In this document: positions 1 to 64,000 of the stretch, in pieces
Layout: each line of letters begins with the position of its first letter
Numbering within the stretch: the first letter of the stretch is position 1
Origin: a virus
Taxonomy: Duplodnaviria; Caudoviricetes
IMG/VR virus record: IMGVR_UViG_3300028549_000365
Coordinates: 64,001-128,000 of that record
Length of the DNA: 64,000 nt
Strand: one strand, 5' to 3'
Notes under the pieces: generated by a model
Database searches by the model: none
What the model was told of the DNA's origin: nothing
What the model saw: the letters and a program-made list of their open reading frames with translations, nothing else
Translations under genes and position numbers: made by a program

Positions 1-1335
1 ATTCTACCTGTATTATCAGATAGTGTGATAACACCATCTTATAACGAAGTATTCGTAAGGTTATTAAAAGCTAAGTTATCGTTTACTTCTACGATTAAAA
101 ACTTTATAGTAGATGGTGTAACTGTACCAGGTGAAGTTATAAATTCACAGATACTTCGCGTTAATGAAGCACAGATCGTCGATAACATAGGTAAACCACT
201 TGTGAGTACTAGTTTGTACCTTACAAGTAATGTAGGGCTTGTAGAGGCTTACAGGCGCTATGGTGGTATAGATAGTGTAATAGTTACTAATGGTGACGTA
301 ACTGATTACAGAGTTGACTATGTTGTCTACGAGAGTACACGTATTAGACCTAAGAGTCTTAAAGAGTTTGGTTACAGCCCACACGATCTAAAAATATGTG
401 TAAAACGTTCTGAAATAAAAAGTAGATCATTTATAGATAACTTTACATATGGTCTTATATACATACTAGATATGTTTCCAGAGTCAGCTGTCGACTTAGA
501 AAATATATTGTATGCTAAGAATGTTAACTTAGAAATAAAGCTATGGAAAATACTTTTAGGTAGAGTTAGCTATAAAAATAGTTTCTCTGTAGATAGAATG
601 TATGGTGATGTTGAAGAACATTTTATAGCATTAAGTGGGTACGTAGATGAACATATTAAAAGTAAGTTATCTGTAAATAGTAAAGGTATAAATGACTTCT
701 TCGATATGCTAGCTATGATACTTGATAAGTATAACGCTTGGACGTTAAATAGCCGAGAGTATAACAGTAGTATAGAAAACAGATATATAGATATATTGTA
801 TTATATACTATATGACATAATTGTTGGTTTTAATAGAGTTATACTTAGTATAAATAAAAGAGCTAGTAAGAAAGCTATACTTGTAGAAAAAGAGATTATT
901 AAAATAATGAATAATGAGCTTAGTCCTAAAACTATACTCAACCTTACTCGTTCTTCAAGTCTTAACTTAGCTATTTCTGCGTGTGACTATAGCTCTGATA
1001 TTAAATATCCTAAGATAACTTCTGTACTAGAAGACCAGTCGCGTGGCCAAGGTGCTAGACGAGGTGGGAAAAATCAATTACCAGAAGCAGCTAAAACACT
1101 TAAGGGTGGAGATTTAGGTTTTGGTTCATTACTATTCCTAGGTAAGCAAACTCCTAGTCCTAGATTTAAACTTAACTTATTTCTTAACTATAATGTAGAT
1201 ACAGGTAGAATTAACCATCCTAGCGATCTAGAGCGTAGGTTGAAAAAGCTTAACAACTTACTTGTAGGAAGGCAAAGTGAGAACACTAATATCTTAGAAA
1301 GCGAATTAACAAGTATTGATAACGCCGTAGAATAA
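1..1335 (+). CDS. Probable non-virion RNA polymerase beta-like subunit (phiKZ gp123-like), 5'-truncated by the window edge
   Basis: Frame is open from base 1, so the GTG at 25 is not a real start. C-terminal LFLGKQTPSPRFKLNLFL...GRINHP resembles the remembered gp123-family C-terminus. Confidence 0.6.
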   Translation: MLPVLSDSVITPSYNEVFVRLLKAKLSFTSTIKNFIVDGVTVPGEVINSQILRVNEAQIVDNIGKPLVSTSLYLTSNVGLVEAYRRYGGIDSVIVTNGDVTDYRVDYVVYESTRIRPKSLKEFGYSPHDLKICVKRSEIKSRSFIDNFTYGLIYILDMFPESAVDLENILYAKNVNLEIKLWKILLGRVSYKNSFSVDRMYGDVEEHFIALSGYVDEHIKSKLSVNSKGINDFFDMLAMILDKYNAWTLNSREYNSSIENRYIDILYYILYDIIVGFNRVILSINKRASKKAILVEKEIIKIMNNELSPKTILNLTRSSSLNLAISACDYSSDIKYPKITSVLEDQSRGQGARRGGKNQLPEAAKTLKGGDLGFGSLLFLGKQTPSPRFKLNLFLNYNVDTGRINHPSDLERRLKKLNNLLVGRQSENTNILESELTSIDNAVE

Positions 1336-1365
1336 AATATAGGTTATACATCCAAAGATGTATAA

Positions 1366-1379
1366 TCACATATTATTTA
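1366..1379 (+). promoter_or_regulatory. Candidate phage promoter motif TCACATATTATTTA
   Basis: One of four near-identical intergenic copies; immediately follows the hairpin ttatacatc-caaa-gatgtataa (1344-1365); upstream of ORF 1463. Confidence 0.6.
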
Positions 1380-1462
1380 GATAGGTGTGTACTACGCCTT
1401 AAGTGTTTAACACAAGTAACATATATCTTTGGCCAAAGATCTAAATTAAACAAGGAGAATAG

Positions 1463-2935
1463 ATGAATGAAGAACAACAAATGGTGCAAGCACAAATAAC
1501 ATATAGTGCACAACTTAACGAACTAAACGGTTATTTAATAAACCCTAATCTCGATATGAACACTAGAGCTACATTAGTAGCACAACGAGACGGGATACAA
1601 AATATGTTAGCTGGTGTTAATGCTAATTTAAATAGCTTACGTACTAGAGCAGGCGGTGGTCAATTTCCACAAAAACATCCGTTTTATGCACAACAAAACC
1701 AACCTCAGACGCAACCGCAACAATATGTACAACCGCAGTATGTTCAACAACCGCAACAATATGTACAACCGCAGTATGTTCAACAACCACAATACTTGCA
1801 ACAACCGCAACAATATGTACAACCGCAGTACAATAATAACGTATATGGTTACCAGACTACAGTTCCAGCTATAGAGAGTACACTTAACTCTAATAGTAAA
1901 TATGATGCACCTAGACAATCCAAGTTACCTCAAGTGGAAAGTCGTGTTTATCAACCACAAGTTGTAGTTGAGAAGCCAATGATACCAAGCAAGCCGTTAG
2001 AAGGCCATGAGTTCGAACCGCTTACGTATTTAGGTTGCACAGTAGAAAAAGAAGACACAGGTGGGAATTACCACAAATTTATAATAAAAGGACGAGCGAT
2101 GGATATGGGAAATTTTGAAATACTAGAGTTAAACGCTGATGAAACAGTTGTTTGTGAATTGATAAGAGCTGATGTTAATAACACACCTATCTACAACGGT
2201 TTAAAAGCTATGGGATATAGTTATAAAGCTGGTATTATTGTTAACGACGTTATTGAACAATATGAAGTACTTGTAGAGAAAGAAGTAGCAACTGAGTTCA
2301 TAAGTAAACTGTTTACACATAACACAACTATAGGTCATCTTGTTAACAAGCTGGTCGAGATAAAATTTGATACTGATAACACAAGTAACACATTAACACA
2401 AAAAGTTGTTAACACGATAATCGGAGATATTACTAAAAGAATAAATGACATATTAAAACATGTTGTCGGTAGTACACTATGCATAGACAGTGTTATGACA
2501 GATTTCAAAGAGCTTATGGAATTTGTTAACGATTTAGATGTTGTTACTAAAAACAATATTATGGAAAACTTAACATCATTAGTTAAAACAGAATTAGATG
2601 GTTATGGTGAATCTAAAATAGGTTCTCCTTTAGGAGTTATAAATAATGAGCACGTTAAAACACTTGTTATAGCTGAACAATCAACTGTTATATTTGTTAA
2701 CAATCCACTTGTTTCAAGTAGTATTATAGGTAGAGTTAATGAAGCTGGTACTGTTAAAGTTAGTAAGCAAGATCTTAAAGAATTGTTTACTGTGTTTGAA
2801 ACAGTACGAACAGGTAATAAATATATATTCGCAGAGACAAACCATGCTAAAATATTACTAGATACGTCTAGTGCTGTTTATGAGTTATGGTATAATCCTG
2901 TAAGAGAATACTATACTATTACAAATAAAAAGTAA
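1463..2935 (+). CDS. Hypothetical protein with Q/Y/P-rich low-complexity N-terminal region
   Basis: 490-aa ORF with AAGGAG RBS; QPQQYVQPQYVQ repeats. Confidence 0.8.
   Translation: MNEEQQMVQAQITYSAQLNELNGYLINPNLDMNTRATLVAQRDGIQNMLAGVNANLNSLRTRAGGGQFPQKHPFYAQQNQPQTQPQQYVQPQYVQQPQQYVQPQYVQQPQYLQQPQQYVQPQYNNNVYGYQTTVPAIESTLNSNSKYDAPRQSKLPQVESRVYQPQVVVEKPMIPSKPLEGHEFEPLTYLGCTVEKEDTGGNYHKFIIKGRAMDMGNFEILELNADETVVCELIRADVNNTPIYNGLKAMGYSYKAGIIVNDVIEQYEVLVEKEVATEFISKLFTHNTTIGHLVNKLVEIKFDTDNTSNTLTQKVVNTIIGDITKRINDILKHVVGSTLCIDSVMTDFKELMEFVNDLDVVTKNNIMENLTSLVKTELDGYGESKIGSPLGVINNEHVKTLVIAEQSTVIFVNNPLVSSSIIGRVNEAGTVKVSKQDLKELFTVFETVRTGNKYIFAETNHAKILLDTSSAVYELWYNPVREYYTITNKK
1712..1830 (+). repeat. In-frame coding tandem repeat, 36-nt period
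   Basis: caaccgcaacaatatgtacaaccgcagta starts at 1712, 1748 and 1802. Confidence 0.9.
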
Positions 2936-2938
2936 CTA

Positions 2939-2966
2939 GATAAGTAGTGGGTTACCACTACTTATC
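2939..2966. terminator. Hairpin at a convergent gene junction, probable bidirectional terminator
   Basis: gataagtagtgg-gtta-ccactacttatc, 12-bp perfect stem. Confidence 0.7.
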
Positions 2967-5900
2967 ATTGTTTTCTTTTTTAGCTTTCTCTTCTTCTTCT
3001 TTCTTTTTCTTAGCTGCTAACTCTTCTGGAGTAAGATTCTCTTCCTCTTCTTTTTTCTTTTTAGCTTCTAGTTCTTCTGGCGTTAAATCTTCATCATTAA
3101 CTTGCTCTTCTTTAGGCTCTTCTTCAGTAGGCTCAGGTTCTTCAGTTAAAGGAACTTCATCATCCTTTACATCTACATCTACAGTAACATTATCCTCTAG
3201 ATCATCATCAAATGTTTCTACAGTGTCTTCTTCTAATTCATCTGATTCAGACACAATAGGTTCATTATCCTCTAGATCGTCATCGAACGTCTCTACAGGC
3301 TCTTCTTCCTCTTCTGGTAATTCATCAGTAGGTTCAACATCTTCTTCGTTTACATCAGTAGTTATGTCTTTATCTACATTTGTACCGTCGGTGTTTTCTA
3401 AGTCTACATCAGGTTCTTCTACACCACCTTCATCTATATCAGTAACTACTTCATCGTCACCTTCAGGTATGTCTATGTTCTCGTTTTCACCTATATTATC
3501 AGTAGGTGTTTCCTCTACTTCACCTGTTGGGTCTTCACCAGTGACTCCTAAATCATCACCTAAACCACCACCGTCTAAATCTCCTTCAGGTGTCCCCGTA
3601 GCTCCACCTAGACCATCATCAATAGGATCGCCTTCTACACCACCTGTGCCATCATCATCAAATGTTTCCTCAGCACCAGGTTGTTCTTCTCCTAAACCTT
3701 CTGATAATCTTTCATCATTAACTTCTTGGAACTTTTTATTCTTTTTAACAAAAGGTAATATAACTTTAGATAGACTCTCTACGTAATCGTTATATTCATC
3801 TAGTATGTTAAACTTAGGTTTACCTTCGTTGTCCAATGTTAAGAAATCACTCATCTCAGGTATGAAGTTGTTATCAGTCATCCAGTTTTTTACAAGTATG
3901 GTTTTCATAACAGACTTAACTGTATCCATTTTACTACTCATTTCTCCTAGGAAATCTTGTGGTAATGCTGTAGATGAAAGTACGTTGTCTAACCATAGGT
4001 CTAAAGAACTCATAAATGTGTTTAATGACTCTTGCATATTAGCGGTCTCTTGCATCTCTGGTCTAGGTAATTCAATAGCTATATTTCTAGAGTATAACTC
4101 AACTACATAATCAGCTAACTTAGCTTTACTTTTTAACGTTGGTATAGTGTCTACATCAGCACCAAAGTCTTTACGTAACATCTTTTTAATAGACGCAGCG
4201 TTAGCTAAAGCTATATCTCTTATGATAGTTTGTAAATTAGGGTCGTTTATAATAAGTTTTCTAATATGATTACTTAGCATAACTGTAAACTGATCTTGTA
4301 ACTGTATAACTCTTTTAGCTAATAAGATGTTCTTACTAATAACAGTAGTAGCGAATTCAGGATCATATCCACTTCTGACTAATTCCTTTGTAAGACCAAA
4401 TGACATTATTATAAACTCTTGTATCTTCTCGTCTAAGATATCATCAGGAACTATCTTATTAGTATTTACATCAGCTATATTAATTTGCATATCAGGTAAC
4501 GATGGATGTTTGAAATTGTATTTAAACCCAACCTTTTGACTCCATTCAACTAGGTCATTAATGTTAGTCACACCTATAGGTAACTGTGTTTGTCTAGTTT
4601 TTAATGTTTCAGCTATGATTTTTTCCATAGTTGCTTCTGGGTCTGGATCGTTCTCATCTAGAACAGCACTTACCTCAGTAGTAGTAACTGAGTTTTTAAG
4701 AGTACCCATGATATTACTAAATAATATAATACTTCTTATACTGAATAGCATTGCTACTTTTTCTAAATATGATCTACCTGTACCATTTTCTCTATAGTCA
4801 AATGCGTAATACATTAACATATCTTTAGGTACATATATCATTCTAGTTTGTTTTTCAGCTAACGCTCTACTAAACATAACTCTATATAAATCAGTATCAT
4901 TAGCTACTTCAGCTAACTCGCCGTATTTGCTACTTTTTAATTTAGATTGTATAGCTTGTTCTATTATCTTAGTGTAGAGTTCTTCTAGATTCTCTAGTGT
5001 GGGGTCTTTCTTAGTGATACCAACTAATGCTGTCTTTGCTTTATTTATTAAAGATGTCTTATTGTCCATAGCGTATACTTGTTCTAGATTAAACCCAGAG
5101 TTGCCTCTAGTGTTAGTTAAACTATCTCCAGTTATAGGAGTTCCGTTAAAGTCTACTAAAATAAAATAACCTAGGTGTCTAGTTGGATCATTAACTACAT
5201 GCACTGGTATTACTGACTCAGTAGTTAACTTCATAATTAACGGTTTACCTACGGCGACAGTGTTATTATCGTTAGCTAGATTTACTACAGCATAATTTTT
5301 ATCTGTATTCTTATTAAACATCTTTTGTAACTTACGATCTTCTGTACTTACATCGAAATCAACTTCTTTGTTATATACGTTTGATCTTATATTACGTTCG
5401 ACTATATTTAAAAAGTTTTCGGCTGCAAATAACACACTTACATCATCTGATATATCAACAACTTTATTAAAAGTTTCAGTATCAAAGTCAGTTATAGCTA
5501 ACTTATCTATAGGTTCGTCATTTGTTACTAAATTCTCTATAGATAACGTGATAAGAGTTTTATTTACTTTATTGTCTGTTTTGAATATACCTAAACTACC
5601 TTTACTCACAGTTGGGTTAGTAAAACTTTCTAATGTTAAGTCTATTTTATTATCTATATTAACAACTTCATTAATCTTATTCTCAGGTATAATTGCTTCT
5701 ATGTATGTGCCTTTTGTAAATAAAGATTCTCTTAATATAGTCATAAGTTTATCTTCTAATTTATAGTTTTTATCTACATATTTTTTAACAGCTGTTAGTA
5801 TGTTGTTGTTCACTTCGTTAGGCATATCTATATTATCTATTTTGTATGTTACATTAGTGCTTAACATATCGTTAGGGGCTAATATACTAGATGTTAATAT

Positions 5901-6113
5901 TTGTATGCTTAATTCAACATCTGGAAACAACTCTACTATAGATTCATTGTTTTTTATTCTATCGTTAATAGACGACGATAATGCTTGTAGATTATTAGCT
6001 GAAATATCTACCTTTCTTCTATTATTATCGTGAGTAGGAAGTTTATTGATAATAGCATCAATATTCGGGTTACCTTTTATTGATTTAGGTAATTTTGGTA
6101 TAGTTCTGTCCAT
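2958..6113 (-). CDS. Portal protein (phiKZ gp129-like) with long acidic C-terminal tail
   Basis: ELFPDVELSIQILTSSILAPND N-terminal motif typical of phiKZ-type portals; divergent from a gp128-like gene. Confidence 0.8.
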   Translation of the reverse strand: MDRTIPKLPKSIKGNPNIDAIINKLPTHDNNRRKVDISANNLQALSSSINDRIKNNESIVELFPDVELSIQILTSSILAPNDMLSTNVTYKIDNIDMPNEVNNNILTAVKKYVDKNYKLEDKLMTILRESLFTKGTYIEAIIPENKINEVVNIDNKIDLTLESFTNPTVSKGSLGIFKTDNKVNKTLITLSIENLVTNDEPIDKLAITDFDTETFNKVVDISDDVSVLFAAENFLNIVERNIRSNVYNKEVDFDVSTEDRKLQKMFNKNTDKNYAVVNLANDNNTVAVGKPLIMKLTTESVIPVHVVNDPTRHLGYFILVDFNGTPITGDSLTNTRGNSGFNLEQVYAMDNKTSLINKAKTALVGITKKDPTLENLEELYTKIIEQAIQSKLKSSKYGELAEVANDTDLYRVMFSRALAEKQTRMIYVPKDMLMYYAFDYRENGTGRSYLEKVAMLFSIRSIILFSNIMGTLKNSVTTTEVSAVLDENDPDPEATMEKIIAETLKTRQTQLPIGVTNINDLVEWSQKVGFKYNFKHPSLPDMQINIADVNTNKIVPDDILDEKIQEFIIMSFGLTKELVRSGYDPEFATTVISKNILLAKRVIQLQDQFTVMLSNHIRKLIINDPNLQTIIRDIALANAASIKKMLRKDFGADVDTIPTLKSKAKLADYVVELYSRNIAIELPRPEMQETANMQESLNTFMSSLDLWLDNVLSSTALPQDFLGEMSSKMDTVKSVMKTILVKNWMTDNNFIPEMSDFLTLDNEGKPKFNILDEYNDYVESLSKVILPFVKKNKKFQEVNDERLSEGLGEEQPGAEETFDDDGTGGVEGDPIDDGLGGATGTPEGDLDGGGLGDDLGVTGEDPTGEVEETPTDNIGENENIDIPEGDDEVVTDIDEGGVEEPDVDLENTDGTNVDKDITTDVNEEDVEPTDELPEEEEEPVETFDDDLEDNEPIVSESDELEEDTVETFDDDLEDNVTVDVDVKDDEVPLTEEPEPTEEEPKEEQVNDEDLTPEELEAKKKKEEEENLTPEELAAKKKKEEEEKAKKENNDK

Positions 6114-6146
6114 GAGTGCCCTTTATATTTAGATAAGGAAATAAAA

Positions 6147-8483
6147 ATGTATACAATTGATAATTATATAAAAGATACATATTCATTAACCAATAGTTTG
6201 GTTATTAAAATGTCCGATGTTGCAATTACTGTTAACAAAGGAATTTATATTGTTCATGGAATAAAACCATCTGAAAATAAAAGTCAGTGGAAATACTATA
6301 TGAACCTAGCTGGTGAAAAACATTTCACCAACAATGACGTTATGATTACGTTACTAGAGACAGGTAAACAAGAATATCTTTCTAAAGAATTGTTAGAGAA
6401 TAATCAATATACTAAGTTTGAATTAAATAAATACAGTTCATACTATAAAGAATTGATAACTAACTTTCCTAATGATATTGATTATATAAAAGGTTGTATA
6501 AACCCTGTTGATATAGATAAAGCTATAGACGCTAGAGACGGTAGCATTATGGCTTATAGTGAACAGTATATAGGGTATCAAGAGTTATCTATAATAAGAG
6601 AGCTAGAAATAAAGATACAAAGTATGTTAGCAAGATGGCATATTAAAGAGTATTGTATAACTGATGAATTATATCTTTCTAGTTTAATAGGTATAATGTA
6701 TACAATAATACCTAGTATGCTATTAAACTTAGCGTTAGAAAGAGTTAACACTAATGAGGTTAATTCATTTCACATGGAACATTTTTTCAGAAGTAGACTT
6801 AATTTATGGGACAATATACAAAGTTTAAATAACGAAAGTAAGATGTGGTTGTATAATAACTTGAATTACTTACTTAAGTATCAAGGTAGAAACGAAACTC
6901 TAGATAGCATAGCCTATAATGTATTTGAAAAGAATAACTTAGGTTTAGGAACATATACACTTTATAATACGTTACCTACATTAAAAGACGACCCTAAACT
7001 TAATGAAGCTGTTTATAACGAATCAGAATCTATATTCATACTAGAAAAGTTAAACAACAAATACAGTACAGACGTAAGTGATAATAGTGATGTTGAGACT
7101 ATATTAGATATGGAACTATATACCGATCTAGATTCTGACAACAGCACACCATCTACAGCTTTGGAGACAATAACTAAACATGTTACCAATAAACTTAAAT
7201 CAAGAACTAGTATAGAACAGAATACTAAAATATTAGATATATCAACTGTAAAATTGTTTAAACTATATGGTAATGACCCGCTTATAACAGTTCTAGACAA
7301 TTGGTTGTATAATAGTTGCAATGGTATATATGTAGCGAAAAAGATATTCATAGATCCTAATAATAAGATTAAATATTTTATATCACCTTTGGAAGGATTA
7401 TACATTTTCTATTATATGCTTATAGAACTACTAGATGCTGAAGATACGCCAATAAACACTATTAGTTATTCTAATTGTATAAATAATAATATTACTAAAG
7501 AATACTTAAGTAATAACTTGTTTAACTTAGAGTACACTGAACCAATTATAGATGAAATACTTAGATACACTACTAGTGAAGTATCTACAATTGTTGACAC
7601 TAAAAGCTTTACTTCTTATTTATCTAGCATTAAACTTTTGTATAGTAATATATGGGTAATGGATAGTAATGTGAACAATAGTACAATAAGTGCTAATATT
7701 AAACATATTGTTAACAGAATATACAAATCTGGTACACATATAGTTAATAATGATGTACCTATAACTATGAAAGATTTATTAGCTAAATCTAGTATACATA
7801 TTAATATTAATGACAGTTATAATAAACTTAATACGATTACTGAAATATTTAAGTTATTCACTGGTTTAGAGATAAATGAATATACGGCTATAAATGATAA
7901 CCTTAAAGAGATGTCAATATTACTTAATAAACTCACAAGTTATACAACACAAGTTATAAAGAACATTGATGATAATAAAGTGTTATATACACCATATACA
8001 TCTATAACTGCACTGCATGGTAGAGTCGGTGTTATAACAGTTACATCAGCCAGTATAGTTTTTCCATTAGAAAACGTAGGTAATAGGTTAATATGTAATG
8101 GTAATGATTATATAGAGGATCTAAGTATAACATCTTTAAGTTATCAACCTGTTTTTTATATTGATAAACTTATTGGAGGTATAGCGATAGGTCATCAACC
8201 TCAATATAGCGATAGTATAGAGTTATCTACAGTTACTGAAATGTACAGTGAGATAATGTTACCTTATACCAGTTTCATGGGAATGGGAGTTAAGGCTATT
8301 GTAGAAAGTGACGGTATAGAAGATATAGGTTCTGACATACCTTCATATACCCAGTTAACACTACTAGAAATAGAAGAAGACGATGAAGGTGTTGACGTAG
8401 TTATTTATAACACGGAACCAACGCAAGAAGACGGTTATTTTGTTACCGCGCAACCTAATCTAATAGTAGAATTTGAAGACTAA
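6147..8483 (+). CDS. Virion structural protein (phiKZ gp128-like)
   Basis: WKYYMNLAGEKH motif and position divergent from the portal. Confidence 0.6.
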   Translation: MYTIDNYIKDTYSLTNSLVIKMSDVAITVNKGIYIVHGIKPSENKSQWKYYMNLAGEKHFTNNDVMITLLETGKQEYLSKELLENNQYTKFELNKYSSYYKELITNFPNDIDYIKGCINPVDIDKAIDARDGSIMAYSEQYIGYQELSIIRELEIKIQSMLARWHIKEYCITDELYLSSLIGIMYTIIPSMLLNLALERVNTNEVNSFHMEHFFRSRLNLWDNIQSLNNESKMWLYNNLNYLLKYQGRNETLDSIAYNVFEKNNLGLGTYTLYNTLPTLKDDPKLNEAVYNESESIFILEKLNNKYSTDVSDNSDVETILDMELYTDLDSDNSTPSTALETITKHVTNKLKSRTSIEQNTKILDISTVKLFKLYGNDPLITVLDNWLYNSCNGIYVAKKIFIDPNNKIKYFISPLEGLYIFYYMLIELLDAEDTPINTISYSNCINNNITKEYLSNNLFNLEYTEPIIDEILRYTTSEVSTIVDTKSFTSYLSSIKLLYSNIWVMDSNVNNSTISANIKHIVNRIYKSGTHIVNNDVPITMKDLLAKSSIHININDSYNKLNTITEIFKLFTGLEINEYTAINDNLKEMSILLNKLTSYTTQVIKNIDDNKVLYTPYTSITALHGRVGVITVTSASIVFPLENVGNRLICNGNDYIEDLSITSLSYQPVFYIDKLIGGIAIGHQPQYSDSIELSTVTEMYSEIMLPYTSFMGMGVKAIVESDGIEDIGSDIPSYTQLTLLEIEEDDEGVDVVIYNTEPTQEDGYFVTAQPNLIVEFED

Positions 8484-8512
8484 CATACAGTGACATATGT
8501 CACTGTATGTTA
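8481..8512. terminator. Perfect 32-bp palindrome bounded by the stop codons of two convergent genes
   Basis: taacatacagtgacat|atgtcactgtatgtta. Confidence 0.7.
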
Positions 8513-9064
8513 TATCTTATATAATAATACTGGGTTCTTTCTAAATTCTAGTATAGCGGTGTAACCTATAGCTAGTGAATCTATTTCATGTTCAGTTAGT
8601 AAGTTAGTATTTACTTTCTTAGTAATTTCTTCTATCTTATTAACACTAGCTAACATCATATTCTTATCGGCATTACCATTGTTAGCTATACGAGCTTTAA
8701 CTAGTTTAGGTGGATACCTGAATATTTTTATAAGTTGATTATTTTGTTTAAACACAAGTTCTATCGTTGCGATATATTGTGATAATTGCATAACAGCTTT
8801 AGGAAACTTACTATTAAGGAACGCACTTTCAACTACTAAAGCTAAAGGAGAGTGAGTGTTGTATAACTCATTACATACTTTGTTTATATGTATAAGTTTC
8901 TCCAATAGTCTATCTTCTAAAACTATAGCACCAGCGTAGTTGTTTAGAACAATAGTTTTAGTTTCTATACTAACGACACTATGTGTATCAGCTGTTAACT
9001 CGTATATGGATACTCCTATATTATTTCCAGGATCTATAGATATTATTTTATATGTATTATTCAT
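8510..9064 (-). CDS. RuvC-like Holliday junction resolvase
   Basis: ISIDPG, VVESAF and HEIDSLAIG acidic motifs with RuvC spacing. Confidence 0.8.
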   Translation of the reverse strand: MNNTYKIISIDPGNNIGVSIYELTADTHSVVSIETKTIVLNNYAGAIVLEDRLLEKLIHINKVCNELYNTHSPLALVVESAFLNSKFPKAVMQLSQYIATIELVFKQNNQLIKIFRYPPKLVKARIANNGNADKNMMLASVNKIEEITKKVNTNLLTEHEIDSLAIGYTAILEFRKNPVLLYKI

Positions 9065-9876
9065 ATTGTTAATGGTTCCATACCAGCTATCTCTATAGAC
9101 CTAATAAGCTCTTTCTCAGCAGCTAGTGTGCTAGCTGTATCAACATCAACTTCATAATGAAAAGCTATTTGAACTACTGTAGCATCTAAAATACCATCTA
9201 TAGTTTTATCTATACCAGTACATACACCTATCTCTGTTAGGGCTTTTGTTGTTCCATAACCATATAAGACATTTATAGCATTTTGTACTTCTAGTAAGTC
9301 TGTCTTTAACATTATGAACGGTATCTTTGTTACCTTTGTGATGTATTTAACATCGTCTGTATTAGAATACATAACCGTATTTTCTTTAGGTGTTGGACTA
9401 AGTAGTTTATCTGTATTGGTATCGAACAAAGATAATACAGGAACTCCGTTAACCATATTTATTTCGTGGAACTCATCTTTTATAGATTCATTTTCTATAA
9501 CTCTTAAATAATAACAATAGTACTCTATATTATTAATTATCTTCTTCATTTTGAATCTATATCTAACTTGTTCCTGTGGGAGTAAATCATTGTCTGTTCT
9601 TCTAACCACAAATGGTAAATGTTCAAATAACGCAGCATCAGTTGCTCTATGCTTAGAATAATTATAACCATCTACAGTGTCCAATATTCCAGACCCACCT
9701 ACTCCTATTGTGTAATACTTAAGTGTAGGGTATTCGTTGTCTTCGTTTAACACACCTTTATTAATATTAAACTTCTCATTAAGTGTTGTATTTGGTAATA
9801 CCTTATACGGTTTACCAGTTAATGCGTGCATCTGTAATGACATACCATATATTGTACGTTGTGAATTTTTAATCAT
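9061..9876 (-). CDS. Virion structural protein (phiKZ gp139-like)
   Basis: RTIYG...PNTTLNEKFNI...YYTIGVGG...HRATDAALFEHLPFVVR, remembered as conserved in phiKZ-like phages. Confidence 0.6.
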   Translation of the reverse strand: MIKNSQRTIYGMSLQMHALTGKPYKVLPNTTLNEKFNINKGVLNEDNEYPTLKYYTIGVGGSGILDTVDGYNYSKHRATDAALFEHLPFVVRRTDNDLLPQEQVRYRFKMKKIINNIEYYCYYLRVIENESIKDEFHEINMVNGVPVLSLFDTNTDKLLSPTPKENTVMYSNTDDVKYITKVTKIPFIMLKTDLLEVQNAINVLYGYGTTKALTEIGVCTGIDKTIDGILDATVVQIAFHYEVDVDTASTLAAEKELIRSIEIAGMEPLTI

Positions 9877-9887
9877 AACAACTCCTT

Positions 9888-10310
9888 TTATTTTTCTTTA
9901 AGTTCTGTAAAATCTTCTAATAATAATTTAGTAGGATCTATCTCTAACTCACCATCGACAACTGTTATATCTATTATCTCTTGTCTAAGTGTTAAGTCAG
10001 TAGGAGCTGCTAATTGTTTACTAGTACTTACAGTTTTAAGTGCCATCATAACAGTTTCTAGTATAGCCTCTTTATTTGCACCTGATTGGTATTTCAATCT
10101 ATTAGTAGCTGCATCGTGTGCTGCTTTCTCAGCTGAAGATAGTAGTTCATTTAAAACCCTTGCTGAAGAATTATAATACTTATCTTTAGGGTCAGCATTA
10201 AGAACTATATTATTAATAGCTGCCATTCTTATGTCTCTGGTTTTACCCATTATTTCTAGTTCTTCTTTAGTATATATAGAACTTTGTGCGTCTGAAACAT
10301 CCATACTCAT
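9888..10310 (-). CDS. Hypothetical protein
   Basis: 140-aa ORF with AAGGA RBS, co-oriented with downstream genes. Confidence 0.7.
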   Translation of the reverse strand: MSMDVSDAQSSIYTKEELEIMGKTRDIRMAAINNIVLNADPKDKYYNSSARVLNELLSSAEKAAHDAATNRLKYQSGANKEAILETVMMALKTVSTSKQLAAPTDLTLRQEIIDITVVDGELEIDPTKLLLEDFTELKEK

Positions 10311-10357
10311 GATATATCCTTGTGTTTTTTTATCAGATAACTGCTAAAACACGTCAG

Positions 10358-10371
10358 TCACATATTATTTA
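10358..10371 (+). promoter_or_regulatory. Candidate phage promoter motif TCACATATTATTTA
   Basis: Exact copy upstream of the RNase H gene, followed by AAGAGTG. Confidence 0.6.
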
Positions 10372-10409
10372 AAGAGTGGTGATTAATTAGATAAACATAA
10401 GGATTTAAA

Positions 10410-11849
10410 ATGGAAAATACATATAATGTAATAATGTACACTGATGGTTCAGCTTGGCCGTCAAGCAGAGGTTTCTACGGTGGAGGTGTGCACGGTTATC
10501 TATACTGTGAAAAAGACTTAGTGGAAAAGAGCAGAGATAAACATCCTAACTACTTCATAACTGAAGCAGGTTATATTTCTCAAGAAGATATAGCTAAGTA
10601 TTTAGGTAAACACATTAACCCTAGTTATTATATAGACGGTGCGTATTCATACCACGGACAAGGAACTAGTAACAGAGGTGAGTTAAATGGTGTAATAGAA
10701 ACATTTAAAGGTTTATTAGACACTAAACTTAAATTTGACACTATAAGTATATTGGCAGATAGTAGCTATACTATAGGTCTATTAACACATATACTTAATG
10801 GTAATAAAGATATATTCCAAGATCTTAATAAACCAAATAGAGATTTGATATTAGAACTAGCTTCATGTGTTAATAGTTTAACAGAGTTGGGTGTTAAAAT
10901 AAATATAACATATATAGAAGCACATTCAACTCATTTAGGAAATAACATAGCTGACCGTATGGCGTTTATAGGTAGAAATAAATCTTACAAAGGTATCGCT
11001 GAAATAACTTTTAACTTATCGGACGGTAAAAACTACTGGAAACCTAAGTTTGAAAAAGACCCATTAATAAACTTTAAACAGATATTCTTTACTAACGAAG
11101 CTAGAGGTTTAGCTAATAAATATATATACACAATAATGGATTATAAAACAGATGTGGAGTTAGGTAAGAAATCTAGTACCGCTACATTTGGTGTCGTTGT
11201 TAAAAGCAAGCCTGTGGAAGAGATAGAAACTGTTATAGATGCATTTCAAAAAGGTATGGGGTCTTATAGTGTATTATCTACAATAAACACTAAAGAAGTT
11301 TATACGCAAGCTAATATGTTGTATAGTAAAGTATTTGGAACTAGTGTTTATAGTTTTAATAGAAAAAACCATTACTTAACTTTAGTCGAACAGAATGTTG
11401 TTGCTAATGCTATAAACCCACCTGGTTTAGCTAATCAAGCTATGACTAAGACTATGACTTTGATGCAGATGTTAAACACATATAAAGACTACCTCTTAAT
11501 CAACGCTACAACCACCTACAGGACGTTCATAGACATCACTAGTAGTATCTATGGTATTAATGATAAAAACAAGCCTGTGACCATTCTACCTATGATAGAT
11601 GGAGTATTAAAGATACCTGTAAATATAAAGGGTGAAGAAGTTATTATCAATATGGATATTGGTACGGATACATTATCTAGAAACCAATTTAATCAACTAG
11701 TTGATAAGAATGTTGTTGTTACACTAGTTATAGACCAACATACAGATAAATATCTAGATTACTATATGATAGTAGATGTTAAAGACGATGATGACATAGC
11801 TGTATATTGTAACTTCTTTAGTAACAAAGTATTTTTCAAAACAAAATAA
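10410..11849 (+). CDS. Ribonuclease HI-like protein with C-terminal extension (phiKZ gp155-like)
   Basis: YTDGS, RGELNG, LADSSY, EAHSTHLGNNIADRMA: complete RNase HI catalytic set. Confidence 0.85.
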   Translation: MENTYNVIMYTDGSAWPSSRGFYGGGVHGYLYCEKDLVEKSRDKHPNYFITEAGYISQEDIAKYLGKHINPSYYIDGAYSYHGQGTSNRGELNGVIETFKGLLDTKLKFDTISILADSSYTIGLLTHILNGNKDIFQDLNKPNRDLILELASCVNSLTELGVKINITYIEAHSTHLGNNIADRMAFIGRNKSYKGIAEITFNLSDGKNYWKPKFEKDPLINFKQIFFTNEARGLANKYIYTIMDYKTDVELGKKSSTATFGVVVKSKPVEEIETVIDAFQKGMGSYSVLSTINTKEVYTQANMLYSKVFGTSVYSFNRKNHYLTLVEQNVVANAINPPGLANQAMTKTMTLMQMLNTYKDYLLINATTTYRTFIDITSSIYGINDKNKPVTILPMIDGVLKIPVNIKGEEVIINMDIGTDTLSRNQFNQLVDKNVVVTLVIDQHTDKYLDYYMIVDVKDDDDIAVYCNFFSNKVFFKTK

Positions 11850-11851
11850 CA

Positions 11852-11881
11852 TATGTAACAACACTAACGTGTTGTTACATA
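11852..11881. terminator. Hairpin at a convergent junction
   Basis: tatgtaacaacac-taac-gtgttgttacata, 13-bp stem. Confidence 0.7.
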
Positions 11882-12744
11882 GTTCTTTGTGTTATCTCAT
11901 CTATTGTTATATTTGTAGTTATAACTAATTGATTTATAAGATGTACAGCAGATATAACAACTGTAACTAAATTAGCTGTTTCTTCTATAGCGTACCCTAA
12001 GTCGATTAATCTATTTTGTTCTACAACTACGTCTTTCTTTTCTTTTAATAGTTCATATAGACTATCAGTTTTTTCAGATACACTTTTAGTAGATTTTTCT
12101 ATATCTTTTAGATATTTAACAGATGTTACATTTCCTAAACTAATTAGATTTTTATACACAACTGATAGACTAGATAAGTTAGGTAACAACTCATTTATTT
12201 TTTTTCTATCTGTAAGTAAGTTAGGATTTATTATCTCAGTTAGAACTTTCTTCACTGTAGCGTGTTCATAATCATAACTTATGTCTAAAGGTCTAGAAGA
12301 TGTTCTAAAGTGTTTATCACCTATAAACATACCTAGCATTGTATCTAAATCATTTAACTTAACAGCTAATTCTTTTAATAAAAGATCTTTAAGTGTCACT
12401 AACTTATCACTAGCTGTTACTAGATCTACGTCCATACCTATCATAACAGGTATTTCTATTTTACCTACAGCTGAGTATGAACCATTATCTATAATAGCTT
12501 TTATCTTAGAATGGTTTGATATCAGTGTATCAAAATGTGTATTTATAACTTTAGCGTCAAGTTCGTCTGCTCGTTGGTTATTGATAGTAAATATATCTTT
12601 TACTCTTTGTAACTTTTCTGTAAAAAATGAACCTACTTCTTTAAGTACAGTTAAATCTTCTACGGTTACTGTTACTTCAGCTCTAGCTTTAAGATTAGGT
12701 ATTTGAGCTAATATACTAATAGTATCTGCTGATAAATTTTTCAT
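11875..12744 (-). CDS. Hypothetical, probably virion, protein
   Basis: 289-aa ORF between RNase H and UvsX, same position as phiKZ gp153. Confidence 0.5.
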   Translation of the reverse strand: MKNLSADTISILAQIPNLKARAEVTVTVEDLTVLKEVGSFFTEKLQRVKDIFTINNQRADELDAKVINTHFDTLISNHSKIKAIIDNGSYSAVGKIEIPVMIGMDVDLVTASDKLVTLKDLLLKELAVKLNDLDTMLGMFIGDKHFRTSSRPLDISYDYEHATVKKVLTEIINPNLLTDRKKINELLPNLSSLSVVYKNLISLGNVTSVKYLKDIEKSTKSVSEKTDSLYELLKEKKDVVVEQNRLIDLGYAIEETANLVTVVISAVHLINQLVITTNITIDEITQRTM

Positions 12745-12846
12745 GTGATATCCTTATGTGTTTATATTCAGTAAAACAGGTTTATACGTTGTAACATTTT
12801 TTTAACTTAGTAGAATTAGTTAGAGTAAATAAACAAGGAGTATAGA

Positions 12847-14277
12847 ATGTTAAGATTTGGAAGCGAAAATAATATTAAGCCTAAGATACATATTAACATA
12901 GGTGCGTTATTTGATGTACCTACAGCTAGTATAATGACTGGGTCAAGAGGCGAGAGTATAATGAATGGTGGTTTAGGACAAATCACTGGTATAGTTGGAC
13001 ATGGTAACAATTATAAAAGTACTATTATGCACTATATGATGTTATCGGCGTGTGATAAAATAATGGCCACCACACCATCTGGTATGACTACGTATGATAC
13101 AGAAGTAAACATATCTATAGACAGATTAACTAATCTTGCTAGTGGTTTTGAAAACTTACCTTTTGATCCAATAGTAGGTGATACACCAGTATGGTCTGTA
13201 ACTGATAAAGCTACTGAAGCCGCTAATAAATGGGCTATAGGATTAAATAAGTATGCTGATGATAAAGTTAAAGGTAATAAGTATGTAGTCGACTATACTG
13301 CGTTCAAAGACCCTTTTACAAAAGGTGTGTTAAAAGTACAAACACCTACGTTTTGTGAAATAGATTCGCTTAGTGAATTTGAAGCTACTAGTACAATAGA
13401 TATGTTGTCTAACGACTTAGACGATAGTAGTACAAATACATTTGCTATGAAACAAGGTTTATTTAAAACTAAATTTCTTTCGCAACTACCAAGTTTAGCT
13501 AACTCAGCTAACATATTCTTCTTACTATCAGCACAGATAGGTGAGAAAATAAATATGGAGACTGGTCCTATGGCTAAGTATAATCAACCTACTAAGAAAC
13601 TACAGTATCTTAAACAAGGTGATGCTATAAAAGGTGTTAGTAGTAAGTTTTTCTTTTTACTTAACTCAGCTTGGTACGCACATACAGCTACATTATTAAA
13701 TAACCAAACAACTAAGATGCCAGAGTATCCTATGAGTTCTGAAGATACTTTAAACACTGATCTAAACGTAGTTAAACTTACACAAATGAGAAGTAAGAAC
13801 GGACCAAGTGGTTATACTTTAGAGATAGTTGTTAGTCAAACAGATGGTGTATTACCTACACTTACTGAATTTCATTATATTAAAAGTATGGACAGATTTG
13901 GTTTAGAGGGTACACTTGTTCACTATAGTTTGACTTTACTACCTGAAGTAAAACTTTCTAGAGGTACGGTTAGAAGAAAAATAGATGATGACCCTAAGTT
14001 GCGAAGAGCTATAAACATAACTTCTGAGTTATTACAGTTTCATAAGTTTCATCCGCATTTAAGAAACCAAGGGTTATTATGTACACCTAAAGAACTACAT
14101 GATGATCTTATTGCACTTGGATATGATTGGGATGTATTACTTAATACAAGAGGTTATTGGTTAGTAGATAACTATAACCCTAATCATTTACCATTCTTGT
14201 CTACTATAGACTTAATGAAAATGAGAAAGGGCTTATATAAACCTTATTTTCTAGAAGAAAATAGAAAGGTAGCTTAA
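12847..14277 (+). CDS. uvsX: UvsX/RecA-like recombinase
   Basis: Walker A variant GHGNNYKST, Walker B EIDSLSEF, KLTQMRSKNGPSG; phiKZ gp152 type. Confidence 0.8.
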   Translation: MLRFGSENNIKPKIHINIGALFDVPTASIMTGSRGESIMNGGLGQITGIVGHGNNYKSTIMHYMMLSACDKIMATTPSGMTTYDTEVNISIDRLTNLASGFENLPFDPIVGDTPVWSVTDKATEAANKWAIGLNKYADDKVKGNKYVVDYTAFKDPFTKGVLKVQTPTFCEIDSLSEFEATSTIDMLSNDLDDSSTNTFAMKQGLFKTKFLSQLPSLANSANIFFLLSAQIGEKINMETGPMAKYNQPTKKLQYLKQGDAIKGVSSKFFFLLNSAWYAHTATLLNNQTTKMPEYPMSSEDTLNTDLNVVKLTQMRSKNGPSGYTLEIVVSQTDGVLPTLTEFHYIKSMDRFGLEGTLVHYSLTLLPEVKLSRGTVRRKIDDDPKLRRAINITSELLQFHKFHPHLRNQGLLCTPKELHDDLIALGYDWDVLLNTRGYWLVDNYNPNHLPFLSTIDLMKMRKGLYKPYFLEENRKVA

Positions 14278-14690
14278 TGAAAGTTTTTGTAGTTACATTA
14301 GAATCTAAAGACAAGCATAGATATAGTTATATGTGTAATGCTGTGTGTGAGAGAGATGCTGTGATATCAGCACATGGTGAGATAATGAATAAAGGTTGGG
14401 AACATTATCTGTATGTTCCCGTTAAAATAGAAATAATAAATAGTGGAGTTTGTATGTATAATATTGGATTCGAAAGTGCCGACGGTGTGATACACGGTGT
14501 AGAGGTTGAAGGTGAATGTAAAAGAGAGGCTGTTGCGAAAGCCACTGAAGAGATAAATAAGCTTAACGGAGCTGACCATAGTTTTGTTGTAATAGACATA
14601 AGTATGTGTAATAAACAAGATGTTTGTATGAATTATAAAGCTGATAATAACCCAGTAGACTTATTTGGAGGAGTAGAAGATGGAGAATAA
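14277..14690 (+). CDS. Hypothetical protein with two similar ~55-aa halves
   Basis: Start overlaps the uvsX stop; internal similarity CERDAVISAHGEI / CKREAVAKATEEI. Confidence 0.7.
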   Translation: MKVFVVTLESKDKHRYSYMCNAVCERDAVISAHGEIMNKGWEHYLYVPVKIEIINSGVCMYNIGFESADGVIHGVEVEGECKREAVAKATEEINKLNGADHSFVVIDISMCNKQDVCMNYKADNNPVDLFGGVEDGE

Positions 14691-15033
14691 AACACCACTA
14701 ATTGTACAGTATGCGTTAGAGAAACCGCACGATGATCCAGATATGGTATTTTTCGTAGATAAAAACTTAAGAGAAGCTTTTACAGCTATAGATTTCGCTA
14801 ACAAGTTTATATGTGACCCTAGGATAGTTAGTATAAAAAATACACACTCAGCTGTGCAAAGAGTATTTATTAACCAGTTTATTATGGAAACACTTCTTAA
14901 ATATAGATCATCGCATCCTTTAAATGTTAGTGAAGCGTTGATGCTGTTAATAAATGACGCTACTGTTAACGATTGGTTCAAAATACTTAGAGAATATGTA
15001 TTTCCGTTTATGAAGAAGAACAATATTATTTGA
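14680..15033 (+). CDS. Hypothetical protein
   Basis: GGAGG RBS, overlapping operon arrangement. Confidence 0.7.
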   Translation: MENKTPLIVQYALEKPHDDPDMVFFVDKNLREAFTAIDFANKFICDPRIVSIKNTHSAVQRVFINQFIMETLLKYRSSHPLNVSEALMLLINDATVNDWFKILREYVFPFMKKNNII

Positions 15034-15053
15034 ATAAAATATAAGGATTTCCA

Positions 15054-15851
15054 ATGAAAAAAAATTTACGTAAGTGTCAGATAGCTATCAGCGAAGGCGA
15101 TAAGACTACACTAACCGATAAACAAGTTGACGTAGTAGTTAATAACGTATTACCGTTGATATGTGTTGAAAAAGAGTTCTTAGACAGAAAGCAATACACT
15201 AGCTTACTATCACCATTAGCTGATGATTTAAATGCAGTTAAGAATACATTAGTGGATACTATTTACTTAGCTGAAACCGGTAAAGAGCGTTTTACATTCA
15301 TAACTAGAACTACAAGTGTGTTAAGTAAAAGTATTGTAAATGTTTATTACGACGCTAAGTACAAAGATATTCTAATCATACCTGAGCTTAACTTATTAGG
15401 TAATGCAACTGATGATGATATTGTAATTAACAGTAAATTCGTTTTACACGGTCACGTTCTAGGTGGTGGTACATATAGAGACATTAACGAGACTTTTGAA
15501 ACTGGTACTATGGATATAAACAATAGTGTAACACATTATGAAATTCCTACTACTAAAGCAAATATCGCGTCTAATAACATTCTGCTAAACGCTAATGGTT
15601 TAAATCCACAAGCTAGTAAAGTTGGTACATATTTAGAGACTATGATAACGCCTAGTATTAACTTTGGTAATAATAACAATATTCCTGTTAGTCTAATAGA
15701 CTTAGGTAAATGGAGTGATTTGTTTATGGAGTTACCTACAATACCGTTATATGTATTATACGGAAGTAGTGTTAATGCCTATAGTATAAAATATGTTGGT
15801 AGAAAGAAACCTACGAACGATTATCGTCTATGCTTTAACTTAGTATTCTAG
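15054..15851 (+). CDS. Hypothetical protein
   Basis: 265-aa ORF with AAGGA RBS, in the operon upstream of an RNAP subunit. Confidence 0.7.
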   Translation: MKKNLRKCQIAISEGDKTTLTDKQVDVVVNNVLPLICVEKEFLDRKQYTSLLSPLADDLNAVKNTLVDTIYLAETGKERFTFITRTTSVLSKSIVNVYYDAKYKDILIIPELNLLGNATDDDIVINSKFVLHGHVLGGGTYRDINETFETGTMDINNSVTHYEIPTTKANIASNNILLNANGLNPQASKVGTYLETMITPSINFGNNNNIPVSLIDLGKWSDLFMELPTIPLYVLYGSSVNAYSIKYVGRKKPTNDYRLCFNLVF

Positions 15852-15859
15852 GACACCTT

Positions 15860-16528
15860 ATGAGTAATAGAACTAAAACTGAAGAGTTTATATTAAAGTA
15901 TGTTGATAAAATAGCACCTGGTGGTGCTAATAAAACACTTTATAGTGATCTATTTAAAAGTATGTCAGATAAAGAGTTTGATACATTTATGAAAAACTTG
16001 AGAGATAACAAGATAACTTTAAGTGTTATAATACCTAACGGTAGTAACATTAAGGTTACAGTCGCTAACAATATTAAAATAGGTAGAGAGTTAGGTTATG
16101 AGTTCTTTCAACAGTTAGCTGTAACTGGTGATAAAAATTTACCTCCTTATTTAACACCTAATAAATATCTAGTGATGAAGTTACCTATTAAAAGAGCTGC
16201 TCAGTTACTTAGTAAAAAGATATCTATCCCTAAAGATAATAAGTCTATAGATCTAACAACTGGTCAGGTCACTGGTAAGAGTAAAGGTAGTAAACTTACA
16301 GCTCCTGAAATACAAATGCTTACAGGTATGGGTATGACAGCATCTGTAAGAGAGTTACTTAAATATAGGGGTGGTGATTTAGGTTCTCTAAACGCTATGA
16401 ATCTAGCTCTATATAGAAATGGAAGTGTTAACTCTAACACACTAGAGCAATACGCTACTGGTGTTGTGGCTACTAAGACACTTAAGAACTATTGGCGTGC
16501 GTCGCATATAAAATCAAATATAATATAG
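15860..16528 (+). CDS. Virion RNA polymerase beta subunit, C-terminal fragment (phiKZ gp149-like)
   Basis: LPIKRAAQLLSKKISIP...TGQVTGKSKGSKLTAPE corresponds to the RpoB C-terminal switch region. Confidence 0.75.
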   Translation: MSNRTKTEEFILKYVDKIAPGGANKTLYSDLFKSMSDKEFDTFMKNLRDNKITLSVIIPNGSNIKVTVANNIKIGRELGYEFFQQLAVTGDKNLPPYLTPNKYLVMKLPIKRAAQLLSKKISIPKDNKSIDLTTGQVTGKSKGSKLTAPEIQMLTGMGMTASVRELLKYRGGDLGSLNAMNLALYRNGSVNSNTLEQYATGVVATKTLKNYWRASHIKSNII

Positions 16529-16555
16529 TCAGCAGTATGTTGGCTATATTTTTTT
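16522..16555 (+). terminator. Intrinsic terminator
   Basis: 13-bp stem with two G-U pairs followed by a T-run. Confidence 0.7.
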
Positions 16556-16587
16556 ATCTTCATCTCATTTATGAACAGGGGGTTATT

Positions 16588-17043
16588 ATGTTAAATAAGA
16601 TAAGATATTTATTATATAAATACAATATAATAAAGCCAAAAACATTTATAGAAAAAGTTAACTATATTCTATATATGAACATAGATATATATTCTAAATT
16701 AAGTTATAATAAAAGACGGTTCATAAACAAAGATATTATAAAAAGTATGCAGTTCATGGAGTTTGTATTACAATCAGACTTTAAAGAAACTTATATAGAC
16801 GAACTACTTAAGTACGAATACTATTACGTAACACTTACAGAGTGGTTTACAGAAAACGATAGAATGATAATTAACCCATATGATACACTTTATAAGTGGT
16901 TATGTTTAGCCGTTGAACTTAAAGAAAAATATGAATACGGAATTAAGGATAAGAATACTGGTAAGCTTTATGCTAACTCCAATAAGCTAAAACCATATAT
17001 TATTAATATAGAGGAAATTGTGGAAGACGTACTCAAAAACTAG
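16588..17043 (+). CDS. Hypothetical protein
   Basis: Start moved from 16492 to the in-frame ATG at 16588, which follows a GGGGG RBS and the terminator. Confidence 0.65.
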   Translation: MLNKIRYLLYKYNIIKPKTFIEKVNYILYMNIDIYSKLSYNKRRFINKDIIKSMQFMEFVLQSDFKETYIDELLKYEYYYVTLTEWFTENDRMIINPYDTLYKWLCLAVELKEKYEYGIKDKNTGKLYANSNKLKPYIINIEEIVEDVLKN

Positions 17044-17079
17044 TGGTAATAATAAGATTATCGCATAAAAAGGATAGCT

Positions 17080-17469
17080 ATGAATGAACAAATAGAATAC
17101 AAACCAATATCCCAAAAAACAGGCGGGATATTATCGGCGTTATGGAGACAAGTTGTTGAAGGTAAACACCTTAAACCTGTCTTACCTATATTGATAACTA
17201 AGTACTTAGATAAGAACGTAGAGATTAATAGTAGGAATGTGAAGAGAAAAGCTAAAGCTACTTTAAGAGCTAATATAGCAGCTGGTAGTATGACTTGGGC
17301 TGTTTTTAGTAATCTTATATTTAGATTTCTAGGTGCTAAAAAGTTATCTATAACTATTAAAGTAACCACAGCTAACGGAGATGAATCAATACATTATGTA
17401 ACCGTGGATAATGATGATTATGAGATGACAGAAGAAACAACAGAAGAGGAGACTAGTAATGATAAATAA
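17080..17469 (+). CDS. Hypothetical protein of phiKZ-like type
   Basis: AAGGA RBS; GGILSALWRQ...MTWAVF pattern. Confidence 0.65.
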   Translation: MNEQIEYKPISQKTGGILSALWRQVVEGKHLKPVLPILITKYLDKNVEINSRNVKRKAKATLRANIAAGSMTWAVFSNLIFRFLGAKKLSITIKVTTANGDESIHYVTVDNDDYEMTEETTEEETSNDK

Positions 17470-17893
17470 AGATGTTATAATAAAAAGTTTTGACGAAGTT
17501 ATTATGGAACTTGATACTGATGTACTTGCGGTAGTTTATAGTTTCATTGTTGATATAGATAAGTTAGCTATAATCAATATTGAATCTAAACCAAGTATAG
17601 ATGCAATAGCGAGTTATATACTTGGTATAAATCAAGAACATATACTTGACTTCTTATATCAATTTAGTGTGTCGCTTAATTTTAACGGTGTTATTAATTT
17701 AGATATGACTGAGCTACAAAAAGCTAATTCATTCCTATTCGGAAAGAATAGTGACATATTGACACCTGATTTTACTAAACAGTTAGGTAGTTCAAATGAC
17801 GCGTTAGTCTCATTAGTTAGACTATTGAAATTATACACTAAAACATGTAAAGCTAGAATAGCTGTTAAATTAAACACTGTGGGTAAAAAATGA
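17459..17893 (+). CDS. Hypothetical protein
   Basis: Overlapping operon ORF with GAGGAG RBS. Confidence 0.65.
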   Translation: MINKDVIIKSFDEVIMELDTDVLAVVYSFIVDIDKLAIINIESKPSIDAIASYILGINQEHILDFLYQFSVSLNFNGVINLDMTELQKANSFLFGKNSDILTPDFTKQLGSSNDALVSLVRLLKLYTKTCKARIAVKLNTVGKK

Positions 17894-18438
17894 AACGAGT
17901 AAATATAAGTATTAATTCAGACAGTGAGTTAGGTAAATTATTAGCTCCTGGTTATAATTGTAAACTAACAACTCCATTTGGAGTTATTAACAACCTCAGG
18001 ACGTTCATGGACTTCATAACAACACCTAACTATCCAGTTAGGTTATTAACCAAGCCTAAGCTTACTAGGGACGATATAAACTCTATTCCTAAAAGAAAGA
18101 TAAATATAGTTAACTTTTGGGCTTTGGTTGGTTATATAGTTGGTAACAGAATATTGAACGATAAAAACTTAATTAACCTACTTAAAGAAAATGATGGTGA
18201 GCTAACTAGTCGTACAACTAATAAAGTTACAATTATGGAATTAACTACCATAACTGAAACTTTGAATGTTAAGTTAGTTAAGCTTGTAGAAATATACAAA
18301 CAATATGAGAAGTTAATTAAAGAAGACAACTTTAATAAAGAATCTATAATTGCATACGTTAATTCTATAAAAGTTGATAAATCTAAAGATATATATCATG
18401 GTGTTCCTGATGTAAAAATATGGGAAGAAGATAGATAA
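17890..18438 (+). CDS. Hypothetical protein
   Basis: ATGA overlap with the previous gene; 182 aa. Confidence 0.7.
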   Translation: MKRVNISINSDSELGKLLAPGYNCKLTTPFGVINNLRTFMDFITTPNYPVRLLTKPKLTRDDINSIPKRKINIVNFWALVGYIVGNRILNDKNLINLLKENDGELTSRTTNKVTIMELTTITETLNVKLVKLVEIYKQYEKLIKEDNFNKESIIAYVNSIKVDKSKDIYHGVPDVKIWEEDR

Positions 18439-18439
18439 A

Positions 18440-18472
18440 ACATAAGATATAGGGATACCCTATATCTTATGT
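18440..18472. terminator. Hairpin at a convergent junction
   Basis: acataagatataggg-ata-ccctatatcttatgt, 15-bp perfect stem. Confidence 0.7.
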
Positions 18473-21400
18473 ATATTTTTTTCTTTCTAAATTTATAGCT
18501 GGTTTAGGAATATCCGAAACAGTTCTAGTTTTAGGTTTGTTATCTACACCTGGAGCTTCATTACCAGGTATCTGTATTTCGTCTAAGTTATTAACTTTAA
18601 GACCACCACTAATATTACTATTAAGAGCGACTATATTCTCATTCATGCCTTTAAGTGCATTTAATATTTCTGTTTGAACATTTAATGTTTGTTCTGATGT
18701 TGATGAAGTCTTAGCCAAATACTCATTTGAAGCTTTAGCTTCATTTGTTTTAACAGTATCAGCTTTTGCTTTTTCTTTATCAGCTACATTACCAGAAGGT
18801 TTATTTTCTACTTTAGTTTCTTTCTTAGGAGTAACTGTAGAAGTTTTTGATTTAGCAATATCTGTTTTTAACGTAGGTTTTACTGTAGACTTATTCTCTA
18901 CTTTAGCTTCTTTCTTAGGAGTAACTGTAGAAGTTTTCTTTTCTTTAAGTTTATCTCCAACTAATTTAGGATCTTCTCCTTTAGAAATAGCTGCTGCTTT
19001 TGGATTTTTCTTAGGGTCTATGCTAGTTCCTTTTTCCTTAATCTTTTTAACGTCAGCTTTCTTAGGTTCTATTTTAGGGTTTTGTTTACCGTCAGCAACA
19101 GGCGGTGTTCCGTTTCTAGAACCAATAGGTTCTACGTGCCAATGTTCATTAGCTAACGGACGGTATAATTTATATTTAGCTAATAACCCAGAACTATCCG
19201 CCCAGTCCATGTCAGCCTTACCAGAAGCAGCATAATTTATATCAGCGGCTATACCGACTTCATGTTTAGATTTACCCGGAGGAGCCACCCATTTACGCGC
19301 AGCTGCTTCACTACCATATTTAATTAACGCAGCCTCCCATAAAGCTTGTTGTTTAGCGGGTTCTCTGTATCCAGAGGTAAACACTAAATCTCTATTTTTT
19401 ATAGACTTAAATTCTTTACTCATACCGGCTATATTATCTAAGAATGTTTTGTCTACACCTTGTGTCTGACCTCCAGCTATTTTTAACCCTTCAGTTTGAT
19501 TACCTTTAAATAACCCAGCTACATTACCAGCCGCTGTAGTTATCATACCTACGGTGTTTTTAACAGCACCAGAGTTCATAATGTTGTCTTTAACATTTGA
19601 TAACTTATCGGTAAAACTACTAAACCAACCACCGCTAGACTTAGGTTGCGCTTGTGGTTTAGAAGGTAGAACAGCTGATTGTTTTGTATCGACGGTTCTT
19701 CCGTTAATTAGTTTAACTGGTTTACTAACTGTAGCTTGTTCTTTAGTCTTATTCTCTATTTTAGGCTTACTATCGGTAGTGTTAGATGTAGATTTAGTAC
19801 CAGTTACTTTTTTACTAGCTACTATAGCCGATCCAGCTGTCGTACCTACTGCGGTAGTTGTTTTAGCTGGAGGTTTTACAGTCGGACTAGGTGAACTACC
19901 TAACATTTTTAAAACCGTAGCTTCTTCATCATTAATACGTTTAGCAACACCTTTTTGCACATCGACCGACGAGCTTTTAAAATGCACCCCCACATTCTTA
20001 CGTTTATAAGCATAAGTAGCCTTTATTATCTTTTCATCGTCAGCCGCAGCTGGATCCAACCCAGCCGCTTTTATACCTTCTGGTATAATTGGCCTACTGC
20101 CTCCGTATTGTACACCTATCGAGTAAGCAGTACTTTGTAATGCTTTAGATCTAGTAGGTAGATCTATTCCATATTTCTTAAGTAAAGTAACCTGTGGTTG
20201 ATAATGAGATTTAGCTATAAAAGCTTCCTGATCTTCCGCGAATTCATCTGGATAATCTTTAAATATAGCTTTCCATTTATCCCCAAACTCAGGAGTACCT
20301 GGTGTTAAGCCTTTAAAATTATTTTTAAATCTACTATTAGCTACATAGTTAGCTACAGTTTTAGTAGAAAACTGATGCGTACCGTAAGAAACTCCTCCGT
20401 GATCACCTTTTCCAGATGAAACCATACCAGCACCATTCTTCTTACCTCCAGATTCAAATAACCCAGCCACTGCACCTATACCACTACTTATTAAGTCTCT
20501 AGCTTTACCGACACCAGCACTTATATAATTACCTACATTACTTATAGCGTTAGAAGTGTTTTGTACTGCAGCTGAATTCATTATATTATCTTTAACGTTA
20601 GATAAAGCGTTACCTACATTACTAACTCCATTAGCTATACTGTCACCTATCTTACCGAAGAAACCTTTCTCTTCTTTAGGGTCTACAGTGTTTCCTTTAA
20701 CAGTTTTAGTTAATTCTTTATTCTCTTTACTAGCTACACCTTTATTTTGTAGTTCACCAGCTAATTTAGCAGCTGGTACTGGATTACCGTTTTCATCGAG
20801 CACTGGATCTTTTTCGTTAAATATATCGAATCCCAATATACCTTTAGATACAGCTGAACCAAAACTATAACCTTGTGCTATGAATTTAGTTATTGACACT
20901 ACATCATTAGCTAGTAATAGTAAACCTACTCCAGGTAATAACTTAGAAGCAATTTTAGCTATTAATCTCTTACCGACTTCACCAGTTAAACGTTTAGCTA
21001 TCTTAGTTTTAAGTTGTTTTGCGTAAGATACTACTTTATCAAATATCTCTCCTCCGCCTTTCAATACTTTAGCTCCTACTTTTTTAACGTTCTCTACTAA
21101 ATTACCTCCGGCTTTCTTAGCACTATCTAATGCGTTACCACCTACCTTTTTAACAGTGTCAATAGCTGAACTACCCCATTTCTTAAACTTATCAAACATA
21201 CCACCAGATTTAGGTGCTTCTGGAGTTGGAGTAGTTATAGCTACTGGTGTTTTACCAGCCAGTTTAGTACCTAAATTAACAGCTCCTTTAGTAGCATCTA
21301 CAGCAATACCACCAGCTTTTATACCTAGTTTAAGTACACCTGTTTTATGTGCTGCGTAAGCTGCTGCTCCGTAACCAACCATTTCACCAGTTGTAGTTGC

Positions 21401-24400
21401 TGTAGATTTCTTCTCTTCACTAGGTTTACCACCTGATATAGTATCACTACCTGAGCCACTAGTAGCTGAGTCACCACCAGAACCTTGTTGTGAAGGATGT
21501 GTTCCATTATTCTTAGCGTCATTCTCAGCTATTTCTTCTTTACTAGGAGCCATCCAACCTAATCCAGGTGCGCTACTTATAACAGATTTAGCACCCATTA
21601 TTATATTGCCACCTATATTGCTTATAAAGTTAGGTATGTTTTTAAGATATCCGAACCCTACTTTCATCCATTCAAAACCAGTTTTAAGTACATCAAATAT
21701 ACCAGTAGCAATAGGTTTAAGAAAGTTAAATACATTCTTAACAGCAGTCCATGTACCGCTTAGAAATTCTTTAACATCCGTGAATGTTATACGTAAAGCA
21801 CTCATACCAGCTGCTATCGCTAATAATATTGTTGTAGGGTTAATTAAACTTGTTTCTTTCTTTTCAGCTACAGGTTTACCATCTTTGTCTTTAGTAACTT
21901 TAGGTTTGTCTTCTTTCTTTTTAAACATGTTAGAAAACGTATCTTTGTAACGTTTTGTTCTATCACCTAGTGATTCTCCAACTACTTGTTTTTTGGAATT
22001 CTTTTTATCGGCAACAGCTTTAGCCTTAGCTTCTTTCTTAGACTTTATTTCCGTGTCTCTTACTTTCTTATCTTCTTTCTTTTTAATAGCTTTAAGTCTA
22101 GCTTCTTCTCTTTTCTCAGCAGGTGATTTACCTAGACCAAATAGACTTTTCTTATTATCTGCTTTAGCTTTATCGTTTTCTTTTACTTTATCTCTTTTTT
22201 CGTCTAATGTTTTTTGCCAAGGAAATAAACGCTTACTATCGTGCTTAGCTGCAGCTTCTTGTGACGCCGCTGTCCATCTACCTGCAAAAGGATCAAGAAA
22301 AGATCTTTTAAGTCTAGTTATACGAGAGGGTATTTTATCTATAGGGTTATGCATAAACTCAGGGGTTACCGCACCAGCTACAGCACCAGTTACCGCGGCT
22401 CCTGTATTCCATAATCCCTTAAGTCCTATACCAGCTGCGTTAAATAATCCTCCACCTATACCTTTAGCTACACTGCTAGCTATACCTGATGACTCACCTT
22501 TAGTTTTATCTTTATCATTGCTACTAGTTAACTTTTTAAGACCTACTAAACCTCTACCTGTATTAGCTACGCCTCTTCCAGCTGCAGCAATACCGCCAGT
22601 TAAACCGTCCCAAGCTAAACCAGGTACTTTTAATAACCCATCTCTAGCTCCGTGTGCTATTTTCTTATCCCATTTTCTAGTAGTAGCTAATATATTCTTA
22701 ATAGTCATCTTTTTCTTTAATCTTGAAAATAAAGAAGTGCCATTTCTTCTGAAATTAAAAGCTTTTAACCAGATATCAAAGTCAGTAACCATCTTAGTTC
22801 TAAACTCTTCACTTTTAAAGAACTCTTGTCTCATATGTTCTTCTGCTTCTAAGGATAACTCTTTTAAACCTGTCCCAGTTAGTTTACCCATTATCTCATC
22901 AGTAGCTTCTTTCTTAAGATCATCAAGTTTAGTCTTAGCTTTAAATAAAGGACTGTATTTTTGTTTAAGTTTTTCTAGAGCTCCTGTTAATCTAGATTTA
23001 ACAGAACCTGGGTCTATTTGTTTAGCTACAGCTAGCCATTTAGAAAAGTCTTTTATTTGGTCAGACTTATATTCAGGACTACTAAAGAACTCTAACTTAA
23101 GTGCTTTCTTAGTGTCTTCGTCCATATCATCATATTTACCTATAAACACTATATCTTTATACTCGTCATCCTCACCACCTAGTAGTTTAGTTTTAAGTAT
23201 ATTAAAGTTCTCTTTCATAGAGTTTTTATAATAACCTAGCTCTTGCTTAACATATTCTGTTTTTTCAGACATAAAATCTTTAGCTTTATTAAGACCCTTT
23301 TCAGCAGAACGTTTAACTTTACTAGCTACTTGTAGATTTTTATCTGTACTCATAGCTAAGTGTTGTCTAGCTAATTTAGTACCAGCTGCAAACATCCATT
23401 CGTTAAATGTTTTATACGTTGTTTGTTTCATAAAGTGTTTAACTAAAATTGCTTTAGTGTCATCGTCGTAATACCCAGCAGCTAAATCACCACTAGCCAT
23501 TAACCTTTGATACATAGGATTATTATCGAACTTACTTTTCTTAACTTTACTAGGTACTTCTTTTTCATAACGTTCTTTAAGTACTTTTAGTCTACTTCTA
23601 AGTTTATCTGCGTTAGATTTGAATTTTGGTTTTTCTTTCTTTTCACCAGCGGCTTCTGCTAAATACTTAGCCGAGAACTTAGTCGTAAATTCTTCAAATG
23701 ACATTCTGTGTGAAAATGCTTTACCCCACGCATTTCTCATAGTGACTTCTACCTCGGGAGGTAAAGAAGGTCCTTGTACTTTAGCCGTTAATGACTTAGC
23801 CTTATCTTCAGCAGCTTTTTTAGTGTCGTTTAAAACATCTTTTAAATACATACCTGTATTACTGTTTTTAGCGTCTTCTAATCTTACACCTATTTTATCT
23901 TTTATTATCTTAGCTTCATCGACAGCTTTATCACTAACAGCTTTTAGATTAGTATTCTTAGTCTTGTCACTAACTTCAGAAGCTATATCCTTAACAACAC
24001 TTGTTAATTCTGATGTATTTGTGGTAGCTACAGCGTTTAATAATGTTTCTAACTTATTATCATTAAGAACATATTCTTTACCGTGCACAACACCAGCTTC
24101 TTCATGTTTACCACCATCACCTGTATATCCACCCTTTGAAAAACCTGTACTACTTGATTTAGTAATTACGTCACCCCATTCGTCTTTTTCTTCTTTTTTA
24201 GCTTTAACCTTATTTTTTCCTAAAGCTTTATCTTTAAAAGATCTTTTATCGTTCTCTTCTTTTATTTTCTTAGCTTCGTCAAATTTTGCTTTATCTTTAG
24301 AATATTGTTCGCGAATGTACTTGTCGTCCATCTTATCACTAGCGCCTATTATAAAATTAGTATAGCCTTTTTTATTATAGCTTGTTGATAGGTTACGTTT

Positions 24401-26287
24401 ATCGAACTCAGTTACACCTAATTCTTCTCCTATAGAACCATATCCCATAGCTTCCAGTTCTTTTAATTCAGACTGTAAGCCAGGAGCTTGATCCCGCATA
24501 CTACTTAACGTATTGCCTAACGAGGTTCCAAGTTCAAGATCGTTTCTTTCTCCGTACACTAATGTTTTCTTAACACTACTAGCGAATGGTTGTTTTAGTC
24601 TATCAGGTAGATGTTGTACAAACTTATTAGACATTAACTTACGTGGATCAGAACTAAAACCAGGATTAACTACATATTTAATTAAAGCTTTTCTAACTAT
24701 CTTACTATCTGTTTCATCTAGCTCTAACCCACCGTGTTGTTTAATAGTAGACATTAATGACTCTATACTTTTTCCTGTACCCTGTTCTAATCTATGTGTT
24801 ACATTTTGTTTAATGGTTTTCTTAATAGTTTCTTTATCTTCAAACCTATCATTCTTAGTATTGTAAATAAGTTCTTTTGCGTCAACATCAGACTGGTTAA
24901 CATTACTAGCTGTAGATATCCTTAATGTCTTCATTTCAGCATATATCTTACTAAGTAACCCAGGTATAATCTTAACTATTGATGTATGCGCTCTATTATC
25001 AAAAATAGATGCGTCGTTCATATTCTTCTTTTCTATTAGAAGTTTACTTTTAGAGTTAGCGTCAAACATATCACCAAGTTCATGCATCATAGTACCTATT
25101 AGTCCATCGTGTTCTGTAGCTTTCTCTTTTAATGTACCACTTATATCTGTCATAGCTAACTTAGCGTTATATATTTTCTCTCTTAGAAAATCATTCTTTT
25201 CAGCAACTTTACCTAAAGCTGACCCAGCCTTTTCTTTAATAGTTTCCGCTAACATCATACCTAATAGTGCTGATTTAGACATTCCCATTTCAGAACCACT
25301 AGCTATCATAGCGGCCATATTTTCTGTTTCACCTAGTACTTCTAAGGTTCTATCTTTGTAGTCTTCTACTTTATCTTTAAGACGTTTCTTAAACGCCATA
25401 AGTGGGTTAGCGTCAGAATATAACATATCGTTAAATCCAGTAACTGCTCTACTCTTCATATCTTCTACTAATCTTTCAGAGTTCTTAATCTTAACAACTT
25501 CTGGTAGACCTGTGTTATTTATAATAGTTGCAAATTGATTCTTGAATGTATCAAATCCTGTTTTAGTTGCTTCTAAAAGTTCTTTATTAACGAACAATGA
25601 TTTATATTGTATCTCTAATGATTTTCTGTAATAACTATTTGTTATTTCATAATCAAATTTTCTTAGACGTTCTACGTTAGCTGACGTAGTCAAAAGTATT
25701 TCATTTTGAGTAGTAGCTCTGTTATTCTCTATTTGTTGTCTAACAGACATCTCTACAGCGGTAGCTTCCTCTCTAGCACCTAAAGCTGCTAATAACTCCG
25801 CGTTTATTTTCTCTCGTTCTAAGTCCTCTTTACTAGGACCTTTATCTTCTGTATTATTACCATCTGATAACCAATCGCTTAATTTTGCTAACACACCATT
25901 AAGTTTATCATTATTAGCAGGTAATACTTTTTGTATAGCGTCTAAAGTAGACTTACCTTGTTTCTTTATTTCTATCCCTGCGTTATAGAACTCTTCTTTA
26001 ACACTATCGTGAATGTCAGTAACTGTATCAGCTTCTTTAGATAAGCTTTCAGGTATAGACTTCTTAGCTATATCTGTGGCTGTTTTAAGTTTGTCGTCCT
26101 TAAAAGTACCAACGAAGTTACTAGCAACATCACCAGCAGATCTTGTAATAGCTTCTCTACTGTCTTTAGGTGGAGGTGGAGCCGCCATAGGGTCTCCGAA
26201 GTCCATACCACCTAGTTCGTCATCTAGGTTAAAATCCTCATCATTAAGATCTAAATCTAGATCATCTGGGTTTTTGTTTTTTGCCAT
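18467..26287 (-). CDS. Giant tape-measure-like tail protein (phiKZ gp181 position) with a lysozyme-like domain and an M15 peptidase domain
   Basis: ~2600 aa, helical and K-rich. GGYTGDGGKHEEAGVVHGKEYV tape-measure motif; FESGG...SSGKGDHGGVSYGTHQF glycosidase motif; SGYR...APPGKSKHEVGIAADI...EHWHVE M15 motif. Likely start MAKNK at 26287; the track gives 26311. Confidence 0.8.
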   Translation of the reverse strand: MAKNKNPDDLDLDLNDEDFNLDDELGGMDFGDPMAAPPPPKDSREAITRSAGDVASNFVGTFKDDKLKTATDIAKKSIPESLSKEADTVTDIHDSVKEEFYNAGIEIKKQGKSTLDAIQKVLPANNDKLNGVLAKLSDWLSDGNNTEDKGPSKEDLEREKINAELLAALGAREEATAVEMSVRQQIENNRATTQNEILLTTSANVERLRKFDYEITNSYYRKSLEIQYKSLFVNKELLEATKTGFDTFKNQFATIINNTGLPEVVKIKNSERLVEDMKSRAVTGFNDMLYSDANPLMAFKKRLKDKVEDYKDRTLEVLGETENMAAMIASGSEMGMSKSALLGMMLAETIKEKAGSALGKVAEKNDFLREKIYNAKLAMTDISGTLKEKATEHDGLIGTMMHELGDMFDANSKSKLLIEKKNMNDASIFDNRAHTSIVKIIPGLLSKIYAEMKTLRISTASNVNQSDVDAKELIYNTKNDRFEDKETIKKTIKQNVTHRLEQGTGKSIESLMSTIKQHGGLELDETDSKIVRKALIKYVVNPGFSSDPRKLMSNKFVQHLPDRLKQPFASSVKKTLVYGERNDLELGTSLGNTLSSMRDQAPGLQSELKELEAMGYGSIGEELGVTEFDKRNLSTSYNKKGYTNFIIGASDKMDDKYIREQYSKDKAKFDEAKKIKEENDKRSFKDKALGKNKVKAKKEEKDEWGDVITKSSSTGFSKGGYTGDGGKHEEAGVVHGKEYVLNDNKLETLLNAVATTNTSELTSVVKDIASEVSDKTKNTNLKAVSDKAVDEAKIIKDKIGVRLEDAKNSNTGMYLKDVLNDTKKAAEDKAKSLTAKVQGPSLPPEVEVTMRNAWGKAFSHRMSFEEFTTKFSAKYLAEAAGEKKEKPKFKSNADKLRSRLKVLKERYEKEVPSKVKKSKFDNNPMYQRLMASGDLAAGYYDDDTKAILVKHFMKQTTYKTFNEWMFAAGTKLARQHLAMSTDKNLQVASKVKRSAEKGLNKAKDFMSEKTEYVKQELGYYKNSMKENFNILKTKLLGGEDDEYKDIVFIGKYDDMDEDTKKALKLEFFSSPEYKSDQIKDFSKWLAVAKQIDPGSVKSRLTGALEKLKQKYSPLFKAKTKLDDLKKEATDEIMGKLTGTGLKELSLEAEEHMRQEFFKSEEFRTKMVTDFDIWLKAFNFRRNGTSLFSRLKKKMTIKNILATTRKWDKKIAHGARDGLLKVPGLAWDGLTGGIAAAGRGVANTGRGLVGLKKLTSSNDKDKTKGESSGIASSVAKGIGGGLFNAAGIGLKGLWNTGAAVTGAVAGAVTPEFMHNPIDKIPSRITRLKRSFLDPFAGRWTAASQEAAAKHDSKRLFPWQKTLDEKRDKVKENDKAKADNKKSLFGLGKSPAEKREEARLKAIKKKEDKKVRDTEIKSKKEAKAKAVADKKNSKKQVVGESLGDRTKRYKDTFSNMFKKKEDKPKVTKDKDGKPVAEKKETSLINPTTILLAIAAGMSALRITFTDVKEFLSGTWTAVKNVFNFLKPIATGIFDVLKTGFEWMKVGFGYLKNIPNFISNIGGNIIMGAKSVISSAPGLGWMAPSKEEIAENDAKNNGTHPSQQGSGGDSATSGSGSDTISGGKPSEEKKSTATTTGEMVGYGAAAYAAHKTGVLKLGIKAGGIAVDATKGAVNLGTKLAGKTPVAITTPTPEAPKSGGMFDKFKKWGSSAIDTVKKVGGNALDSAKKAGGNLVENVKKVGAKVLKGGGEIFDKVVSYAKQLKTKIAKRLTGEVGKRLIAKIASKLLPGVGLLLLANDVVSITKFIAQGYSFGSAVSKGILGFDIFNEKDPVLDENGNPVPAAKLAGELQNKGVASKENKELTKTVKGNTVDPKEEKGFFGKIGDSIANGVSNVGNALSNVKDNIMNSAAVQNTSNAISNVGNYISAGVGKARDLISSGIGAVAGLFESGGKKNGAGMVSSGKGDHGGVSYGTHQFSTKTVANYVANSRFKNNFKGLTPGTPEFGDKWKAIFKDYPDEFAEDQEAFIAKSHYQPQVTLLKKYGIDLPTRSKALQSTAYSIGVQYGGSRPIIPEGIKAAGLDPAAADDEKIIKATYAYKRKNVGVHFKSSSVDVQKGVAKRINDEEATVLKMLGSSPSPTVKPPAKTTTAVGTTAGSAIVASKKVTGTKSTSNTTDSKPKIENKTKEQATVSKPVKLINGRTVDTKQSAVLPSKPQAQPKSSGGWFSSFTDKLSNVKDNIMNSGAVKNTVGMITTAAGNVAGLFKGNQTEGLKIAGGQTQGVDKTFLDNIAGMSKEFKSIKNRDLVFTSGYREPAKQQALWEAALIKYGSEAAARKWVAPPGKSKHEVGIAADINYAASGKADMDWADSSGLLAKYKLYRPLANEHWHVEPIGSRNGTPPVADGKQNPKIEPKKADVKKIKEKGTSIDPKKNPKAAAISKGEDPKLVGDKLKEKKTSTVTPKKEAKVENKSTVKPTLKTDIAKSKTSTVTPKKETKVENKPSGNVADKEKAKADTVKTNEAKASNEYLAKTSSTSEQTLNVQTEILNALKGMNENIVALNSNISGGLKVNNLDEIQIPGNEAPGVDNKPKTRTVSDIPKPAINLERKKYT

Positions 26288-26337
26288 GTTCATTCCTTGA
26301 CTAAATCTCATATATAACTATAAATCAAGGAAACGCA

Positions 26338-27781
26338 ATGGAACAATACGTAATGACCCCTTTCAACATAGAACTTTTAATACTTGATAAGAGTATAGAA
26401 AAAATGTTAGGTCGTGTATACAAAACAAATATATTCGAAACACCTACACAAAATTTTGATGCAAACGGTTTATTTTCAACAGAAATATTCGGACCAATAG
26501 GGTCTGAAGATAGAAACGATAGATTTGGTTATATTGATTTAGGTATTAAAGTATTTCATCCTTTAGTGTTTGAACACATATCCACATTAAAGAGTTTTTA
26601 TAAAGATATCATAACTGGTACTAAACATGCTAAGTTTGATAATAAGCTTAATGACTTCGTACCAGCTACTATGGAAGATGGTTCAACTGGATTTGCCTTC
26701 TTTATGAAATACGTTAAAGATATAAAGTTAGAATCAACTGGTGGTGACCAAAGAGATTTTAAAATAAAGTTACTTAATCTTTATCACGATGATAATAGTT
26801 TATTAGACAAATGGTTAGTGCTACCTGCTGGGTTAAGAGATTATATTGTTAGTGAAGATGGTAAGACATCTGAAGATGAAGTTAATGATATTTATCGTAA
26901 ACTAATAACAACTACTAACTTATTGTTAAGTATTAATGTTACTCCTACTACTGAACACACTGTAGATAATATTAGGCTCAAGATACAACTATTAACAGTA
27001 GAACTATACGAACATTTTAAAGTTCTATTAGATGGTAAAAATAAGTTCATACAAGGTAAGTGGGCTAAGAGAGCTATAGTTAACGGAACTAGAAACGTTC
27101 TAACACCTGCTATTAGTAATATAACTAGAATAGACCAAACTAATATGATCACAAGCGATCATACTATATGTGGTCTTTACCAATACGTAAGAGCTATAAC
27201 ACCTATAGCTATGAATAAAATACATACTAAGTTTATAAGTAAGATTATGAATGTTACAACTAGTACAGTTATGTTAGTTAATAGTAAAACTATGAAGTCT
27301 GAACTTATGGAGATATCTGTAAAGAAAAGAGATGAGTGGTTAACTATAGAGGGTCTTGATGATGTATTTGGTAAACTAGAGCAAGAAGATATAAGATCAC
27401 TACCTATTAAATTAGAGAACAACTATTTATTTCTAGTGCACGATAAAGATGATGTAATAACAGTTATATTCAACACGGCTGATATTCCAGAAGATATGGA
27501 TAGAAGTTATATTAGACCTATAACTTATTATGAGTTACTGTATATAAGTATACATGATTGTATAGATATATACCCTGGGTTCATAACAAGATATCCTGTT
27601 GCTAACTTAGGTGGTATATATCCTTCTAAGATGTATGTAAGATGTACTGAGAACCCTAGAGTGGTAGACGTAGTTATGAACGGAACAACTACTAGAATGT
27701 ATGAATATCCTAACCTAACTGAACAATATATAAACAGTGTATCTGCGTCTCCAACACACATTCAGAAATTAGGAGCTGACT
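26338..27781 (+). CDS. Virion RNA polymerase beta-prime subunit (phiKZ gp180-like), exon 1
   Basis: GLFSTEIFG, GKWAKRAIVNGTRNVL, RYP motifs; homology ends at LGAD just inside the catalytic motif. Confidence 0.9.
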
Positions 27782-29559
27782 CAACAAAAGCCTATTAATT
27801 GATAACAATTATAGGACACATAATGCACAATATAACAAATAAAACGTTTGCTGATTTAGCAAACAAAATACATAACAATAAGTATGATTACTCAAAAGTA
27901 ATATTTACAAGTATATATAAACCTGTAGAAATAATCTGCCCGAAGCATGGTGGTTTTAACCAAACACTACGCGACCATATAATACGTAAATCTATATGTA
28001 AAGCATGTTCGACTGAACAACAAGCTGAGAGAAATAAAACACCTATAGAAATAATTAAACAAAAAATATTAGATCTAAATGATGTTTACACACCAGTTTA
28101 TGATACATATATTAACTCTTCTGTTAAAATGAAATTCATATGTCCTGTACATGGAGAATTTTATCAAACACCTAGACGATTTATATACGAGAATATTAGA
28201 TGCGGTAAATGTGGTCATTCTAGAGGAGGAGATAAAATCAGGTTAAATACATCTGTTTTTATATCTAAATCTAAAGAATACCACGGCGATAGATATGATT
28301 ATAGTAAAGTAGTATATATTAATAATAGTACACCTGTAGAAATAGTATGTAGTACACATGGTAGTTTTTTACAAACACCTCAAAACCATATGTTAGGCAG
28401 CAACTGTCACAAATGTAATAATGAAGCAACTGTACTTAGATGTAGACATACTAACACACAGTTTATATCCAAAGCTAAGTTAACACACGGTGATAAATAT
28501 AACTACGATAAGGTTGAGTATATTAATAATAAAACACCAGTAACTATAACATGTTTATTACATGGTGATTTTACGTCTAGGCCAGATAACCACATAAGTG
28601 GTAAATCAGGTTGTCCTGTATGTAATGAATCTAAAGGTGAGTTAAAAGTAAGAGAGTTCTTAATATCAAACCATATAGAATATATAAGGGAGTATAGATT
28701 TCCTAATAGTAACTATAGGTATGTCTTTTATCTACCTAAACTAAATATACTTATAGAATATGACGGAGCTTTACATTTTAAGGCTGTTGATAATTTTGGT
28801 GGTGTAGATCACCTTAATGCTCAAAAAGCCAGAGATTCACATAAGAATGATTTAGCTAAGTTACATAATGTACCGCTTATAAGATTACATTACAGATCGT
28901 ACAATGAACTAGAATCTATATTACTATTTAAACTTTCTAAATACTATAAGTACAGAGTTGGTAATAAATACTATAGAGGTCTTACTGAGTTATGTAAAGG
29001 TGAACAACTACCTGGTACAACTGTACCTAAAGATGTTAAAAAATATTTGTTATATTGTAAATAATGTACCTCAGGGTCCGCTATATAGTAATATATAGTG
29101 ATAATCTATTGAATTTGTCGGGAACACCTTAAAGCTGGTACACTACAAGTAGTTGGAAACGACTACTGAATGTTAACAACGTACCGGATGATCTTAAGTG
29201 GTCAACATCTATATCGAGAGTATAACTAGGCAGTCTTATCAACTGTTAGTAGCTACTGGTTGAGACCAGGTGTAATAGGCAACCGTGGAACCTAAGGTTC
29301 CCTTTCGCAGCGAAGATCCTAACCCGTAAGGTATGGATAACGTTCAACGACTATCCCGTAGCTGGGAGTAGCGCCAAGTGGTGGGGTAGACCCCTTAAAG
29401 ACAAAGTGGTAGATATCCTACGAGGTGATAACGTAGGATAAAGATATAGTCTCAACGTGCACGGAACAAGGCGTTCCTTAACGAAAGGTGCAGATGCGTG
29501 TCATGACGCTGGTATAACGTAACTATACAGTTACATAACGAGTTATGCTGAAGATATTG
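27782..29559 (+). mobile_element. Group I self-splicing intron (IA-like) with an endonuclease ORF in the P1 loop
   Basis: 5' exon ends in U (27781) and the intron ends in G (29559). R element gttcaacgacta at 29342-29353 and S element aagatatagtct at 29441-29452 form P7. P3 atcta/tagat, P8 atcctacg/cgtaggat, P2 ctatata-gtaa-tatatag. Excision restores GAC TTT GAT GGT GAC. Confidence 0.92.
27823..29064 (+). CDS. Intron-encoded homing endonuclease: four Cys/His zinc-binding repeats plus a Vsr/EDxHD-like PD-(D/E)xK domain, possibly inactive
   Basis: Four YDYSKV...ICPKHG.F.Q...C..C repeats; SKGE...YRYVFYLP...IEYDGALH...RDSHKN. ATG at 27823 follows an AGGA RBS; the track starts at TTG 27799. Confidence 0.85.
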   Translation: MHNITNKTFADLANKIHNNKYDYSKVIFTSIYKPVEIICPKHGGFNQTLRDHIIRKSICKACSTEQQAERNKTPIEIIKQKILDLNDVYTPVYDTYINSSVKMKFICPVHGEFYQTPRRFIYENIRCGKCGHSRGGDKIRLNTSVFISKSKEYHGDRYDYSKVVYINNSTPVEIVCSTHGSFLQTPQNHMLGSNCHKCNNEATVLRCRHTNTQFISKAKLTHGDKYNYDKVEYINNKTPVTITCLLHGDFTSRPDNHISGKSGCPVCNESKGELKVREFLISNHIEYIREYRFPNSNYRYVFYLPKLNILIEYDGALHFKAVDNFGGVDHLNAQKARDSHKNDLAKLHNVPLIRLHYRSYNELESILLFKLSKYYKYRVGNKYYRGLTELCKGEQLPGTTVPKDVKKYLLYCK

Positions 29560-29732
29560 TTGATGGTGACACGGTTTCTTTAAATATACTTTATGTAGAT
29601 GACAGTATAGAAGAAGTTGATAATATACTTAATAGTAAAGAGTTCTATATATCTCCTAGCGGAGGATTAACCTATTCTATAAACAGCGAAACACTTAACT
29701 ATGTAGTAGCTCATCTGGTTGACACACTATGA
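29560..29732 (+). CDS. Virion RNA polymerase beta-prime subunit, exon 2 (not in the ORF track)
   Basis: Reads (F)DGDTVSLNILYVDDSIEEVDNILNSKEFYISPSGGLTYSINSETLNYVVAHLVDTL-stop. Spliced CDS is 1444+173=1617 nt, 538 aa. Confidence 0.9.
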
Positions 29733-30127
29733 AAAAGATAAGAAGTGATTATGACCTTAAGGACTATTATGAAATAGATCGCTTAGGTCAAGTTTATAAA
29801 GTAACAATAGTGGATGGTAAACGTATAGAAAATAAGATGTCGCCATTTCTTACTAAAGATGGGTATCTTGAGTATGTGTTAACAACTAACAGCGGAACTA
29901 AAAAACATGTGCAAGAACAACGACTTGTAGCCATGACTTATTTACCTATACCTAAGACGAATAGACATATAGAGGTAAATCATAAAGACGGAAATAGAAC
30001 TAATAACATAGTTAGTAACCTTGAGTGGGTTACTAAATCTGAGAACATTAGACATTCATTCGATGTGCTTGGTAAGGTTGTACATAACAAAGGTAAGACT
30101 AAACAAGAAGATGGTAGTTATTCATAG
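29729..30127 (+). CDS. Free-standing HNH homing-type endonuclease
   Basis: RLVAMTYLP...EVNHKDGNRTNNIVSNLEWVTKSEN HNH motif with a NUMOD4-like N-terminus; ATGA overlap with the exon 2 stop. Confidence 0.85.
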   Translation: MKKIRSDYDLKDYYEIDRLGQVYKVTIVDGKRIENKMSPFLTKDGYLEYVLTTNSGTKKHVQEQRLVAMTYLPIPKTNRHIEVNHKDGNRTNNIVSNLEWVTKSENIRHSFDVLGKVVHNKGKTKQEDGSYS

Positions 30128-30253
30128 TAGTGTTAACACTATCCAATATATTTCAGTCTTATATTATAAAGATAGTCTGGAGATACACCTCCAGATGAAT
30201 TTAGCTTCTGTAATGTCGGGTGTATAAATTATTACAGAGATTAAGGATTTAGA

Positions 30254-30460
30254 ATGAGCGAACTATATGTTAGACTTTGTAACAACACGTTGACATGTCT
30301 TAAGATAGAAATGGTTAAAGAGATTTGTGATCATCCAACAAACCATGTTATGAATATGGCTGTAGATGATAATGTATTGATAGTTACGACCGAAAGAGAT
30401 ATACCTGATGTAATTGAAACTGTACGTACTATAATGGAAATATTAAGGAATAGCAAATGA
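30254..30460 (+). CDS. Small hypothetical protein
   Basis: AAGGA RBS; 68 aa. Confidence 0.6.
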   Translation: MSELYVRLCNNTLTCLKIEMVKEICDHPTNHVMNMAVDDNVLIVTTERDIPDVIETVRTIMEILRNSK

Positions 30461-30672
30461 TGGATATGGTACTAAATTTTAATGAGATAATGGATATATT
30501 GGATATAATGAGTGAGATAGACAGCTGTGATGTATTATCACTTAGTAACAATGTTAGTATAAATAATATGCTTTACTGTGAACATCAACAAGTTATGTTT
30601 GAACCGTTATCTTATTCGTATGAAACATTTGTATCTCAAGAAGACATAGATGATATGAACTACTGGGCATAA
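30457..30672 (+). CDS. Small acidic hypothetical protein
   Basis: Overlaps the previous stop; followed by a terminator. Confidence 0.6.
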   Translation: MMDMVLNFNEIMDILDIMSEIDSCDVLSLSNNVSINNMLYCEHQQVMFEPLSYSYETFVSQEDIDDMNYWA

Positions 30673-30677
30673 AGAAT

Positions 30678-30705
30678 AAGTAACTTCGGTTACTTGTTTT
30701 TTTTT
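30678..30705 (+). terminator. Intrinsic terminator with UUCG tetraloop
   Basis: aagtaac-ttcg-gttactt followed by g and a T-run. Confidence 0.8.
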
Positions 30706-30755
30706 GTTCGGTTAAACGCGATAACGTATCAGTGAGTATAACTAAAGTTATACAG

Positions 30756-30768
30756 TCACATATTATTA
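30756..30768 (+). promoter_or_regulatory. Candidate phage promoter motif TCACATATTATTA
   Basis: Upstream of phuZ; preceded by the hairpin gtataact-aa-agttatac and followed by AGAGTG. Confidence 0.6.
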
Positions 30769-30821
30769 AATTAGAGTGTATATCTCGAGAATACATTTAA
30801 ATTAAAACACAAGGAGACATT

Positions 30822-31862
30822 ATGTCAAAAGTTATATTCCACTGTTGTGGTGGTGCTGGTATCAATCTTAGCGATAAGGTTTTAAGAGAATTAGAAATGT
30901 TGGGTAAAGGTTTTGCTAATATTGAATATAGATATATTGATACATCTATAAATAATATAGAAAAAATTGACCACGATGAAGCTATGTTCTATTTGGTAAA
31001 AAGTAAACAACACGGGGTTGAAAAGATATCAGGTAGTGGTGGTGATAGAAGAAAGAACGCCGCGGACATAACTGAAAATATTAAAGACTATATGGACCAC
31101 TTTAAATTCCTTAAACCTACGGTTGGTGAGTTCCACGCTGTGATATTTTCTGGATCTGGTGGTTCTGGTTCTGTATTAGCACCTATGCTAATAAAAGCTC
31201 TTATGGAAAGAAATTTTCCTGTATTCGCTATTATGGTTGGTGACAGCTCTTCAGGGTTGATTAATACTAATACTATAAACAGTATAGCTAATCTTAACCA
31301 CATAGCTGTAACTATGGTTAAAAAGCCTTTAAACACTATATATGTTAACAATCAAACATTTAACAAAGGTAACATACTAAAAGCTGAACAAGAAGCTAAT
31401 AAAAGAATATTCAATAGCTTAGCTACAGTTCTGTTATTCTTATCTGGTGTTAACGGCGAACTTGATGATCAAGATATGATAAACATCATAGATCAATCTC
31501 AATATTCTACAGTTAAAATACCTGCTGGTTTATATGGTTTAACTACATTTGCTGGTCTTCCTGAGATACCTGATACTGTTATCCCTATGATAGGTAGAAC
31601 GTTAGTTAACGAAGGAGTATCACCTGATACAGGTATAACATTTGCGGCGCATCATAAAGCTGGTATAGTAACTGAAGAAAACGCTCTTAGTGTTTATGAT
31701 AAACAGTTTCCTTTACATCTTATAACTTGTGCTAACTACTTTACAGTTGAACAACAAATGCTTAAAAAGGTAGCTGCTGATTTTGAAAACATTATGAATA
31801 GTATAGCCATTAACAACATAGATGGTGTCGGTAATGTAGATGAAAACGGACTAATATTATAA
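30822..31862 (+). CDS. phuZ: PhuZ phage tubulin
   Basis: CCGGAGIN, IDTS, GSGGDR, tubulin signature variant SGSGGSGS, acidic-hydrophobic C-terminal tail DENGLIL. Confidence 0.9.
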   Translation: MSKVIFHCCGGAGINLSDKVLRELEMLGKGFANIEYRYIDTSINNIEKIDHDEAMFYLVKSKQHGVEKISGSGGDRRKNAADITENIKDYMDHFKFLKPTVGEFHAVIFSGSGGSGSVLAPMLIKALMERNFPVFAIMVGDSSSGLINTNTINSIANLNHIAVTMVKKPLNTIYVNNQTFNKGNILKAEQEANKRIFNSLATVLLFLSGVNGELDDQDMINIIDQSQYSTVKIPAGLYGLTTFAGLPEIPDTVIPMIGRTLVNEGVSPDTGITFAAHHKAGIVTEENALSVYDKQFPLHLITCANYFTVEQQMLKKVAADFENIMNSIAINNIDGVGNVDENGLIL

Positions 31863-31865
31863 CTA

Positions 31866-31901
31866 TAGTATACACGCAAATGCGTGTATACTAAGTTTTT
31901 T
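31866..31901 (+). terminator. Intrinsic terminator
   Basis: tagtatacacgc-aaat-gcgtgtatacta followed by a T-run. Confidence 0.75.
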
Positions 31902-31940
31902 AAATACCCTCATTCGATGAGGTAATAAAGAGGGGGGTTA

Positions 31941-32312
31941 ATGACAAATAACCAAAAAATATACATAATAGATACACGAGTTATACTTGGTGAGATAGAT
32001 AAATTGATGTTGCTAGATAATCGAATAAAGGAACATAGTCTAAGACCTTGTATTATTAAAGATGTTTTACTAGAATACATGATAGCGAATACATTGACAA
32101 ATGTATTAGGTTATAATGTAGTTACTAGATATATAGATCTGTCTACTATAGAACCTTATATTAAAAATAACTTACAATACAAAATATGGATAGACCGTTT
32201 ATGGGGTTTACTTTCAGATTATGTTAAGTTAAACTTTAATCAAATGTATTATTTAAGAACTATTAATATTCACCATTCAACACATATCATTATAGAAAAG
32301 GACGATGTATGA
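31941..32312 (+). CDS. Hypothetical protein
   Basis: GAGGGGGG RBS; first of six tightly packed ORFs. Confidence 0.65.
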   Translation: MTNNQKIYIIDTRVILGEIDKLMLLDNRIKEHSLRPCIIKDVLLEYMIANTLTNVLGYNVVTRYIDLSTIEPYIKNNLQYKIWIDRLWGLLSDYVKLNFNQMYYLRTINIHHSTHIIIEKDDV

Positions 32313-32863
32313 AACTAGATATAATATTAGACATAGAAGAACTATTAACTATTATGGAGAAAACAGTAGATAAATATATAACTATGCCAGACGGTGCTTG
32401 TTTTATAAAGGGTTATAGAAACCCGTTGGAAAATAGATATAACCTGGATAAATACGAAAAAATGAAACAAGTTAGAAACAAACCATGGCATCCTTATATT
32501 TCTGCTTATATAGTTAGAGATTGCTTTTACTTTCATTTATATACTAATAATAGTTATGCAGAATTACTAGATTATAATCCTGTAACAGGTAATAAGTCTA
32601 GAGTGTATGATGTAAACACTAATTACGACATAGGTGATATAATACTTAAATACGTAGAAAATATATCTAAGGAAGATCTCGTTTTACTTATGGGGTATGT
32701 TAATAAAGCTTTAGATATATTTAATAGTAAAGTTAAATATATGCTTGATAATGTATTCACTATAGATATCAGTAGCCAGCATTTTGTTATTCATAACTTA
32801 GAACACATAAAAGCGTATCGTTTCCAAGAAGTATTGGATAATATGGAGAACAACCATGATTGA
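32309..32863 (+). CDS. Hypothetical protein
   Basis: ATGA overlap; 184 aa. Confidence 0.7.
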   Translation: MKLDIILDIEELLTIMEKTVDKYITMPDGACFIKGYRNPLENRYNLDKYEKMKQVRNKPWHPYISAYIVRDCFYFHLYTNNSYAELLDYNPVTGNKSRVYDVNTNYDIGDIILKYVENISKEDLVLLMGYVNKALDIFNSKVKYMLDNVFTIDISSQHFVIHNLEHIKAYRFQEVLDNMENNHD

Positions 32864-33374
32864 CAAAGAAACAGAAGTATTATTATATAATAGTGAATTA
32901 GTAAGTGGTATCCCAAACTTTACCGTATGGGGTGTTATTAATTTAAACTTAACAGTATTATTACAAAATAAATTTCTTGCTACGCCTGAAGCTGTTAGTT
33001 GTTTTAATCAATTAGAAATACATATAATAGAAAGTAGAATGTTAAAGACAGTTTTATTAGGATTTGCCAGTAGGTTAAATATAAATGTTATAAAAGATAA
33101 TGCTATTTTTGAATTTAACACCATAATGTCTGATATACATTCTACTAACAATTTTGTTCTTGCTTATTTACCAGTAGATAGATACTTAATGGAAGTTGGA
33201 TATACTTTTAATGTTTTATTAAATACGTACTTAGATTACTATATACCTATCTCTAAATATACTCCAGGTACACACAATGTACAGAACGCAGGATGTTATG
33301 AAATTAAACACATAAATATAGACTATGCTTATAATCAAGCTGGTATCGTATTTAAGTTATATAAGGAAAAATAA
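32856..33374 (+). CDS. Hypothetical protein
   Basis: GGAGA RBS, overlapping start. Confidence 0.7.
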   Translation: MIDKETEVLLYNSELVSGIPNFTVWGVINLNLTVLLQNKFLATPEAVSCFNQLEIHIIESRMLKTVLLGFASRLNINVIKDNAIFEFNTIMSDIHSTNNFVLAYLPVDRYLMEVGYTFNVLLNTYLDYYIPISKYTPGTHNVQNAGCYEIKHINIDYAYNQAGIVFKLYKEK

Positions 33375-33745
33375 TGAAACTAGTAGAAGTCGACCTTACT
33401 ATACTTAGAAGTCTTACTAATAATATTATTAGCACAGATCCCATTGAGCTAAAAATAATAGAGTTTTATAAATCTGATGTTGTGTTAGGTGAGCTATCTA
33501 CTATAGAGTTATTTGTTAACCATGTACTTAATCATATGTACAGAAGTAATAATAATCTTTATAAGTATAGCGAGCTTGAACACTTCTTTAATGTAAAAAG
33601 ATTTTTAACTACTTATAATAAATTTATAGTTACTCTGGAGTACATGTTGATAAAACATATTGGTATAAGATTTGAGAGTATATGTTTCTCAAGAATAGTT
33701 AATATAGAAAATAGACTTATAGTCGAATTCATAGTGGAGGAATGA
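33374..33745 (+). CDS. Hypothetical protein
   Basis: TAATG coupling, AAGGA RBS. Confidence 0.7.
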   Translation: MKLVEVDLTILRSLTNNIISTDPIELKIIEFYKSDVVLGELSTIELFVNHVLNHMYRSNNNLYKYSELEHFFNVKRFLTTYNKFIVTLEYMLIKHIGIRFESICFSRIVNIENRLIVEFIVEE

Positions 33746-33746
33746 A

Positions 33747-34253
33747 ATGGAAACAACTGGACCATTCCTGTTTGAGTTACAGGAAATAAACAACAAATTA
33801 TCTGGTAACGATGTTGTTAAGTTATATAATTTTGACTTAACTCACTTTATCAGACCTTGGATGGAGAGTGTAAGTTCTATGTACCCTGAACTTTCTAAAA
33901 GTGATGTTAAGAACATGCTGTTCTATAATATAGAAGCTACTATGTTAAACTATATATCTAACGCAGGTTACATAGACGAACACGCGTTCAGTATATTCGA
34001 AGAAGGTACTAGTAATATAATAGACTTTAGTTATTATAAAACCGAAATAAACTTATATGACATTGCGTTAACTAATGTTGGTATACCTTCTGCTATACAC
34101 AATATGTTTATATCGTACATAGCTAATGGTGATGAAACAGATAACTTTATAATAGGTGAGTGGTTATTCAGAGGAGAAAGTGTTAAAGTAACACTTATCG
34201 TTTATAAAGAAGATATAAATATGTTACTAGCTAGGTACGGTCAAGATGAATGA
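33747..34253 (+). CDS. Hypothetical protein
   Basis: GGAGG RBS. Confidence 0.7.
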   Translation: METTGPFLFELQEINNKLSGNDVVKLYNFDLTHFIRPWMESVSSMYPELSKSDVKNMLFYNIEATMLNYISNAGYIDEHAFSIFEEGTSNIIDFSYYKTEINLYDIALTNVGIPSAIHNMFISYIANGDETDNFIIGEWLFRGESVKVTLIVYKEDINMLLARYGQDE

Positions 34254-34593
34254 GATAATAGTAATACCAATGCCTGAACCAATAGCTATATTCATGCGTA
34301 AGTACGGAATAGACTATACAAGTGACCAATACATATTCTTTGTAGATAAAACAATACAATTCTCTAAATGTTCTGTTTATAACATAACTGGTGATTGTTA
34401 TGATTTGTTAGAAGATGTTTATAAGATGTTTAGAGCTAGTAGAACAGAAGATGTAGCTGAAATAAAATTTATAGTAGAGCTTTTATCTAGTACAATAACA
34501 TCACATCTTTTGTTAGCTAATAAACTAAATTCTGCAATTTACCATAACGAAAGTACTAGAAATAGACTTGCACTTATAACATATACTATATAA
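34246..34593 (+). CDS. Hypothetical protein
   Basis: Overlapping ORF ending in a terminator hairpin. Confidence 0.65.
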   Translation: MNEIIVIPMPEPIAIFMRKYGIDYTSDQYIFFVDKTIQFSKCSVYNITGDCYDLLEDVYKMFRASRTEDVAEIKFIVELLSSTITSHLLLANKLNSAIYHNESTRNRLALITYTI

Positions 34594-34622
34594 GGTTATC
34601 TAACGATAACCTTATTTTTTTT
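34591..34622 (+). terminator. Intrinsic terminator
   Basis: taaggttatc-taac-gataacctta followed by T8. Confidence 0.8.
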
Positions 34623-34654
34623 ATCTTGCGTTATTAGTGAAATAAGGAGTACAT

Positions 34655-36775
34655 ATGCCCAACAACATATTTAAACGAGACATGTCTGAGTATACAGTCA
34701 CTATGTTACCTACTAGTAATTATATACAACAGATAACTAAATATATATCTAATAGAACAGGTAAAAGTTTAGAAGAGTCTAGCAAGATAGCTTTAGAGAT
34801 AATAAATTCTTCTGATAAAAAAGACCCTGAAATAGAATATAGATTTAGAGACAATAATGGTGACAGAACTATGGTTACTAACACGTTAACTAACTACCTT
34901 AAGGAAGTAGTAGCTAACAAAGAGATAATAACACCTACGTTTACTGTTTTAGACCACCCTAGTGTTAAGAAAAGTATTCATGCTGAATTTCTAGATATTA
35001 ATATCAAGAAGCGTAAGTCTGATAAACATAATGCATTTATGTATAAACAAGCTGGAGATAAAGATAGGTTCCTACATTATAACACACTACAAAAAGTACG
35101 TAAGATATTTAATAATAGTTTGTCAGGAGCGTATGCTAGTAAGTCTACTATATTATACCACCCAGCGGCACATAGTATTTTAACTTCTATAACTAGATCA
35201 GTTGCGTCTATAGGTAATAGTGTATCAGAATCTGTTATCTCTGGTAACAAACATTTTAAAGATGCTGAAGTAACAATTAATTACTTAATAAGCATAATAA
35301 CTCATGTTAATATGGTTACAGTTGATTACGTTGTTAATAAATACAAACTATATTTACCTACAGCTGATGAAGTTATGAGCATGGTTTTATACAGTAGTAG
35401 AAACTATTGGAAAGATTTAGAAAAAGAAAAGATAATATATGCTACTATATGTAAAGCAACACCAGTAGAACGTGCAGCTATGTTATATACTAATGACTTA
35501 CATAATCTTAAAAAATACAATGAAGTGTTCGTTAAAGATATGTTAATGAGATTAAGTAGACGAGTTGAGACTGGTTCAGAAGATAACATAAAAGACCTAT
35601 ACGGAGCTCCAGAGGGTATAACTAATCTAGTACACCATATATGTATGGAAGATGTAAAAGGTTTAAGTATAGAGTATGATAAAATGGTCGGAACACCATT
35701 ACTTAATATACTAGCATCTACCGCTAAGAATATAGTAACTGAGTTACAATATTATAAAGCATTGTTTAGAGGGTTATTCACTACTGACATATTACCTGTG
35801 TCAATAGCTAACATGAAAGATATGTTAAGAGAAGCTATAGTTCTTTCAGATACTGATAGTACTTGTGGTAGTTATGATTCTTGGGTTGAGTGGTATTATG
35901 GACATACTAGATTCTCACAAGAAGCTGTCGCTATAGCCGCTACAGTTATGACTATTAACACACAAGTTATAGATCATAACATTAAAGTATTTGCTAAGAA
36001 TATGAACATAGAGAACCAACTAGTAGAGTTACTTAAAATGAAAAATGAGTTCTTTTGGAGTTCTTTTATAACAGCTAATGTTAGTAAACACTACTACGCT
36101 AATACATTAATACAAGAGGGTAATGTATTCTCGGAAGCTGAGTTGGAATTAAAAGGTGTACACTTTATATCTAGTGCTGGTAACCAAGAGGTTACTAAGA
36201 AAGCTGAAGAGATGATGAAAGAGATACACGCTAAGTTAACTAACTCTGAAACACTTGACCCGTATGAGTATTTAACACGTGTTGCGGATGTAGAGAGAGA
36301 TTTACTAAGTCTTATTAAAGAGGGTAATGTAAACATATTTAAAACTGAAAAGATAAAAAGCTTTGAAAGTTATAAATCAAATGTAAAAGAGAAATCTCCA
36401 TATTATAATCATATGTTGTGGGAAGATGTCTTTGCTGATAAATATGGGTCACCTGGCGAGCCAGAATACATGGTTCTTAAAATTCCAACTACTTTGGAAA
36501 GTAAAAGATTAACACTAGAATATATAGATACTATAGTAGACCCTGTTATAAAAGATAAGTTATTATCTGCTTTAAAACGTTTCGGTAAAGAAACTTTGGG
36601 TATCATACGAGTACCATTAGCTATCGCTGGTGGTAATGGGATACCTCCAGAGATAATTAACGCTGTTGACTCTAGACGTATGGTAACTGATAGTTTAAAT
36701 GTTATGTATTTAATATTAGAGTCTATCGGTATATTTAAAAAAGAAGATCTACTTATAAGTGAGATGGGGTATTAA
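34655..36775 (+). CDS. Family B DNA polymerase, polymerase-domain subunit (phiKZ gp50-like)
   Basis: Motif B variant QKVRKIFNNSLSG, motif C SDTDS, LELKGV. Confidence 0.85.
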   Translation: MPNNIFKRDMSEYTVTMLPTSNYIQQITKYISNRTGKSLEESSKIALEIINSSDKKDPEIEYRFRDNNGDRTMVTNTLTNYLKEVVANKEIITPTFTVLDHPSVKKSIHAEFLDINIKKRKSDKHNAFMYKQAGDKDRFLHYNTLQKVRKIFNNSLSGAYASKSTILYHPAAHSILTSITRSVASIGNSVSESVISGNKHFKDAEVTINYLISIITHVNMVTVDYVVNKYKLYLPTADEVMSMVLYSSRNYWKDLEKEKIIYATICKATPVERAAMLYTNDLHNLKKYNEVFVKDMLMRLSRRVETGSEDNIKDLYGAPEGITNLVHHICMEDVKGLSIEYDKMVGTPLLNILASTAKNIVTELQYYKALFRGLFTTDILPVSIANMKDMLREAIVLSDTDSTCGSYDSWVEWYYGHTRFSQEAVAIAATVMTINTQVIDHNIKVFAKNMNIENQLVELLKMKNEFFWSSFITANVSKHYYANTLIQEGNVFSEAELELKGVHFISSAGNQEVTKKAEEMMKEIHAKLTNSETLDPYEYLTRVADVERDLLSLIKEGNVNIFKTEKIKSFESYKSNVKEKSPYYNHMLWEDVFADKYGSPGEPEYMVLKIPTTLESKRLTLEYIDTIVDPVIKDKLLSALKRFGKETLGIIRVPLAIAGGNGIPPEIINAVDSRRMVTDSLNVMYLILESIGIFKKEDLLISEMGY

Positions 36776-36791
36776 TTATCTGAAAATAAGG
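36776..36791 (+). promoter_or_regulatory. Candidate late promoter/RBS motif TTATCTGAAAATAAGG
   Basis: Near-identical to copies at 38206-38221 (+) and 57957-57972 (-), all before structural-type genes. Confidence 0.4.
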
Positions 36792-36809
36792 CATTAAGGA
36801 GTATAAGAA

Positions 36810-37682
36810 ATGAATGATGTAAGTAACTTTCATATTGTAAGCTTAGGTTACGTAGCTAAAGATATAGTGGAAGATGATCTATACATAGACGTCTATCCTG
36901 TCGAACTACATCCAGGTGTAGTTAGCGAAATATCAGAAGCTACTGAAGTTAAAGCTTCTAATAGTGACGTAGATAGTAAACAAGAAAATATTAAAGTTGT
37001 TAAATCAGCAATGGTTAAAGCTAAATGGTTACCTCTAGGGGACAATAATAGACTTGAACCACCTACAGTTTGTAAAGGTGAAACTGTATTATTATATAAG
37101 TTCGGTAACGCTGATAAGTATTTCTGGACTAATCCGTATAATGAACTTCATTTACGTAAAAGAGAAAAAAGAACTATGGTATATAGTAATAGAGGAACTA
37201 TAAGTGGTAAACTAGCTGATCTGAAAAACTGTTACTATTACACTATAGACACTATAAATAAGTATCTTAATTTACACACATCTAAAAATGATGGCGAATA
37301 TACTACGTATGATTTTGATATCGATACTAAAAAAGGTACATTCACTGTAATTGATGGTAAGGGTAATCATATTATATTAAATAGCGTCGAAGATAAAATA
37401 ACTATATTAACTAAAAAAGATATTTATACAAATACCACTAACACTACTAACGTAATAGGTAACAATAAAAAAGAAACTATAGGTAGTCATTACTCTATAG
37501 ATTTAAAAACATATAGTGTTTCAAATGGAGCTGATGAGCTTATGGCTTTGTTAGTAGAACTTATACAAGCTAACATAGATGTTATGCACGTAGGAAACTT
37601 AGGAATAAATACGGCTATATCGTCACCTAGTGAAGCTGTGTATAAAGATATTCAATCTAGGGTTAAGGCGTTTATAAAATGA
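36810..37682 (+). CDS. Probable baseplate hub/spike protein (OB-fold plus beta-rich C-terminus)
   Basis: KAKWLPLGDNNRLEPPTVCKGETVLLY followed by beta-strand-rich repeats, like gp5/VgrG-type spike proteins. Confidence 0.5.
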   Translation: MNDVSNFHIVSLGYVAKDIVEDDLYIDVYPVELHPGVVSEISEATEVKASNSDVDSKQENIKVVKSAMVKAKWLPLGDNNRLEPPTVCKGETVLLYKFGNADKYFWTNPYNELHLRKREKRTMVYSNRGTISGKLADLKNCYYYTIDTINKYLNLHTSKNDGEYTTYDFDIDTKKGTFTVIDGKGNHIILNSVEDKITILTKKDIYTNTTNTTNVIGNNKKETIGSHYSIDLKTYSVSNGADELMALLVELIQANIDVMHVGNLGINTAISSPSEAVYKDIQSRVKAFIK

Positions 37683-38188
37683 GTCTAGATAGTAATAGAG
37701 AAGCTTTAACGCTTCTTAGTAAATATACTGGTTTAAAGAGTACAGGTGGTGACACTAACCCTCAGAATCATTTAGACTTTGTAGCTAGCGTTATAGACGC
37801 TGGCTTTCAAATGGCTGTTAAAACTTTATCTAATATAGATATCACACCACCAGCTGGAAGTTTAGTATTTCCTTTTGATAGTGTAATAAGAAACCCATAT
37901 ATGATAGGTGAGCAATGTTCTGAGTATTGGTGTAAAACTATAACTACAAGTGGAGCTCCTGATACGTTAGACGGTATAGTTTCTGTAACTAATGACGCTA
38001 GTAAGATAGCTATACCAATAGCTAATAACTTATTAGCGTTAACTGGTCGTAAAGGTACAGAGTCTAAACCATTATATTTTGAGTTTGTCGATGCTATCTA
38101 TAAAGAAGTTAGAACAATAAAATGGACAGTAACAGAGATTAAATACTCTGATGGTTCAACAACAGTACTTACCAACACAGTTACTTAA
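37679..38188 (+). CDS. Hypothetical, probably virion, protein
   Basis: ATGA overlap with the spike-like gene. Confidence 0.6.
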   Translation: MSLDSNREALTLLSKYTGLKSTGGDTNPQNHLDFVASVIDAGFQMAVKTLSNIDITPPAGSLVFPFDSVIRNPYMIGEQCSEYWCKTITTSGAPDTLDGIVSVTNDASKIAIPIANNLLALTGRKGTESKPLYFEFVDAIYKEVRTIKWTVTEIKYSDGSTTVLTNTVT

Positions 38189-38200
38189 GTAACTGTGTTG
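38173..38200. terminator. Perfect 28-bp palindrome spanning the stop codon
   Basis: caacacagttactt|aagtaactgtgttg. Confidence 0.6.
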
Positions 38201-38205
38201 TGTGA

Positions 38206-38221
38206 TTAACTGACAATAAGG
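38206..38221 (+). promoter_or_regulatory. Candidate late promoter/RBS motif TTAACTGACAATAAGG
   Basis: Second copy of the motif. Confidence 0.4.
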
Positions 38222-38228
38222 AGTTATT

Positions 38229-38843
38229 ATGATTATACCAATTTTGAATACCAAAGGGACATTTGTCTTAGAAGAACCGTTTAACACGTTAGTAAAGACA
38301 GCACAGATATTTACAGTTACTTCTATTAGGTCTATACAAGAATTAGAAGCTAGTAATGAAGAACCTTACTTAACTATATATCAAGCTGTTGGTTTAACGG
38401 AAGCAGATTATAAAGATGATATACTTAAGAATATACCTATCATAGTTTTTGCTACAGAAGGAGGAGAATACTTTTATGTTCCAGCTGATAGATTATTATC
38501 AGAACCTGTATCTAACGGCTACGCTTATAGACAAATGGGACTTAGTATAGATTTAGGATATATACCTATAGAAATGAATCTCGACTTAATACGAGATATA
38601 ATTATTGAAGATGTGTACAATATAACTAGTATAACCCCAAGAGTAGATGCGTACCCTATGTCTAGTATAACAAGTGTTAGTAAAACAAAAGATACTGAGT
38701 TTAAACTATTGGTAGCTAGTAAGAAAACTGTTGATAAATCTTATAAAACAAGATATTATGAATTAATGGCGCTTTATAATAAACAAAAAGTGTTATTAGG
38801 TAAAGTAGAAGAGTATGTAAAAACAAATAAATGTAAAGGATAA
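38229..38843 (+). CDS. Probable virion protein of phiKZ-like type
   Basis: P..NTKGTFVLEEPF N-terminus; TAAGGAG RBS. Confidence 0.55.
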   Translation: MIIPILNTKGTFVLEEPFNTLVKTAQIFTVTSIRSIQELEASNEEPYLTIYQAVGLTEADYKDDILKNIPIIVFATEGGEYFYVPADRLLSEPVSNGYAYRQMGLSIDLGYIPIEMNLDLIRDIIIEDVYNITSITPRVDAYPMSSITSVSKTKDTEFKLLVASKKTVDKSYKTRYYELMALYNKQKVLLGKVEEYVKTNKCKG

Positions 38844-38846
38844 GAA

Positions 38847-41138
38847 ATGGCTATTGCAGAAGACCGTATGGCAGGAAGGAATATAGTTGAGCTAGTAGAA
38901 ACGCAGTTTATAAGTGACGTTGATGTTAGTAAAGATACTCCTTCTAATGCTATGTCAATTCCAGAGACACCTGAATCGTACGCAGATAAGATGGCTAAAG
39001 CTGCACAAAGTTTATTAGATCCAGAAACATATGGTATGTTAGCTAATGATTTATGTCCAACCACAGGAGTTCCTGATTTTACTAGAAAGGCTAGTTTAGT
39101 AATATCTAATGTGGACTTATCAGCGCCAGATCTATCTTCATTTAAAGTTGATAAACTATTTAACCCTATGCAATGTAATAAGTTTATGAATCAAATACTA
39201 GCTAGTATAAGTGTATTGGAATCACAATTACTATCAGTAACTGGTGCTGTGCTTACTAGAATCGAAAATTTAATAGGTGGTTACTTAAACACCATTATGA
39301 ATTACGTTGGTGGTGTAGCTCAAAGTATAAGTAACTTTGCTGGTATGGTTACTGAAGGTATAGCTAACGCGCAGCGTTCTATAAATGCTTTATCTAATGG
39401 AATTAAGAACATAATAACAAAACTTAAAGGTATTGGAGCTAGCTTAAGAAACAGATTGTCTATATTAGACTTAAAGGAATTCTGTGAATATAGCTCAGCT
39501 GCTGGATTAGGTTTTGGAGGTATTAAATTACTTAAAGATCTTTCTCTTAAAATAAGTCTTAAAATAAGCACTTGTTTAACAGCTGATGGATTAATGGGAT
39601 TTGTGACTAACTTATTATCTGCTGGTTTATTTACTAAATCAGAATTGATAGTAGGTATAATGGGTCTATTTAAATCTAAAAATGATACTAATACACATAG
39701 TAAACTAAAAGTATTAAATACATTGCTACTTAGTAGTGTAGGCGAAATGACTGATAAAGATATAATAACTACTTATGGTAAGACTGGATTGTTGTTATCT
39801 AGCTTATCTTCAGTAACAGCTGTTAGTAATTCACCAGTTTCTGAGTATAGAGAAGTTATACAGACTTTAAATTTATTAGACCCGACATGGAACATAAACC
39901 CTATAACTGGAGCTTTAGACTTATCTAACGTTAAAGGTAATAAATATATTTCAGCTTTAGCTGATAGTGTTATGCGTTCTACTAGTATGAATAACCTAGG
40001 TGATTCACAACTAGGCGACAATATAACATTCGGTCCAACTATTACTCCAACTAAAGATAGTCTAATATTATCTACTATACTTGCGTTAAATAACGATAAA
40101 TACACAAAGAAAGATCCTAGTATAGCTAAGCTAGAAGACATAGTTGATAAATCAAAGTATCTTGAACCTGTACAGAAAACAGTAGTTTCTAGTTATGCAA
40201 AGGAACTTATAAATAAACCTGTAGTGGCTAATAAACAGTTAACAGAAGAAGTACTTGTTAGAACACTATTACCTAATGGTGACATTCAGTTAGTTAGTAG
40301 TAGTGGTTACATTTCATTAATAAAAACTGACGGAACAGTAATAATAACTACTACTGATGGAACTATTATAACTAAAAATGTAGACGGTAGTATAGTTACA
40401 TTATATAATGATGGTAGAGTTGTTACTAAATATCCTGATGGTAGAGTTGTGACAATATCTGTAGACGGTACTATAACAGATAAACTAGCAGATGGTACTG
40501 TTATATTAACCACAATAGATGGTGTAAGTGTTAGATATAACACTGATGGTAGAGTTATAATTACATCACCTGACGGCACCACATCTGAATTACTACCAGG
40601 GATGTCTATTACGTTACCTGATGGTACTGTAATATCTAAAGACTTAAATGGTAACACTATAACTATTTATGCTGACGGTACTATAACAGAGATACTAGCT
40701 GACGGGACTATTATAACTCGTTATACTAACGGAATAGTAGTTACGATGTATCTCGACGGTAGAATAATAACTACAGAAGGTCAAAAAACAACAACAGAAT
40801 TTCCAGATGGGACTATTGTAATTAATGACAATGGTTGGGTTATAAAAATAGATATTAATGGAGTAATGACAGTACTCGGGTATGTTAAAGAACCTGAAGT
40901 ATCTTCTATTAATACTACTAAGGATAAACGACCTAATGAGATTATAGATGCATTACTAAGCACTGTTGATAATACAAAGATAGTGTTTAATAACGTCACT
41001 AGTGCTTTAACACCAGTTACTCTTACTGTGTCAAATCAAAATAAATTAGTTAATAACATGTTGTTGTCTAAACGTTCTAACAATAATGGATTAGACAAAG
41101 CTGAGTTATTATTAAGATTAACAGACTTCGTATGGTAG
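38847..41138 (+). CDS. Large hypothetical protein with tandem (P/A/T)DG-T-V/I-I beta-hairpin repeats
   Basis: 763 aa; repeat block at about 40270-40870. Confidence 0.75.
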   Translation: MAIAEDRMAGRNIVELVETQFISDVDVSKDTPSNAMSIPETPESYADKMAKAAQSLLDPETYGMLANDLCPTTGVPDFTRKASLVISNVDLSAPDLSSFKVDKLFNPMQCNKFMNQILASISVLESQLLSVTGAVLTRIENLIGGYLNTIMNYVGGVAQSISNFAGMVTEGIANAQRSINALSNGIKNIITKLKGIGASLRNRLSILDLKEFCEYSSAAGLGFGGIKLLKDLSLKISLKISTCLTADGLMGFVTNLLSAGLFTKSELIVGIMGLFKSKNDTNTHSKLKVLNTLLLSSVGEMTDKDIITTYGKTGLLLSSLSSVTAVSNSPVSEYREVIQTLNLLDPTWNINPITGALDLSNVKGNKYISALADSVMRSTSMNNLGDSQLGDNITFGPTITPTKDSLILSTILALNNDKYTKKDPSIAKLEDIVDKSKYLEPVQKTVVSSYAKELINKPVVANKQLTEEVLVRTLLPNGDIQLVSSSGYISLIKTDGTVIITTTDGTIITKNVDGSIVTLYNDGRVVTKYPDGRVVTISVDGTITDKLADGTVILTTIDGVSVRYNTDGRVIITSPDGTTSELLPGMSITLPDGTVISKDLNGNTITIYADGTITEILADGTIITRYTNGIVVTMYLDGRIITTEGQKTTTEFPDGTIVINDNGWVIKIDINGVMTVLGYVKEPEVSSINTTKDKRPNEIIDALLSTVDNTKIVFNNVTSALTPVTLTVSNQNKLVNNMLLSKRSNNNGLDKAELLLRLTDFVW

Positions 41139-41159
41139 TACCGTTAGGTACTACCATAC
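41130..41159. terminator. Hairpin at a convergent junction
   Basis: gtatggtagtacc-gtta-ggtactaccatac, 13-bp stem. Confidence 0.7.
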
Positions 41160-43507
41160 TATCTATTAATATGTTGTGATGTTAAACTTTGTACTGAAAG
41201 CACAGGTCCTAACGCACCCTCAATTATGCTTCCACCCCGCATACCCCAACTTGCAGCAGAAGTAGCTTGATCGAAGTCCATCAACACTTTAGAAATTCTA
41301 AGTTTAGCTTTATGTATAGCGTATTTGCTAGTAAGCAAATCTCTTCCACCTAGTACACTTAGGTAATTACCTAATGGTGTATCATCCTCAGCTACTGGTG
41401 TGAATACATTACCTATTGTTTTAATCATCCTACTAAATGTATCACTACTTACAGGAGCAGTTATCAATGTACTAAAATCTGTTACTTGAAATGTTATATC
41501 CAACGCTAGTGGTCTTCTATTCTTATTGAATGCTAAATTAGATGTTCCTCTAGTAATAGAAACATCAGTTATCATACCTAATCTAATATTCTGTACACCT
41601 TTAGAGTATAGCGAACATAGAAAAGGTGATGTATATGAACTTTTACCTGTAGACAACGGTAATACACCTGCTAATATCATGCATAATGGTATATACATAT
41701 TTTGTAGTTGTGAAATAGTATTACCGTACGGAGATATAAGTTGCATACTATAACTAACACTAGGAAAAGACGCAGAAGAATCATCCCATTTTTTAGGAAT
41801 ATCTATAAACGCACCACCTGTCATCGTTTGTATAACAGAAGATAATCCAAATGAAACTGAGTCTAGAACACCAGCTACTATAGCTTTCGCACCCTGTAAC
41901 ATACTATCCATACCATTTACCATATTACCACCAGCTAAATCAAACTTTAAGTTTCTAGCTCTACTAGAAGCTTGTTTAATAGTATCTCCTGTATTTATAG
42001 TTCCTGTACTATTACTGAACGATTCAGAAACAGAACCTGTAAAGTCTACTCCGAATACTGCATAAGCACCACCCTGTCTAGCAGTAGCATCAACTGCTCC
42101 TAAGAAGTTAGTAGCCCACGATTCTTGTTCTTTACTAACTGTTTCTTTATACTTATGACTTTGTTTCATTTTCTGTGTAGTGGCTGCATCAGCCGCTTCT
42201 TGTTTATTCTGTTTATCTTTTGCTTTCTTAGCTTCCTCCGCAGCAGCTATCTCAGCTTCAGTGGGTTCTTTCTTCTCTTCAGTAGTACTAGACCGCATAG
42301 CTTCAGCTTCTTTTACTTTAGCTTCTTTTGTAGCTTCTTCCAGTTTATCATCTGGTGCACTTATTGGTTTAAGATGTTGTGCTAAATCTTTAAAATACGC
42401 TTCAAATGTAAAGTTATCGTTTATTTTGTTTTGTATAGATAAAGCTTTATCTACTATATCGCCTTCTTTTGTCAGAATATTCCATATCCCTTCTTGTTCA
42501 TATAACGCATTCTGTTTGGCTTTACGTATGTTCGCCACACGTTGAGCTCTTGTAGCTATTGCAAACATATCTATATAGTTGTTTTCAGATATCATACCGT
42601 CTGGTAAATAATCTCTTATATCGGACATTGCTTGTGTATCTAAATTTAATGTGTTACCTATTACAACATCACCATTATTTGGATTAGCCTTAAGTGCATC
42701 CAGCTCTTCCTTAGAAGTTGGTACGCCAAAGTTAGTACCACTAAAAACAGGACTTAGTAATCCTAATTCTGTGCCTAACTGTGTAACTAGCTGATTAACC
42801 GTAGACCAATATAAATGCATATGTGGTGCTAAATAATAATAGTTATATAGATTTGCATTTGTAAATAATGAAGCCATTAACTTAAATGCTGTTATACCTA
42901 TAGTTATCATAGGAAAAGCTATTAGCATACCTATATACCCAGCTGCTTGTCCAGCGTTGTAAAAGAAAGAACTTCTACCAGTATTAGCTAATATACTATC
43001 CGAGTAATCAATCGCTCTTAAAAAGAAATCTGTCATAGAGTTAAATCTAGGTAATCCAAACTCCATAAACACTGTCTGTTGGTTATCGTCAATAGCTTCA
43101 GAATAGTATCGACCCATACCCATTCTATTACCTAGTTTATTACCGCTAAGTGGTGCTATTGTTACATTGGCTGAGTCAGTAAATGATACTCCATTAGATC
43201 TACCTATTTTACTAACGGCTCTTATATCACAATATCTTGTAAACTGAGGTCTAGGGTTAATGTGTATATTACCGCCTAAAGCTGAATCTGTATACTTATA
43301 TGTAGCTGAAGAAGCATATCTATAATCAACTAGTGTCTCAGGTATATTTATATCTGGTACTATAAATCTTGATTGTACCCAGTCGTTATCTATTATACCT
43401 ATATCTGTATTTAACTTCTTACCTTCTTTACTTCTTGGTTTGAGTATTGTTTTAATATCAAACCCTTGCATAGCATTATAACTATGTACAGGTGTATCTG
43501 TTGCCAT
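41159..43507 (-). CDS. Virion structural, probably baseplate, protein (phiKZ gp174 position)
   Basis: RYYSEAIDDN...FGLPRFNS and LQNMYIPLCMILAG motifs; lies downstream of the head protease. Confidence 0.55.
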   Translation of the reverse strand: MATDTPVHSYNAMQGFDIKTILKPRSKEGKKLNTDIGIIDNDWVQSRFIVPDINIPETLVDYRYASSATYKYTDSALGGNIHINPRPQFTRYCDIRAVSKIGRSNGVSFTDSANVTIAPLSGNKLGNRMGMGRYYSEAIDDNQQTVFMEFGLPRFNSMTDFFLRAIDYSDSILANTGRSSFFYNAGQAAGYIGMLIAFPMITIGITAFKLMASLFTNANLYNYYYLAPHMHLYWSTVNQLVTQLGTELGLLSPVFSGTNFGVPTSKEELDALKANPNNGDVVIGNTLNLDTQAMSDIRDYLPDGMISENNYIDMFAIATRAQRVANIRKAKQNALYEQEGIWNILTKEGDIVDKALSIQNKINDNFTFEAYFKDLAQHLKPISAPDDKLEEATKEAKVKEAEAMRSSTTEEKKEPTEAEIAAAEEAKKAKDKQNKQEAADAATTQKMKQSHKYKETVSKEQESWATNFLGAVDATARQGGAYAVFGVDFTGSVSESFSNSTGTINTGDTIKQASSRARNLKFDLAGGNMVNGMDSMLQGAKAIVAGVLDSVSFGLSSVIQTMTGGAFIDIPKKWDDSSASFPSVSYSMQLISPYGNTISQLQNMYIPLCMILAGVLPLSTGKSSYTSPFLCSLYSKGVQNIRLGMITDVSITRGTSNLAFNKNRRPLALDITFQVTDFSTLITAPVSSDTFSRMIKTIGNVFTPVAEDDTPLGNYLSVLGGRDLLTSKYAIHKAKLRISKVLMDFDQATSAASWGMRGGSIIEGALGPVLSVQSLTSQHINR

Positions 43508-43533
43508 TTCTAATCCTTAAATATAAGTCATAT

Positions 43534-43561
43534 GATATGATAGGTTATAACCTATCATATC
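43534..43561. terminator. Perfect 28-bp palindrome at the end of the protease gene
   Basis: gatatgataggtta|taacctatcatatc. Confidence 0.6.
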
Positions 43562-44324
43562 ACCAAGACATAATTATACTAGTTGATCTATCACTAGTAA
43601 TTGCTTTTTGTATCATCTCTTTAGCAATACTTTTAATCTCAGCCGATTCTAAAGAACAATTAAAACATTCTTTAAGCTCTCCACCGCTTGCCATCATATC
43701 TTCTACACTTATAGAACATACATCTATACTTTCTATAGCTAGTTTCTTCCATTTTGAAGCAGTTGAAATACCTGGTTCTAATACCCAGTCCCAAGTAATT
43801 ATCTCTAATATTTTCTTAATAGTTATATTACCTTTTAAGGTATTAGCAGTAAAGCTTCTAATAGAGAACGCAGTATTTTCTTCTACATTATCTAATGATG
43901 CTTTTAACGCATCTCCGTGCGGTCCTGACGGTTTTACCCAACCTTCTATAAGAATGTAGTTACCTTGACCAGGAAGTCCAGAAGGATCGTTAGTCGGCGT
44001 TAAAATGACCTCTCTAATATGTGCACAAGTATTAGCAAGAACTATCTTCATATTTCTATTATAAAACTCTGCTTTACTCATTCCAGGTACATACTCAGGA
44101 TGACCTACTTCGCATTTTAAATACCCAGATTTAAGTCTTCTACTAAAAGATGAAGACTCGTTATTTATAAGATCATTTATACCTTCAGCTGTATAAAACT
44201 CACCAGCACTATTAAATACATTTATACCGCCAAGATTAACCTTATAATATCCATTTTCATCTTGTTCTAATTTTCTATTATCACCATTATCTTTTACAGT
44301 AGTGAATATGATTTTGTCAGCCAT
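43560..44324 (-). CDS. Prohead maturation protease (phiKZ gp175 / T4 gp21-like)
   Basis: EVGHP, CAHI (His), FSIRS (Ser), TWDWVLEPG (Asp) motifs. Confidence 0.85.
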   Translation of the reverse strand: MADKIIFTTVKDNGDNRKLEQDENGYYKVNLGGINVFNSAGEFYTAEGINDLINNESSSFSRRLKSGYLKCEVGHPEYVPGMSKAEFYNRNMKIVLANTCAHIREVILTPTNDPSGLPGQGNYILIEGWVKPSGPHGDALKASLDNVEENTAFSIRSFTANTLKGNITIKKILEIITWDWVLEPGISTASKWKKLAIESIDVCSISVEDMMASGGELKECFNCSLESAEIKSIAKEMIQKAITSDRSTSIIMSW

Positions 44325-44353
44325 GTGAATCCTTATTATGTTATTATCAATAA

Positions 44354-44385
44354 ATATAACTACAGTCCTAGGACTGTAGTTATAT
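44354..44385. terminator. Perfect 32-bp palindrome between co-directional genes
   Basis: atataactacagtcct|aggactgtagttatat. Confidence 0.6.
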
Positions 44386-44386
44386 C

Positions 44387-45112
44387 TTAAGCTCTTAATA
44401 AATCTGCTACTACTGTAGTTTGTGTTTCTTTAACTACGACAGCCGCGGTAACACCAGCACCATAATACCCACCAACTAGTTTTCCAGCGGTATTATCGTA
44501 CGAATAGTAAATATTGTTTAATCCAACATATTCTGGTTTTGTATCTCCAGAATTATTCTTTAACGTATGTCTAAACTTAATATTCTTATCACCAGCCTTT
44601 CTACTAATAACACTAGCTAGTATCTCGTACGCTATAGGATTATCACCTATACCACTACCTGTATACTTACTAGATTCTATTAATAGATCTGATATGTCGT
44701 TGTAATCTATAAACCAAGGAATTTTACCTTTAATAAAAAACTCGTCAAATAGATTATAAAGAAAGTCTCCAGTTTTAAGCAAGCTAGTATTATTTGTAAA
44801 AGTTGAACCTTTATCAAATGTTAAGCATTTGTGTATAACATTATCTATTTCTATGTCTATAATATTACTTGGTGTTAGGTCTATAAATATAGGAGCTAAC
44901 GCCACGCAGTAATTATTTTTAGAATCTATAATAGCAAAGATATTTATAGTTCTGACTGTACTTCCCATAACAGCTAACTCTTGATTAATATATCGTTCTG
45001 GAAACACAACTCTAAAGTCGTCTAGGCAAAGCAACATTCCGTCTTTTTGTTTTATAAGCGTATCTACTATAGTAGAACTACGTTTAAACCTACTACTACT
45101 ATAAGTTTCCAT
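44387..45112 (-). CDS. Conserved hypothetical protein (phiKZ gp176 position)
   Basis: FIKGKIPWFIDY motif; synteny between the RNAP beta gene and the protease. Confidence 0.6.
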   Translation of the reverse strand: METYSSSRFKRSSTIVDTLIKQKDGMLLCLDDFRVVFPERYINQELAVMGSTVRTINIFAIIDSKNNYCVALAPIFIDLTPSNIIDIEIDNVIHKCLTFDKGSTFTNNTSLLKTGDFLYNLFDEFFIKGKIPWFIDYNDISDLLIESSKYTGSGIGDNPIAYEILASVISRKAGDKNIKFRHTLKNNSGDTKPEYVGLNNIYYSYDNTAGKLVGGYYGAGVTAAVVVKETQTTVVADLLRA

Positions 45113-45113
45113 A

Positions 45114-46415
45114 CTACGCCTCTAATACAGTAAACTGATCTGTTAAATAGTCTAATACCATATCTATAGTAGCCATTGTAGCTGCTTCTTCTGGTGTTAA
45201 CTTTGTATTAAGTTCAGAGTATCTCATCATGTATGTTGTAAACCTACCAAAATTACTATTTCCAAATACTATTTTACCTACAATCTCCATTGACATTTTT
45301 GAAATATTTAAAACTTCATCACCAGCTCTTCTATCTATTACTAAACGTAACATCTCAATACTGTTTCTAGGTAAACAAGTTAAATCATCGTGTAACTCTT
45401 CTGGTATATTATTTATAATATCAGTTAGTACCATATCATACGCTGCTTTGTATCTAGACACTTCTTGAGAAGCTCTTTTAAGTTGTTCTAACTTATTAGC
45501 GTGGTCCCAAATACCTGTATACTTTTCAGCACCACCTGAAATATCTGACATATCCATATAATCCTTAGCGTCACCAGATAGTAACAATCCTAATAGAACG
45601 TCCATAGTGTTATTAACTAAGAAAGTATCTAATAAATCACCATTTACTATCAATTCTTTTGGTCTAGCTTTTATAACTAATTTGTTAAGATCAGTAGAAG
45701 ATTTAAAGTTTTCTATAACCGATAATAACGCATTAGAAATTTTAGAATATAGTAAGTCCATTACAGTTATGTATGTGCCTTCTGGAGCACTAACACCATC
45801 TGGTCTATCTATTTTTATCTTTTGTACCATAGCAAACAAAACTATCAAGTCATCTAGTGTGTTATAGTCACCTAGAGTTATTCTATTGATATTATCGTTT
45901 GTACTAGATATGTTACCTAAATATTTAGCCCAAATATTTAGAAGCATTTCATCTGTATATTGTACCAAGATAGTTTTAAGCATAATATTCAGAACTTCGT
46001 TGTTAAACTGTATAGCGTCTTTAATAACACCTTTTGGTTCAGGTATAACTAGTACAGCTGAAGGTAGTTCTATTTGTCTAGCTACATTAGGTAATAACCC
46101 ATTATCTTTAAGATATTGTAGTATCTCTGGTATTTTTCTTTCTGTTATTTTATATTCTAATAACGAATTAGGTAATGGTGAATCACTTAACACTTTTTCT
46201 GTTTTAGATATAAAAGTTTTAGCCACAGGTATCATAAGATTTCTTATTTTACCTATTTCATTTTTAACCATACCAGCTATCATTACTGATACATCACTTA
46301 AGTTAGAAGAACTAGGGTTAATCTCTAAAGCAGAGTATACACTGTTGTGTTTGAATTCTATAAGTTTGTTTCTGTTAGCCAAAGCTTCTGCTATTAGTTT
46401 TATTACATTATCCAT
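45114..46415 (-). CDS. Conserved hypothetical protein (phiKZ gp177 position)
   Basis: 433-aa ORF; synteny. Confidence 0.6.
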   Translation of the reverse strand: MDNVIKLIAEALANRNKLIEFKHNSVYSALEINPSSSNLSDVSVMIAGMVKNEIGKIRNLMIPVAKTFISKTEKVLSDSPLPNSLLEYKITERKIPEILQYLKDNGLLPNVARQIELPSAVLVIPEPKGVIKDAIQFNNEVLNIMLKTILVQYTDEMLLNIWAKYLGNISSTNDNINRITLGDYNTLDDLIVLFAMVQKIKIDRPDGVSAPEGTYITVMDLLYSKISNALLSVIENFKSSTDLNKLVIKARPKELIVNGDLLDTFLVNNTMDVLLGLLLSGDAKDYMDMSDISGGAEKYTGIWDHANKLEQLKRASQEVSRYKAAYDMVLTDIINNIPEELHDDLTCLPRNSIEMLRLVIDRRAGDEVLNISKMSMEIVGKIVFGNSNFGRFTTYMMRYSELNTKLTPEEAATMATIDMVLDYLTDQFTVLEA

Positions 46416-46416
46416 A

Positions 46417-46635
46417 TTACACCCCTAGTCTATTTCTTAGTTTATTTGTAACTAGTTCGTTAACACTTGTATTAAACTCTTCCAGTTCACCTGCAGTGGT
46501 AGGTTTCTTTAATAACCCTTCAGTTTCTGAAGATATTATATTATCCATAACACTCTTAGCTAATGTAACAACACTAGCTAGTCTACTTTCATTTACACTT
46601 ATACGTGTACTTAAATCAATATATTTATTCATCAT
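46417..46635 (-). CDS. Small hypothetical protein
   Basis: AAGGA RBS; fills the operon gap. Confidence 0.6.
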   Translation of the reverse strand: MMNKYIDLSTRISVNESRLASVVTLAKSVMDNIISSETEGLLKKPTTAGELEEFNTSVNELVTNKLRNRLGV

Positions 46636-46679
46636 TTTCCTTTATAATGTTAGTTCAACTAATATCGAGTGTACCCGAG

Positions 46680-49600
46680 TTAGCTGAAATATAGTTCAAT
46701 AGCTTTGTCTTTTAACTTATCTAAACACATACTTGTTGTGCCTATTAGTTCTGGGCTATTAACTATCCTTGCGGCAAGTGATCTTTGTGAGAAAACAGCT
46801 TCAACTTCTGTATTATCTTTAGTCTTAATATCGTAGTTGTACACTTCACCTACTGTAAACTTAATTTGATTACCGAAAATTGCTTTATCACCTATTCCCA
46901 TACCAACACCAGTTTGAATATACACTTTAACTTCTATCTTACCTTCTAATAAAGATTTACCTTCTATAGAATAACTTCCGTTAACTTTACCTGTAAACCC
47001 TGTATCTTCTACAGATTTTTTATCATACATGTTTACTAACTTTTTAACAGATTTAGACATATCTTCTAATTCACAGTTATACTTAATAAGAACTTTAGAT
47101 ACAGTACCATTAACTTTAGACTTAGGAGAAATAGATTTAATAGTGTTTAATATTTCTCTTGCTCTTTCGTCTAGTTCTTCCATATCACCATTTATTTTAT
47201 CTATATTATTAAATAGTATAGATGCGTATGTAACTTCATCGCCTACGTTAACTAAGTTTAATAAGTTATCATCACAGTTTAGAACAAACGATTTAACCTT
47301 AGTAACAACTGTTCCTAATCTATCTGAAAGTTTCTCAGATATAGCACCTGAATCCTCATAGGTCTGACTATCTTCCATTAAGGCTACATTTAAGTATGTA
47401 CCCATTTTATAAACCACTCTTTTTCTATTAAACACATCTGGTTCGAAGAACAATATATCATAAGCTATAGTATCGTCTTTAGTAAACTTTTCACCTTTAC
47501 TAAGATTAGCTACTAGTGTATGTGTATAAGCAGAACCAGCTTCTTCTTTAGTTGTCCAGCTTACTAATTTGATTTCTTCTTTAACCCCTGACTTATATTT
47601 AACAGTTATAGAGTTATCTTGCACATTCTCTACTACGCCATCTTCTTTTGCAGTTCTAACAAATTTCTTATCTACTCTTAGAGGTAATACTGATTCATAT
47701 CCAGTTCGTACATAAGGTACTCTCATTTCATTTATCGGGATTACATGTGAATTCATAATAGATGTAAAGTTAAGTCTTTTAACATCATCTGTTATACTAA
47801 ATGGAGCTAACATAGCTGATGTAGACACTAATGAACTCCATCCATCTTTCTCTACATCAACATCACCAGTTATACCTCTTGTTGAAATTATCTTAGGGTT
47901 AGCTACCATATGTGCTGTTATACCAACACTACCTGCATCTTTAGATGATTCAGATATAACTCCTATTTCAGAACTATGCATACCTCTTGTAGTCCTAACC
48001 ATAGTTAACTCTGATCTACCTTGAGCTCCTAGATAAGTTGTATCTTCAGTTTGTTTTAAAGCAGCCATAGGGTTTAAATCATCTATTAAAACAGTTGTAC
48101 TATCTTCATTTATCTTACTTAACACAGCATACGGATTTACTTCTAACTTTGACTTACTAAAGTGAGATCTATTTTTATCTAGTTTCATGGCTGTGATTAT
48201 TTCTTTGTATATTAATCCAGCTATACGCTCATAACCTCTAATAGCCATACCTTGTATATCGTTAGGATGTACGTAGTTATCATCTAGTAACAGCTCAGAA
48301 CTTCTCACTAACAAGCTTTTAAATACCGTCGGTTCTTTCATAGTTATTAGAACTTGTTCACTAAGAGGGTCTACATACATATTTTCCATAAGTTTTATTT
48401 CATTAACATATAACATAGGTAATCCTAAAGCTGTGAACACAGCTGAGAACATACTTCTACTATTTAAAGACGTAGACGGTAATATTTTTAGCTCTTTATC
48501 TATAGATAAGAATCCAGAAATTATCATATCACCTAGATCGTAATCTCGTTCTATTACATATTTAACATCTTTGAACTTAATAGCATATCTACCTGTGTTT
48601 TCAAACCTAGCGTTAGGTTCTATCTTAGTATATTTAACATTTAATAAATTAAGTAGTTTATCTAAACCATAATAATAACTTAATATTAGACATACTGGAA
48701 TATACTCTTTAAATATTTTTATGTTAGAATACTCTATAGGTGCAGCGTATCTATCTATTCCTAATAATTCGTATATGTTAGGTAACTCTACTGATTTACC
48801 ATCTTTTGTTTCTATAAGTCTATTGTCATCGGTTATAACAATATAACCTGAACCATTAGTACCTATTAACGTACCTTTCTCTTCGACAGAGTCTAAATTA
48901 ATATTGTCCATTAAAGTTGCTCTTGTGTTATATTCGAAATAGAACCTGTATGATTTAAATTTGAATGTTTTAACATATCTTGAAATCATTTGATAGTCTA
49001 AAGGTAACACAACCCCTACATTATCTACAGATACTGTAACCAAGTCTTTTACAACACCTTCTATATTAAGTTTAGTCAATTGTTTTTGGAACCAGAAACC
49101 AGCGTCATCTTTTTTATATGCTGCTTTAGTAACAAATAACTTACCATAATATGTAGATAACGCAACTTCAGTGCTAGCTATCTTTCTAATAGGTAAATCT
49201 CCTCTTTGATAACGCATAATATATTTATTACCACTGATAGCCATAACACCATCATCGTCAATAACAGGTACTTTTATTCGTATAGTAGATTTAGACCCGT
49301 TTATATTGTTTAAAGATATTTTATGTGTGTCTATTCCACCTAATATAGATTCCTCTCTAATAATCTCATGTTCTTCTATTATAAATGATTCATTTTGCAT
49401 AGCGTATATAACATTTACTATATCTTTATTAAATGTTTCTTTTAAATACTTTCCTCTAACTATACTAGTTGTATCAGCATTCATAGACTTATCTAATACA
49501 ACTATATTATCAGTTAGCTTTGTTTCTTCTGTTGTTATATCTTGTTCTTCTTTCTTATAAACTCTTAACTCAGCAAGTGATCTAGTGTCACCAATAAACG

Positions 49601-50825
49601 GAGATTTTCTAGACTTCTGTTTTTCTATCTTTTCTTTATAGCTATTGAGTTGTACTTTAGATATAAACTTATTGTTATGTAGATGTTCTACTTCAGCAGA
49701 TAATTTATCTGTATCAGTTAGGTCTGTATTAAAAACAATGTCAGGAACAACTGTTTCTAAAACAGTTTCTTCTGACTCATCTACTTCTTCATCTATAACC
49801 TCAGAATCATATACACTTAACATATCTTCTATAACTAATGTTTCATCTTCTTCGTCTGATTCTATAGCAGTAACTATACCATCTAGTGTAACAGTGTCTA
49901 TTATTGTAGATTTATCTATCTCTTCTAGTGTAGCAGGTTGTTTAGCAATAACCATATTAAAGAACAAAACTAATATTTTGAAAACAGTATCGCTTTTATA
50001 TGTTTTTAAATTAGTTTTTATTCCGTTAACATCTAATAAACTAGCTATCTGATTAAGGTTTACTGCTGTAACATTATTATTATATGTAAATAGTAATGTT
50101 ACACGTTCATAATTATTTTTCTCTATGTTAGCTTTTAATATACTTTTATCCATGTACTCTTCGTGCATAAATCTTAGTATTTCTATTAGGTTAAAGTATT
50201 TATAGTTAATAAGTGTTTCTAAATGTATTCTAGTTGTTTCACCCATATACCTATGTAACATTTGTCTAGTAGGTATTTTACTAGGTAAATCAATAGTTAT
50301 AAATACATTTCTAGGAGATGTGTTAACCATATCATTAGTTCTATGTATGGCAGAGTGCATAAGATTTTGCCATTTATAATATAAATTCATAGGGTTAGTA
50401 GTGTAAGTGTACATACTATTTAAACTACCATAATTAAAAACTAATAGTGTACTACTACCCACAGTTAAATTTTTATTCTCTCTAGTTAAGAAGTTATATT
50501 GTTTCTCATTCTTTTTTAATTTAGAAAGTATATCAGCTAGTCTGTTATTATTCTTTCTACATGTTCCTACAGTGTGTATATCACCATATTCATCAGCAGT
50601 CACAACCATAGGTTTTTTAGTTGTGACTAAATAACTTATTTTACTATCTATATATTCTACTACGTCAGATACTTTAGGCCATATCAATATGCTCTTTTCA
50701 GGAAACGCAAATATGTCACCTTTTATAACCCTTGGGTTTATTAGATGCGAAACTTTATAATTGCTTACATCTTTAAAAAACTTGTCGTATCTTAACATGT
50801 ATACTCCTTTTGTTAGATTAATCAA
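46680..50825 (-). CDS. Virion RNA polymerase beta subunit, main part (phiKZ gp178-like)
   Basis: ISGNKYIMRYQRGDLPIRK, TRGMHSSEIGVISESSKDAGSVG, NFTSIMNSH, GDKAIFGNQIKFTV correspond to RpoB conserved regions. Confidence 0.9.
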   Translation of the reverse strand: MINLTKGVYMLRYDKFFKDVSNYKVSHLINPRVIKGDIFAFPEKSILIWPKVSDVVEYIDSKISYLVTTKKPMVVTADEYGDIHTVGTCRKNNNRLADILSKLKKNEKQYNFLTRENKNLTVGSSTLLVFNYGSLNSMYTYTTNPMNLYYKWQNLMHSAIHRTNDMVNTSPRNVFITIDLPSKIPTRQMLHRYMGETTRIHLETLINYKYFNLIEILRFMHEEYMDKSILKANIEKNNYERVTLLFTYNNNVTAVNLNQIASLLDVNGIKTNLKTYKSDTVFKILVLFFNMVIAKQPATLEEIDKSTIIDTVTLDGIVTAIESDEEDETLVIEDMLSVYDSEVIDEEVDESEETVLETVVPDIVFNTDLTDTDKLSAEVEHLHNNKFISKVQLNSYKEKIEKQKSRKSPFIGDTRSLAELRVYKKEEQDITTEETKLTDNIVVLDKSMNADTTSIVRGKYLKETFNKDIVNVIYAMQNESFIIEEHEIIREESILGGIDTHKISLNNINGSKSTIRIKVPVIDDDGVMAISGNKYIMRYQRGDLPIRKIASTEVALSTYYGKLFVTKAAYKKDDAGFWFQKQLTKLNIEGVVKDLVTVSVDNVGVVLPLDYQMISRYVKTFKFKSYRFYFEYNTRATLMDNINLDSVEEKGTLIGTNGSGYIVITDDNRLIETKDGKSVELPNIYELLGIDRYAAPIEYSNIKIFKEYIPVCLILSYYYGLDKLLNLLNVKYTKIEPNARFENTGRYAIKFKDVKYVIERDYDLGDMIISGFLSIDKELKILPSTSLNSRSMFSAVFTALGLPMLYVNEIKLMENMYVDPLSEQVLITMKEPTVFKSLLVRSSELLLDDNYVHPNDIQGMAIRGYERIAGLIYKEIITAMKLDKNRSHFSKSKLEVNPYAVLSKINEDSTTVLIDDLNPMAALKQTEDTTYLGAQGRSELTMVRTTRGMHSSEIGVISESSKDAGSVGITAHMVANPKIISTRGITGDVDVEKDGWSSLVSTSAMLAPFSITDDVKRLNFTSIMNSHVIPINEMRVPYVRTGYESVLPLRVDKKFVRTAKEDGVVENVQDNSITVKYKSGVKEEIKLVSWTTKEEAGSAYTHTLVANLSKGEKFTKDDTIAYDILFFEPDVFNRKRVVYKMGTYLNVALMEDSQTYEDSGAISEKLSDRLGTVVTKVKSFVLNCDDNLLNLVNVGDEVTYASILFNNIDKINGDMEELDERAREILNTIKSISPKSKVNGTVSKVLIKYNCELEDMSKSVKKLVNMYDKKSVEDTGFTGKVNGSYSIEGKSLLEGKIEVKVYIQTGVGMGIGDKAIFGNQIKFTVGEVYNYDIKTKDNTEVEAVFSQRSLAARIVNSPELIGTTSMCLDKLKDKAIELYFS

Positions 50826-50862
50826 ACAATCTCATTTATTTGAAAATTAAGCACAAGGAGCT

Positions 50863-51255
50863 GTGATGGAATCAATAGTGATGGCGACAGCTACTGCGGA
50901 GTTATTAAACCAATTATCTGGAATTATAATATCAGCAGTAGCTTCAGTAGTGGGGTATTATTTAAAGAAATTCATGGAGACTAATAGACTAGTTAAAGAA
51001 TATAATTTATATAATGAGAAAGTTGAAAGAACTTTAGATAACGCTATAATGTATGCGGAAACAAAGTTTAGACACCAAGTTGGAAATGAGATTTCTAAAA
51101 GACAGTTTGCGATAAGTTATCTAGATATGATTGACCCTGAGATAATAGCTACTAACGGAGGTAAGCTAGAACTTATGTTAGATAGAAAAGTAGAACAAGT
51201 ACTTAAAAAGAAAACACCAGTTAAAAGAAAAACTAAGCCTATAGAGAACAACTAA
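50863..51255 (+). CDS. Possible holin (LL-H-like, single N-terminal TM segment)
   Basis: IIISAVASVVGYYLKK then AIMYAE...KRQFAISYL and a basic C-terminus. Confidence 0.45.
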   Translation: MMESIVMATATAELLNQLSGIIISAVASVVGYYLKKFMETNRLVKEYNLYNEKVERTLDNAIMYAETKFRHQVGNEISKRQFAISYLDMIDPEIIATNGGKLELMLDRKVEQVLKKKTPVKRKTKPIENN

Positions 51256-51270
51256 TGTTGTTCTCTATAG
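51239..51270. terminator. Hairpin at a convergent junction
   Basis: ctatagagaacaac-taat-gttgttctctatag, 14-bp stem. Confidence 0.7.
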
Positions 51271-51542
51271 CTAATTAATTTCTCTACTTGATAATCTGGT
51301 TTATTCTCTATCCAATTATATGTCTTATGATCTTGATTATACACACCTATCAGATCAACTGGTAGAATTCCTTCTTCCATAAACTGTTTAGCCAATATAC
51401 CTAATACTACATTTATATGCGTTGTGTTATTTTGTAACCCTGTATTAAACATACGTGGTACTAATGCGTCTACATATAATAATTCACCTGTTGCAATATC
51501 TACTGATATTAGAGTTACTTTATCTATAATATTACCAAACAT
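51252..51542 (-). CDS. Hypothetical protein
   Basis: GAGGA RBS; 96 aa. Confidence 0.65.
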   Translation of the reverse strand: MFGNIIDKVTLISVDIATGELLYVDALVPRMFNTGLQNNTTHINVVLGILAKQFMEEGILPVDLIGVYNQDHKTYNWIENKPDYQVEKLISYREQH

Positions 51543-51555
51543 TAGTATTTCCTCA

Positions 51556-52350
51556 TTATAGTGTATTTGATATCATAGACGTAACTAATCTAGATGTAGC
51601 GTTACTGTTGTTTAAGAAAGCTACTTTCTTCCACACTGTGTTAAGTTGTGTTAGATACATTTCATTAGCATCTGAATAACTATCCACTATCTCTTTTATA
51701 GTACCTAACTCATGACCACCCCATATATAACCTTTGTCTAGTTTAACTATTAAGTTATTATAGATATAAGCTTTTACCGCTAAAATAACCAGTATACTAA
51801 AGGCTCCATAATTTCTAGGCGAGATATTCTCTAGGTTAGTACTATTCTCTAAAACACATCTAACGAATCCTGAATATAAAGGTAGTGATGGGTCTTGAAC
51901 CAGTATAGTGTTATCAGCTATAAGTTCTAATCTACTTGTACCTATAGATACCGCGTTACTTAAATTGTTCATAAGATTAACACCAGCTGACACTAGGTCT
52001 GAGCCACCTATACCTTGACCTAATGTACTCGGTACTTGAGCTGTATTAGCGATTAACGATAACACAGACATTATTGATTTATTATTAGTAGCTGTTTTAG
52101 GAACTTTAACCACAGTTTCACCTGTAGGTAAAACTGATATATTACACTTATCTAAAGATATAACAGTTTGTATACCACCTACTAAGTTAGTATCTACAAG
52201 CACTCTAGGCCTTAATACCTTAGACATAATCATCTCCTCTAATGACACTGAAGTATTTATCATATTAGATTTTTCCATAAACCCTATTCCTAAAATCTCC
52301 GGTGGTATACTATTTCCCACTTCACTAAGTGCTTTTGTTATAGCGTTCAT
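51556..52350 (-). CDS. Virion structural protein of phiKZ-like type
   Basis: MNAITKAL...IPPEIL...RPRVLVDTNLVGG motif remembered from phiKZ-like structural genes near sheath and tube. Confidence 0.55.
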   Translation of the reverse strand: MNAITKALSEVGNSIPPEILGIGFMEKSNMINTSVSLEEMIMSKVLRPRVLVDTNLVGGIQTVISLDKCNISVLPTGETVVKVPKTATNNKSIMSVLSLIANTAQVPSTLGQGIGGSDLVSAGVNLMNNLSNAVSIGTSRLELIADNTILVQDPSLPLYSGFVRCVLENSTNLENISPRNYGAFSILVILAVKAYIYNNLIVKLDKGYIWGGHELGTIKEIVDSYSDANEMYLTQLNTVWKKVAFLNNSNATSRLVTSMISNTL

Positions 52351-52413
52351 TATTACTCCTTATTTGCTTTTCAAATAACTTGTTAATAAATAGTGAATAG
52401 CATAAAATCTTAA

Positions 52414-52427
52414 TCACATATTATTTA
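52414..52427 (+). promoter_or_regulatory. Candidate phage promoter motif TCACATATTATTTA
   Basis: Exact copy followed by AGTAGAGTG, upstream of an isolated + strand gene. Confidence 0.6.
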
Positions 52428-52496
52428 AGTAGAGTGAAAGATATCCGCGGAATATTGATATACAAATAGCTCAAAATAAAACTAGGAGTACAACAC

Positions 52497-52943
52497 ATGT
52501 CACAAGAAAAATTACCACCAATCAAATTCGAATCTGAATTTAAAGTAGAAAAAGTAGAGGGAGTTGCTACAGCTATCTATGCTGATAAAGACGCTTTTTA
52601 TAAGGGAACTGAGCTAAGTAAAGATACTATCAAAGCTGTATTTGATCACAGTAACAATTATGTAGAATCTGCTACTTCAGAAGCTAAAGATTTAGCTCAA
52701 GATATTATGGAAAATGATAAAGCTATTAATAGTGTTATTGTGTCTTTACCGTATAGTCCAAGTAAAAAAGGGATTATAACTGTTAAAGCTAACAGAGAGC
52801 ATACTTATCCAGGTATGAACGGTTTGCCTGATGTAACAAAATCTACACTTAAAGTAATGGTAAAAGATCCGTACCAAAAATCTACTGGTGATAAAATCAA
52901 AGAGATGGAAGCAGAAATGACTAAAGCTCTTTTAGGTAGATAA
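52497..52943 (+). CDS. Hypothetical protein
   Basis: AGGAG RBS, own promoter motif and terminator; codon usage suggests high expression. Confidence 0.8.
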   Translation: MSQEKLPPIKFESEFKVEKVEGVATAIYADKDAFYKGTELSKDTIKAVFDHSNNYVESATSEAKDLAQDIMENDKAINSVIVSLPYSPSKKGIITVKANREHTYPGMNGLPDVTKSTLKVMVKDPYQKSTGDKIKEMEAEMTKALLGR

Positions 52944-52962
52944 CCAAAGTGCAGTAATAAAG

Positions 52963-53000
52963 AAAAACAGTACACCGCTATGGCGTACTGTTTTTTTTTT
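52963..53000. terminator. Bidirectional intrinsic terminator
   Basis: aaaaacagtac...gtactgttttt with an A-run before and a T-run after. Confidence 0.75.
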
Positions 53001-53008
53001 CTACTTTA

Positions 53009-53935
53009 TTATTGTCCTATAGTGTTATCCATAGTACCTGCTGCTTTACCAGCTGAAGTTTCAACTCGTTCATTAAAACCTACACCAGGTGTTGTAGCTA
53101 ATCTAGGATCAGCTTCGTTAATAGGTAGTATAAGATCAACATCTGGAATCTTATTAAGAACTGTTAACTTTTTAAGGATAGAATCCGCCAAAGTTAATAC
53201 AGCTTCATTATTAAGAGTAATAGATGTAGACTCTATACTTAACTCAACCATTTCACCTGCTGAATGTATATCTCTCTTACCTGTTCTATCACCATTACTT
53301 TTAAAGAACATGTTAGTACATAACCATGCATCAACTACGCTTCTATGTGTAATATCTGGTTCTATAAATATAACTGTACCTGTATAGAAGTTTGGTGTAT
53401 AAATACCAATCTCTGATTGTGCTGGTAGGAAATGTTTAATAACCAAAGGTTTCTTAGTATCAGGATCCATATAACCATATCTAATAACTGCATCAAGATA
53501 TTTTTGGATAGACTTACCTGCTTTTTCTTTAAATGTAAACGCTAATGAAGATCTAGCTCTAACAACGTTAGTGATCTCTTCTTGCATCTCACCAGCTCCA
53601 CCTATAGCGTGCTCATCTGTTTCAACAGTTAACCCTGAAGATAATCCGTCTATTGTTAATGGATGTAACTCAATTAGAGCTTTATATGCATCTATCCATT
53701 TTTGCGAATCTGGCATATAGGTCATAAACTCAGGATAAGCTAATACTACAGGTATTACATTTCTTCTAATATATGCTTGATTACTTATCCATTCGTCGTA
53801 GTACTTACCATCAGCGTCTACTCGTCCTATTCTAGCTAAGTGGCCGTTTTGTCCACCGTTTGCTAAATCCATTGTATTGTTATGTCCTGCGTACGCAGTA
53901 CCAGTGCTAAGCACTGATTCTTTTAATCTACTCAT
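53009..53935 (-). CDS. Tail tube protein (phiKZ gp30-like)
   Basis: WISNQAYIRRNVIP, GYMDPDTKKP, AWLCTNMF; directly downstream of the sheath. Confidence 0.8.
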   Translation of the reverse strand: MSRLKESVLSTGTAYAGHNNTMDLANGGQNGHLARIGRVDADGKYYDEWISNQAYIRRNVIPVVLAYPEFMTYMPDSQKWIDAYKALIELHPLTIDGLSSGLTVETDEHAIGGAGEMQEEITNVVRARSSLAFTFKEKAGKSIQKYLDAVIRYGYMDPDTKKPLVIKHFLPAQSEIGIYTPNFYTGTVIFIEPDITHRSVVDAWLCTNMFFKSNGDRTGKRDIHSAGEMVELSIESTSITLNNEAVLTLADSILKKLTVLNKIPDVDLILPINEADPRLATTPGVGFNERVETSAGKAAGTMDNTIGQ

Positions 53936-53956
53936 GTTTTATCCTTTTCTTTTTTA

Positions 53957-56107
53957 TTATAAATCTGAGCTTCTATAAGCTTGTGTAGTGTAAACCATTT
54001 TAGTTTTAGCATTAGCAGCATATAGTTTGTTTATTAAATGCCAACTGTATCCACGTTGTGCATCAGCCTCATCTATAACAACTTCAGGGATAACTGTAAC
54101 TAAATCAGCAAATATACCAGCAAGTCTTTTTTCCATATATGTTGTAACAGCTAATGTAAATTCACTATCTGTCATAAATGTAGCTCCTGAGAATTCTCTC
54201 CAACAGTCGTCAGCTATTTTAACTAATGTTCCAACTGCGAATACATTAGGCCAGCTATTAAGAACAGAAGTATCATCGTCATATACTGTTTGAACAGCAG
54301 GGAAGAAGTATTGAACTCTATCTTTAGGTTGTGCCCAAACTACACCATCAGCCCATAATGTTGGTTTAATACCAGCAGGTATAAACGAAGGAGAAACATC
54401 TACTAACTCATCAAGAATAGCAGCATCACCGTGATCGAATTTGAAATTAGATTTCCATTTGTAATCACCAGCTCCCATCATTTTAGCTGTTTTAAGTGCA
54501 AGCTCATAAGTAAGTGGTATTCTATTTAATGTAGAACCATCTCTCATCAACCCTGTACCACCCATAACAACACATCTCATAACTGGTGTTCCGTAGTATT
54601 CAGACTCAGGTGCTAATTTAGCTCTAGTTTTAAGGGCTACAGCGATAGCTCTAATATCAGAAAGTGATACATCTTTTTCCCCTAAACTATCATCGTGTGT
54701 AGAAAGAACAACGTTAGTATCTTTTCTATAAGCTATGAAGTCTATTAAGCTTTTCTTAGTTTCTAATCTAAAACCAGAATCGTAGATAGTAGATTCAACA
54801 TTGATAGCTGTATCCATAACTTCTGAATCAGGATCTGCATATTTAGCTAATTCTCTTACCAATACACTTTCGTACATCTCATTACTTAAAGATCCATCAG
54901 AACCTCCGTTAAGGAATATAGGTGAGTATTTAGAAATACTTATCTCTTTTTGTGTACCTGTTAATACTGGCGTAGAGTTATCTCTAACTACAGTAAAGTA
55001 AGGTTTACTTTTAGAAGATTTGCAGTTAAATAACTCTATAAGATATTTCTCTTCTAGTAATTTATCTTGATCCGCTGTAGTATAATCAAACCAACTAGCA
55101 CTAGTAGCCATTTTACCATCATCATACATAACATCAGTATCTGAGATATAAGCTCTTTCTAACGTCATAATATCAGTTAACACGATTTCTAAGTTATTTC
55201 TATAAACATAAAGACCTTCATAGTCATTGTATCTAAGAGATTTCAACACATCTGTTTCGTTAAACCATTGTTGTGCAAACACTGCATCAATATCAAATCT
55301 AGCTTCTGTTAAAGGATTTTTAACTTTCTCTTTAAGAGCACAAATTACAGATGGTTCACCGTATAAACTTCTAAAAATTGTTGGTGTCGCTCCAGCGTTT
55401 GTTCTTGAGTACAATGCTAATTTATAAGGTATAACTTTAGCTTCGTCTGTAATTCTATCAGAAACATCTTCCCCATAAAGAGATTCTATTGTAAAACCAA
55501 TATTATTATAGTACTCACCTTGATATTTAGCCATAAACTCCATAAGTGGATACATAGTAGATTTAACACCATTAGCTTCCATAGTACCTTGTTTAGTAGC
55601 TAGTGTACCTAATTGTCTATCAACCGTACCAGTATTGTATTCAGTAATGAATTTTATTTTTAACCCTTGGATAGTAGGTGTAATTGCATCTATTTTGAAC
55701 GCGTTAGTATCTGGATCAATAGCGTAATCACCTGTACTATTTCTTACATAGTTAGGGATATCAGTTCTTAATACATCTACATATAAAGTGATATTACTTC
55801 TAACACCTGCATCATCAGCGACTAATCGTTGAACCATACATGCGTTACCAGTACCGCCGATAGCTTCCAAAAATCTTGTTTGGTGGTTATAATAACCTAA
55901 ATCTCTGTCAAATGTTTCTACACCATAACTAGGAATAAATTTAGCCGCACCTAATAACATAGGTTTAGTGCTACCTTTTCTAGCTTTGATATATACTTTT
56001 GGACAATGTTGTGGTATAGGGTCTCTCTCTGGAGTTACTACTCTACCGCTTTTATCGTCAGTTCCTAAATGTATTACACCCGGAGATGCATTTTTTATTA
56101 AACTCAT
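53957..56107 (-). CDS. Contractile tail sheath protein (phiKZ gp29-like)
   Basis: ASPGVIHLGTDDKS, QHCPKVY, IYDSGF, DDDTSVLNS motifs; 716 aa. Confidence 0.85.
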   Translation of the reverse strand: MSLIKNASPGVIHLGTDDKSGRVVTPERDPIPQHCPKVYIKARKGSTKPMLLGAAKFIPSYGVETFDRDLGYYNHQTRFLEAIGGTGNACMVQRLVADDAGVRSNITLYVDVLRTDIPNYVRNSTGDYAIDPDTNAFKIDAITPTIQGLKIKFITEYNTGTVDRQLGTLATKQGTMEANGVKSTMYPLMEFMAKYQGEYYNNIGFTIESLYGEDVSDRITDEAKVIPYKLALYSRTNAGATPTIFRSLYGEPSVICALKEKVKNPLTEARFDIDAVFAQQWFNETDVLKSLRYNDYEGLYVYRNNLEIVLTDIMTLERAYISDTDVMYDDGKMATSASWFDYTTADQDKLLEEKYLIELFNCKSSKSKPYFTVVRDNSTPVLTGTQKEISISKYSPIFLNGGSDGSLSNEMYESVLVRELAKYADPDSEVMDTAINVESTIYDSGFRLETKKSLIDFIAYRKDTNVVLSTHDDSLGEKDVSLSDIRAIAVALKTRAKLAPESEYYGTPVMRCVVMGGTGLMRDGSTLNRIPLTYELALKTAKMMGAGDYKWKSNFKFDHGDAAILDELVDVSPSFIPAGIKPTLWADGVVWAQPKDRVQYFFPAVQTVYDDDTSVLNSWPNVFAVGTLVKIADDCWREFSGATFMTDSEFTLAVTTYMEKRLAGIFADLVTVIPEVVIDEADAQRGYSWHLINKLYAANAKTKMVYTTQAYRSSDL

Positions 56108-56152
56108 GTGTTGCTCCTATTTTTTTATTTAATTCATTTAATTAATAAATAA

Positions 56153-57949
56153 TTATTCAAACATAAAATATTTATTATCAGCTGTATCGTTATTTATCAA
56201 TAACACCTTACCGTTACTTAGTAGTATACTATTAGAGAAACTAAATGTATAACTGCTTATCATCTCTAACTTATTTAATACCCCCTCTGTTATATTGTAA
56301 TAAAGAACACTCTTAGTATCATCTACCTTACTAGTAGTTTTATAGATTAAGTAATCACCATTAACCAAACGAACAGATCTAAGCTCTCTATTTCTAAACT
56401 CACTAACTACACTAACTCCGTCTGAGAAGGTGTTAGTAATAATATTATAAACATAACCTTTTTGAGCTGTTCCACCTATACACATATATCTACCTCTACC
56501 GATATCTATAAGTAATATAGGTACATTAGTCTCTATAGGTATTTCTTTTAGAACTGCTGTACCCATAGTTGATATATCTAATTTACATATCTTATTTGTA
56601 TTAACTGGTATATAAATAAACTCTGTTTCATTAACTTGTACAAAAGCGTTAGTTGTACCAATAGGTAATGTTTCATCTTGACGTTCTACACTATTCAACA
56701 TAGTAGCTGTTCTTGTAACTACATTATACTGAAAATGCATGAATATAGGTTTACCTGTATTACTAATGGTATCTATCAATATCGTGTTGTCGGTAAGGTA
56801 CTTATAAAATGTTCCTGTGTTAATCATGTTTAATAATGATAATCCAGTAACAGTACTATTCAATTCAGAAACTAGTTTTTCTGTGTTATGGTCGTAGGTC
56901 ATCTTTTTTATAGACTGTGAATTATTAGCTATATGTGGAATAGTTTTATTGTATAACTCATTAACATGTGTATTAGGTGCTAATATAGGTGTTTGTGAAG
57001 TGTACTTATATTTTATAACTTTAGTGTACTTAAAATTAGTATCCACTATATTAACTTCGTTCTTTGGAGATGTCTCTATATTTATACGTCTAATAACTGG
57101 TTCGTAGATATTTATGTTAGATACATATATGTCCACTATATATGTATTACTTTCTGCTAGTAACACACCTGGTATATCTATGTATTCTATTTCTTCAGTA
57201 ATAGCTTCTGACCATATTAGTTCTTCTGATAGTAAGGACTTTAATTCTATCTTATTTATATTGTTACTTAACGCTGGATCTATTTTAGATAGTTTTAATC
57301 TATAATCCACATAAGGAATTATTCTTTTTATATGTGACGTAACTTCAAAATTAAAATTGTATACATCCACAATAGCTTCACCATAACCAGATTCTATACC
57401 ACTAGCTGATATATGTGATGCTTTTATTATGATACGATTTAAATCGTTAGTCATAACTTCTGTTTTAGGAATAGTTATCTTAGTTAAGTTAACTTCGTCG
57501 TATAACGCACTGTATAATATATTGTTATAAATATCAAGTATTATCCAATGTGTTGCATAATGTCCGTCACCAGCTCCTCTGAAGAAACTAGTCTCTATTT
57601 CTATAGTGTCAGATGTTAGTATTTTATCTACATCTATAAACACCATTGGTTCGTCTATAATTATATCGTAGTTAACTATTAGACCATCTGATATATTAGT
57701 GTTAGTTATCTCTCTTACTGTAGACCAACTAGACTCATTACCAGTATTAAAATGTCTTTTATATCTTCCGTAATATGTTACACCTATTGGTACTATTACT
57801 TTAGAATAATATAATGTAAGGTTTACACTATCTTCTATAACCTCATCGATTATATTGATAAAGTTTATATCAGTAGCTATCTGATAAGTAGTTGCTGCGT
57901 GAGTCAATCCGTCTATAGGAACCCACGGTTTAAGTTTAATGGTTATCAT
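56153..57949 (-). CDS. Probable virion protein with Ig-like and propeller-like beta domains
   Basis: THAATTYQIATD / HYATHWII repeated Ig-like motifs; upstream of the sheath. Confidence 0.55.
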   Translation of the reverse strand: MITIKLKPWVPIDGLTHAATTYQIATDINFINIIDEVIEDSVNLTLYYSKVIVPIGVTYYGRYKRHFNTGNESSWSTVREITNTNISDGLIVNYDIIIDEPMVFIDVDKILTSDTIEIETSFFRGAGDGHYATHWIILDIYNNILYSALYDEVNLTKITIPKTEVMTNDLNRIIIKASHISASGIESGYGEAIVDVYNFNFEVTSHIKRIIPYVDYRLKLSKIDPALSNNINKIELKSLLSEELIWSEAITEEIEYIDIPGVLLAESNTYIVDIYVSNINIYEPVIRRINIETSPKNEVNIVDTNFKYTKVIKYKYTSQTPILAPNTHVNELYNKTIPHIANNSQSIKKMTYDHNTEKLVSELNSTVTGLSLLNMINTGTFYKYLTDNTILIDTISNTGKPIFMHFQYNVVTRTATMLNSVERQDETLPIGTTNAFVQVNETEFIYIPVNTNKICKLDISTMGTAVLKEIPIETNVPILLIDIGRGRYMCIGGTAQKGYVYNIITNTFSDGVSVVSEFRNRELRSVRLVNGDYLIYKTTSKVDDTKSVLYYNITEGVLNKLEMISSYTFSFSNSILLSNGKVLLINNDTADNKYFMFE

Positions 57950-57956
57950 AGTATCT

Positions 57957-57972
57957 CCTTATTTTCAGTTAA
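57957..57972 (-). promoter_or_regulatory. Candidate late promoter/RBS motif TTAACTGAAAATAAGG
   Basis: Third copy, at the head of the tail operon. Confidence 0.4.
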
Positions 57973-58025
57973 ATCCGATAATATTCAGATACATATTATA
58001 AAAATAGAACAAATAAAGGAAGTAC

Positions 58026-58358
58026 ATGCAAGATTATAGAGAAACAACATGGTTAAACATGTTAAAGAAAGTTGATAGTGTGTTAGACTCATTCGATAAT
58101 AGTCTAGACAGAAGTGTAATAAGATACATAGAAACTAATAAAAATAGTACCGCTAGAACTATCTATGTAGTTGATAGTGTGTATCCTAAAGTAGTGGTAT
58201 GTGAATTAGTGTGTGAGAAGAAAACAAGATTTAGTGCTGTTCCAGTTATCTCTATAATGGATGATATAACAGAAAACAACATAAAACAAAAGATACTAGC
58301 CGCAGTAACTAATGGTAGTTATCTTATGGAAATAGCAGATAGAGATAGTAAGTACTAA
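58026..58358 (+). CDS. Hypothetical protein
   Basis: AAGGA RBS; a degenerate ACATATTAT motif at 57991-57999. Confidence 0.65.
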   Translation: MQDYRETTWLNMLKKVDSVLDSFDNSLDRSVIRYIETNKNSTARTIYVVDSVYPKVVVCELVCEKKTRFSAVPVISIMDDITENNIKQKILAAVTNGSYLMEIADRDSKY

Positions 58359-58377
58359 CCATATGGTTAGTACTTAC
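58348..58377. terminator. Perfect 30-bp palindrome at a convergent junction
   Basis: gtaagtactaaccat|atggttagtacttac. Confidence 0.7.
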
Positions 58378-58634
58378 TTCTTATTACAAGACTCTATTGC
58401 TTTTTTTTGTTCGGAAATACATTCTAAAAGTTTAACAGTTGGAGTATAACCATCACCTTTGAAATCACATTTAACCACAGGTACTTTACAAGGTACTTCA
58501 ATATAAACATCTTTTGTCTCTATTATAGTCTTATACATAATAACTGGTTCTGGTTCTTTACAAGCACACCCTTTAAATATGAACATCATCATAAAACAAG
58601 AACCTATAAATAGAAATATATTATAAGCTTTCAT
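58374..58634 (-). CDS. Probable outer-membrane spanin lipoprotein (o-spanin)
   Basis: Hydrophobic signal, lipobox-like FKG-C23, Pro/Cys-rich mature part; overlaps the end of the i-spanin. Confidence 0.65.
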   Translation of the reverse strand: MKAYNIFLFIGSCFMMMFIFKGCACKEPEPVIMYKTIIETKDVYIEVPCKVPVVKCDFKGDGYTPTVKLLECISEQKKAIESCNKK

Positions 58635-59058
58635 AGTCTATCTCCGATATTCTTTTATTAAGTTCTAAACCTTCTTCGCATGAAGTTGAATTATAATCCA
58701 CATTAGGTTTAATAACATCTTTATATATGTAAATAAACTTTTCTTTTGGTGGTTTAGCTTTCCAAGCCTCATACTTAGCTTTGGTTACTTGTAGTTCCTT
58801 AGCTGAAGCTAATACTCTATCATTCATAATAGTTATAGTTCTGTTCAGATCTGATATGTTGTAGGTTAATATACCTATAACATTATCTCTATTTATAACT
58901 ATAAGTTTTTGTTTTTCTAAAGTATTAGATAACTCTAATATTCTTTTATCTTTTTCCGATATAGTGTTGTTAAGTGCTGATATCTTGAACCACACACTTA
59001 ACACGATAGCTAATATAACACCTCCAACTATTAGGTATTTATTTACCCAAGGAAACAT
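58621..59058 (-). CDS. Probable inner-membrane spanin (i-spanin)
   Basis: N-terminal TM helix followed by a long coiled coil. Confidence 0.65.
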   Translation of the reverse strand: MFPWVNKYLIVGGVILAIVLSVWFKISALNNTISEKDKRILELSNTLEKQKLIVINRDNVIGILTYNISDLNRTITIMNDRVLASAKELQVTKAKYEAWKAKPPKEKFIYIYKDVIKPNVDYNSTSCEEGLELNKRISEIDYESL

Positions 59059-59086
59059 ACTACTACTTTTTTCATGGTAACTCCTT

Positions 59087-60019
59087 TTATTTAATTTTAA
59101 TATACTCTTCTTCTAATCTATTCATTAAAATATCTTTAGTAAGTTCTTCAACTGGAATCTCATTTAACATACGTTGCAACACGATGTTGTCTTCTTCACC
59201 ATTCCATACTTTAATATAAGTACCTTCTTGGTAACCATTGTTTCTTCTAAAGATGTTTAACATATTTTTACCTAAGTAAAGTTTGTATATATCTTTAAAT
59301 GCAAAGTTATGTTGTTCTTCCATATAGATCATAAGTAATAATAATCCAACTATACATTGCTCTGTGTTAAACACTACCGCAAGCAGTCTTCTTATTTTAG
59401 GTATGATATTGTTAGGATCAACATTATCACCAGCATCATGATCAGCATGCATATCATTTATTGTATAGATAACATCGTTAAAGTTACTGAATAGTTCTAC
59501 AGTTCGTTCTACAGCTAACTCTCTAGTTAGTTCAACATTATTTTCTTTATAGAGATCTATAAACCCTTTAATAACATCACTTATCAAGAAGTGCCATACA
59601 TCAACTATTTCTAGTTTAATATTCTCGTAATCGATTTCAGTATCAATTTTACTCCAGTGTTTCCAAGGAGTACTTTTTAACATCTCCATCACTTCATCGT
59701 TAATACATGTTTTCCAGCAAATGTCTTTACCTTTATCAGTAATGTTGTTTACCCAACAAGTACCATTAGTAATATCATTAAGATCCCATTGTAATTTAAC
59801 CATTACTTCTAGCATACCTATATCTACAAGCATTTTAGTAGGTCCTACTGGTACCTCATTAAGTGATTCATCTGATTGCGTTTCTTCCTCAGTTTTATCC
59901 ATTAGTCGTTCTACCATTACACCACCAAGCATAGCTCCTATAGCAGCTGTTTCCACTTCACCAGCAGGTGTAGTACATTCTACATTTTCATTTGTTGTTA
60001 CTTCTTTTTCTTCTAACAT
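59087..60019 (-). CDS. dut: Dimeric all-alpha dUTPase with an acidic N-terminal extension
   Basis: Q..LN, PWKHW, KLEIVDVWHF, YLGKNMLNIFRRNNGYQEGTYIKVWNGEEDN, matching the Campylobacter/Leishmania-type dUTPase family. Confidence 0.88.
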   Translation of the reverse strand: MLEEKEVTTNENVECTTPAGEVETAAIGAMLGGVMVERLMDKTEEETQSDESLNEVPVGPTKMLVDIGMLEVMVKLQWDLNDITNGTCWVNNITDKGKDICWKTCINDEVMEMLKSTPWKHWSKIDTEIDYENIKLEIVDVWHFLISDVIKGFIDLYKENNVELTRELAVERTVELFSNFNDVIYTINDMHADHDAGDNVDPNNIIPKIRRLLAVVFNTEQCIVGLLLLMIYMEEQHNFAFKDIYKLYLGKNMLNIFRRNNGYQEGTYIKVWNGEEDNIVLQRMLNEIPVEELTKDILMNRLEEEYIKIK

Positions 60020-60092
60020 TTTATATCCTTTATTTGTTTATTTCAAACATATAGTTAGTATAAAAAATATATAACACATGTAACCTATATGG

Positions 60093-60590
60093 TTACATGC
60101 ATTTACTATCTATATATTTCCATATACCTTTTTTCTTCTTAATAGCTGTTTTCTCTAATTCATATAGATCATAGATAACTTCTCTAGGTAAGTTCTTATA
60201 ATCTTCTACTACGCCATAACCATTACGTATTATATCTTTATTCACATACTCTATATAAATAACTGGTCTATCTCTAAAGTCTACATCTACTATAGTATAA
60301 GTTAAGTTCTTTTTACTATAAATACTTTTAAATAAATATTCTTTAGCATTCATACCTAGTGTATGCATAAGTTCTTTATCTATGTTACAAGATATAACAT
60401 CTTTCTTAAATTTAGCGTTTCTAAACGACTCAGGGGTATCTATTCCTGCTAATCTATAATTACGTATAGTGTTATTGATATCTATCTTAATAGTGTCTCC
60501 ATCTACTATCTTTAATATCTTGTTAGTGGATATAGTTTCACTATGTGTTAATGAGATTAATATTGTTATTATTAATAAGTATTTAAGCAT
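60093..60590 (-). CDS. Thermonuclease (SNase family) with a signal peptide
   Basis: IVDGDTI, RLAGIDTPES, DFRDR, KKKGIW; hydrophobic N-terminus. Confidence 0.85.
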   Translation of the reverse strand: MLKYLLIITILISLTHSETISTNKILKIVDGDTIKIDINNTIRNYRLAGIDTPESFRNAKFKKDVISCNIDKELMHTLGMNAKEYLFKSIYSKKNLTYTIVDVDFRDRPVIYIEYVNKDIIRNGYGVVEDYKNLPREVIYDLYELEKTAIKKKKGIWKYIDSKCM

Positions 60591-60729
60591 GTATTTCCTT
60601 GTTATATTACTGTGTACTATTTTATTTAATAGTATTAGATTCTGTGATATTATTATTATAATAAATTAGAGAGACTTCGTCTCTCTTAAGTTCTTTAATT
60701 TATTTGTTTCTTCCTAAATAACATAGCTC

Positions 60730-60861
60730 ATTAGAAGTGACAGTACACACCGTTCGCTCTCCTCGCCTGCTTCCTACAACTAACATACTGCTCGCGGTCC
60801 TCTCCCCTGAAGAAAACGTCTTCAGTCGTGGTGTCGGATAAGAGTGTACTGCACTTCCAAT
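60730..60861 (-). ncRNA. Candidate structured non-coding RNA or regulatory DNA element of unknown class
   Basis: GC-rich island in AT-rich intergenic DNA. Closing stem attggaagtgcagtacac / gtgtactgtcacttctaat (the mismatch is a G-U pair on the minus strand), inner hairpin ctgaaga-cgttt-tcttcag. Confidence 0.35.
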
Positions 60862-61177
60862 AGAGAATGCTAAGACCTAAGTCTCATTAGTATAGAACCC
60901 ATAGTTATACTCTATCAAAAAGAGTAAGCTGTATATAATTTTATTTTGTTAATAACTTCGTCTATATTCTTACCTACTACCGTTAGTTAAGCCAGAGTCC
61001 CACCGTATAGATAGCTTGTAAACATGAATTAATGTAGAAGTTATTATTATTATTTATATATTATGCTCAGATAATAAGATATAGTTATATTTAACTTCCA
61101 ATATGTTATAAACGTATATTATATGTGTAGAATGTATAATAGCTAAATACATTACTATAAACTAAAGGAGAAGTATT

Positions 61178-61789
61178 ATGATACTTATATTTGACGAAAT
61201 TGAAATGTGTGGTGATCCACTATCTGGATTAACATATGGACTTATGGAAGAGATTAACGGTATAGAACATCCAATTACAAGAAGTTGGAGAATTAGAGAA
61301 CAAGATAGTAAAAGAGAAGTATGTGATGTATGTGAAGGTACATATGTACCTAATAGAAAAACAGCTGTTAATAACATATGTCCAGCATGTAAACTTTTGA
61401 AAGAGAAACATAATACTTGGTTCTCTTGTGATTTCGACACATCTTTATATTACATAGAGTATGATATATTAGAACAAGAAGCTAGAGACATACTCTATGA
61501 AGAAGAAGTTAGAAAAGCTATATATTTAATACTTGATGAAGCTATACCAGTACGCGAGAATGCTATCATACGAATGAGACTAGGTCTACTCGATGATGAG
61601 AGCGAGCGATCATTAGAAGAGATAGCTGATGCCTTAAATATAACACAAGGGCGAGTTAGACAACTTGAATCTAACGGTTTAAAAAGGTTAGGTCATACTA
61701 GAGGCTTTAAACACCGTGTTAACATAAGCTCTAATGATAATAAAAGATATGTTACATTATTAGAACTAGCTATAGATAGGTATAACTAA
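61178..61789 (+). CDS. Zinc-ribbon plus sigma-70 region 4 (HTH) protein
   Basis: CDVC...CPAC; RENAIIRMRLGLLDDESERSLEEIADALNITQGRVRQLESNGLKRL matches sigma70 region 4; no region 2 recognisable. Confidence 0.75.
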   Translation: MILIFDEIEMCGDPLSGLTYGLMEEINGIEHPITRSWRIREQDSKREVCDVCEGTYVPNRKTAVNNICPACKLLKEKHNTWFSCDFDTSLYYIEYDILEQEARDILYEEEVRKAIYLILDEAIPVRENAIIRMRLGLLDDESERSLEEIADALNITQGRVRQLESNGLKRLGHTRGFKHRVNISSNDNKRYVTLLELAIDRYN

Positions 61790-61792
61790 GTT

Positions 61793-62086
61793 ATGTTAAA
61801 AGATATTAGACTAAAGGATCTATCCAAGTGTTTAATAGCAGATAATCTAGGGATAACTTTTAATTCACAAATAGAGTACGGTGAGAATGCTATACATATA
61901 AAAACGGTTTATGACGACAGATCAGATACTAATGTATATGATATAGCTACAAGTGTTGAAATATTTAAATTATTAAATATCGAGGAAACACTTGTACCGA
62001 TACATTGCCAAGTTATAGATTGTGTTATTAATATAGTGAGAATTGACGTAGTGGTTATTATACCGATACAACAAATACAAGACTAA
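61793..62086 (+). CDS. Hypothetical protein
   Basis: Operon ORF, 97 aa. Confidence 0.55.
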   Translation: MLKDIRLKDLSKCLIADNLGITFNSQIEYGENAIHIKTVYDDRSDTNVYDIATSVEIFKLLNIEETLVPIHCQVIDCVINIVRIDVVVIIPIQQIQD

Positions 62087-62096
62087 AGGGGAAAAT

Positions 62097-62678
62097 ATGA
62101 ATAAAAAAAAAACACCAGCAGAATTAATGCTAACAGAAGCAGAAGCTACAATACTTTTTAATATAGATCAATCTATAAAAAATAAGTTAAAGTTACCGCA
62201 AGCTTATTATGGAGATGTAAAATCGTATCATTCAGAAGTAATCAAAACGTGTAATTCTTTAACTAAGTTAAGAACTAAACTATTAAAATATTCTGTCTTG
62301 GAAAAGAAAGTACATACACACTTAAAACAGTTAACAGACTTTAAGAAGGAGCTACACGCATTAGCTATTAAGGAGCGAAGTGAGTTAAAACTTGAAAAAG
62401 AAGAAGCTGCTATTATTAAAAAATATAAAGCCGAAGATTTTTCTAATCGCAATAAAGAACGTTTAATAAAAGCACATAAAACTATTAAAGCGGCGAAGGA
62501 TATATCTTATAGTAGATATCAAGCTGAGGAATTAATATGCATGTTGACAGGACGTAAACGCCCGGTAGATAATGGTTATTATAGCTTAAGAAAAACTCTG
62601 GATGATGCAGACGTATTTTACGACTCAACTACAGGCAAACATGTTAGATTAGTAGAGGTAACAGAAACAGATAACTAA
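62097..62678 (+). CDS. Hypothetical basic coiled-coil protein
   Basis: AAGGGG RBS; ends in a terminator hairpin. Confidence 0.7.
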   Translation: MNKKKTPAELMLTEAEATILFNIDQSIKNKLKLPQAYYGDVKSYHSEVIKTCNSLTKLRTKLLKYSVLEKKVHTHLKQLTDFKKELHALAIKERSELKLEKEEAAIIKKYKAEDFSNRNKERLIKAHKTIKAAKDISYSRYQAEELICMLTGRKRPVDNGYYSLRKTLDDADVFYDSTTGKHVRLVEVTETDN

Positions 62679-62712
62679 GATAGAGTAATACTCTATCTTA
62701 GGATATTTTTTT
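62676..62712 (+). terminator. Intrinsic terminator-like hairpin
   Basis: taagatagagt-aat-actctatctta followed shortly by a T-run. Confidence 0.65.
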
Positions 62713-62757
62713 TATTTAAAACGACGGATATGCTTGATAATAAGATAAGGAATAAAT

Positions 62758-64000
62758 ATGAAAATAGTTAAATTTGTATTACATAGATACAAGAGAGTAT
62801 TTCTTAGTGACATTGAAACTATAGAATATGAACCTAAAGATAACTTACAGATTATTCTAGGTAGTAATGGAAGTGGTAAAAGTAGTTTACTAAGTCAGTT
62901 GAATCCTTTACCAGGTAATTTAACTAAAGACTATAGAGATGGTGGTTATAAATATATAGAGATAGAACATGCAGGTAAGTATTATAAACTTATGAGTGGT
63001 GTTAACGGTACTAAGAGTCATAGTTTTATAATGGATGGTATAGAATATAACATAGGTGGGACTATAAGTGTACAAGCAGAGCTAGTTAGAAATCATTTTA
63101 ACATAGATGTTAATAAACTTAATGTTATAATAGGGTTAAATAAGTTTACGAATATGAGTCCTACGGAAAGAAAAAGATGGATAACTGAGATAAGTGACGT
63201 TGATTATAGTTATAGTATAGGTGTTTATAATAAACTTAAAAGTAGACATAGAGATATATTAGGCGGTATTAAGTTAACACAAAGTAATATAGTTAAACTT
63301 GAGAGTGAGACTCTAAGTGATAGTGAGATAGATAAGTTAAACTTAGATATAAAATATGTTAGTGGTTTAATAGAACACATACTTAAACTTATAAGTAATG
63401 TTACTGTTAAAGTAGATATAAATAAAACTATAGATGAGATAGGTGTTTTAACCAATCGTCTTAACAGTAATAACATAGATATGGATGTTAAGTTTATAGA
63501 ACAACAGATAACTACAGAGAATGTTAGGATAGAGGGGTTTAGCAAACGCATAGAGACCATAACTAATAATATTGATATGTTGGGTAAAGTAAGTAGTTTA
63601 GACATCGTAGAGGTTGATAATAAACTAGATGATGTTAACAATAGAATAAGATATATAGAGAGTGATATTTATCTTAAAGAAGACTTAGGTGTTCTGTATA
63701 GATATATGTTAGATAACTATAGTGAAATAGTTGGATTAGTTACTGAACTAGGAGAATATAGGTTAGATAGTAATCCAACTATATATAACGGATTAGTTAG
63801 TAAACTAGACGAACTTAAGAACAGTAGAAATAGACTTAACAATAGTTTATTAGTTCTAGATAGGGATATTAAAAACCAAGAAGATCTTTATAAAGATGAT
63901 AACAAGATAGTATGTGTAAACTGTAATCATACATGGCATAAAGGATATGACCCTAATCGACTAGATAACTTTAAAAAAGAGAAAGAAAACTTACTAACTA
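62758..64000 (+). CDS. sbcC: SbcC/Rad50-like SMC ATPase, 3'-truncated by the window edge (not in the ORF track)
   Basis: ATG at 62758 after AAGGA. Reads MKIVKFVLHRYKR...ILGSNGSGKSS (Walker A), coiled coil, and an in-frame zinc hook CVNC near 63913. Confidence 0.85.
   Translation, partial: MKIVKFVLHRYKRVFLSDIETIEYEPKDNLQIILGSNGSGKSSLLSQLNPLPGNLTKDYRDGGYKYIEIEHAGKYYKLMSGVNGTKSHSFIMDGIEYNIGGTISVQAELVRNHFNIDVNKLNVIIGLNKFTNMSPTERKRWITEISDVDYSYSIGVYNKLKSRHRDILGGIKLTQSNIVKLESETLSDSEIDKLNLDIKYVSGLIEHILKLISNVTVKVDINKTIDEIGVLTNRLNSNNIDMDVKFIEQQITTENVRIEGFSKRIETITNNIDMLGKVSSLDIVEVDNKLDDVNNRIRYIESDIYLKEDLGVLYRYMLDNYSEIVGLVTELGEYRLDSNPTIYNGLVSKLDELKNSRNRLNNSLLVLDRDIKNQEDLYKDDNKIVCVNCNHTWHKGYDPNRLDNFKKEKENLLT

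Follow-up and report, generated by a model that had tools for sequence, protein, structure and literature searches.

The DFDGD motif of a virion RNA polymerase (RNAP) beta-prime-N gene is very probably split by an IA-like group I intron, whose removal would yield a 538-aa subunit and whose open reading frame specifies a probably inactive endonuclease. The gene lies in the window (the whole 64,000-nucleotide stretch of DNA analysed here), part of a metagenome assembly of about 13x depth from a microbial mat. The relevant features are these:

26338..27781, plus strand: exon 1 of the predicted virion RNAP beta-prime-N gene, gp180 type (phrog_2986, E 5.8e-147; tblastn; alignment)
27782..29559, plus strand: predicted group I intron, 1778 nt, from C27782 to terminal G29559
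27782..27822, plus strand: P1 loop, 5' part, read from the sequence
27823..29064, plus strand: putative homing-endonuclease gene, 413 aa (Pfam DUF723; phrog_559; AF2 model; fold match)
28723..28725, plus strand: GTC codon for endonuclease residue Val301, where the family has an invariant Asp (GAC differs by one base)
29067..29082, plus strand: internal guide region, covering the P10 strand and the P1 guide
29081..29098, plus strand: P2 hairpin, 7 bp with a GUAA loop
29104..29534, plus strand: ribozyme core and periphery (RF00028 alignment; pair table against a paralogous intron), also holding P4-P5 (with a long P5 extension), P6/P6a, P7.1, P7.2, P9, P9a, P9.1 and P9.2
29104-29110 with 29408-29414, plus strand: P3, hand-drawn helix
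29349-29353 with 29447-29451, plus strand: P7, hand-drawn helix
29415-29422 with 29432-29439, plus strand: P8, hand-drawn helix
29560..29732, plus strand: exon 2 (TT, 56 codons and TGA), encoding FDGDTVSLN...LVDTL
29729..30127, plus strand: HNH_3 endonuclease-like gene, 132 aa (Pfam HNH_3, E 5.9e-09)

Exon 1 ends with ...LGAD and the first base (T27781) of a Phe codon; exon 2 has no start codon of its own and stops at TGA 29730-29732. Read unspliced, the exon-1 frame terminates as ...KLGAD-STKAY. Joining 26338-27781 to 29560-29732 creates the junction GACTTTGATGGTGAC, which reads GAC T/TT GAT GGT GAC (slash, splice site) and so restores DFDGD, with a gain of 57 residues. The 538-aa product aligns over its full length, GADFDGDT included, with three intron-less homologues: 201phi2-1 gp275, KTN4_220, and the Eowyn homologue. 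Exon 2 by itself matches the C-terminus of an intron-less relative with E 1e-21. Because of these two results, the junction lies far beyond chance. Two further intron-less relatives, L005 and L006, carry an uninterrupted ADFDGD. An earlier note on this DNA had proposed the premature end at LGAD-STKAY, the removal of 27782-29559, and the restored motif with its 57-residue C-terminus; each proves exact, and the comparison with intron-less gp180 homologues that it recommended gives an end-to-end match.

The same note's assignment of the gene to a virion RNAP beta-prime subunit also holds. In tblastn searches, exon 1 matched 314 jumbo-phage records at 35-37% identity, in one place per record, and the best matches were 201phi2-1 gp275 and KTN4_220 (phiKZ gp180 type). 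Mass spectrometry has detected the 201phi2-1 protein, which is similar to phiKZ gp180, in virions. In the window, the gene and that for a 2614-aa gp181-like tail protein are divergent, an arrangement shared with the 201phi2-1 and KTN4 phages. Orthology, the DxDGD motif near the C-terminus, and synteny thus support its identification as virion RNAP beta-prime-N of the gp180 type. It is single-copy in a search of the 222-kb record, from which about 17% of the genome is missing. The phage is a phiKZ-like jumbo phage, and probably a nucleus-forming one. (Megablast of the locus against sequenced phages gave no match; a scan of the locus gave no terminator of use, and its promoter-like sites were outnumbered by those in shuffled sequences.)

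Several features support the identification of the removed 1778 nt as a group I intron, also as first proposed. Infernal aligned 29058-29464 to the full RF00028 model (1-253) with 50.9 bits (cut-off 50; E 2.9e-11; 3.5 kb searched). The Rfam gathering scan of the whole 64-kb window gave no match, since RF00028 was lost to the fast filters; it was found only in the shorter stretch. The core and periphery have an MFE z-score of -2.63, all hand-drawn helices are fully paired (pairs were counted on the hand-drawn structure), and the terminal G29559 directly precedes exon 2. The same genome contains a paralogous intron, 79% identical, in its DNA polymerase gene. That paralogue retains P6a, P9, P9a and P9.1 through 10 double changes, and no helix is broken among P2, P3 and P6-P9.2. 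RNAalifold with three sequences recovered local hairpins only, and not the long-range P3, P4 and P7 pairs. A 51-nt insert in the Rfam alignment, between the P7 5' strand and the P3 3' strand, holds P7.1 (UCCC with GGGA, 29354-29367) and P7.2 (GGGG with CCCC, 29383-29394), and their presence makes the architecture IA-like; the finer subgroup may be IA2. Both are kept in the DNA polymerase intron.

The same insertion site is occupied in other phages. One of them (L103) has an intron and endonuclease of the same family there, and another (L004) an intron with no open reading frame. L004 retains P7.1 through one double change, and its P7.2 could not be aligned; the P2 hairpin is retained via double changes in both L004 and L103. 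(In L004 the first intron core seems to be followed, 8 nt further on, by another; the L004 contig stops short of exon 2.) More broadly, among the 120 nearest homologue clusters, 56 break off inside the motif or shortly beyond it, at three points at least, and 29 at the window's own insertion site. Four truncated homologues were inspected, and all four proved to contain unannotated introns there, including that of the cultured Vibrio phage Yong MS32.

These introns bear directly on the guide sequence. In the window, GGGUC (29074-29078, extendable to 29082) forms P1 with GACU/C, and a U.G wobble marks the splice site. The corresponding pairs are GAUU/C with GGAUC in L103; GACU/U with AGGUC in L004; and GGAU/UA with UAGUCC in the DNA polymerase intron. 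In all four the guide stands immediately 5' of P2. (An alignment with intron-less polymerases puts the 5' splice site of the DNA polymerase intron after TGGAT, where the same guide pairs, and rules out a site after GGGAU.) The segment UACCUCAG (29067-29074) is able to pair with the 3' exon as P10. The guide, its U-G pair, and the positions of both elements had all been read correctly beforehand, and the compensatory changes in the three other introns bear out the pairing. So does the P1 loop of L004, only 17 nt long, bear out the further proposal that the endonuclease frame of the window sits within the P1 loop.

From these elements we infer that the intron splices, by the following pathway. 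P1 would form when the exon end GACU pairs with the GGGUC guide, some 1.3 kb downstream. Bound in P7, a free guanosine would cut after U27781; P10 would align the 3' exon; and the terminal G29559 would move into the G site as the exons are ligated. The ligated mRNA would encode the 538-aa subunit, its ADFDGD intact. Without splicing, the RNA would yield a truncated protein, because an in-frame TAA (27796-27798, in the P1 loop) halts translation five codons into the intron. Contigs of four sequencing runs did not show the joint of 27781 to 29560, a result that is uninformative on expression. No run matching the locus is catalogued as RNA, and those tentatively taken for RNA reach no further than parts of the intron core and probably derive from DNA.

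Might the genome instead be defective or mis-assembled, the ribozyme dead to splicing and the gene a pseudogene? The marginal Rfam score would allow it. However, no core helix is disrupted, the helices co-vary with the paralogue, each exon keeps an open, conserved reading frame, and no other beta-prime-N copy was found. In addition, contigs from a public run cover the region with no differences, except where the assembly graph is fragmented in the repeated intron core. This makes a dead intron highly improbable, and a splicing-competent one the preferred reading.

The intron-encoded protein is a different matter. Its frame, between the 5' splice site and the guide, runs for 421 aa from TTG 27799 or 413 aa from ATG 27823; the gene caller's product (P0001) begins at the ATG, 6 nt downstream of a Shine-Dalgarno AGGA (27813-27816). 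The protein contains four DUF723 Cys/His (zinc-finger-like) repeats (Pfam DUF723, E 1.1e-13), matches phrog_559 with E 1.9e-69, and ends in a Vsr-like (EDxHD-type) nuclease domain, residues 268-377. In the AF2 model (pLDDT 89.5), this domain superimposes on Vsr (1cw0_A: Z 11.8, rmsd 2.6 A, 106 aligned) and on the homing endonuclease I-Bth0305I (3r3p_A: Z 11.8, rmsd 2.8 A, 94 of 97 residues). Foldseek with the full-length model gave weak E-values only; PDB sequence searches with the protein and with its family profile gave no meaningful match, and an NCBIfam search nothing. The Vsr/EDxHD-like fold rules out an HNH identity.

One catalytic residue is missing. Of the set E, D, H, D that defines the EDxHD family, E273, H318 and D338 are present, and the first D is replaced by Val301. 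All 106 homologues whose domain is complete have D at the corresponding position, as does the orthologue at the same site in L103 (45% identical), and E312 is invariant in all 107 sequences. In I-Bth0305I the equivalent residue, by motif order, spacing and fold match, is Asp196 (Asp51 in Vsr), an essential Mg ligand; D196A served as the inactive mutant (PMC3239194). On sequence and modelled fold, the protein is thus an EDxHD enzyme by descent, minus one defining catalytic residue. With Val in place of a metal-binding Asp, it probably no longer cuts. The reading frame is otherwise intact and well conserved, so some residual activity or another role may persist. We infer both that cutting has been lost and how the intron spreads: it is now probably inherited vertically or carried along passively. 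(The earlier note overlooked the missing Asp, and likewise the frequent occupancy of this site in relatives.)

It is possible, if unlikely, that the endonuclease is active after all and the intron homes autonomously, perhaps in phage competition as for PhiPA3 gp210, with Val301 tolerated or an assembly error. The frame is full length with its own Shine-Dalgarno; E273, E312, D314, H318, D338 and K341 are all retained; L103 carries the same intron and endonuclease family at the same site; and the 29 clusters truncated there speak for recent mobility. Against this stand the uniform Asp among the homologues and its essential role as a metal ligand in both I-Bth0305I and Vsr. An assembly error must also be set against a Logan contig of run X1, which spans 26338-29110 with no differences to the window; that assembly is independent, although it may derive from the same sample. 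An inactive enzyme remains the preferred reading.

A second nuclease gene directly follows. The ATG of the HNH_3 gene overlaps the beta-prime stop codon (ATGA), and orthologues are found downstream of the intron-less beta-prime genes in L005 and L006. Among the closest relatives, also intron-less, the HNH protein is fused in frame to beta-prime-N (P0123, P0125-P0127, P0133, P0138 and P0184). Its presence beside intron-less genes and in these fusions indicates a stable feature of the locus, with or without the intron. By gene context, therefore, the HNH gene is a conserved neighbour of the beta-prime gene and not part of the intron.

Could this neighbour nonetheless mobilise the intron? Were the intron's own endonuclease dead, as Val301 suggests, the adjoining HNH enzyme could cut the genomes of co-infecting relatives nearby, and repair could co-convert the intron 173 nt away. 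The HNH_3 frame looks intact, and phage T4 offers a precedent, in which MobE mobilises the intron of the defunct I-TevIII (PMC2790892). The T4 nrdB intron resembles that of the window in having an apparently defunct endonuclease of its own and an HNH gene (mobE) beside the interrupted gene. Here, however, the HNH gene also lies beside intron-less alleles and is fused to the subunit in close relatives, so a helper role is unsupported. L005, moreover, has both the HNH gene and an uninterrupted site, with 19 bases identical to the window's spliced junction. Mobilisation by the neighbour is accordingly quite unlikely. A stricter version, collaborative homing in which the HNH enzyme cuts the DFDGD site itself, is disfavoured: since L005 carries both the gene and the identical site, the enzyme is unlikely to target the insertion point. 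The conserved-neighbour reading is retained.

Three other known introns invite comparison. That of PhiPA3, which the earlier note rightly named, interrupts the vRNAP beta subunit gene gp211/209 (gp178 homologue), and its gp210 is an active nicking HNH enzyme that gives a competitive advantage (Birkholz et al. 2024, PMC11620839). Both cases involve a putative group I intron and homing endonuclease in a phiKZ-like virion RNAP gene, at conserved catalytic aspartates. They differ in the gene (beta there, beta-prime-N, the gp180 homologue, here); in the nuclease (HNH there; here DUF723 repeats and a Vsr-like domain of EDxHD type, a difference in family that had been anticipated); and in activity, gp210 being active and the enzyme here lacking the invariant Asp.

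I-Bth0305I, the EDxHD homing endonuclease prototype, is encoded in the recA group I intron of Bacillus phage 0305phi8-36 (PMC3239194). It shares the C-terminal Vsr-like catalytic domain, the residue order E...D...H...D, and the setting in a phage group I intron. There the N-terminus is NUMOD/HTH and the frame lies in P5, whereas here four DUF723 Cys/His repeats precede the nuclease and the frame lies in the P1 loop; sequence similarity is not detectable, and the motif D is Val here.

The Vibrio phages vB_VmeM-Yong MS32 (MK308677.1) and MS31 come closest in position. Each has an unannotated group I intron in the same gene and motif (RF00028, 69.9 bits), with an endonuclease frame directly after the 5' splice site. 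Insertion, however, is one base upstream (GAT/TTT, phase 0), the endonuclease is a 315-aa HNH protein, and the ribozyme has no blastn similarity to that of the window.

The most conserved codons of essential genes are where homing introns are to be expected. The intron described here is well supported but a fairly ordinary mobile intron, unsurprising in kind, and relatives are often occupied at the same spot. A broader model, advanced tentatively and on balance doubtful, is that the 15 bases encoding DxDGD form a homing hot spot in an uncultured jumbo-phage clade, entered at three or more points by several unrelated ribozymes, with one scaffold swapping its P1-loop cassettes (Vsr-like, HNH, or none). 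The intron of the window would then have outlived its own nuclease, and may persist via the conserved HNH gene.

The result also corrects the annotation of an essential gene: unspliced, the virion polymerase seems to lack its Mg-binding motif, and exon 2 goes uncalled. The GenBank entries for Yong MS31 and MS32 contain the same error, as does roughly one half of the nearest homologue clusters from metagenomes. In nucleus-forming phages, one intron endonuclease has been shown to be a weapon between co-infecting phages (PMC11620839). For this group, the beta-prime-N locus provides a natural series for intron invasion, decay and persistence: the same site with a Vsr-like, an HNH, or no endonuclease; insertion points a few bases apart; and one endonuclease in which the catalytic Asp was lost through a single codon.

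The virion RNA polymerase beta-prime-N gene is split inside its catalytic DFDGD motif by a group I intron, in the following setting:

18467-26311, divergent from the beta-prime-N gene: very large gp181-like tail protein, 2614 aa
26338-27781: exon 1
27782-29559: group I intron
27823 (ATG): intron-encoded endonuclease P0001, 413 aa, with AGGA 6 nt before the ATG
29560-29732: exon 2
29729-30127: HNH_3 ORF, 132 aa, overlapping the beta-prime stop codon
30822-31862: tubulin/PhuZ-like ORF, 346 aa, weak Tubulin/FtsZ GTPase match (29.2 bits; cut-off 33)

In the ORF list and the raw sequence, the exon-1 frame ends in ...IQKLGAD-STKAY and a stop; T27781 is the final exon base and C27782 the first intron base. 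Directly after G29559 comes TTGATGGTGAC, and the frame is then open up to the TGA at 29730-29732. The joined exons are a multiple of three and encode 538 aa reading ...KLGADFDGDTVSLN...LVDTL. Three intron-less proteins, 201phi2-1 gp275, the Klebsiella phage Eowyn homologue and KTN4_220 (phiKZ gp180 type), align with it from end to end, and the alignment takes in GADFDGDT as well as the last 57 residues. Searched by itself, exon 2 hits the C-terminal end of a metagenomic relative that has no intron (E 1e-21). The coordinates and motifs of the earlier note all agree with the ORF list, the raw sequence and these alignments. From this anatomy we infer splicing.

Exon 1 matches phrog_2986 (PHROGs, E 5.8e-147) and, at a single place in each, 314 jumbo-phage records (35-37% identity). 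The top annotated matches are virion proteins, among them 201phi2-1 gp275, which was found by mass spectrometry and described as phiKZ gp180-like; the divergent arrangement with the gp181-like tail gene also occurs in the phages of the best annotated matches (201phi2-1, phiKZ gp180 type). The DxDGD motif of the beta-prime double-psi barrel binds the catalytic Mg (PMC7598289). The 222-kb IMG/VR record (estimated completeness 83%) contains one beta-prime-N gene, the split copy. The 346-aa ORF probably encodes a phage tubulin of the PhuZ kind, consistent with a phage that forms a nucleus.

Rfam model RF00028 matches 29058-29464 over its whole length (50.9 bits, cut-off 50; E 2.9e-11); the match was absent from the whole-window Rfam scan, where fast filters lost it.

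Elements of the intron core, hand-drawn from the RF00028 alignment and the sequence
29081-29087/29092-29098: P2, GUAA loop
29104-29110/29408-29414: P3
P4, P5: P5 extension of about 160 nt
P6, P6a: drawn helices
29349-29353/29447-29451: P7
P7.1, P7.2: 51-nt insert between P7 and the 3' strand of P3
29415-29422/29432-29439: P8
P9, P9a, P9.1, P9.2: drawn helices
29559: terminal G

P7.1 and P7.2 in this position are characteristic of subgroup IA introns. Folding of the core gives an MFE z-score of -2.63.

A second group I intron in the same genome lies outside the window (G000:C1:148479-148870, minus strand) and splits the DNA polymerase gene (phrog_3011). Its core (RF00028, 72 bits) is 79% identical to that of the window intron over 486 nt. 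Between the two, P2, P3, P6, P7, P7.1, P7.2, P8, and P9.2 are unchanged; compensatory double changes, 10 in all, preserve P6a, P9, P9a, and P9.1; and no helix of either set is disrupted. P4 and P5 differ owing to a deletion, and each intron pairs its own way.

The sole complement of the 5' exon end is the stretch immediately 5' of P2: GGGUC (29074-29078) pairs with GACU/C (slash, splice site), so that the U.G wobble falls at the splice site. This P1 can be extended to AGCUGACUC with GGGUCCGCU, with one mismatch, and a putative P10 would pair UACCUCAG (29067-29074) with the 3' exon UUGA(U)GGUG. The P1 pairing was tested on three related introns, and the guide adjoins the 5' side of P2 in all four.

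5' exon ends and guides of the window intron and its relatives
Window (reference): GACU/C; guide GGGUC, immediately 5' of P2
L103, relative with same site and orthologous endonuclease: GAUU/C; GGAUC; C-G to U-A at exon position -2
L004, relative with same site, host gene 56% identical, no ORF, 17-nt P1 loop: GACU/U; AGGUC; C-G to U-A at intron position +1
Paralogue in the same genome's DNA polymerase gene: GGAU/UA; UAGUCC; different exon, matching guide

Because these introns support the pairing of guide and splice site, the 1.24-kb ORF occupies the P1 loop, 3' of the splice site and 5' of guide and P2, as the earlier note had proposed; its observation and its interpretation of junction, ribozyme, P1, and ORF position both hold. 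L004 is the same intron type minus the endonuclease cassette. For the DNA polymerase intron, alignment to intron-less polymerases (WI-VTLPSYLV vs WI-ILLSSYRI) sets the 5' splice site, and the best junction is TGGAT/TATTCTG. Its 377-aa HNH/I-HmuI-like endonuclease lies between 5' splice site and guide; the ORF reads through the guide and stops within P2.

Near-identical ribozyme cores circulate beyond the window phage, since a freshwater metagenome from another study holds 151-nt contigs identical to 29062-29212 and 29301-29451. In sequencing runs X1, X2, X4, and X7, depth over the core (29047-29562) exceeds that of its flanks, the assembly graph is fragmented, and variant joints match the paralogous intron. 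Elsewhere, one 249-kb viral contig (IMGVR_UViG_3300045988_176405) has at least 10 matches to the P4'-P6-J6/7-P7 pattern of the window intron's type and looks like a phage genome unusually rich in introns.

Read from exon 1, unspliced RNA meets a stop at TAA 27796-27798. P0001 itself matches DUF723 (Pfam) and phrog_559 (PHROGs, E 1.9e-69) and has more than 6700 homologues in public data, some labelled very-short-patch-repair endonuclease by source. In an alignment of 36 family members, four repeats that each conserve Cys/His precede a C-terminal domain. In the AlphaFold model (mean pLDDT 89.5), residues 268-377 superpose on E. coli Vsr (1cw0_A; Z 11.8, rmsd 2.6 A, 106 residues) and on the catalytic domain of I-Bth0305I (3r3p_A; Z 11.8, rmsd 2.8 A, 94/97 residues), the EDxHD homing endonuclease prototype, in which Asp196 (Vsr Asp51) is the essential Mg ligand (PMC3239194). 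The nuclease family does differ, as anticipated, from that of PhiPA3 gp210, an HNH enzyme whose intron lies in the beta rather than the beta-prime gene (PMC11620839).

Residue 301 of P0001 is Val (codon GTC, 28723-28725); every homologue whose domain is complete (106 of 106) has Asp there. E312 is invariant (107/107 sequences), and E273, H318, D338, and K341 are also kept; the L103 orthologue, 45% identical, reads YKYDIYIP against YRYVFYLP. A contig from public run X1, possibly the source sample itself, spans 26338-29110 with zero differences. E273, position 301, H318, and D338 agree in order and spacing with I-Bth0305I E170, D196, H213, and D222, so position 301 would correspond to the Mg-binding Asp. 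Because Val replaces this predicted ligand, the enzyme is probably inactive.

Could the downstream HNH protein mobilise the intron in trans, as T4 MobE does for an intron with defunct I-TevIII (PMC2790892)? This explanation is not favoured. The HNH is an unlikely cutter of the DFDGD site: in relative L005 it occurs together with an intact site that has exactly the sequence of the window's spliced junction. Rather, the HNH is a conserved partner of the beta-prime gene and no intron accessory, because it is kept beside, or fused to, intron-less genes. Orthologues (46-48% identity) follow such genes in L005 (7023-7367) and in a second relative, L006 (6642-7001); in the nearest relatives, which lack the intron and are 60-63% identical, an acidic linker joins the HNH in frame to the beta-prime-N C-terminus (P0123, P0125-P0127, P0133, P0138, P0184; 684-705 aa). 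The virion polymerase may thus have a nuclease domain attached to it, much as vRNAP beta of Bacillus jumbo phages carries a fused HD domain.

How often is the motif occupied? For exon 1, the 120 closest clusters of homologues were sorted by the end point of the predicted protein: full length with DxDGD, 63; ending directly after the first Asp (the window's site), 29; one residue later, ambiguous, 5; after DxDG, 13; after DxDGD, 9; unclear, 1. One example of each truncated class was inspected, and each has an endonuclease gene directly past the break and then an RF00028 match: L103 (DUF723, 34.3 bits), L101 (HNH, 42.6 bits), and L102 (HNH/NUMOD1, 32.2 bits). Among sequenced phages the motif is uninterrupted in 170 of 183 records. 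It is interrupted in Vibrio phages Yong MS31 (MK308676.1) and MS32 (MK308677.1). Cultured phage MS32 (L104, 129263-137424) has an exon 1 of 484 aa and an exon 2 of 61 aa, with an HNH gene (315 aa) and then an RF00028 match (69.9 bits) between them; exons and endonuclease are annotated as separate hypothetical proteins, the intron is unannotated, and the splice point, GAT/TTT, lies one base upstream of the window's. Nucleotide similarity to the window ribozyme is limited to L103, L004, and the DNA polymerase paralogue; several intron lineages have therefore invaded the motif.

The closest IMG/VR relative, L004 (6444-7245 of its locus; IMGVR_UViG_3300003873_000117), carries its ORF-less intron at the window's site. 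A second group I core appears to start about 8 nt past the first, after ATGACGGT, which would read D-Y-D-G; if real, this would place two introns within one DxDGD motif, on a contig that stops before exon 2.

The open-access literature searched yielded no paper on an intron in the DxDGD motif of phage beta-prime genes. Mobile group I introns are known from catalytic codons in the polymerase genes of jumbo phages, and the element is a further member of this kind. The features that set it apart, of moderate interest, are that the affected subunit is beta-prime, not beta; a P1 loop filled by a Vsr-like endonuclease with single-codon loss of the catalytic Asp; a paralogous DNA polymerase ribozyme with a different endonuclease in the equivalent position; and an insertion site occupied in about half of the nearest relatives (120 homologue clusters).

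Follow-up and report, generated by a model that had tools for sequence, protein, structure and literature searches.

Why would a phage that encodes its own RNA polymerases (RNAPs) also carry the one domain with which a bacterial primary sigma factor binds the -35 element and the beta-flap of RNAP? The question is raised by a small gene in the window, by which we mean the whole 64,000-nucleotide stretch of DNA analyzed here, which comes from a 222-kb nucleus-forming chimallivirus with 32% GC. That the phage has polymerases of its own, as the original prediction assumed, was borne out by a phiKZ-type RNAP beta-like subunit encoded in the window at 46680-50825(-) (phrog_3148, E 0). The gene lies between a nuclease/NTP-pyrophosphatase pair on one side and an SbcC-like ATPase gene on the other, and scans for sigma-70-type promoters around it gave no score above those of shuffles. 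The features of the locus are collected in Table 1.

Table 1. Features of the P0001 locus, in window coordinates
Feature	Position	Strand	Remarks
Terminator-like hairpin	60668-60686		suggests that the structured element may be read on the opposite strand
Structured element	60730-60861	folds on +	z = -2.7 vs shuffled controls
Shine-Dalgarno AAGGAG	61165-61170	+	7 nt 5' of ATG; direct sequence reading
ORF of ZnR-sigma4 protein P0001	61178-61789	+	203 aa, stop codon within span
Residues 1-43, N-terminal extension	61178-61306	+	predicted disordered, pLDDT 47-51
Residues 44-78, zinc-ribbon domain	61307-61411	+	C49/C52 + C68/C71; motif, hhalign, pLDDT 78-90
Residues 79-95, short linker	61412-61462	+	low pLDDT at 81-86
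Residues 96-178, sigma domain 4	61463-61711	+	Pfam match, RpoD HMM, fold matches
Residues 179-203, C-terminal tail	61712-61786	+	low-confidence helix, pLDDT 40-50

The gene encodes a zinc ribbon joined to sigma domain 4

The only Pfam match of the product, P0001, was Sigma70_r4 on residues 124-171 (E 1.4e-11, 44.1 bits; cut-off, 24.1), regions 2 and 3 being absent, and the protein also matched PHROG 351, 'RNA polymerase sigma factor' (E 1.3e-9). With an HMM of the RpoD C-terminus, the envelope covered residues 96-201. Region 4 was predicted in the AlphaFold model with a pLDDT of 86-98 and the ribbon with one of about 80-90, and the best fold matches in the PDB were domain 4 of SigA/RpoD, with an rmsd of 1.0-1.4 A over ~70 residues. 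The domain comprises the region 4.1 helices, the region 4.2 helix-turn-helix (HTH) and a degenerate last helix.

Ahead of this domain, cysteines C49, C52, C68 and C71 make up the pattern CxxC-x15-CxxC (residues 49-71). Residues 40-81 alone matched the zinc-ribbon profile (A3) of the protein family described below (hhalign probability 96.7%, E 4e-10), and the cysteine pattern is therefore not due to chance. Pfam held no family over the ribbon in P0001 or the 12 members searched, and the DksA/TraR C4 zinc finger (PF01258 or comparable) gave no match at E<=1 in the same proteins. These data confirm the predicted fusion of a stand-alone sigma-70 region 4 to a zinc ribbon. When Sigma70_r2 was searched for in the whole 222-kb phage record, there were zero matches even at E<=1, with control genomes positive. 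Because region 2 is absent from the protein and undetected genome-wide, P0001 is no functional sigma factor.

P0001 belongs to a phage-only family

A word-indexed search with P0001 gave the protein itself only, and 5.8 billion clusters held no identical protein besides it. An exhaustive phmmer search recovered a recurrent family of about 46 protein clusters, from metagenomes only, so that the protein is not the singleton it had been taken for. BLAST alignments of P0001 with five members extended over 141-166 residues and covered both domains, and P0001 has the CxxC-x14-16-CxxC ribbon that defines membership. Members of the family share one architecture, in which a basic zinc ribbon is followed by ~55 residues of disordered linker and then by the 80 residues with which Campylobacterota RpoD ends; in the model of a typical member, ribbon and sigma-4 were predicted with pLDDT 82-89 and 92-98, respectively, on either side of that linker.

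Searches beyond the metagenomes were negative: neither tblastn with P0001 nor blastn with its 6-kb neighborhood had a match in 50,697 GenBank phage records, from which the typical member P0050 retrieved nothing but matches to region 4 of sigma factors, of phage or contaminant origin, with no record covering >=80% of the query. The ribbon motif GCxLEKRCP likewise led to no relative when 185,579 species genomes of bacteria and archaea were scanned for it. Structural neighbors in ESM Atlas and BFVD were generic region-4 proteins only, the best BFVD match being 24% identical with an rmsd of 26 A. Judged from these sequence searches, P0001 is a divergent member of a phage-only, unstudied family, referred to here as ZnR-sigma4.

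The divergence of P0001 is seen along its whole length. Its linker is far shorter than that of typical members, its tail extends past the C-terminal end shared by RpoD and most of the family, and its N-terminal extension, which most members lack, aligned weakly to the N-termini of the jumbo-phage proteins P0002 and P0007, with which P0001 forms a divergent subgroup. With four cysteines and a net charge of +1, the ribbon of P0001 departs from those of the family, which mostly have six cysteines and a mean charge of +5.6; the typical six-cysteine pattern is C-x5-C-x2-C twice. Two family members gave weak Pfam Sigma70_r3 matches (E 0.011). That the linker might be a degenerate region 3 was rejected, in that profile-profile alignment covered only the last 80 residues of RpoD and the linker was predicted to be disordered.

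The structured element upstream is not shared by the family

The original prediction had drawn attention to a structured element beside the gene and had speculated that the two form an RNA/protein module. 6S RNA engages sigma-70 region 4.2, and the protein would act together with the upstream RNA in that manner. The element itself is real, its fold score being accompanied by a GC island of 0.48-0.58 within a background of 0.2-0.3, and in this one genome element and gene adjoin. However, Rfam had no match on it, either at gathering score or at E<=10, and no 6S RNA was recognized; blastn and nhmmer recovered no further copy from the genome and none from 10 family loci. The closest relative, P0002 (L006), has a plain intergenic gap of 135 nt upstream, and the gaps of other relatives are about 66-280 nt. 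In addition, the terminator-like hairpin suggests that the element is perhaps read from the other strand. Within the relatives available for comparison, element and protein thus showed no linkage, and we regard a two-part module as scarcely credible.

Region 4 of the family derives from Campylobacterota RpoD

The profile of the family aligned with Campylobacterota RpoD over 80 columns (53% identity, E 1.4e-29), the alignment ending at the RpoD C-terminus, and among database matches Campylobacter and Helicobacter RpoD ranked next after the family itself. For all but one of 26 members, the nearest RpoD was from the Campylobacterota and not among 73 RpoDs of other phyla; for region 4 of P0001, identity was 45% to Campylobacterota RpoD vs 31% to the best of the 73 others. 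Some members reach up to 82% similarity to RpoD. In a tree, the 25 members that were placed (25/25) fell into one clade with 7 Campylobacterota RpoDs (support 0.94), P0001 lying within this joint clade, and a single one of 71 other RpoDs, a long-branch sequence, fell inside it. A clade-specific 9-residue loop and the signature RVRQIESSAIKKLKHP are common to family region 4 and Campylobacterota RpoD, and the loop of P0001, GLLDDESERSLEE, is of that type. Taken together, these comparisons show region 4 of the family to be a captured domain 4, the last ~80 residues, of Campylobacterota RpoD. They uphold the predicted derivation of the -35- and flap-binding module from a primary sigma factor and provide independent evidence that the uncultured jumbo phage has a host in the Campylobacterota, the probable host clade.

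Conservation is not confined to the HTH. Positions conserved at 0.76-1.0 in the family are L548, L551, R554, E555, R562, G564, L573, E585, R586, R588, Q589, K596-K599, P601, L607 and Y610, which span the recognition helix plus helices H1, H2 and H5 and thus the whole domain. H1, H2 and H5 are the parts of sigma domain 4 that contact the flap (PMC2988021), and the hydrophobic positions among those conserved may be nothing more than the core of the fold. In the recognition helix, R586, R588 and Q589 are 85-96% conserved in the family. P0001 retains these three (TQGRVRQLE vs the RpoD-type TRERVRQIE) and carries R584Q and E585G (E. coli numbering) at -35-reading residues; its last helix has lost its hydrophobic residues and has no equivalents of L607 and Y610.

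With two -35-reading residues gone and a ribbon that is no longer basic, P0001 may be left with just the RNAP-binding half of the activity proposed below, or may be drifting. A more extreme reading is that the source phage carries a decaying or neutral passenger copy with no current function. P0001 is the most divergent member, as its identity to RpoD region 4 and the two substitutions attest, its H5 is degenerate, its ribbon is non-basic with four cysteines, it has extra termini, and there is no close homologue for a test of selection. Nevertheless, 203 codons have stayed open behind a good ribosome-binding site in a genome of low GC, none of the four zinc ligands or of the fold-defining residues is lost, and the protein shares a subgroup with P0002 and P0007. 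We therefore consider a passenger very unlikely.

The gene has no fixed context and no detectable partner

The phage types that carry the family are unrelated, and the host clade is the sole trait that they have in common. In the L089-L091 context, the family gene stands directly behind a T7-type RNAP gene (L089/L091); in G001, a complete 39-kb phage, it lies inside the head module on the opposite strand. No phage RNAP was detected in G001, where the giant protein proved to be of the polyvalent LPD38 type. For G002, the giant protein is tentatively an N4-type virion RNAP protein, an assignment by sequence in which only the C-terminal 110 positions of the PHROG were matched and no solved structure was. 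A phage RNAP is thus encoded in at least three, perhaps four, of the five informative contexts. A universal tie of the family to phage RNAPs was rejected on the evidence of G001. No conserved neighbor or partner gene was found among the window, L002, L003, L006 and L087-L095.

These contexts bear on two alternatives. In one, the protein would be an accessory or specificity factor of phage RNAPs, of the multisubunit vRNAP or nvRNAP here and of single-subunit RNAPs elsewhere, and both the frequency of RNAP genes and the place of the gene right behind one in L089/L091 are in keeping with it. The polymerases are of unrelated classes, however, which makes one common docking mode unlikely, one complete phage has none, and region 4 follows the RpoD of the host and no phage partner. 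The phage polymerases are also unlikely partners because the flap-tip helix, to which sigma-4 binds, is missing from the nvRNAPs of phiKZ and AR9 (PMC12809450) and because binding of bacterial sigma to chimallivirus RNAPs is not stable (PMC13282480). We find this alternative highly improbable.

In the other alternative, the protein would be the region-4 half of a split sigma that reads phage promoters on host core RNAP with an unrecognized region-2-like phage partner. Such region-4-only subunits exist on mobile elements and in phages; Sig7/Sig8 of Tn916 and SigO/RsoA of B. subtilis resemble the family in that a region-4-only polypeptide of a mobile element associates with RNAP (bioRxiv 10.64898/2026.10.01.756105). 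Sigma domain 4 is intact in most members, and this counts in its favor. T4 gp55/gp33 is another split sigma. The known systems of the Sig7/Sig8 and SigO/RsoA kind need an adjacent region-2-like partner, whereas none is detectable for the family: Sigma70_r2 is missing from the whole genome and the compared loci share no neighbor, unlike the side-by-side genes of known split sigmas, with the proviso that very small RsoA-like partners could escape detection. Moreover, chimalliviruses transcribe without host RNAP (PMC13282480). A split sigma is accordingly an improbable reading, a little less so than a passenger copy.

A possible mimic of sigma domain 4 directed at host RNAP

Because region 4 is of the RpoD type of the host clade, a role directed at host RNAP, whether as decoy, -35 competitor or specificity factor, is the most economical reading of the sequences, by which these options are not separable. 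We tentatively take the family to be a sigma-domain-4 mimic aimed at the host RNAP flap and/or -35-type DNA, giving this slightly less than an even chance. The target would be host RNAP rather than the polymerases that the phage itself encodes, and the sigma-4 module would occupy the place of host sigma-70 domain 4 on the beta-flap tip, on -35-type DNA or on both, and ribbon and linker would supply a second anchor on nucleic acid or an adjacent RNAP surface. Host sigma-70 domain 4 would then be displaced or out-competed, and transcription that depends on domain 4, the flap or the -35 element would be shut off or re-aimed. In a chimallivirus, which by analogy with phiKZ should be independent of host RNAP, the most likely outcome would be that host transcription is dampened in the cytoplasm. 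Some RNAP-encoding jumbo phages do carry host-takeover factors (PMC13282480).

The architecture in the predicted models, an ordered and basic ribbon, a flexible linker and an ordered sigma-4, is compatible with a two-site binder. Free sigma-4 binds the flap weakly relative to tethered sigma-4, and the mimic would thus require extra affinity from its ribbon. One specific and rather improbable version is that the ribbon docks by the RNA-exit channel, at the beta-prime dock/zinc-binding domain, and that the stolen sigma-4 takes hold of the flap tip; in Campylobacterota phages the protein would then be a portable, trans-acting sigma domain 4, a miniature of the TFB/TFIIB kind (zinc ribbon, flexible linker, HTH), that evicts or replaces that of the host. 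The WhiB proteins of actinobacteria bind sigma-4, and by analogy with them the six-cysteine pair of C-x5-C-x2-C might hold a redox-sensitive metal cluster.

Two further considerations tell against the mimic. A blanket inhibitor of host RNAP would harm G001, because this phage has no RNAP of its own. In Campylobacter and Helicobacter, whose sigma-70 promoters have no clear -35 box and start from an extended -10 (PMC3656092), a flap/-35 decoy would for that reason cause little inhibition, and the hosts here are other Campylobacterota.

The main rival is an ordinary sequence-specific DNA-binding regulator of phage genes, an activator or a repressor, that acts through the sigma-4 HTH, perhaps with the ribbon, and does not need the flap. 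The conserved recognition-helix residues R586, R588 and Q589 and the strongly basic family ribbon would suit such a protein, which could occupy the perfect TTGACA-18-TATAAT promoters present in one member phage. There is precedent in the LtrA family, small phage proteins in which a region-4-like HTH is likewise the sole recognizable part and which have a proven role in transcription, as late activators (PMC3753634). LtrA proteins have only 'limited similarity' to region 4, lack a zinc ribbon and are encoded upstream of terS in temperate phages of Gram-positive bacteria, whereas ZnR-sigma4 proteins come close to duplicating domain 4 of host RpoD, and their genes have no fixed position; in the window, G001 and L089-L091, the gene was not directly upstream of terS or a late operon. 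Small 'Sigma70_r4 domain containing' proteins of uncultured phages and bacterial 'sigma factor-like helix-turn-helix DNA-binding' proteins, which are also region-4-only and widespread in databases, likewise make a DNA regulator conceivable; they are uncharacterized, and the family ribbon is demonstrated in none. Against it, the similarity to RpoD goes far beyond what a generic HTH needs and continues through H5 to the exact RpoD C-terminus, and the variable gene position gives no relation to late or packaging genes. We hold this rival to be the second most probable reading, less likely than the mimic. A DNA regulator with the specificity of host sigma-4 would in any case compete with the holoenzyme, so that it merges with the mimic.

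Compared with Campylobacterota RpoD, to which it is homologous over the last 80 residues, the family has the same fold and the same C-terminal end and a zinc ribbon in place of regions 1-3; because these regions are absent, it could neither bind the beta-prime clamp helices nor melt the -10 element. The contact between beta-flap and sigma-4 is taken over by T4 gp33 and AsiA, Thermus phage P23-45 gp39 and Xanthomonas phage Xp10 p7 (PMC2988021, PMC3950348, PMC3985653). By analogy, the site proposed for the mimic, the place of sigma domain 4 on the beta-flap tip, would be the same, as would the outcome, a loss or re-aiming of -35-dependent initiation. These known attackers are unrelated to sigma in fold and sequence and act on the flap or on sigma-4, whereas the ZnR-sigma4 family appears to use a stolen host sigma domain 4 with a new zinc ribbon, a module that has spread over very different phage types with only the host clade in common. 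If the binding proved true, the family would plainly exemplify takeover by self-mimicry, and a nucleus-forming phage, although it has polymerases of its own, would be seen to interfere with host transcription. It would also offer a handle on transcription in the Campylobacterota, whose promoters reportedly lack -35 boxes and whose sigma retains the -35-reading residues, and a family protein could serve as a natural tool, a dominant-negative sigma fragment.

Lastly, the near-identical phages L089 and L091 differ sharply in this gene: the flanks have 98-99% DNA identity, and the linker and sigma-4 segments have 45% protein identity. Divergence of alleles in this manner is what a contested module, or one matched to the host, would show. 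The swapped alleles adjoin an AP2/treble-clef gene of the homing-endonuclease type, by which gene conversion could have exchanged them without an arms race.

Domain structure and gene context of P0001

The gene for P0001, the zinc-ribbon and sigma domain 4 protein under study, comprises a 203-codon open frame with AAGGAG 7 bases 5' of its ATG. Pfam placed Sigma70_r4 at residues 124-171 (E 1.4e-11, 44 bits; cut-off 24), consistent with a match to PHROG 351 ('RNA polymerase sigma factor'), and a CxxC-x15-CxxC motif lies at residues 49-71. In an AlphaFold model based on the family alignment, pLDDT was 78-90 in the ribbon and 86-98 in region 4, and the first 44 and last 25 residues were unstructured. 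The top PDB fold matches were domain 4 of SigA/RpoD, with an rmsd of 1.0-1.4 A. Regions 2 and 3 are absent from the protein, and a search of the entire 222-kb virus record for Sigma70_r2 gave no match even at E<=1, with control genomes positive. P0001 is thus a stand-alone sigma domain 4, joined to a zinc ribbon, as the original prediction had it.

This record, a virus contig from IMG/VR, has an estimated completeness of 83%. The same prediction spoke of a phage with its own RNAPs, and the window indeed encodes a phiKZ-type RNAP beta-like subunit (phrog_3148, E 0), together with a phiKZ-type DNA polymerase, a tail sheath and virion proteins. Gaps of 3-80 nt separate the P0001 gene and its three same-strand downstream genes, and these four may form one transcription unit.

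Features in the window (positions without prefix) and in other phage loci bearing family genes
Feature	Position	Strand	Remark
310-aa MazG/dUTPase-like nucleoside triphosphate pyrophosphohydrolase	59087-60019	-	divergently upstream of P0001 gene
165-aa protein, hydrophobic N-terminus	60093-60590	-	matches phage endonuclease/nuclease PHROGs; divergently upstream of P0001 gene
GC-rich island	60660-61075 (core 60730-60861)		upstream of P0001 gene
Terminator-like hairpin	60668-60686		left edge of island
P0001 gene	61178-61789	+	
Protein without family match	61793-62086	+	downstream of P0001 gene
Protein without family match	62097-62678	+	downstream of P0001 gene
SbcC/Rad50-like ATPase, P-loop GSNGSGKSS	62758-63999, continues past window end	+	downstream of P0001 gene
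T7-type RNAP (PF00940), apparently split	L091:108-1325 and L091:1979-2641		
Linker and sigma-4 segment	L089:953-1470 and L091:2803-3314		
AP2/treble-clef zinc-finger gene, homing-endonuclease type	L091:3435-3887		immediately downstream of family gene
Divergent control region	G001:37680-37835 (L097:17680-17835)		

Upstream of P0001 lies an island whose GC content is 0.48-0.58, against a background of 0.2-0.3; it folds into a long stem (z = -2.7). This element and the protein had been suggested to make up an RNA-protein module. However, the element is single-copy in the genome and missing from all family loci, a search against Rfam, including 6S RNA, gave no match, and the closest relative of P0001 has a plain upstream gap of 135 nt. 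The terminator-like hairpin is bidirectional and would fit minus-strand transcription, suggesting that the element may be expressed from that strand. These data argue against the proposed module.

A family of zinc-ribbon sigma-4 proteins

A word-indexed search with P0001 returned no match beyond P0001 itself. When 1.84 billion representatives were searched exhaustively with phmmer, there were 823 matches, almost all to region 4 only; among the best 150 of these, 23 proteins besides P0001 had a CxxC...CxxC ribbon preceding region 4. A profile built from 12 typical members recovered about 46 clusters at >=87% profile coverage (E 1e-61 to 1e-25), each of 1-3 sequences and none with a functional name. 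The N-terminal consensus is M-x-C-x-K-R-x-x-C-N-V-C-x-G-x-F-K-M-x-R-G-C-x-L-E-K-R-C-P-A-C-R-x-L. The P0001 ribbon by itself aligned to the family profile with a probability of 96.7% (E 4e-10, hhalign), and BLAST aligned P0001 to five members over both domains (141-166 residues). Given the clusters recovered by the profile and the homology of the ribbon, P0001 is not an orphan.

No Pfam family covering the ribbon was found. Among 50,697 GenBank phage records we found region-4 matches only and no family member, and the ribbon motif had no match when 185,579 species genomes of bacteria and archaea were scanned. In IMG/VR, the ribbon motifs identified just two member contigs, in addition to the 18-kb fragment encoding P0002. 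As far as these collections and methods reach, the family appears to be confined to uncultured phages.

Positions conserved at 76-100% in the family (E. coli numbering: L548, L551, R554, E555, R562, G564, L573, E585, R586, R588, Q589, K596-K599, P601, L607 and Y610) span helices H1, H2 and H5 as well as the recognition helix that reads the -35 element. According to the T4 literature, H1, H2 and H5 are the flap-contacting parts and residues 593-603 the activator patch (PMC2988021). In the model of a typical member, P0050, pLDDT was 82-89 in the ribbon and 92-98 in domain 4 including H5, and a 55-residue stretch with a pLDDT of ~50 is probably disordered. The typical ribbon carries six cysteines, as C-x5-C-x2-C twice, and a mean net charge of +5.6. 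These cysteines are invariant in most members (e.g. P0038 residues 3-31), and a simple zinc ribbon needs two fewer; they may provide a second metal site or a cluster, or form a disulfide. A plain DNA-binding regulator, like the LtrA late activators (PMC3753634), would account for the basic charge of the ribbon and the conservation of the recognition helix but leaves the full-length mimicry of RpoD domain 4 unexplained.

P0001 is an atypical member. Its recognition helix reads TQGRVRQLE versus TRERVRQIE in the family (R584Q and E585G), the equivalents of L607 and Y610 are missing, there are four cysteines in its ribbon, which has a charge of +1, and it bears an N-terminal extension of 44 residues and a tail of 25. 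It may be a decaying copy that is drifting. Its nearest relatives are P0007, of 518 aa, and P0002, of 427 aa, which is encoded on a 180-kb contig.

Origin of the sigma part

For comparison, RpoD genes were taken from genomes. The characteristic C-terminal stretch of Campylobacterota RpoD contains a loop of nine residues (GLLEDESDRTLEE) together with the signature RVRQIESSAIKKLKHPKVGR; RpoD of other phyla has a loop of eight residues and RIRQIEAKALRKLRHPSRS. The family consensus and P0001 (GLLDDESERSLEE) are of the Campylobacterota type. Members showed 32-82% identity to Campylobacterota RpoD, and 25 of 26 were nearer to it than to any of 73 RpoDs from other phyla; for region 4 of P0001, identity was 45% versus 31%. 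In a maximum-likelihood tree of region 4, with ~70 columns and unreliable internal branches, a single clade (support 0.94) held 25/25 placed members, 7/7 Campylobacterota RpoDs and one of 71 other RpoDs, on a long branch. One member sat among Arcobacteraceae RpoDs, and P0001 grouped with P0002 and P0007. When the family and RpoD profiles were aligned, the last 80 RpoD residues alone matched (53% identity, E 1.4e-29), with the same C-terminal end residue in both. The first non-family matches in the large database were RpoD fragments named Campylobacter jejuni, C. coli and Helicobacter. Taken together, these comparisons indicate that the sigma module was captured from the 3' end of rpoD in the host clade and was perhaps refreshed through recombination more than once. 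Judged from sequence, this origin lends independent support to a Campylobacterota host for the window's phage.

Genomic contexts of the relatives

The fragment encoding P0002 (L006), estimated at 7% of a jumbo genome, carries a DNA polymerase shared with the window's phage (43% identity). In L090, the family gene lies 2 kb downstream of that for a 772-aa T7-type RNAP (PF00940, above cut-off), and in L089 and L091 the family gene stands directly behind two adjacent ORFs matching the N- and C-terminal parts of PF00940. In L091 these ORFs are ~650 nt apart; a frameshift, an inserted element or an N4 RNAPII-like two-subunit enzyme could explain the apparent split. The 61-kb G002 is syntenic with L090 and encodes a 2401-aa protein whose C-terminus matches an N4-type virion RNAP PHROG, and we tentatively regard it as such an enzyme. 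G001 (39.5 kb, estimated complete) encodes a portal, terminase, capsid, RecT, methylase and a 1908-aa polyvalent protein, with its family gene within the head module on the opposite strand; no RNAP was detected there by profile and protein searches, which can miss very divergent enzymes. No neighbouring gene common to all compared contexts was found, indicating that the module travels alone among unrelated phages and that the common denominator is the host clade. A split sigma factor, like Tn916 Sig7/Sig8 or SigO/RsoA (bioRxiv 10.64898/2026.10.01.756105), is left without a partner, since neither the Sigma70_r2 search of the record nor this comparison of neighbours found one.

The metagenomic phages L089 and L091 share 98-99% DNA identity on both sides of the family gene, extending over its codons 1-32 and those from 205 onward, versus only 45% protein identity in the linker and sigma-4 segment. 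The pattern is that of an allele replacement, which the adjacent AP2/treble-clef gene could drive. Because a homing-type gene adjoins the swap, an arms race is not the sole explanation.

Region-4-only proteins as a kind are already known: besides LtrA and Tn916 Sig7, uncultured phages and bacteria have many unnamed 'Sigma70_r4 domain' proteins. What is new is a ribbon outside every Pfam model, a sigma part whose derivation from the host clade's primary sigma can be demonstrated (identity up to 82%), the spread of the module across unrelated phage types, a chimallivirus among them, and the L089/L091 allele swap.

Proposed mechanism

The closeness to RpoD domain 4 through the last helix and the exact end suggests, most simply, that the module must fit the beta-flap tip and -35-type DNA. 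We infer that the protein acts on host RNAP or on promoters of the host type. The flap-tip helix is absent from the phiKZ and AR9 nvRNAPs (PMC12809450), and bacterial sigma is not stably bound by chimallivirus RNAPs (PMC13282480). For these reasons, and because the family also occurs beside single-subunit RNAPs or with no RNAP, phage polymerases are poor candidates as partners, and a role as their cofactor is unlikely. Phage takeover factors classically act on the sigma-4/flap contact, as do AsiA and gp33 (PMC2988021), gp39 (PMC3950348) and p7 (PMC3985653).

The net effect on the host would be a shut-off or a re-aiming of transcription. A free domain 4 competes weakly against a tethered one, and we therefore propose the ribbon, on its long flexible tether, as a second anchor. 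It would hold on to nucleic acid, the ribbon being very basic, or to a nearby RNAP surface. A chimallivirus would profit from damped host transcription, and G001, in which no RNAP was detected, could tolerate a selective effect only. In Campylobacter and Helicobacter, a periodic A/T pattern replaces the -35 box of sigma-70 promoters, and extended -10 boxes are used (PMC3656092). Such promoters would blunt a -35 or flap decoy there, a serious caveat, with the actual hosts placed only to phylum.

The divergent control region of G001 contains a perfect TTGACA-18-TATAAT with a TG extension and, on the other strand, TTGACA-18-TACAAT. The relatives of G001 point to Campylobacterota hosts, whose own promoters reportedly lack -35 boxes. 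With such promoters in G001, a T4-like switch away from -35-dependent early promoters is conceivable.
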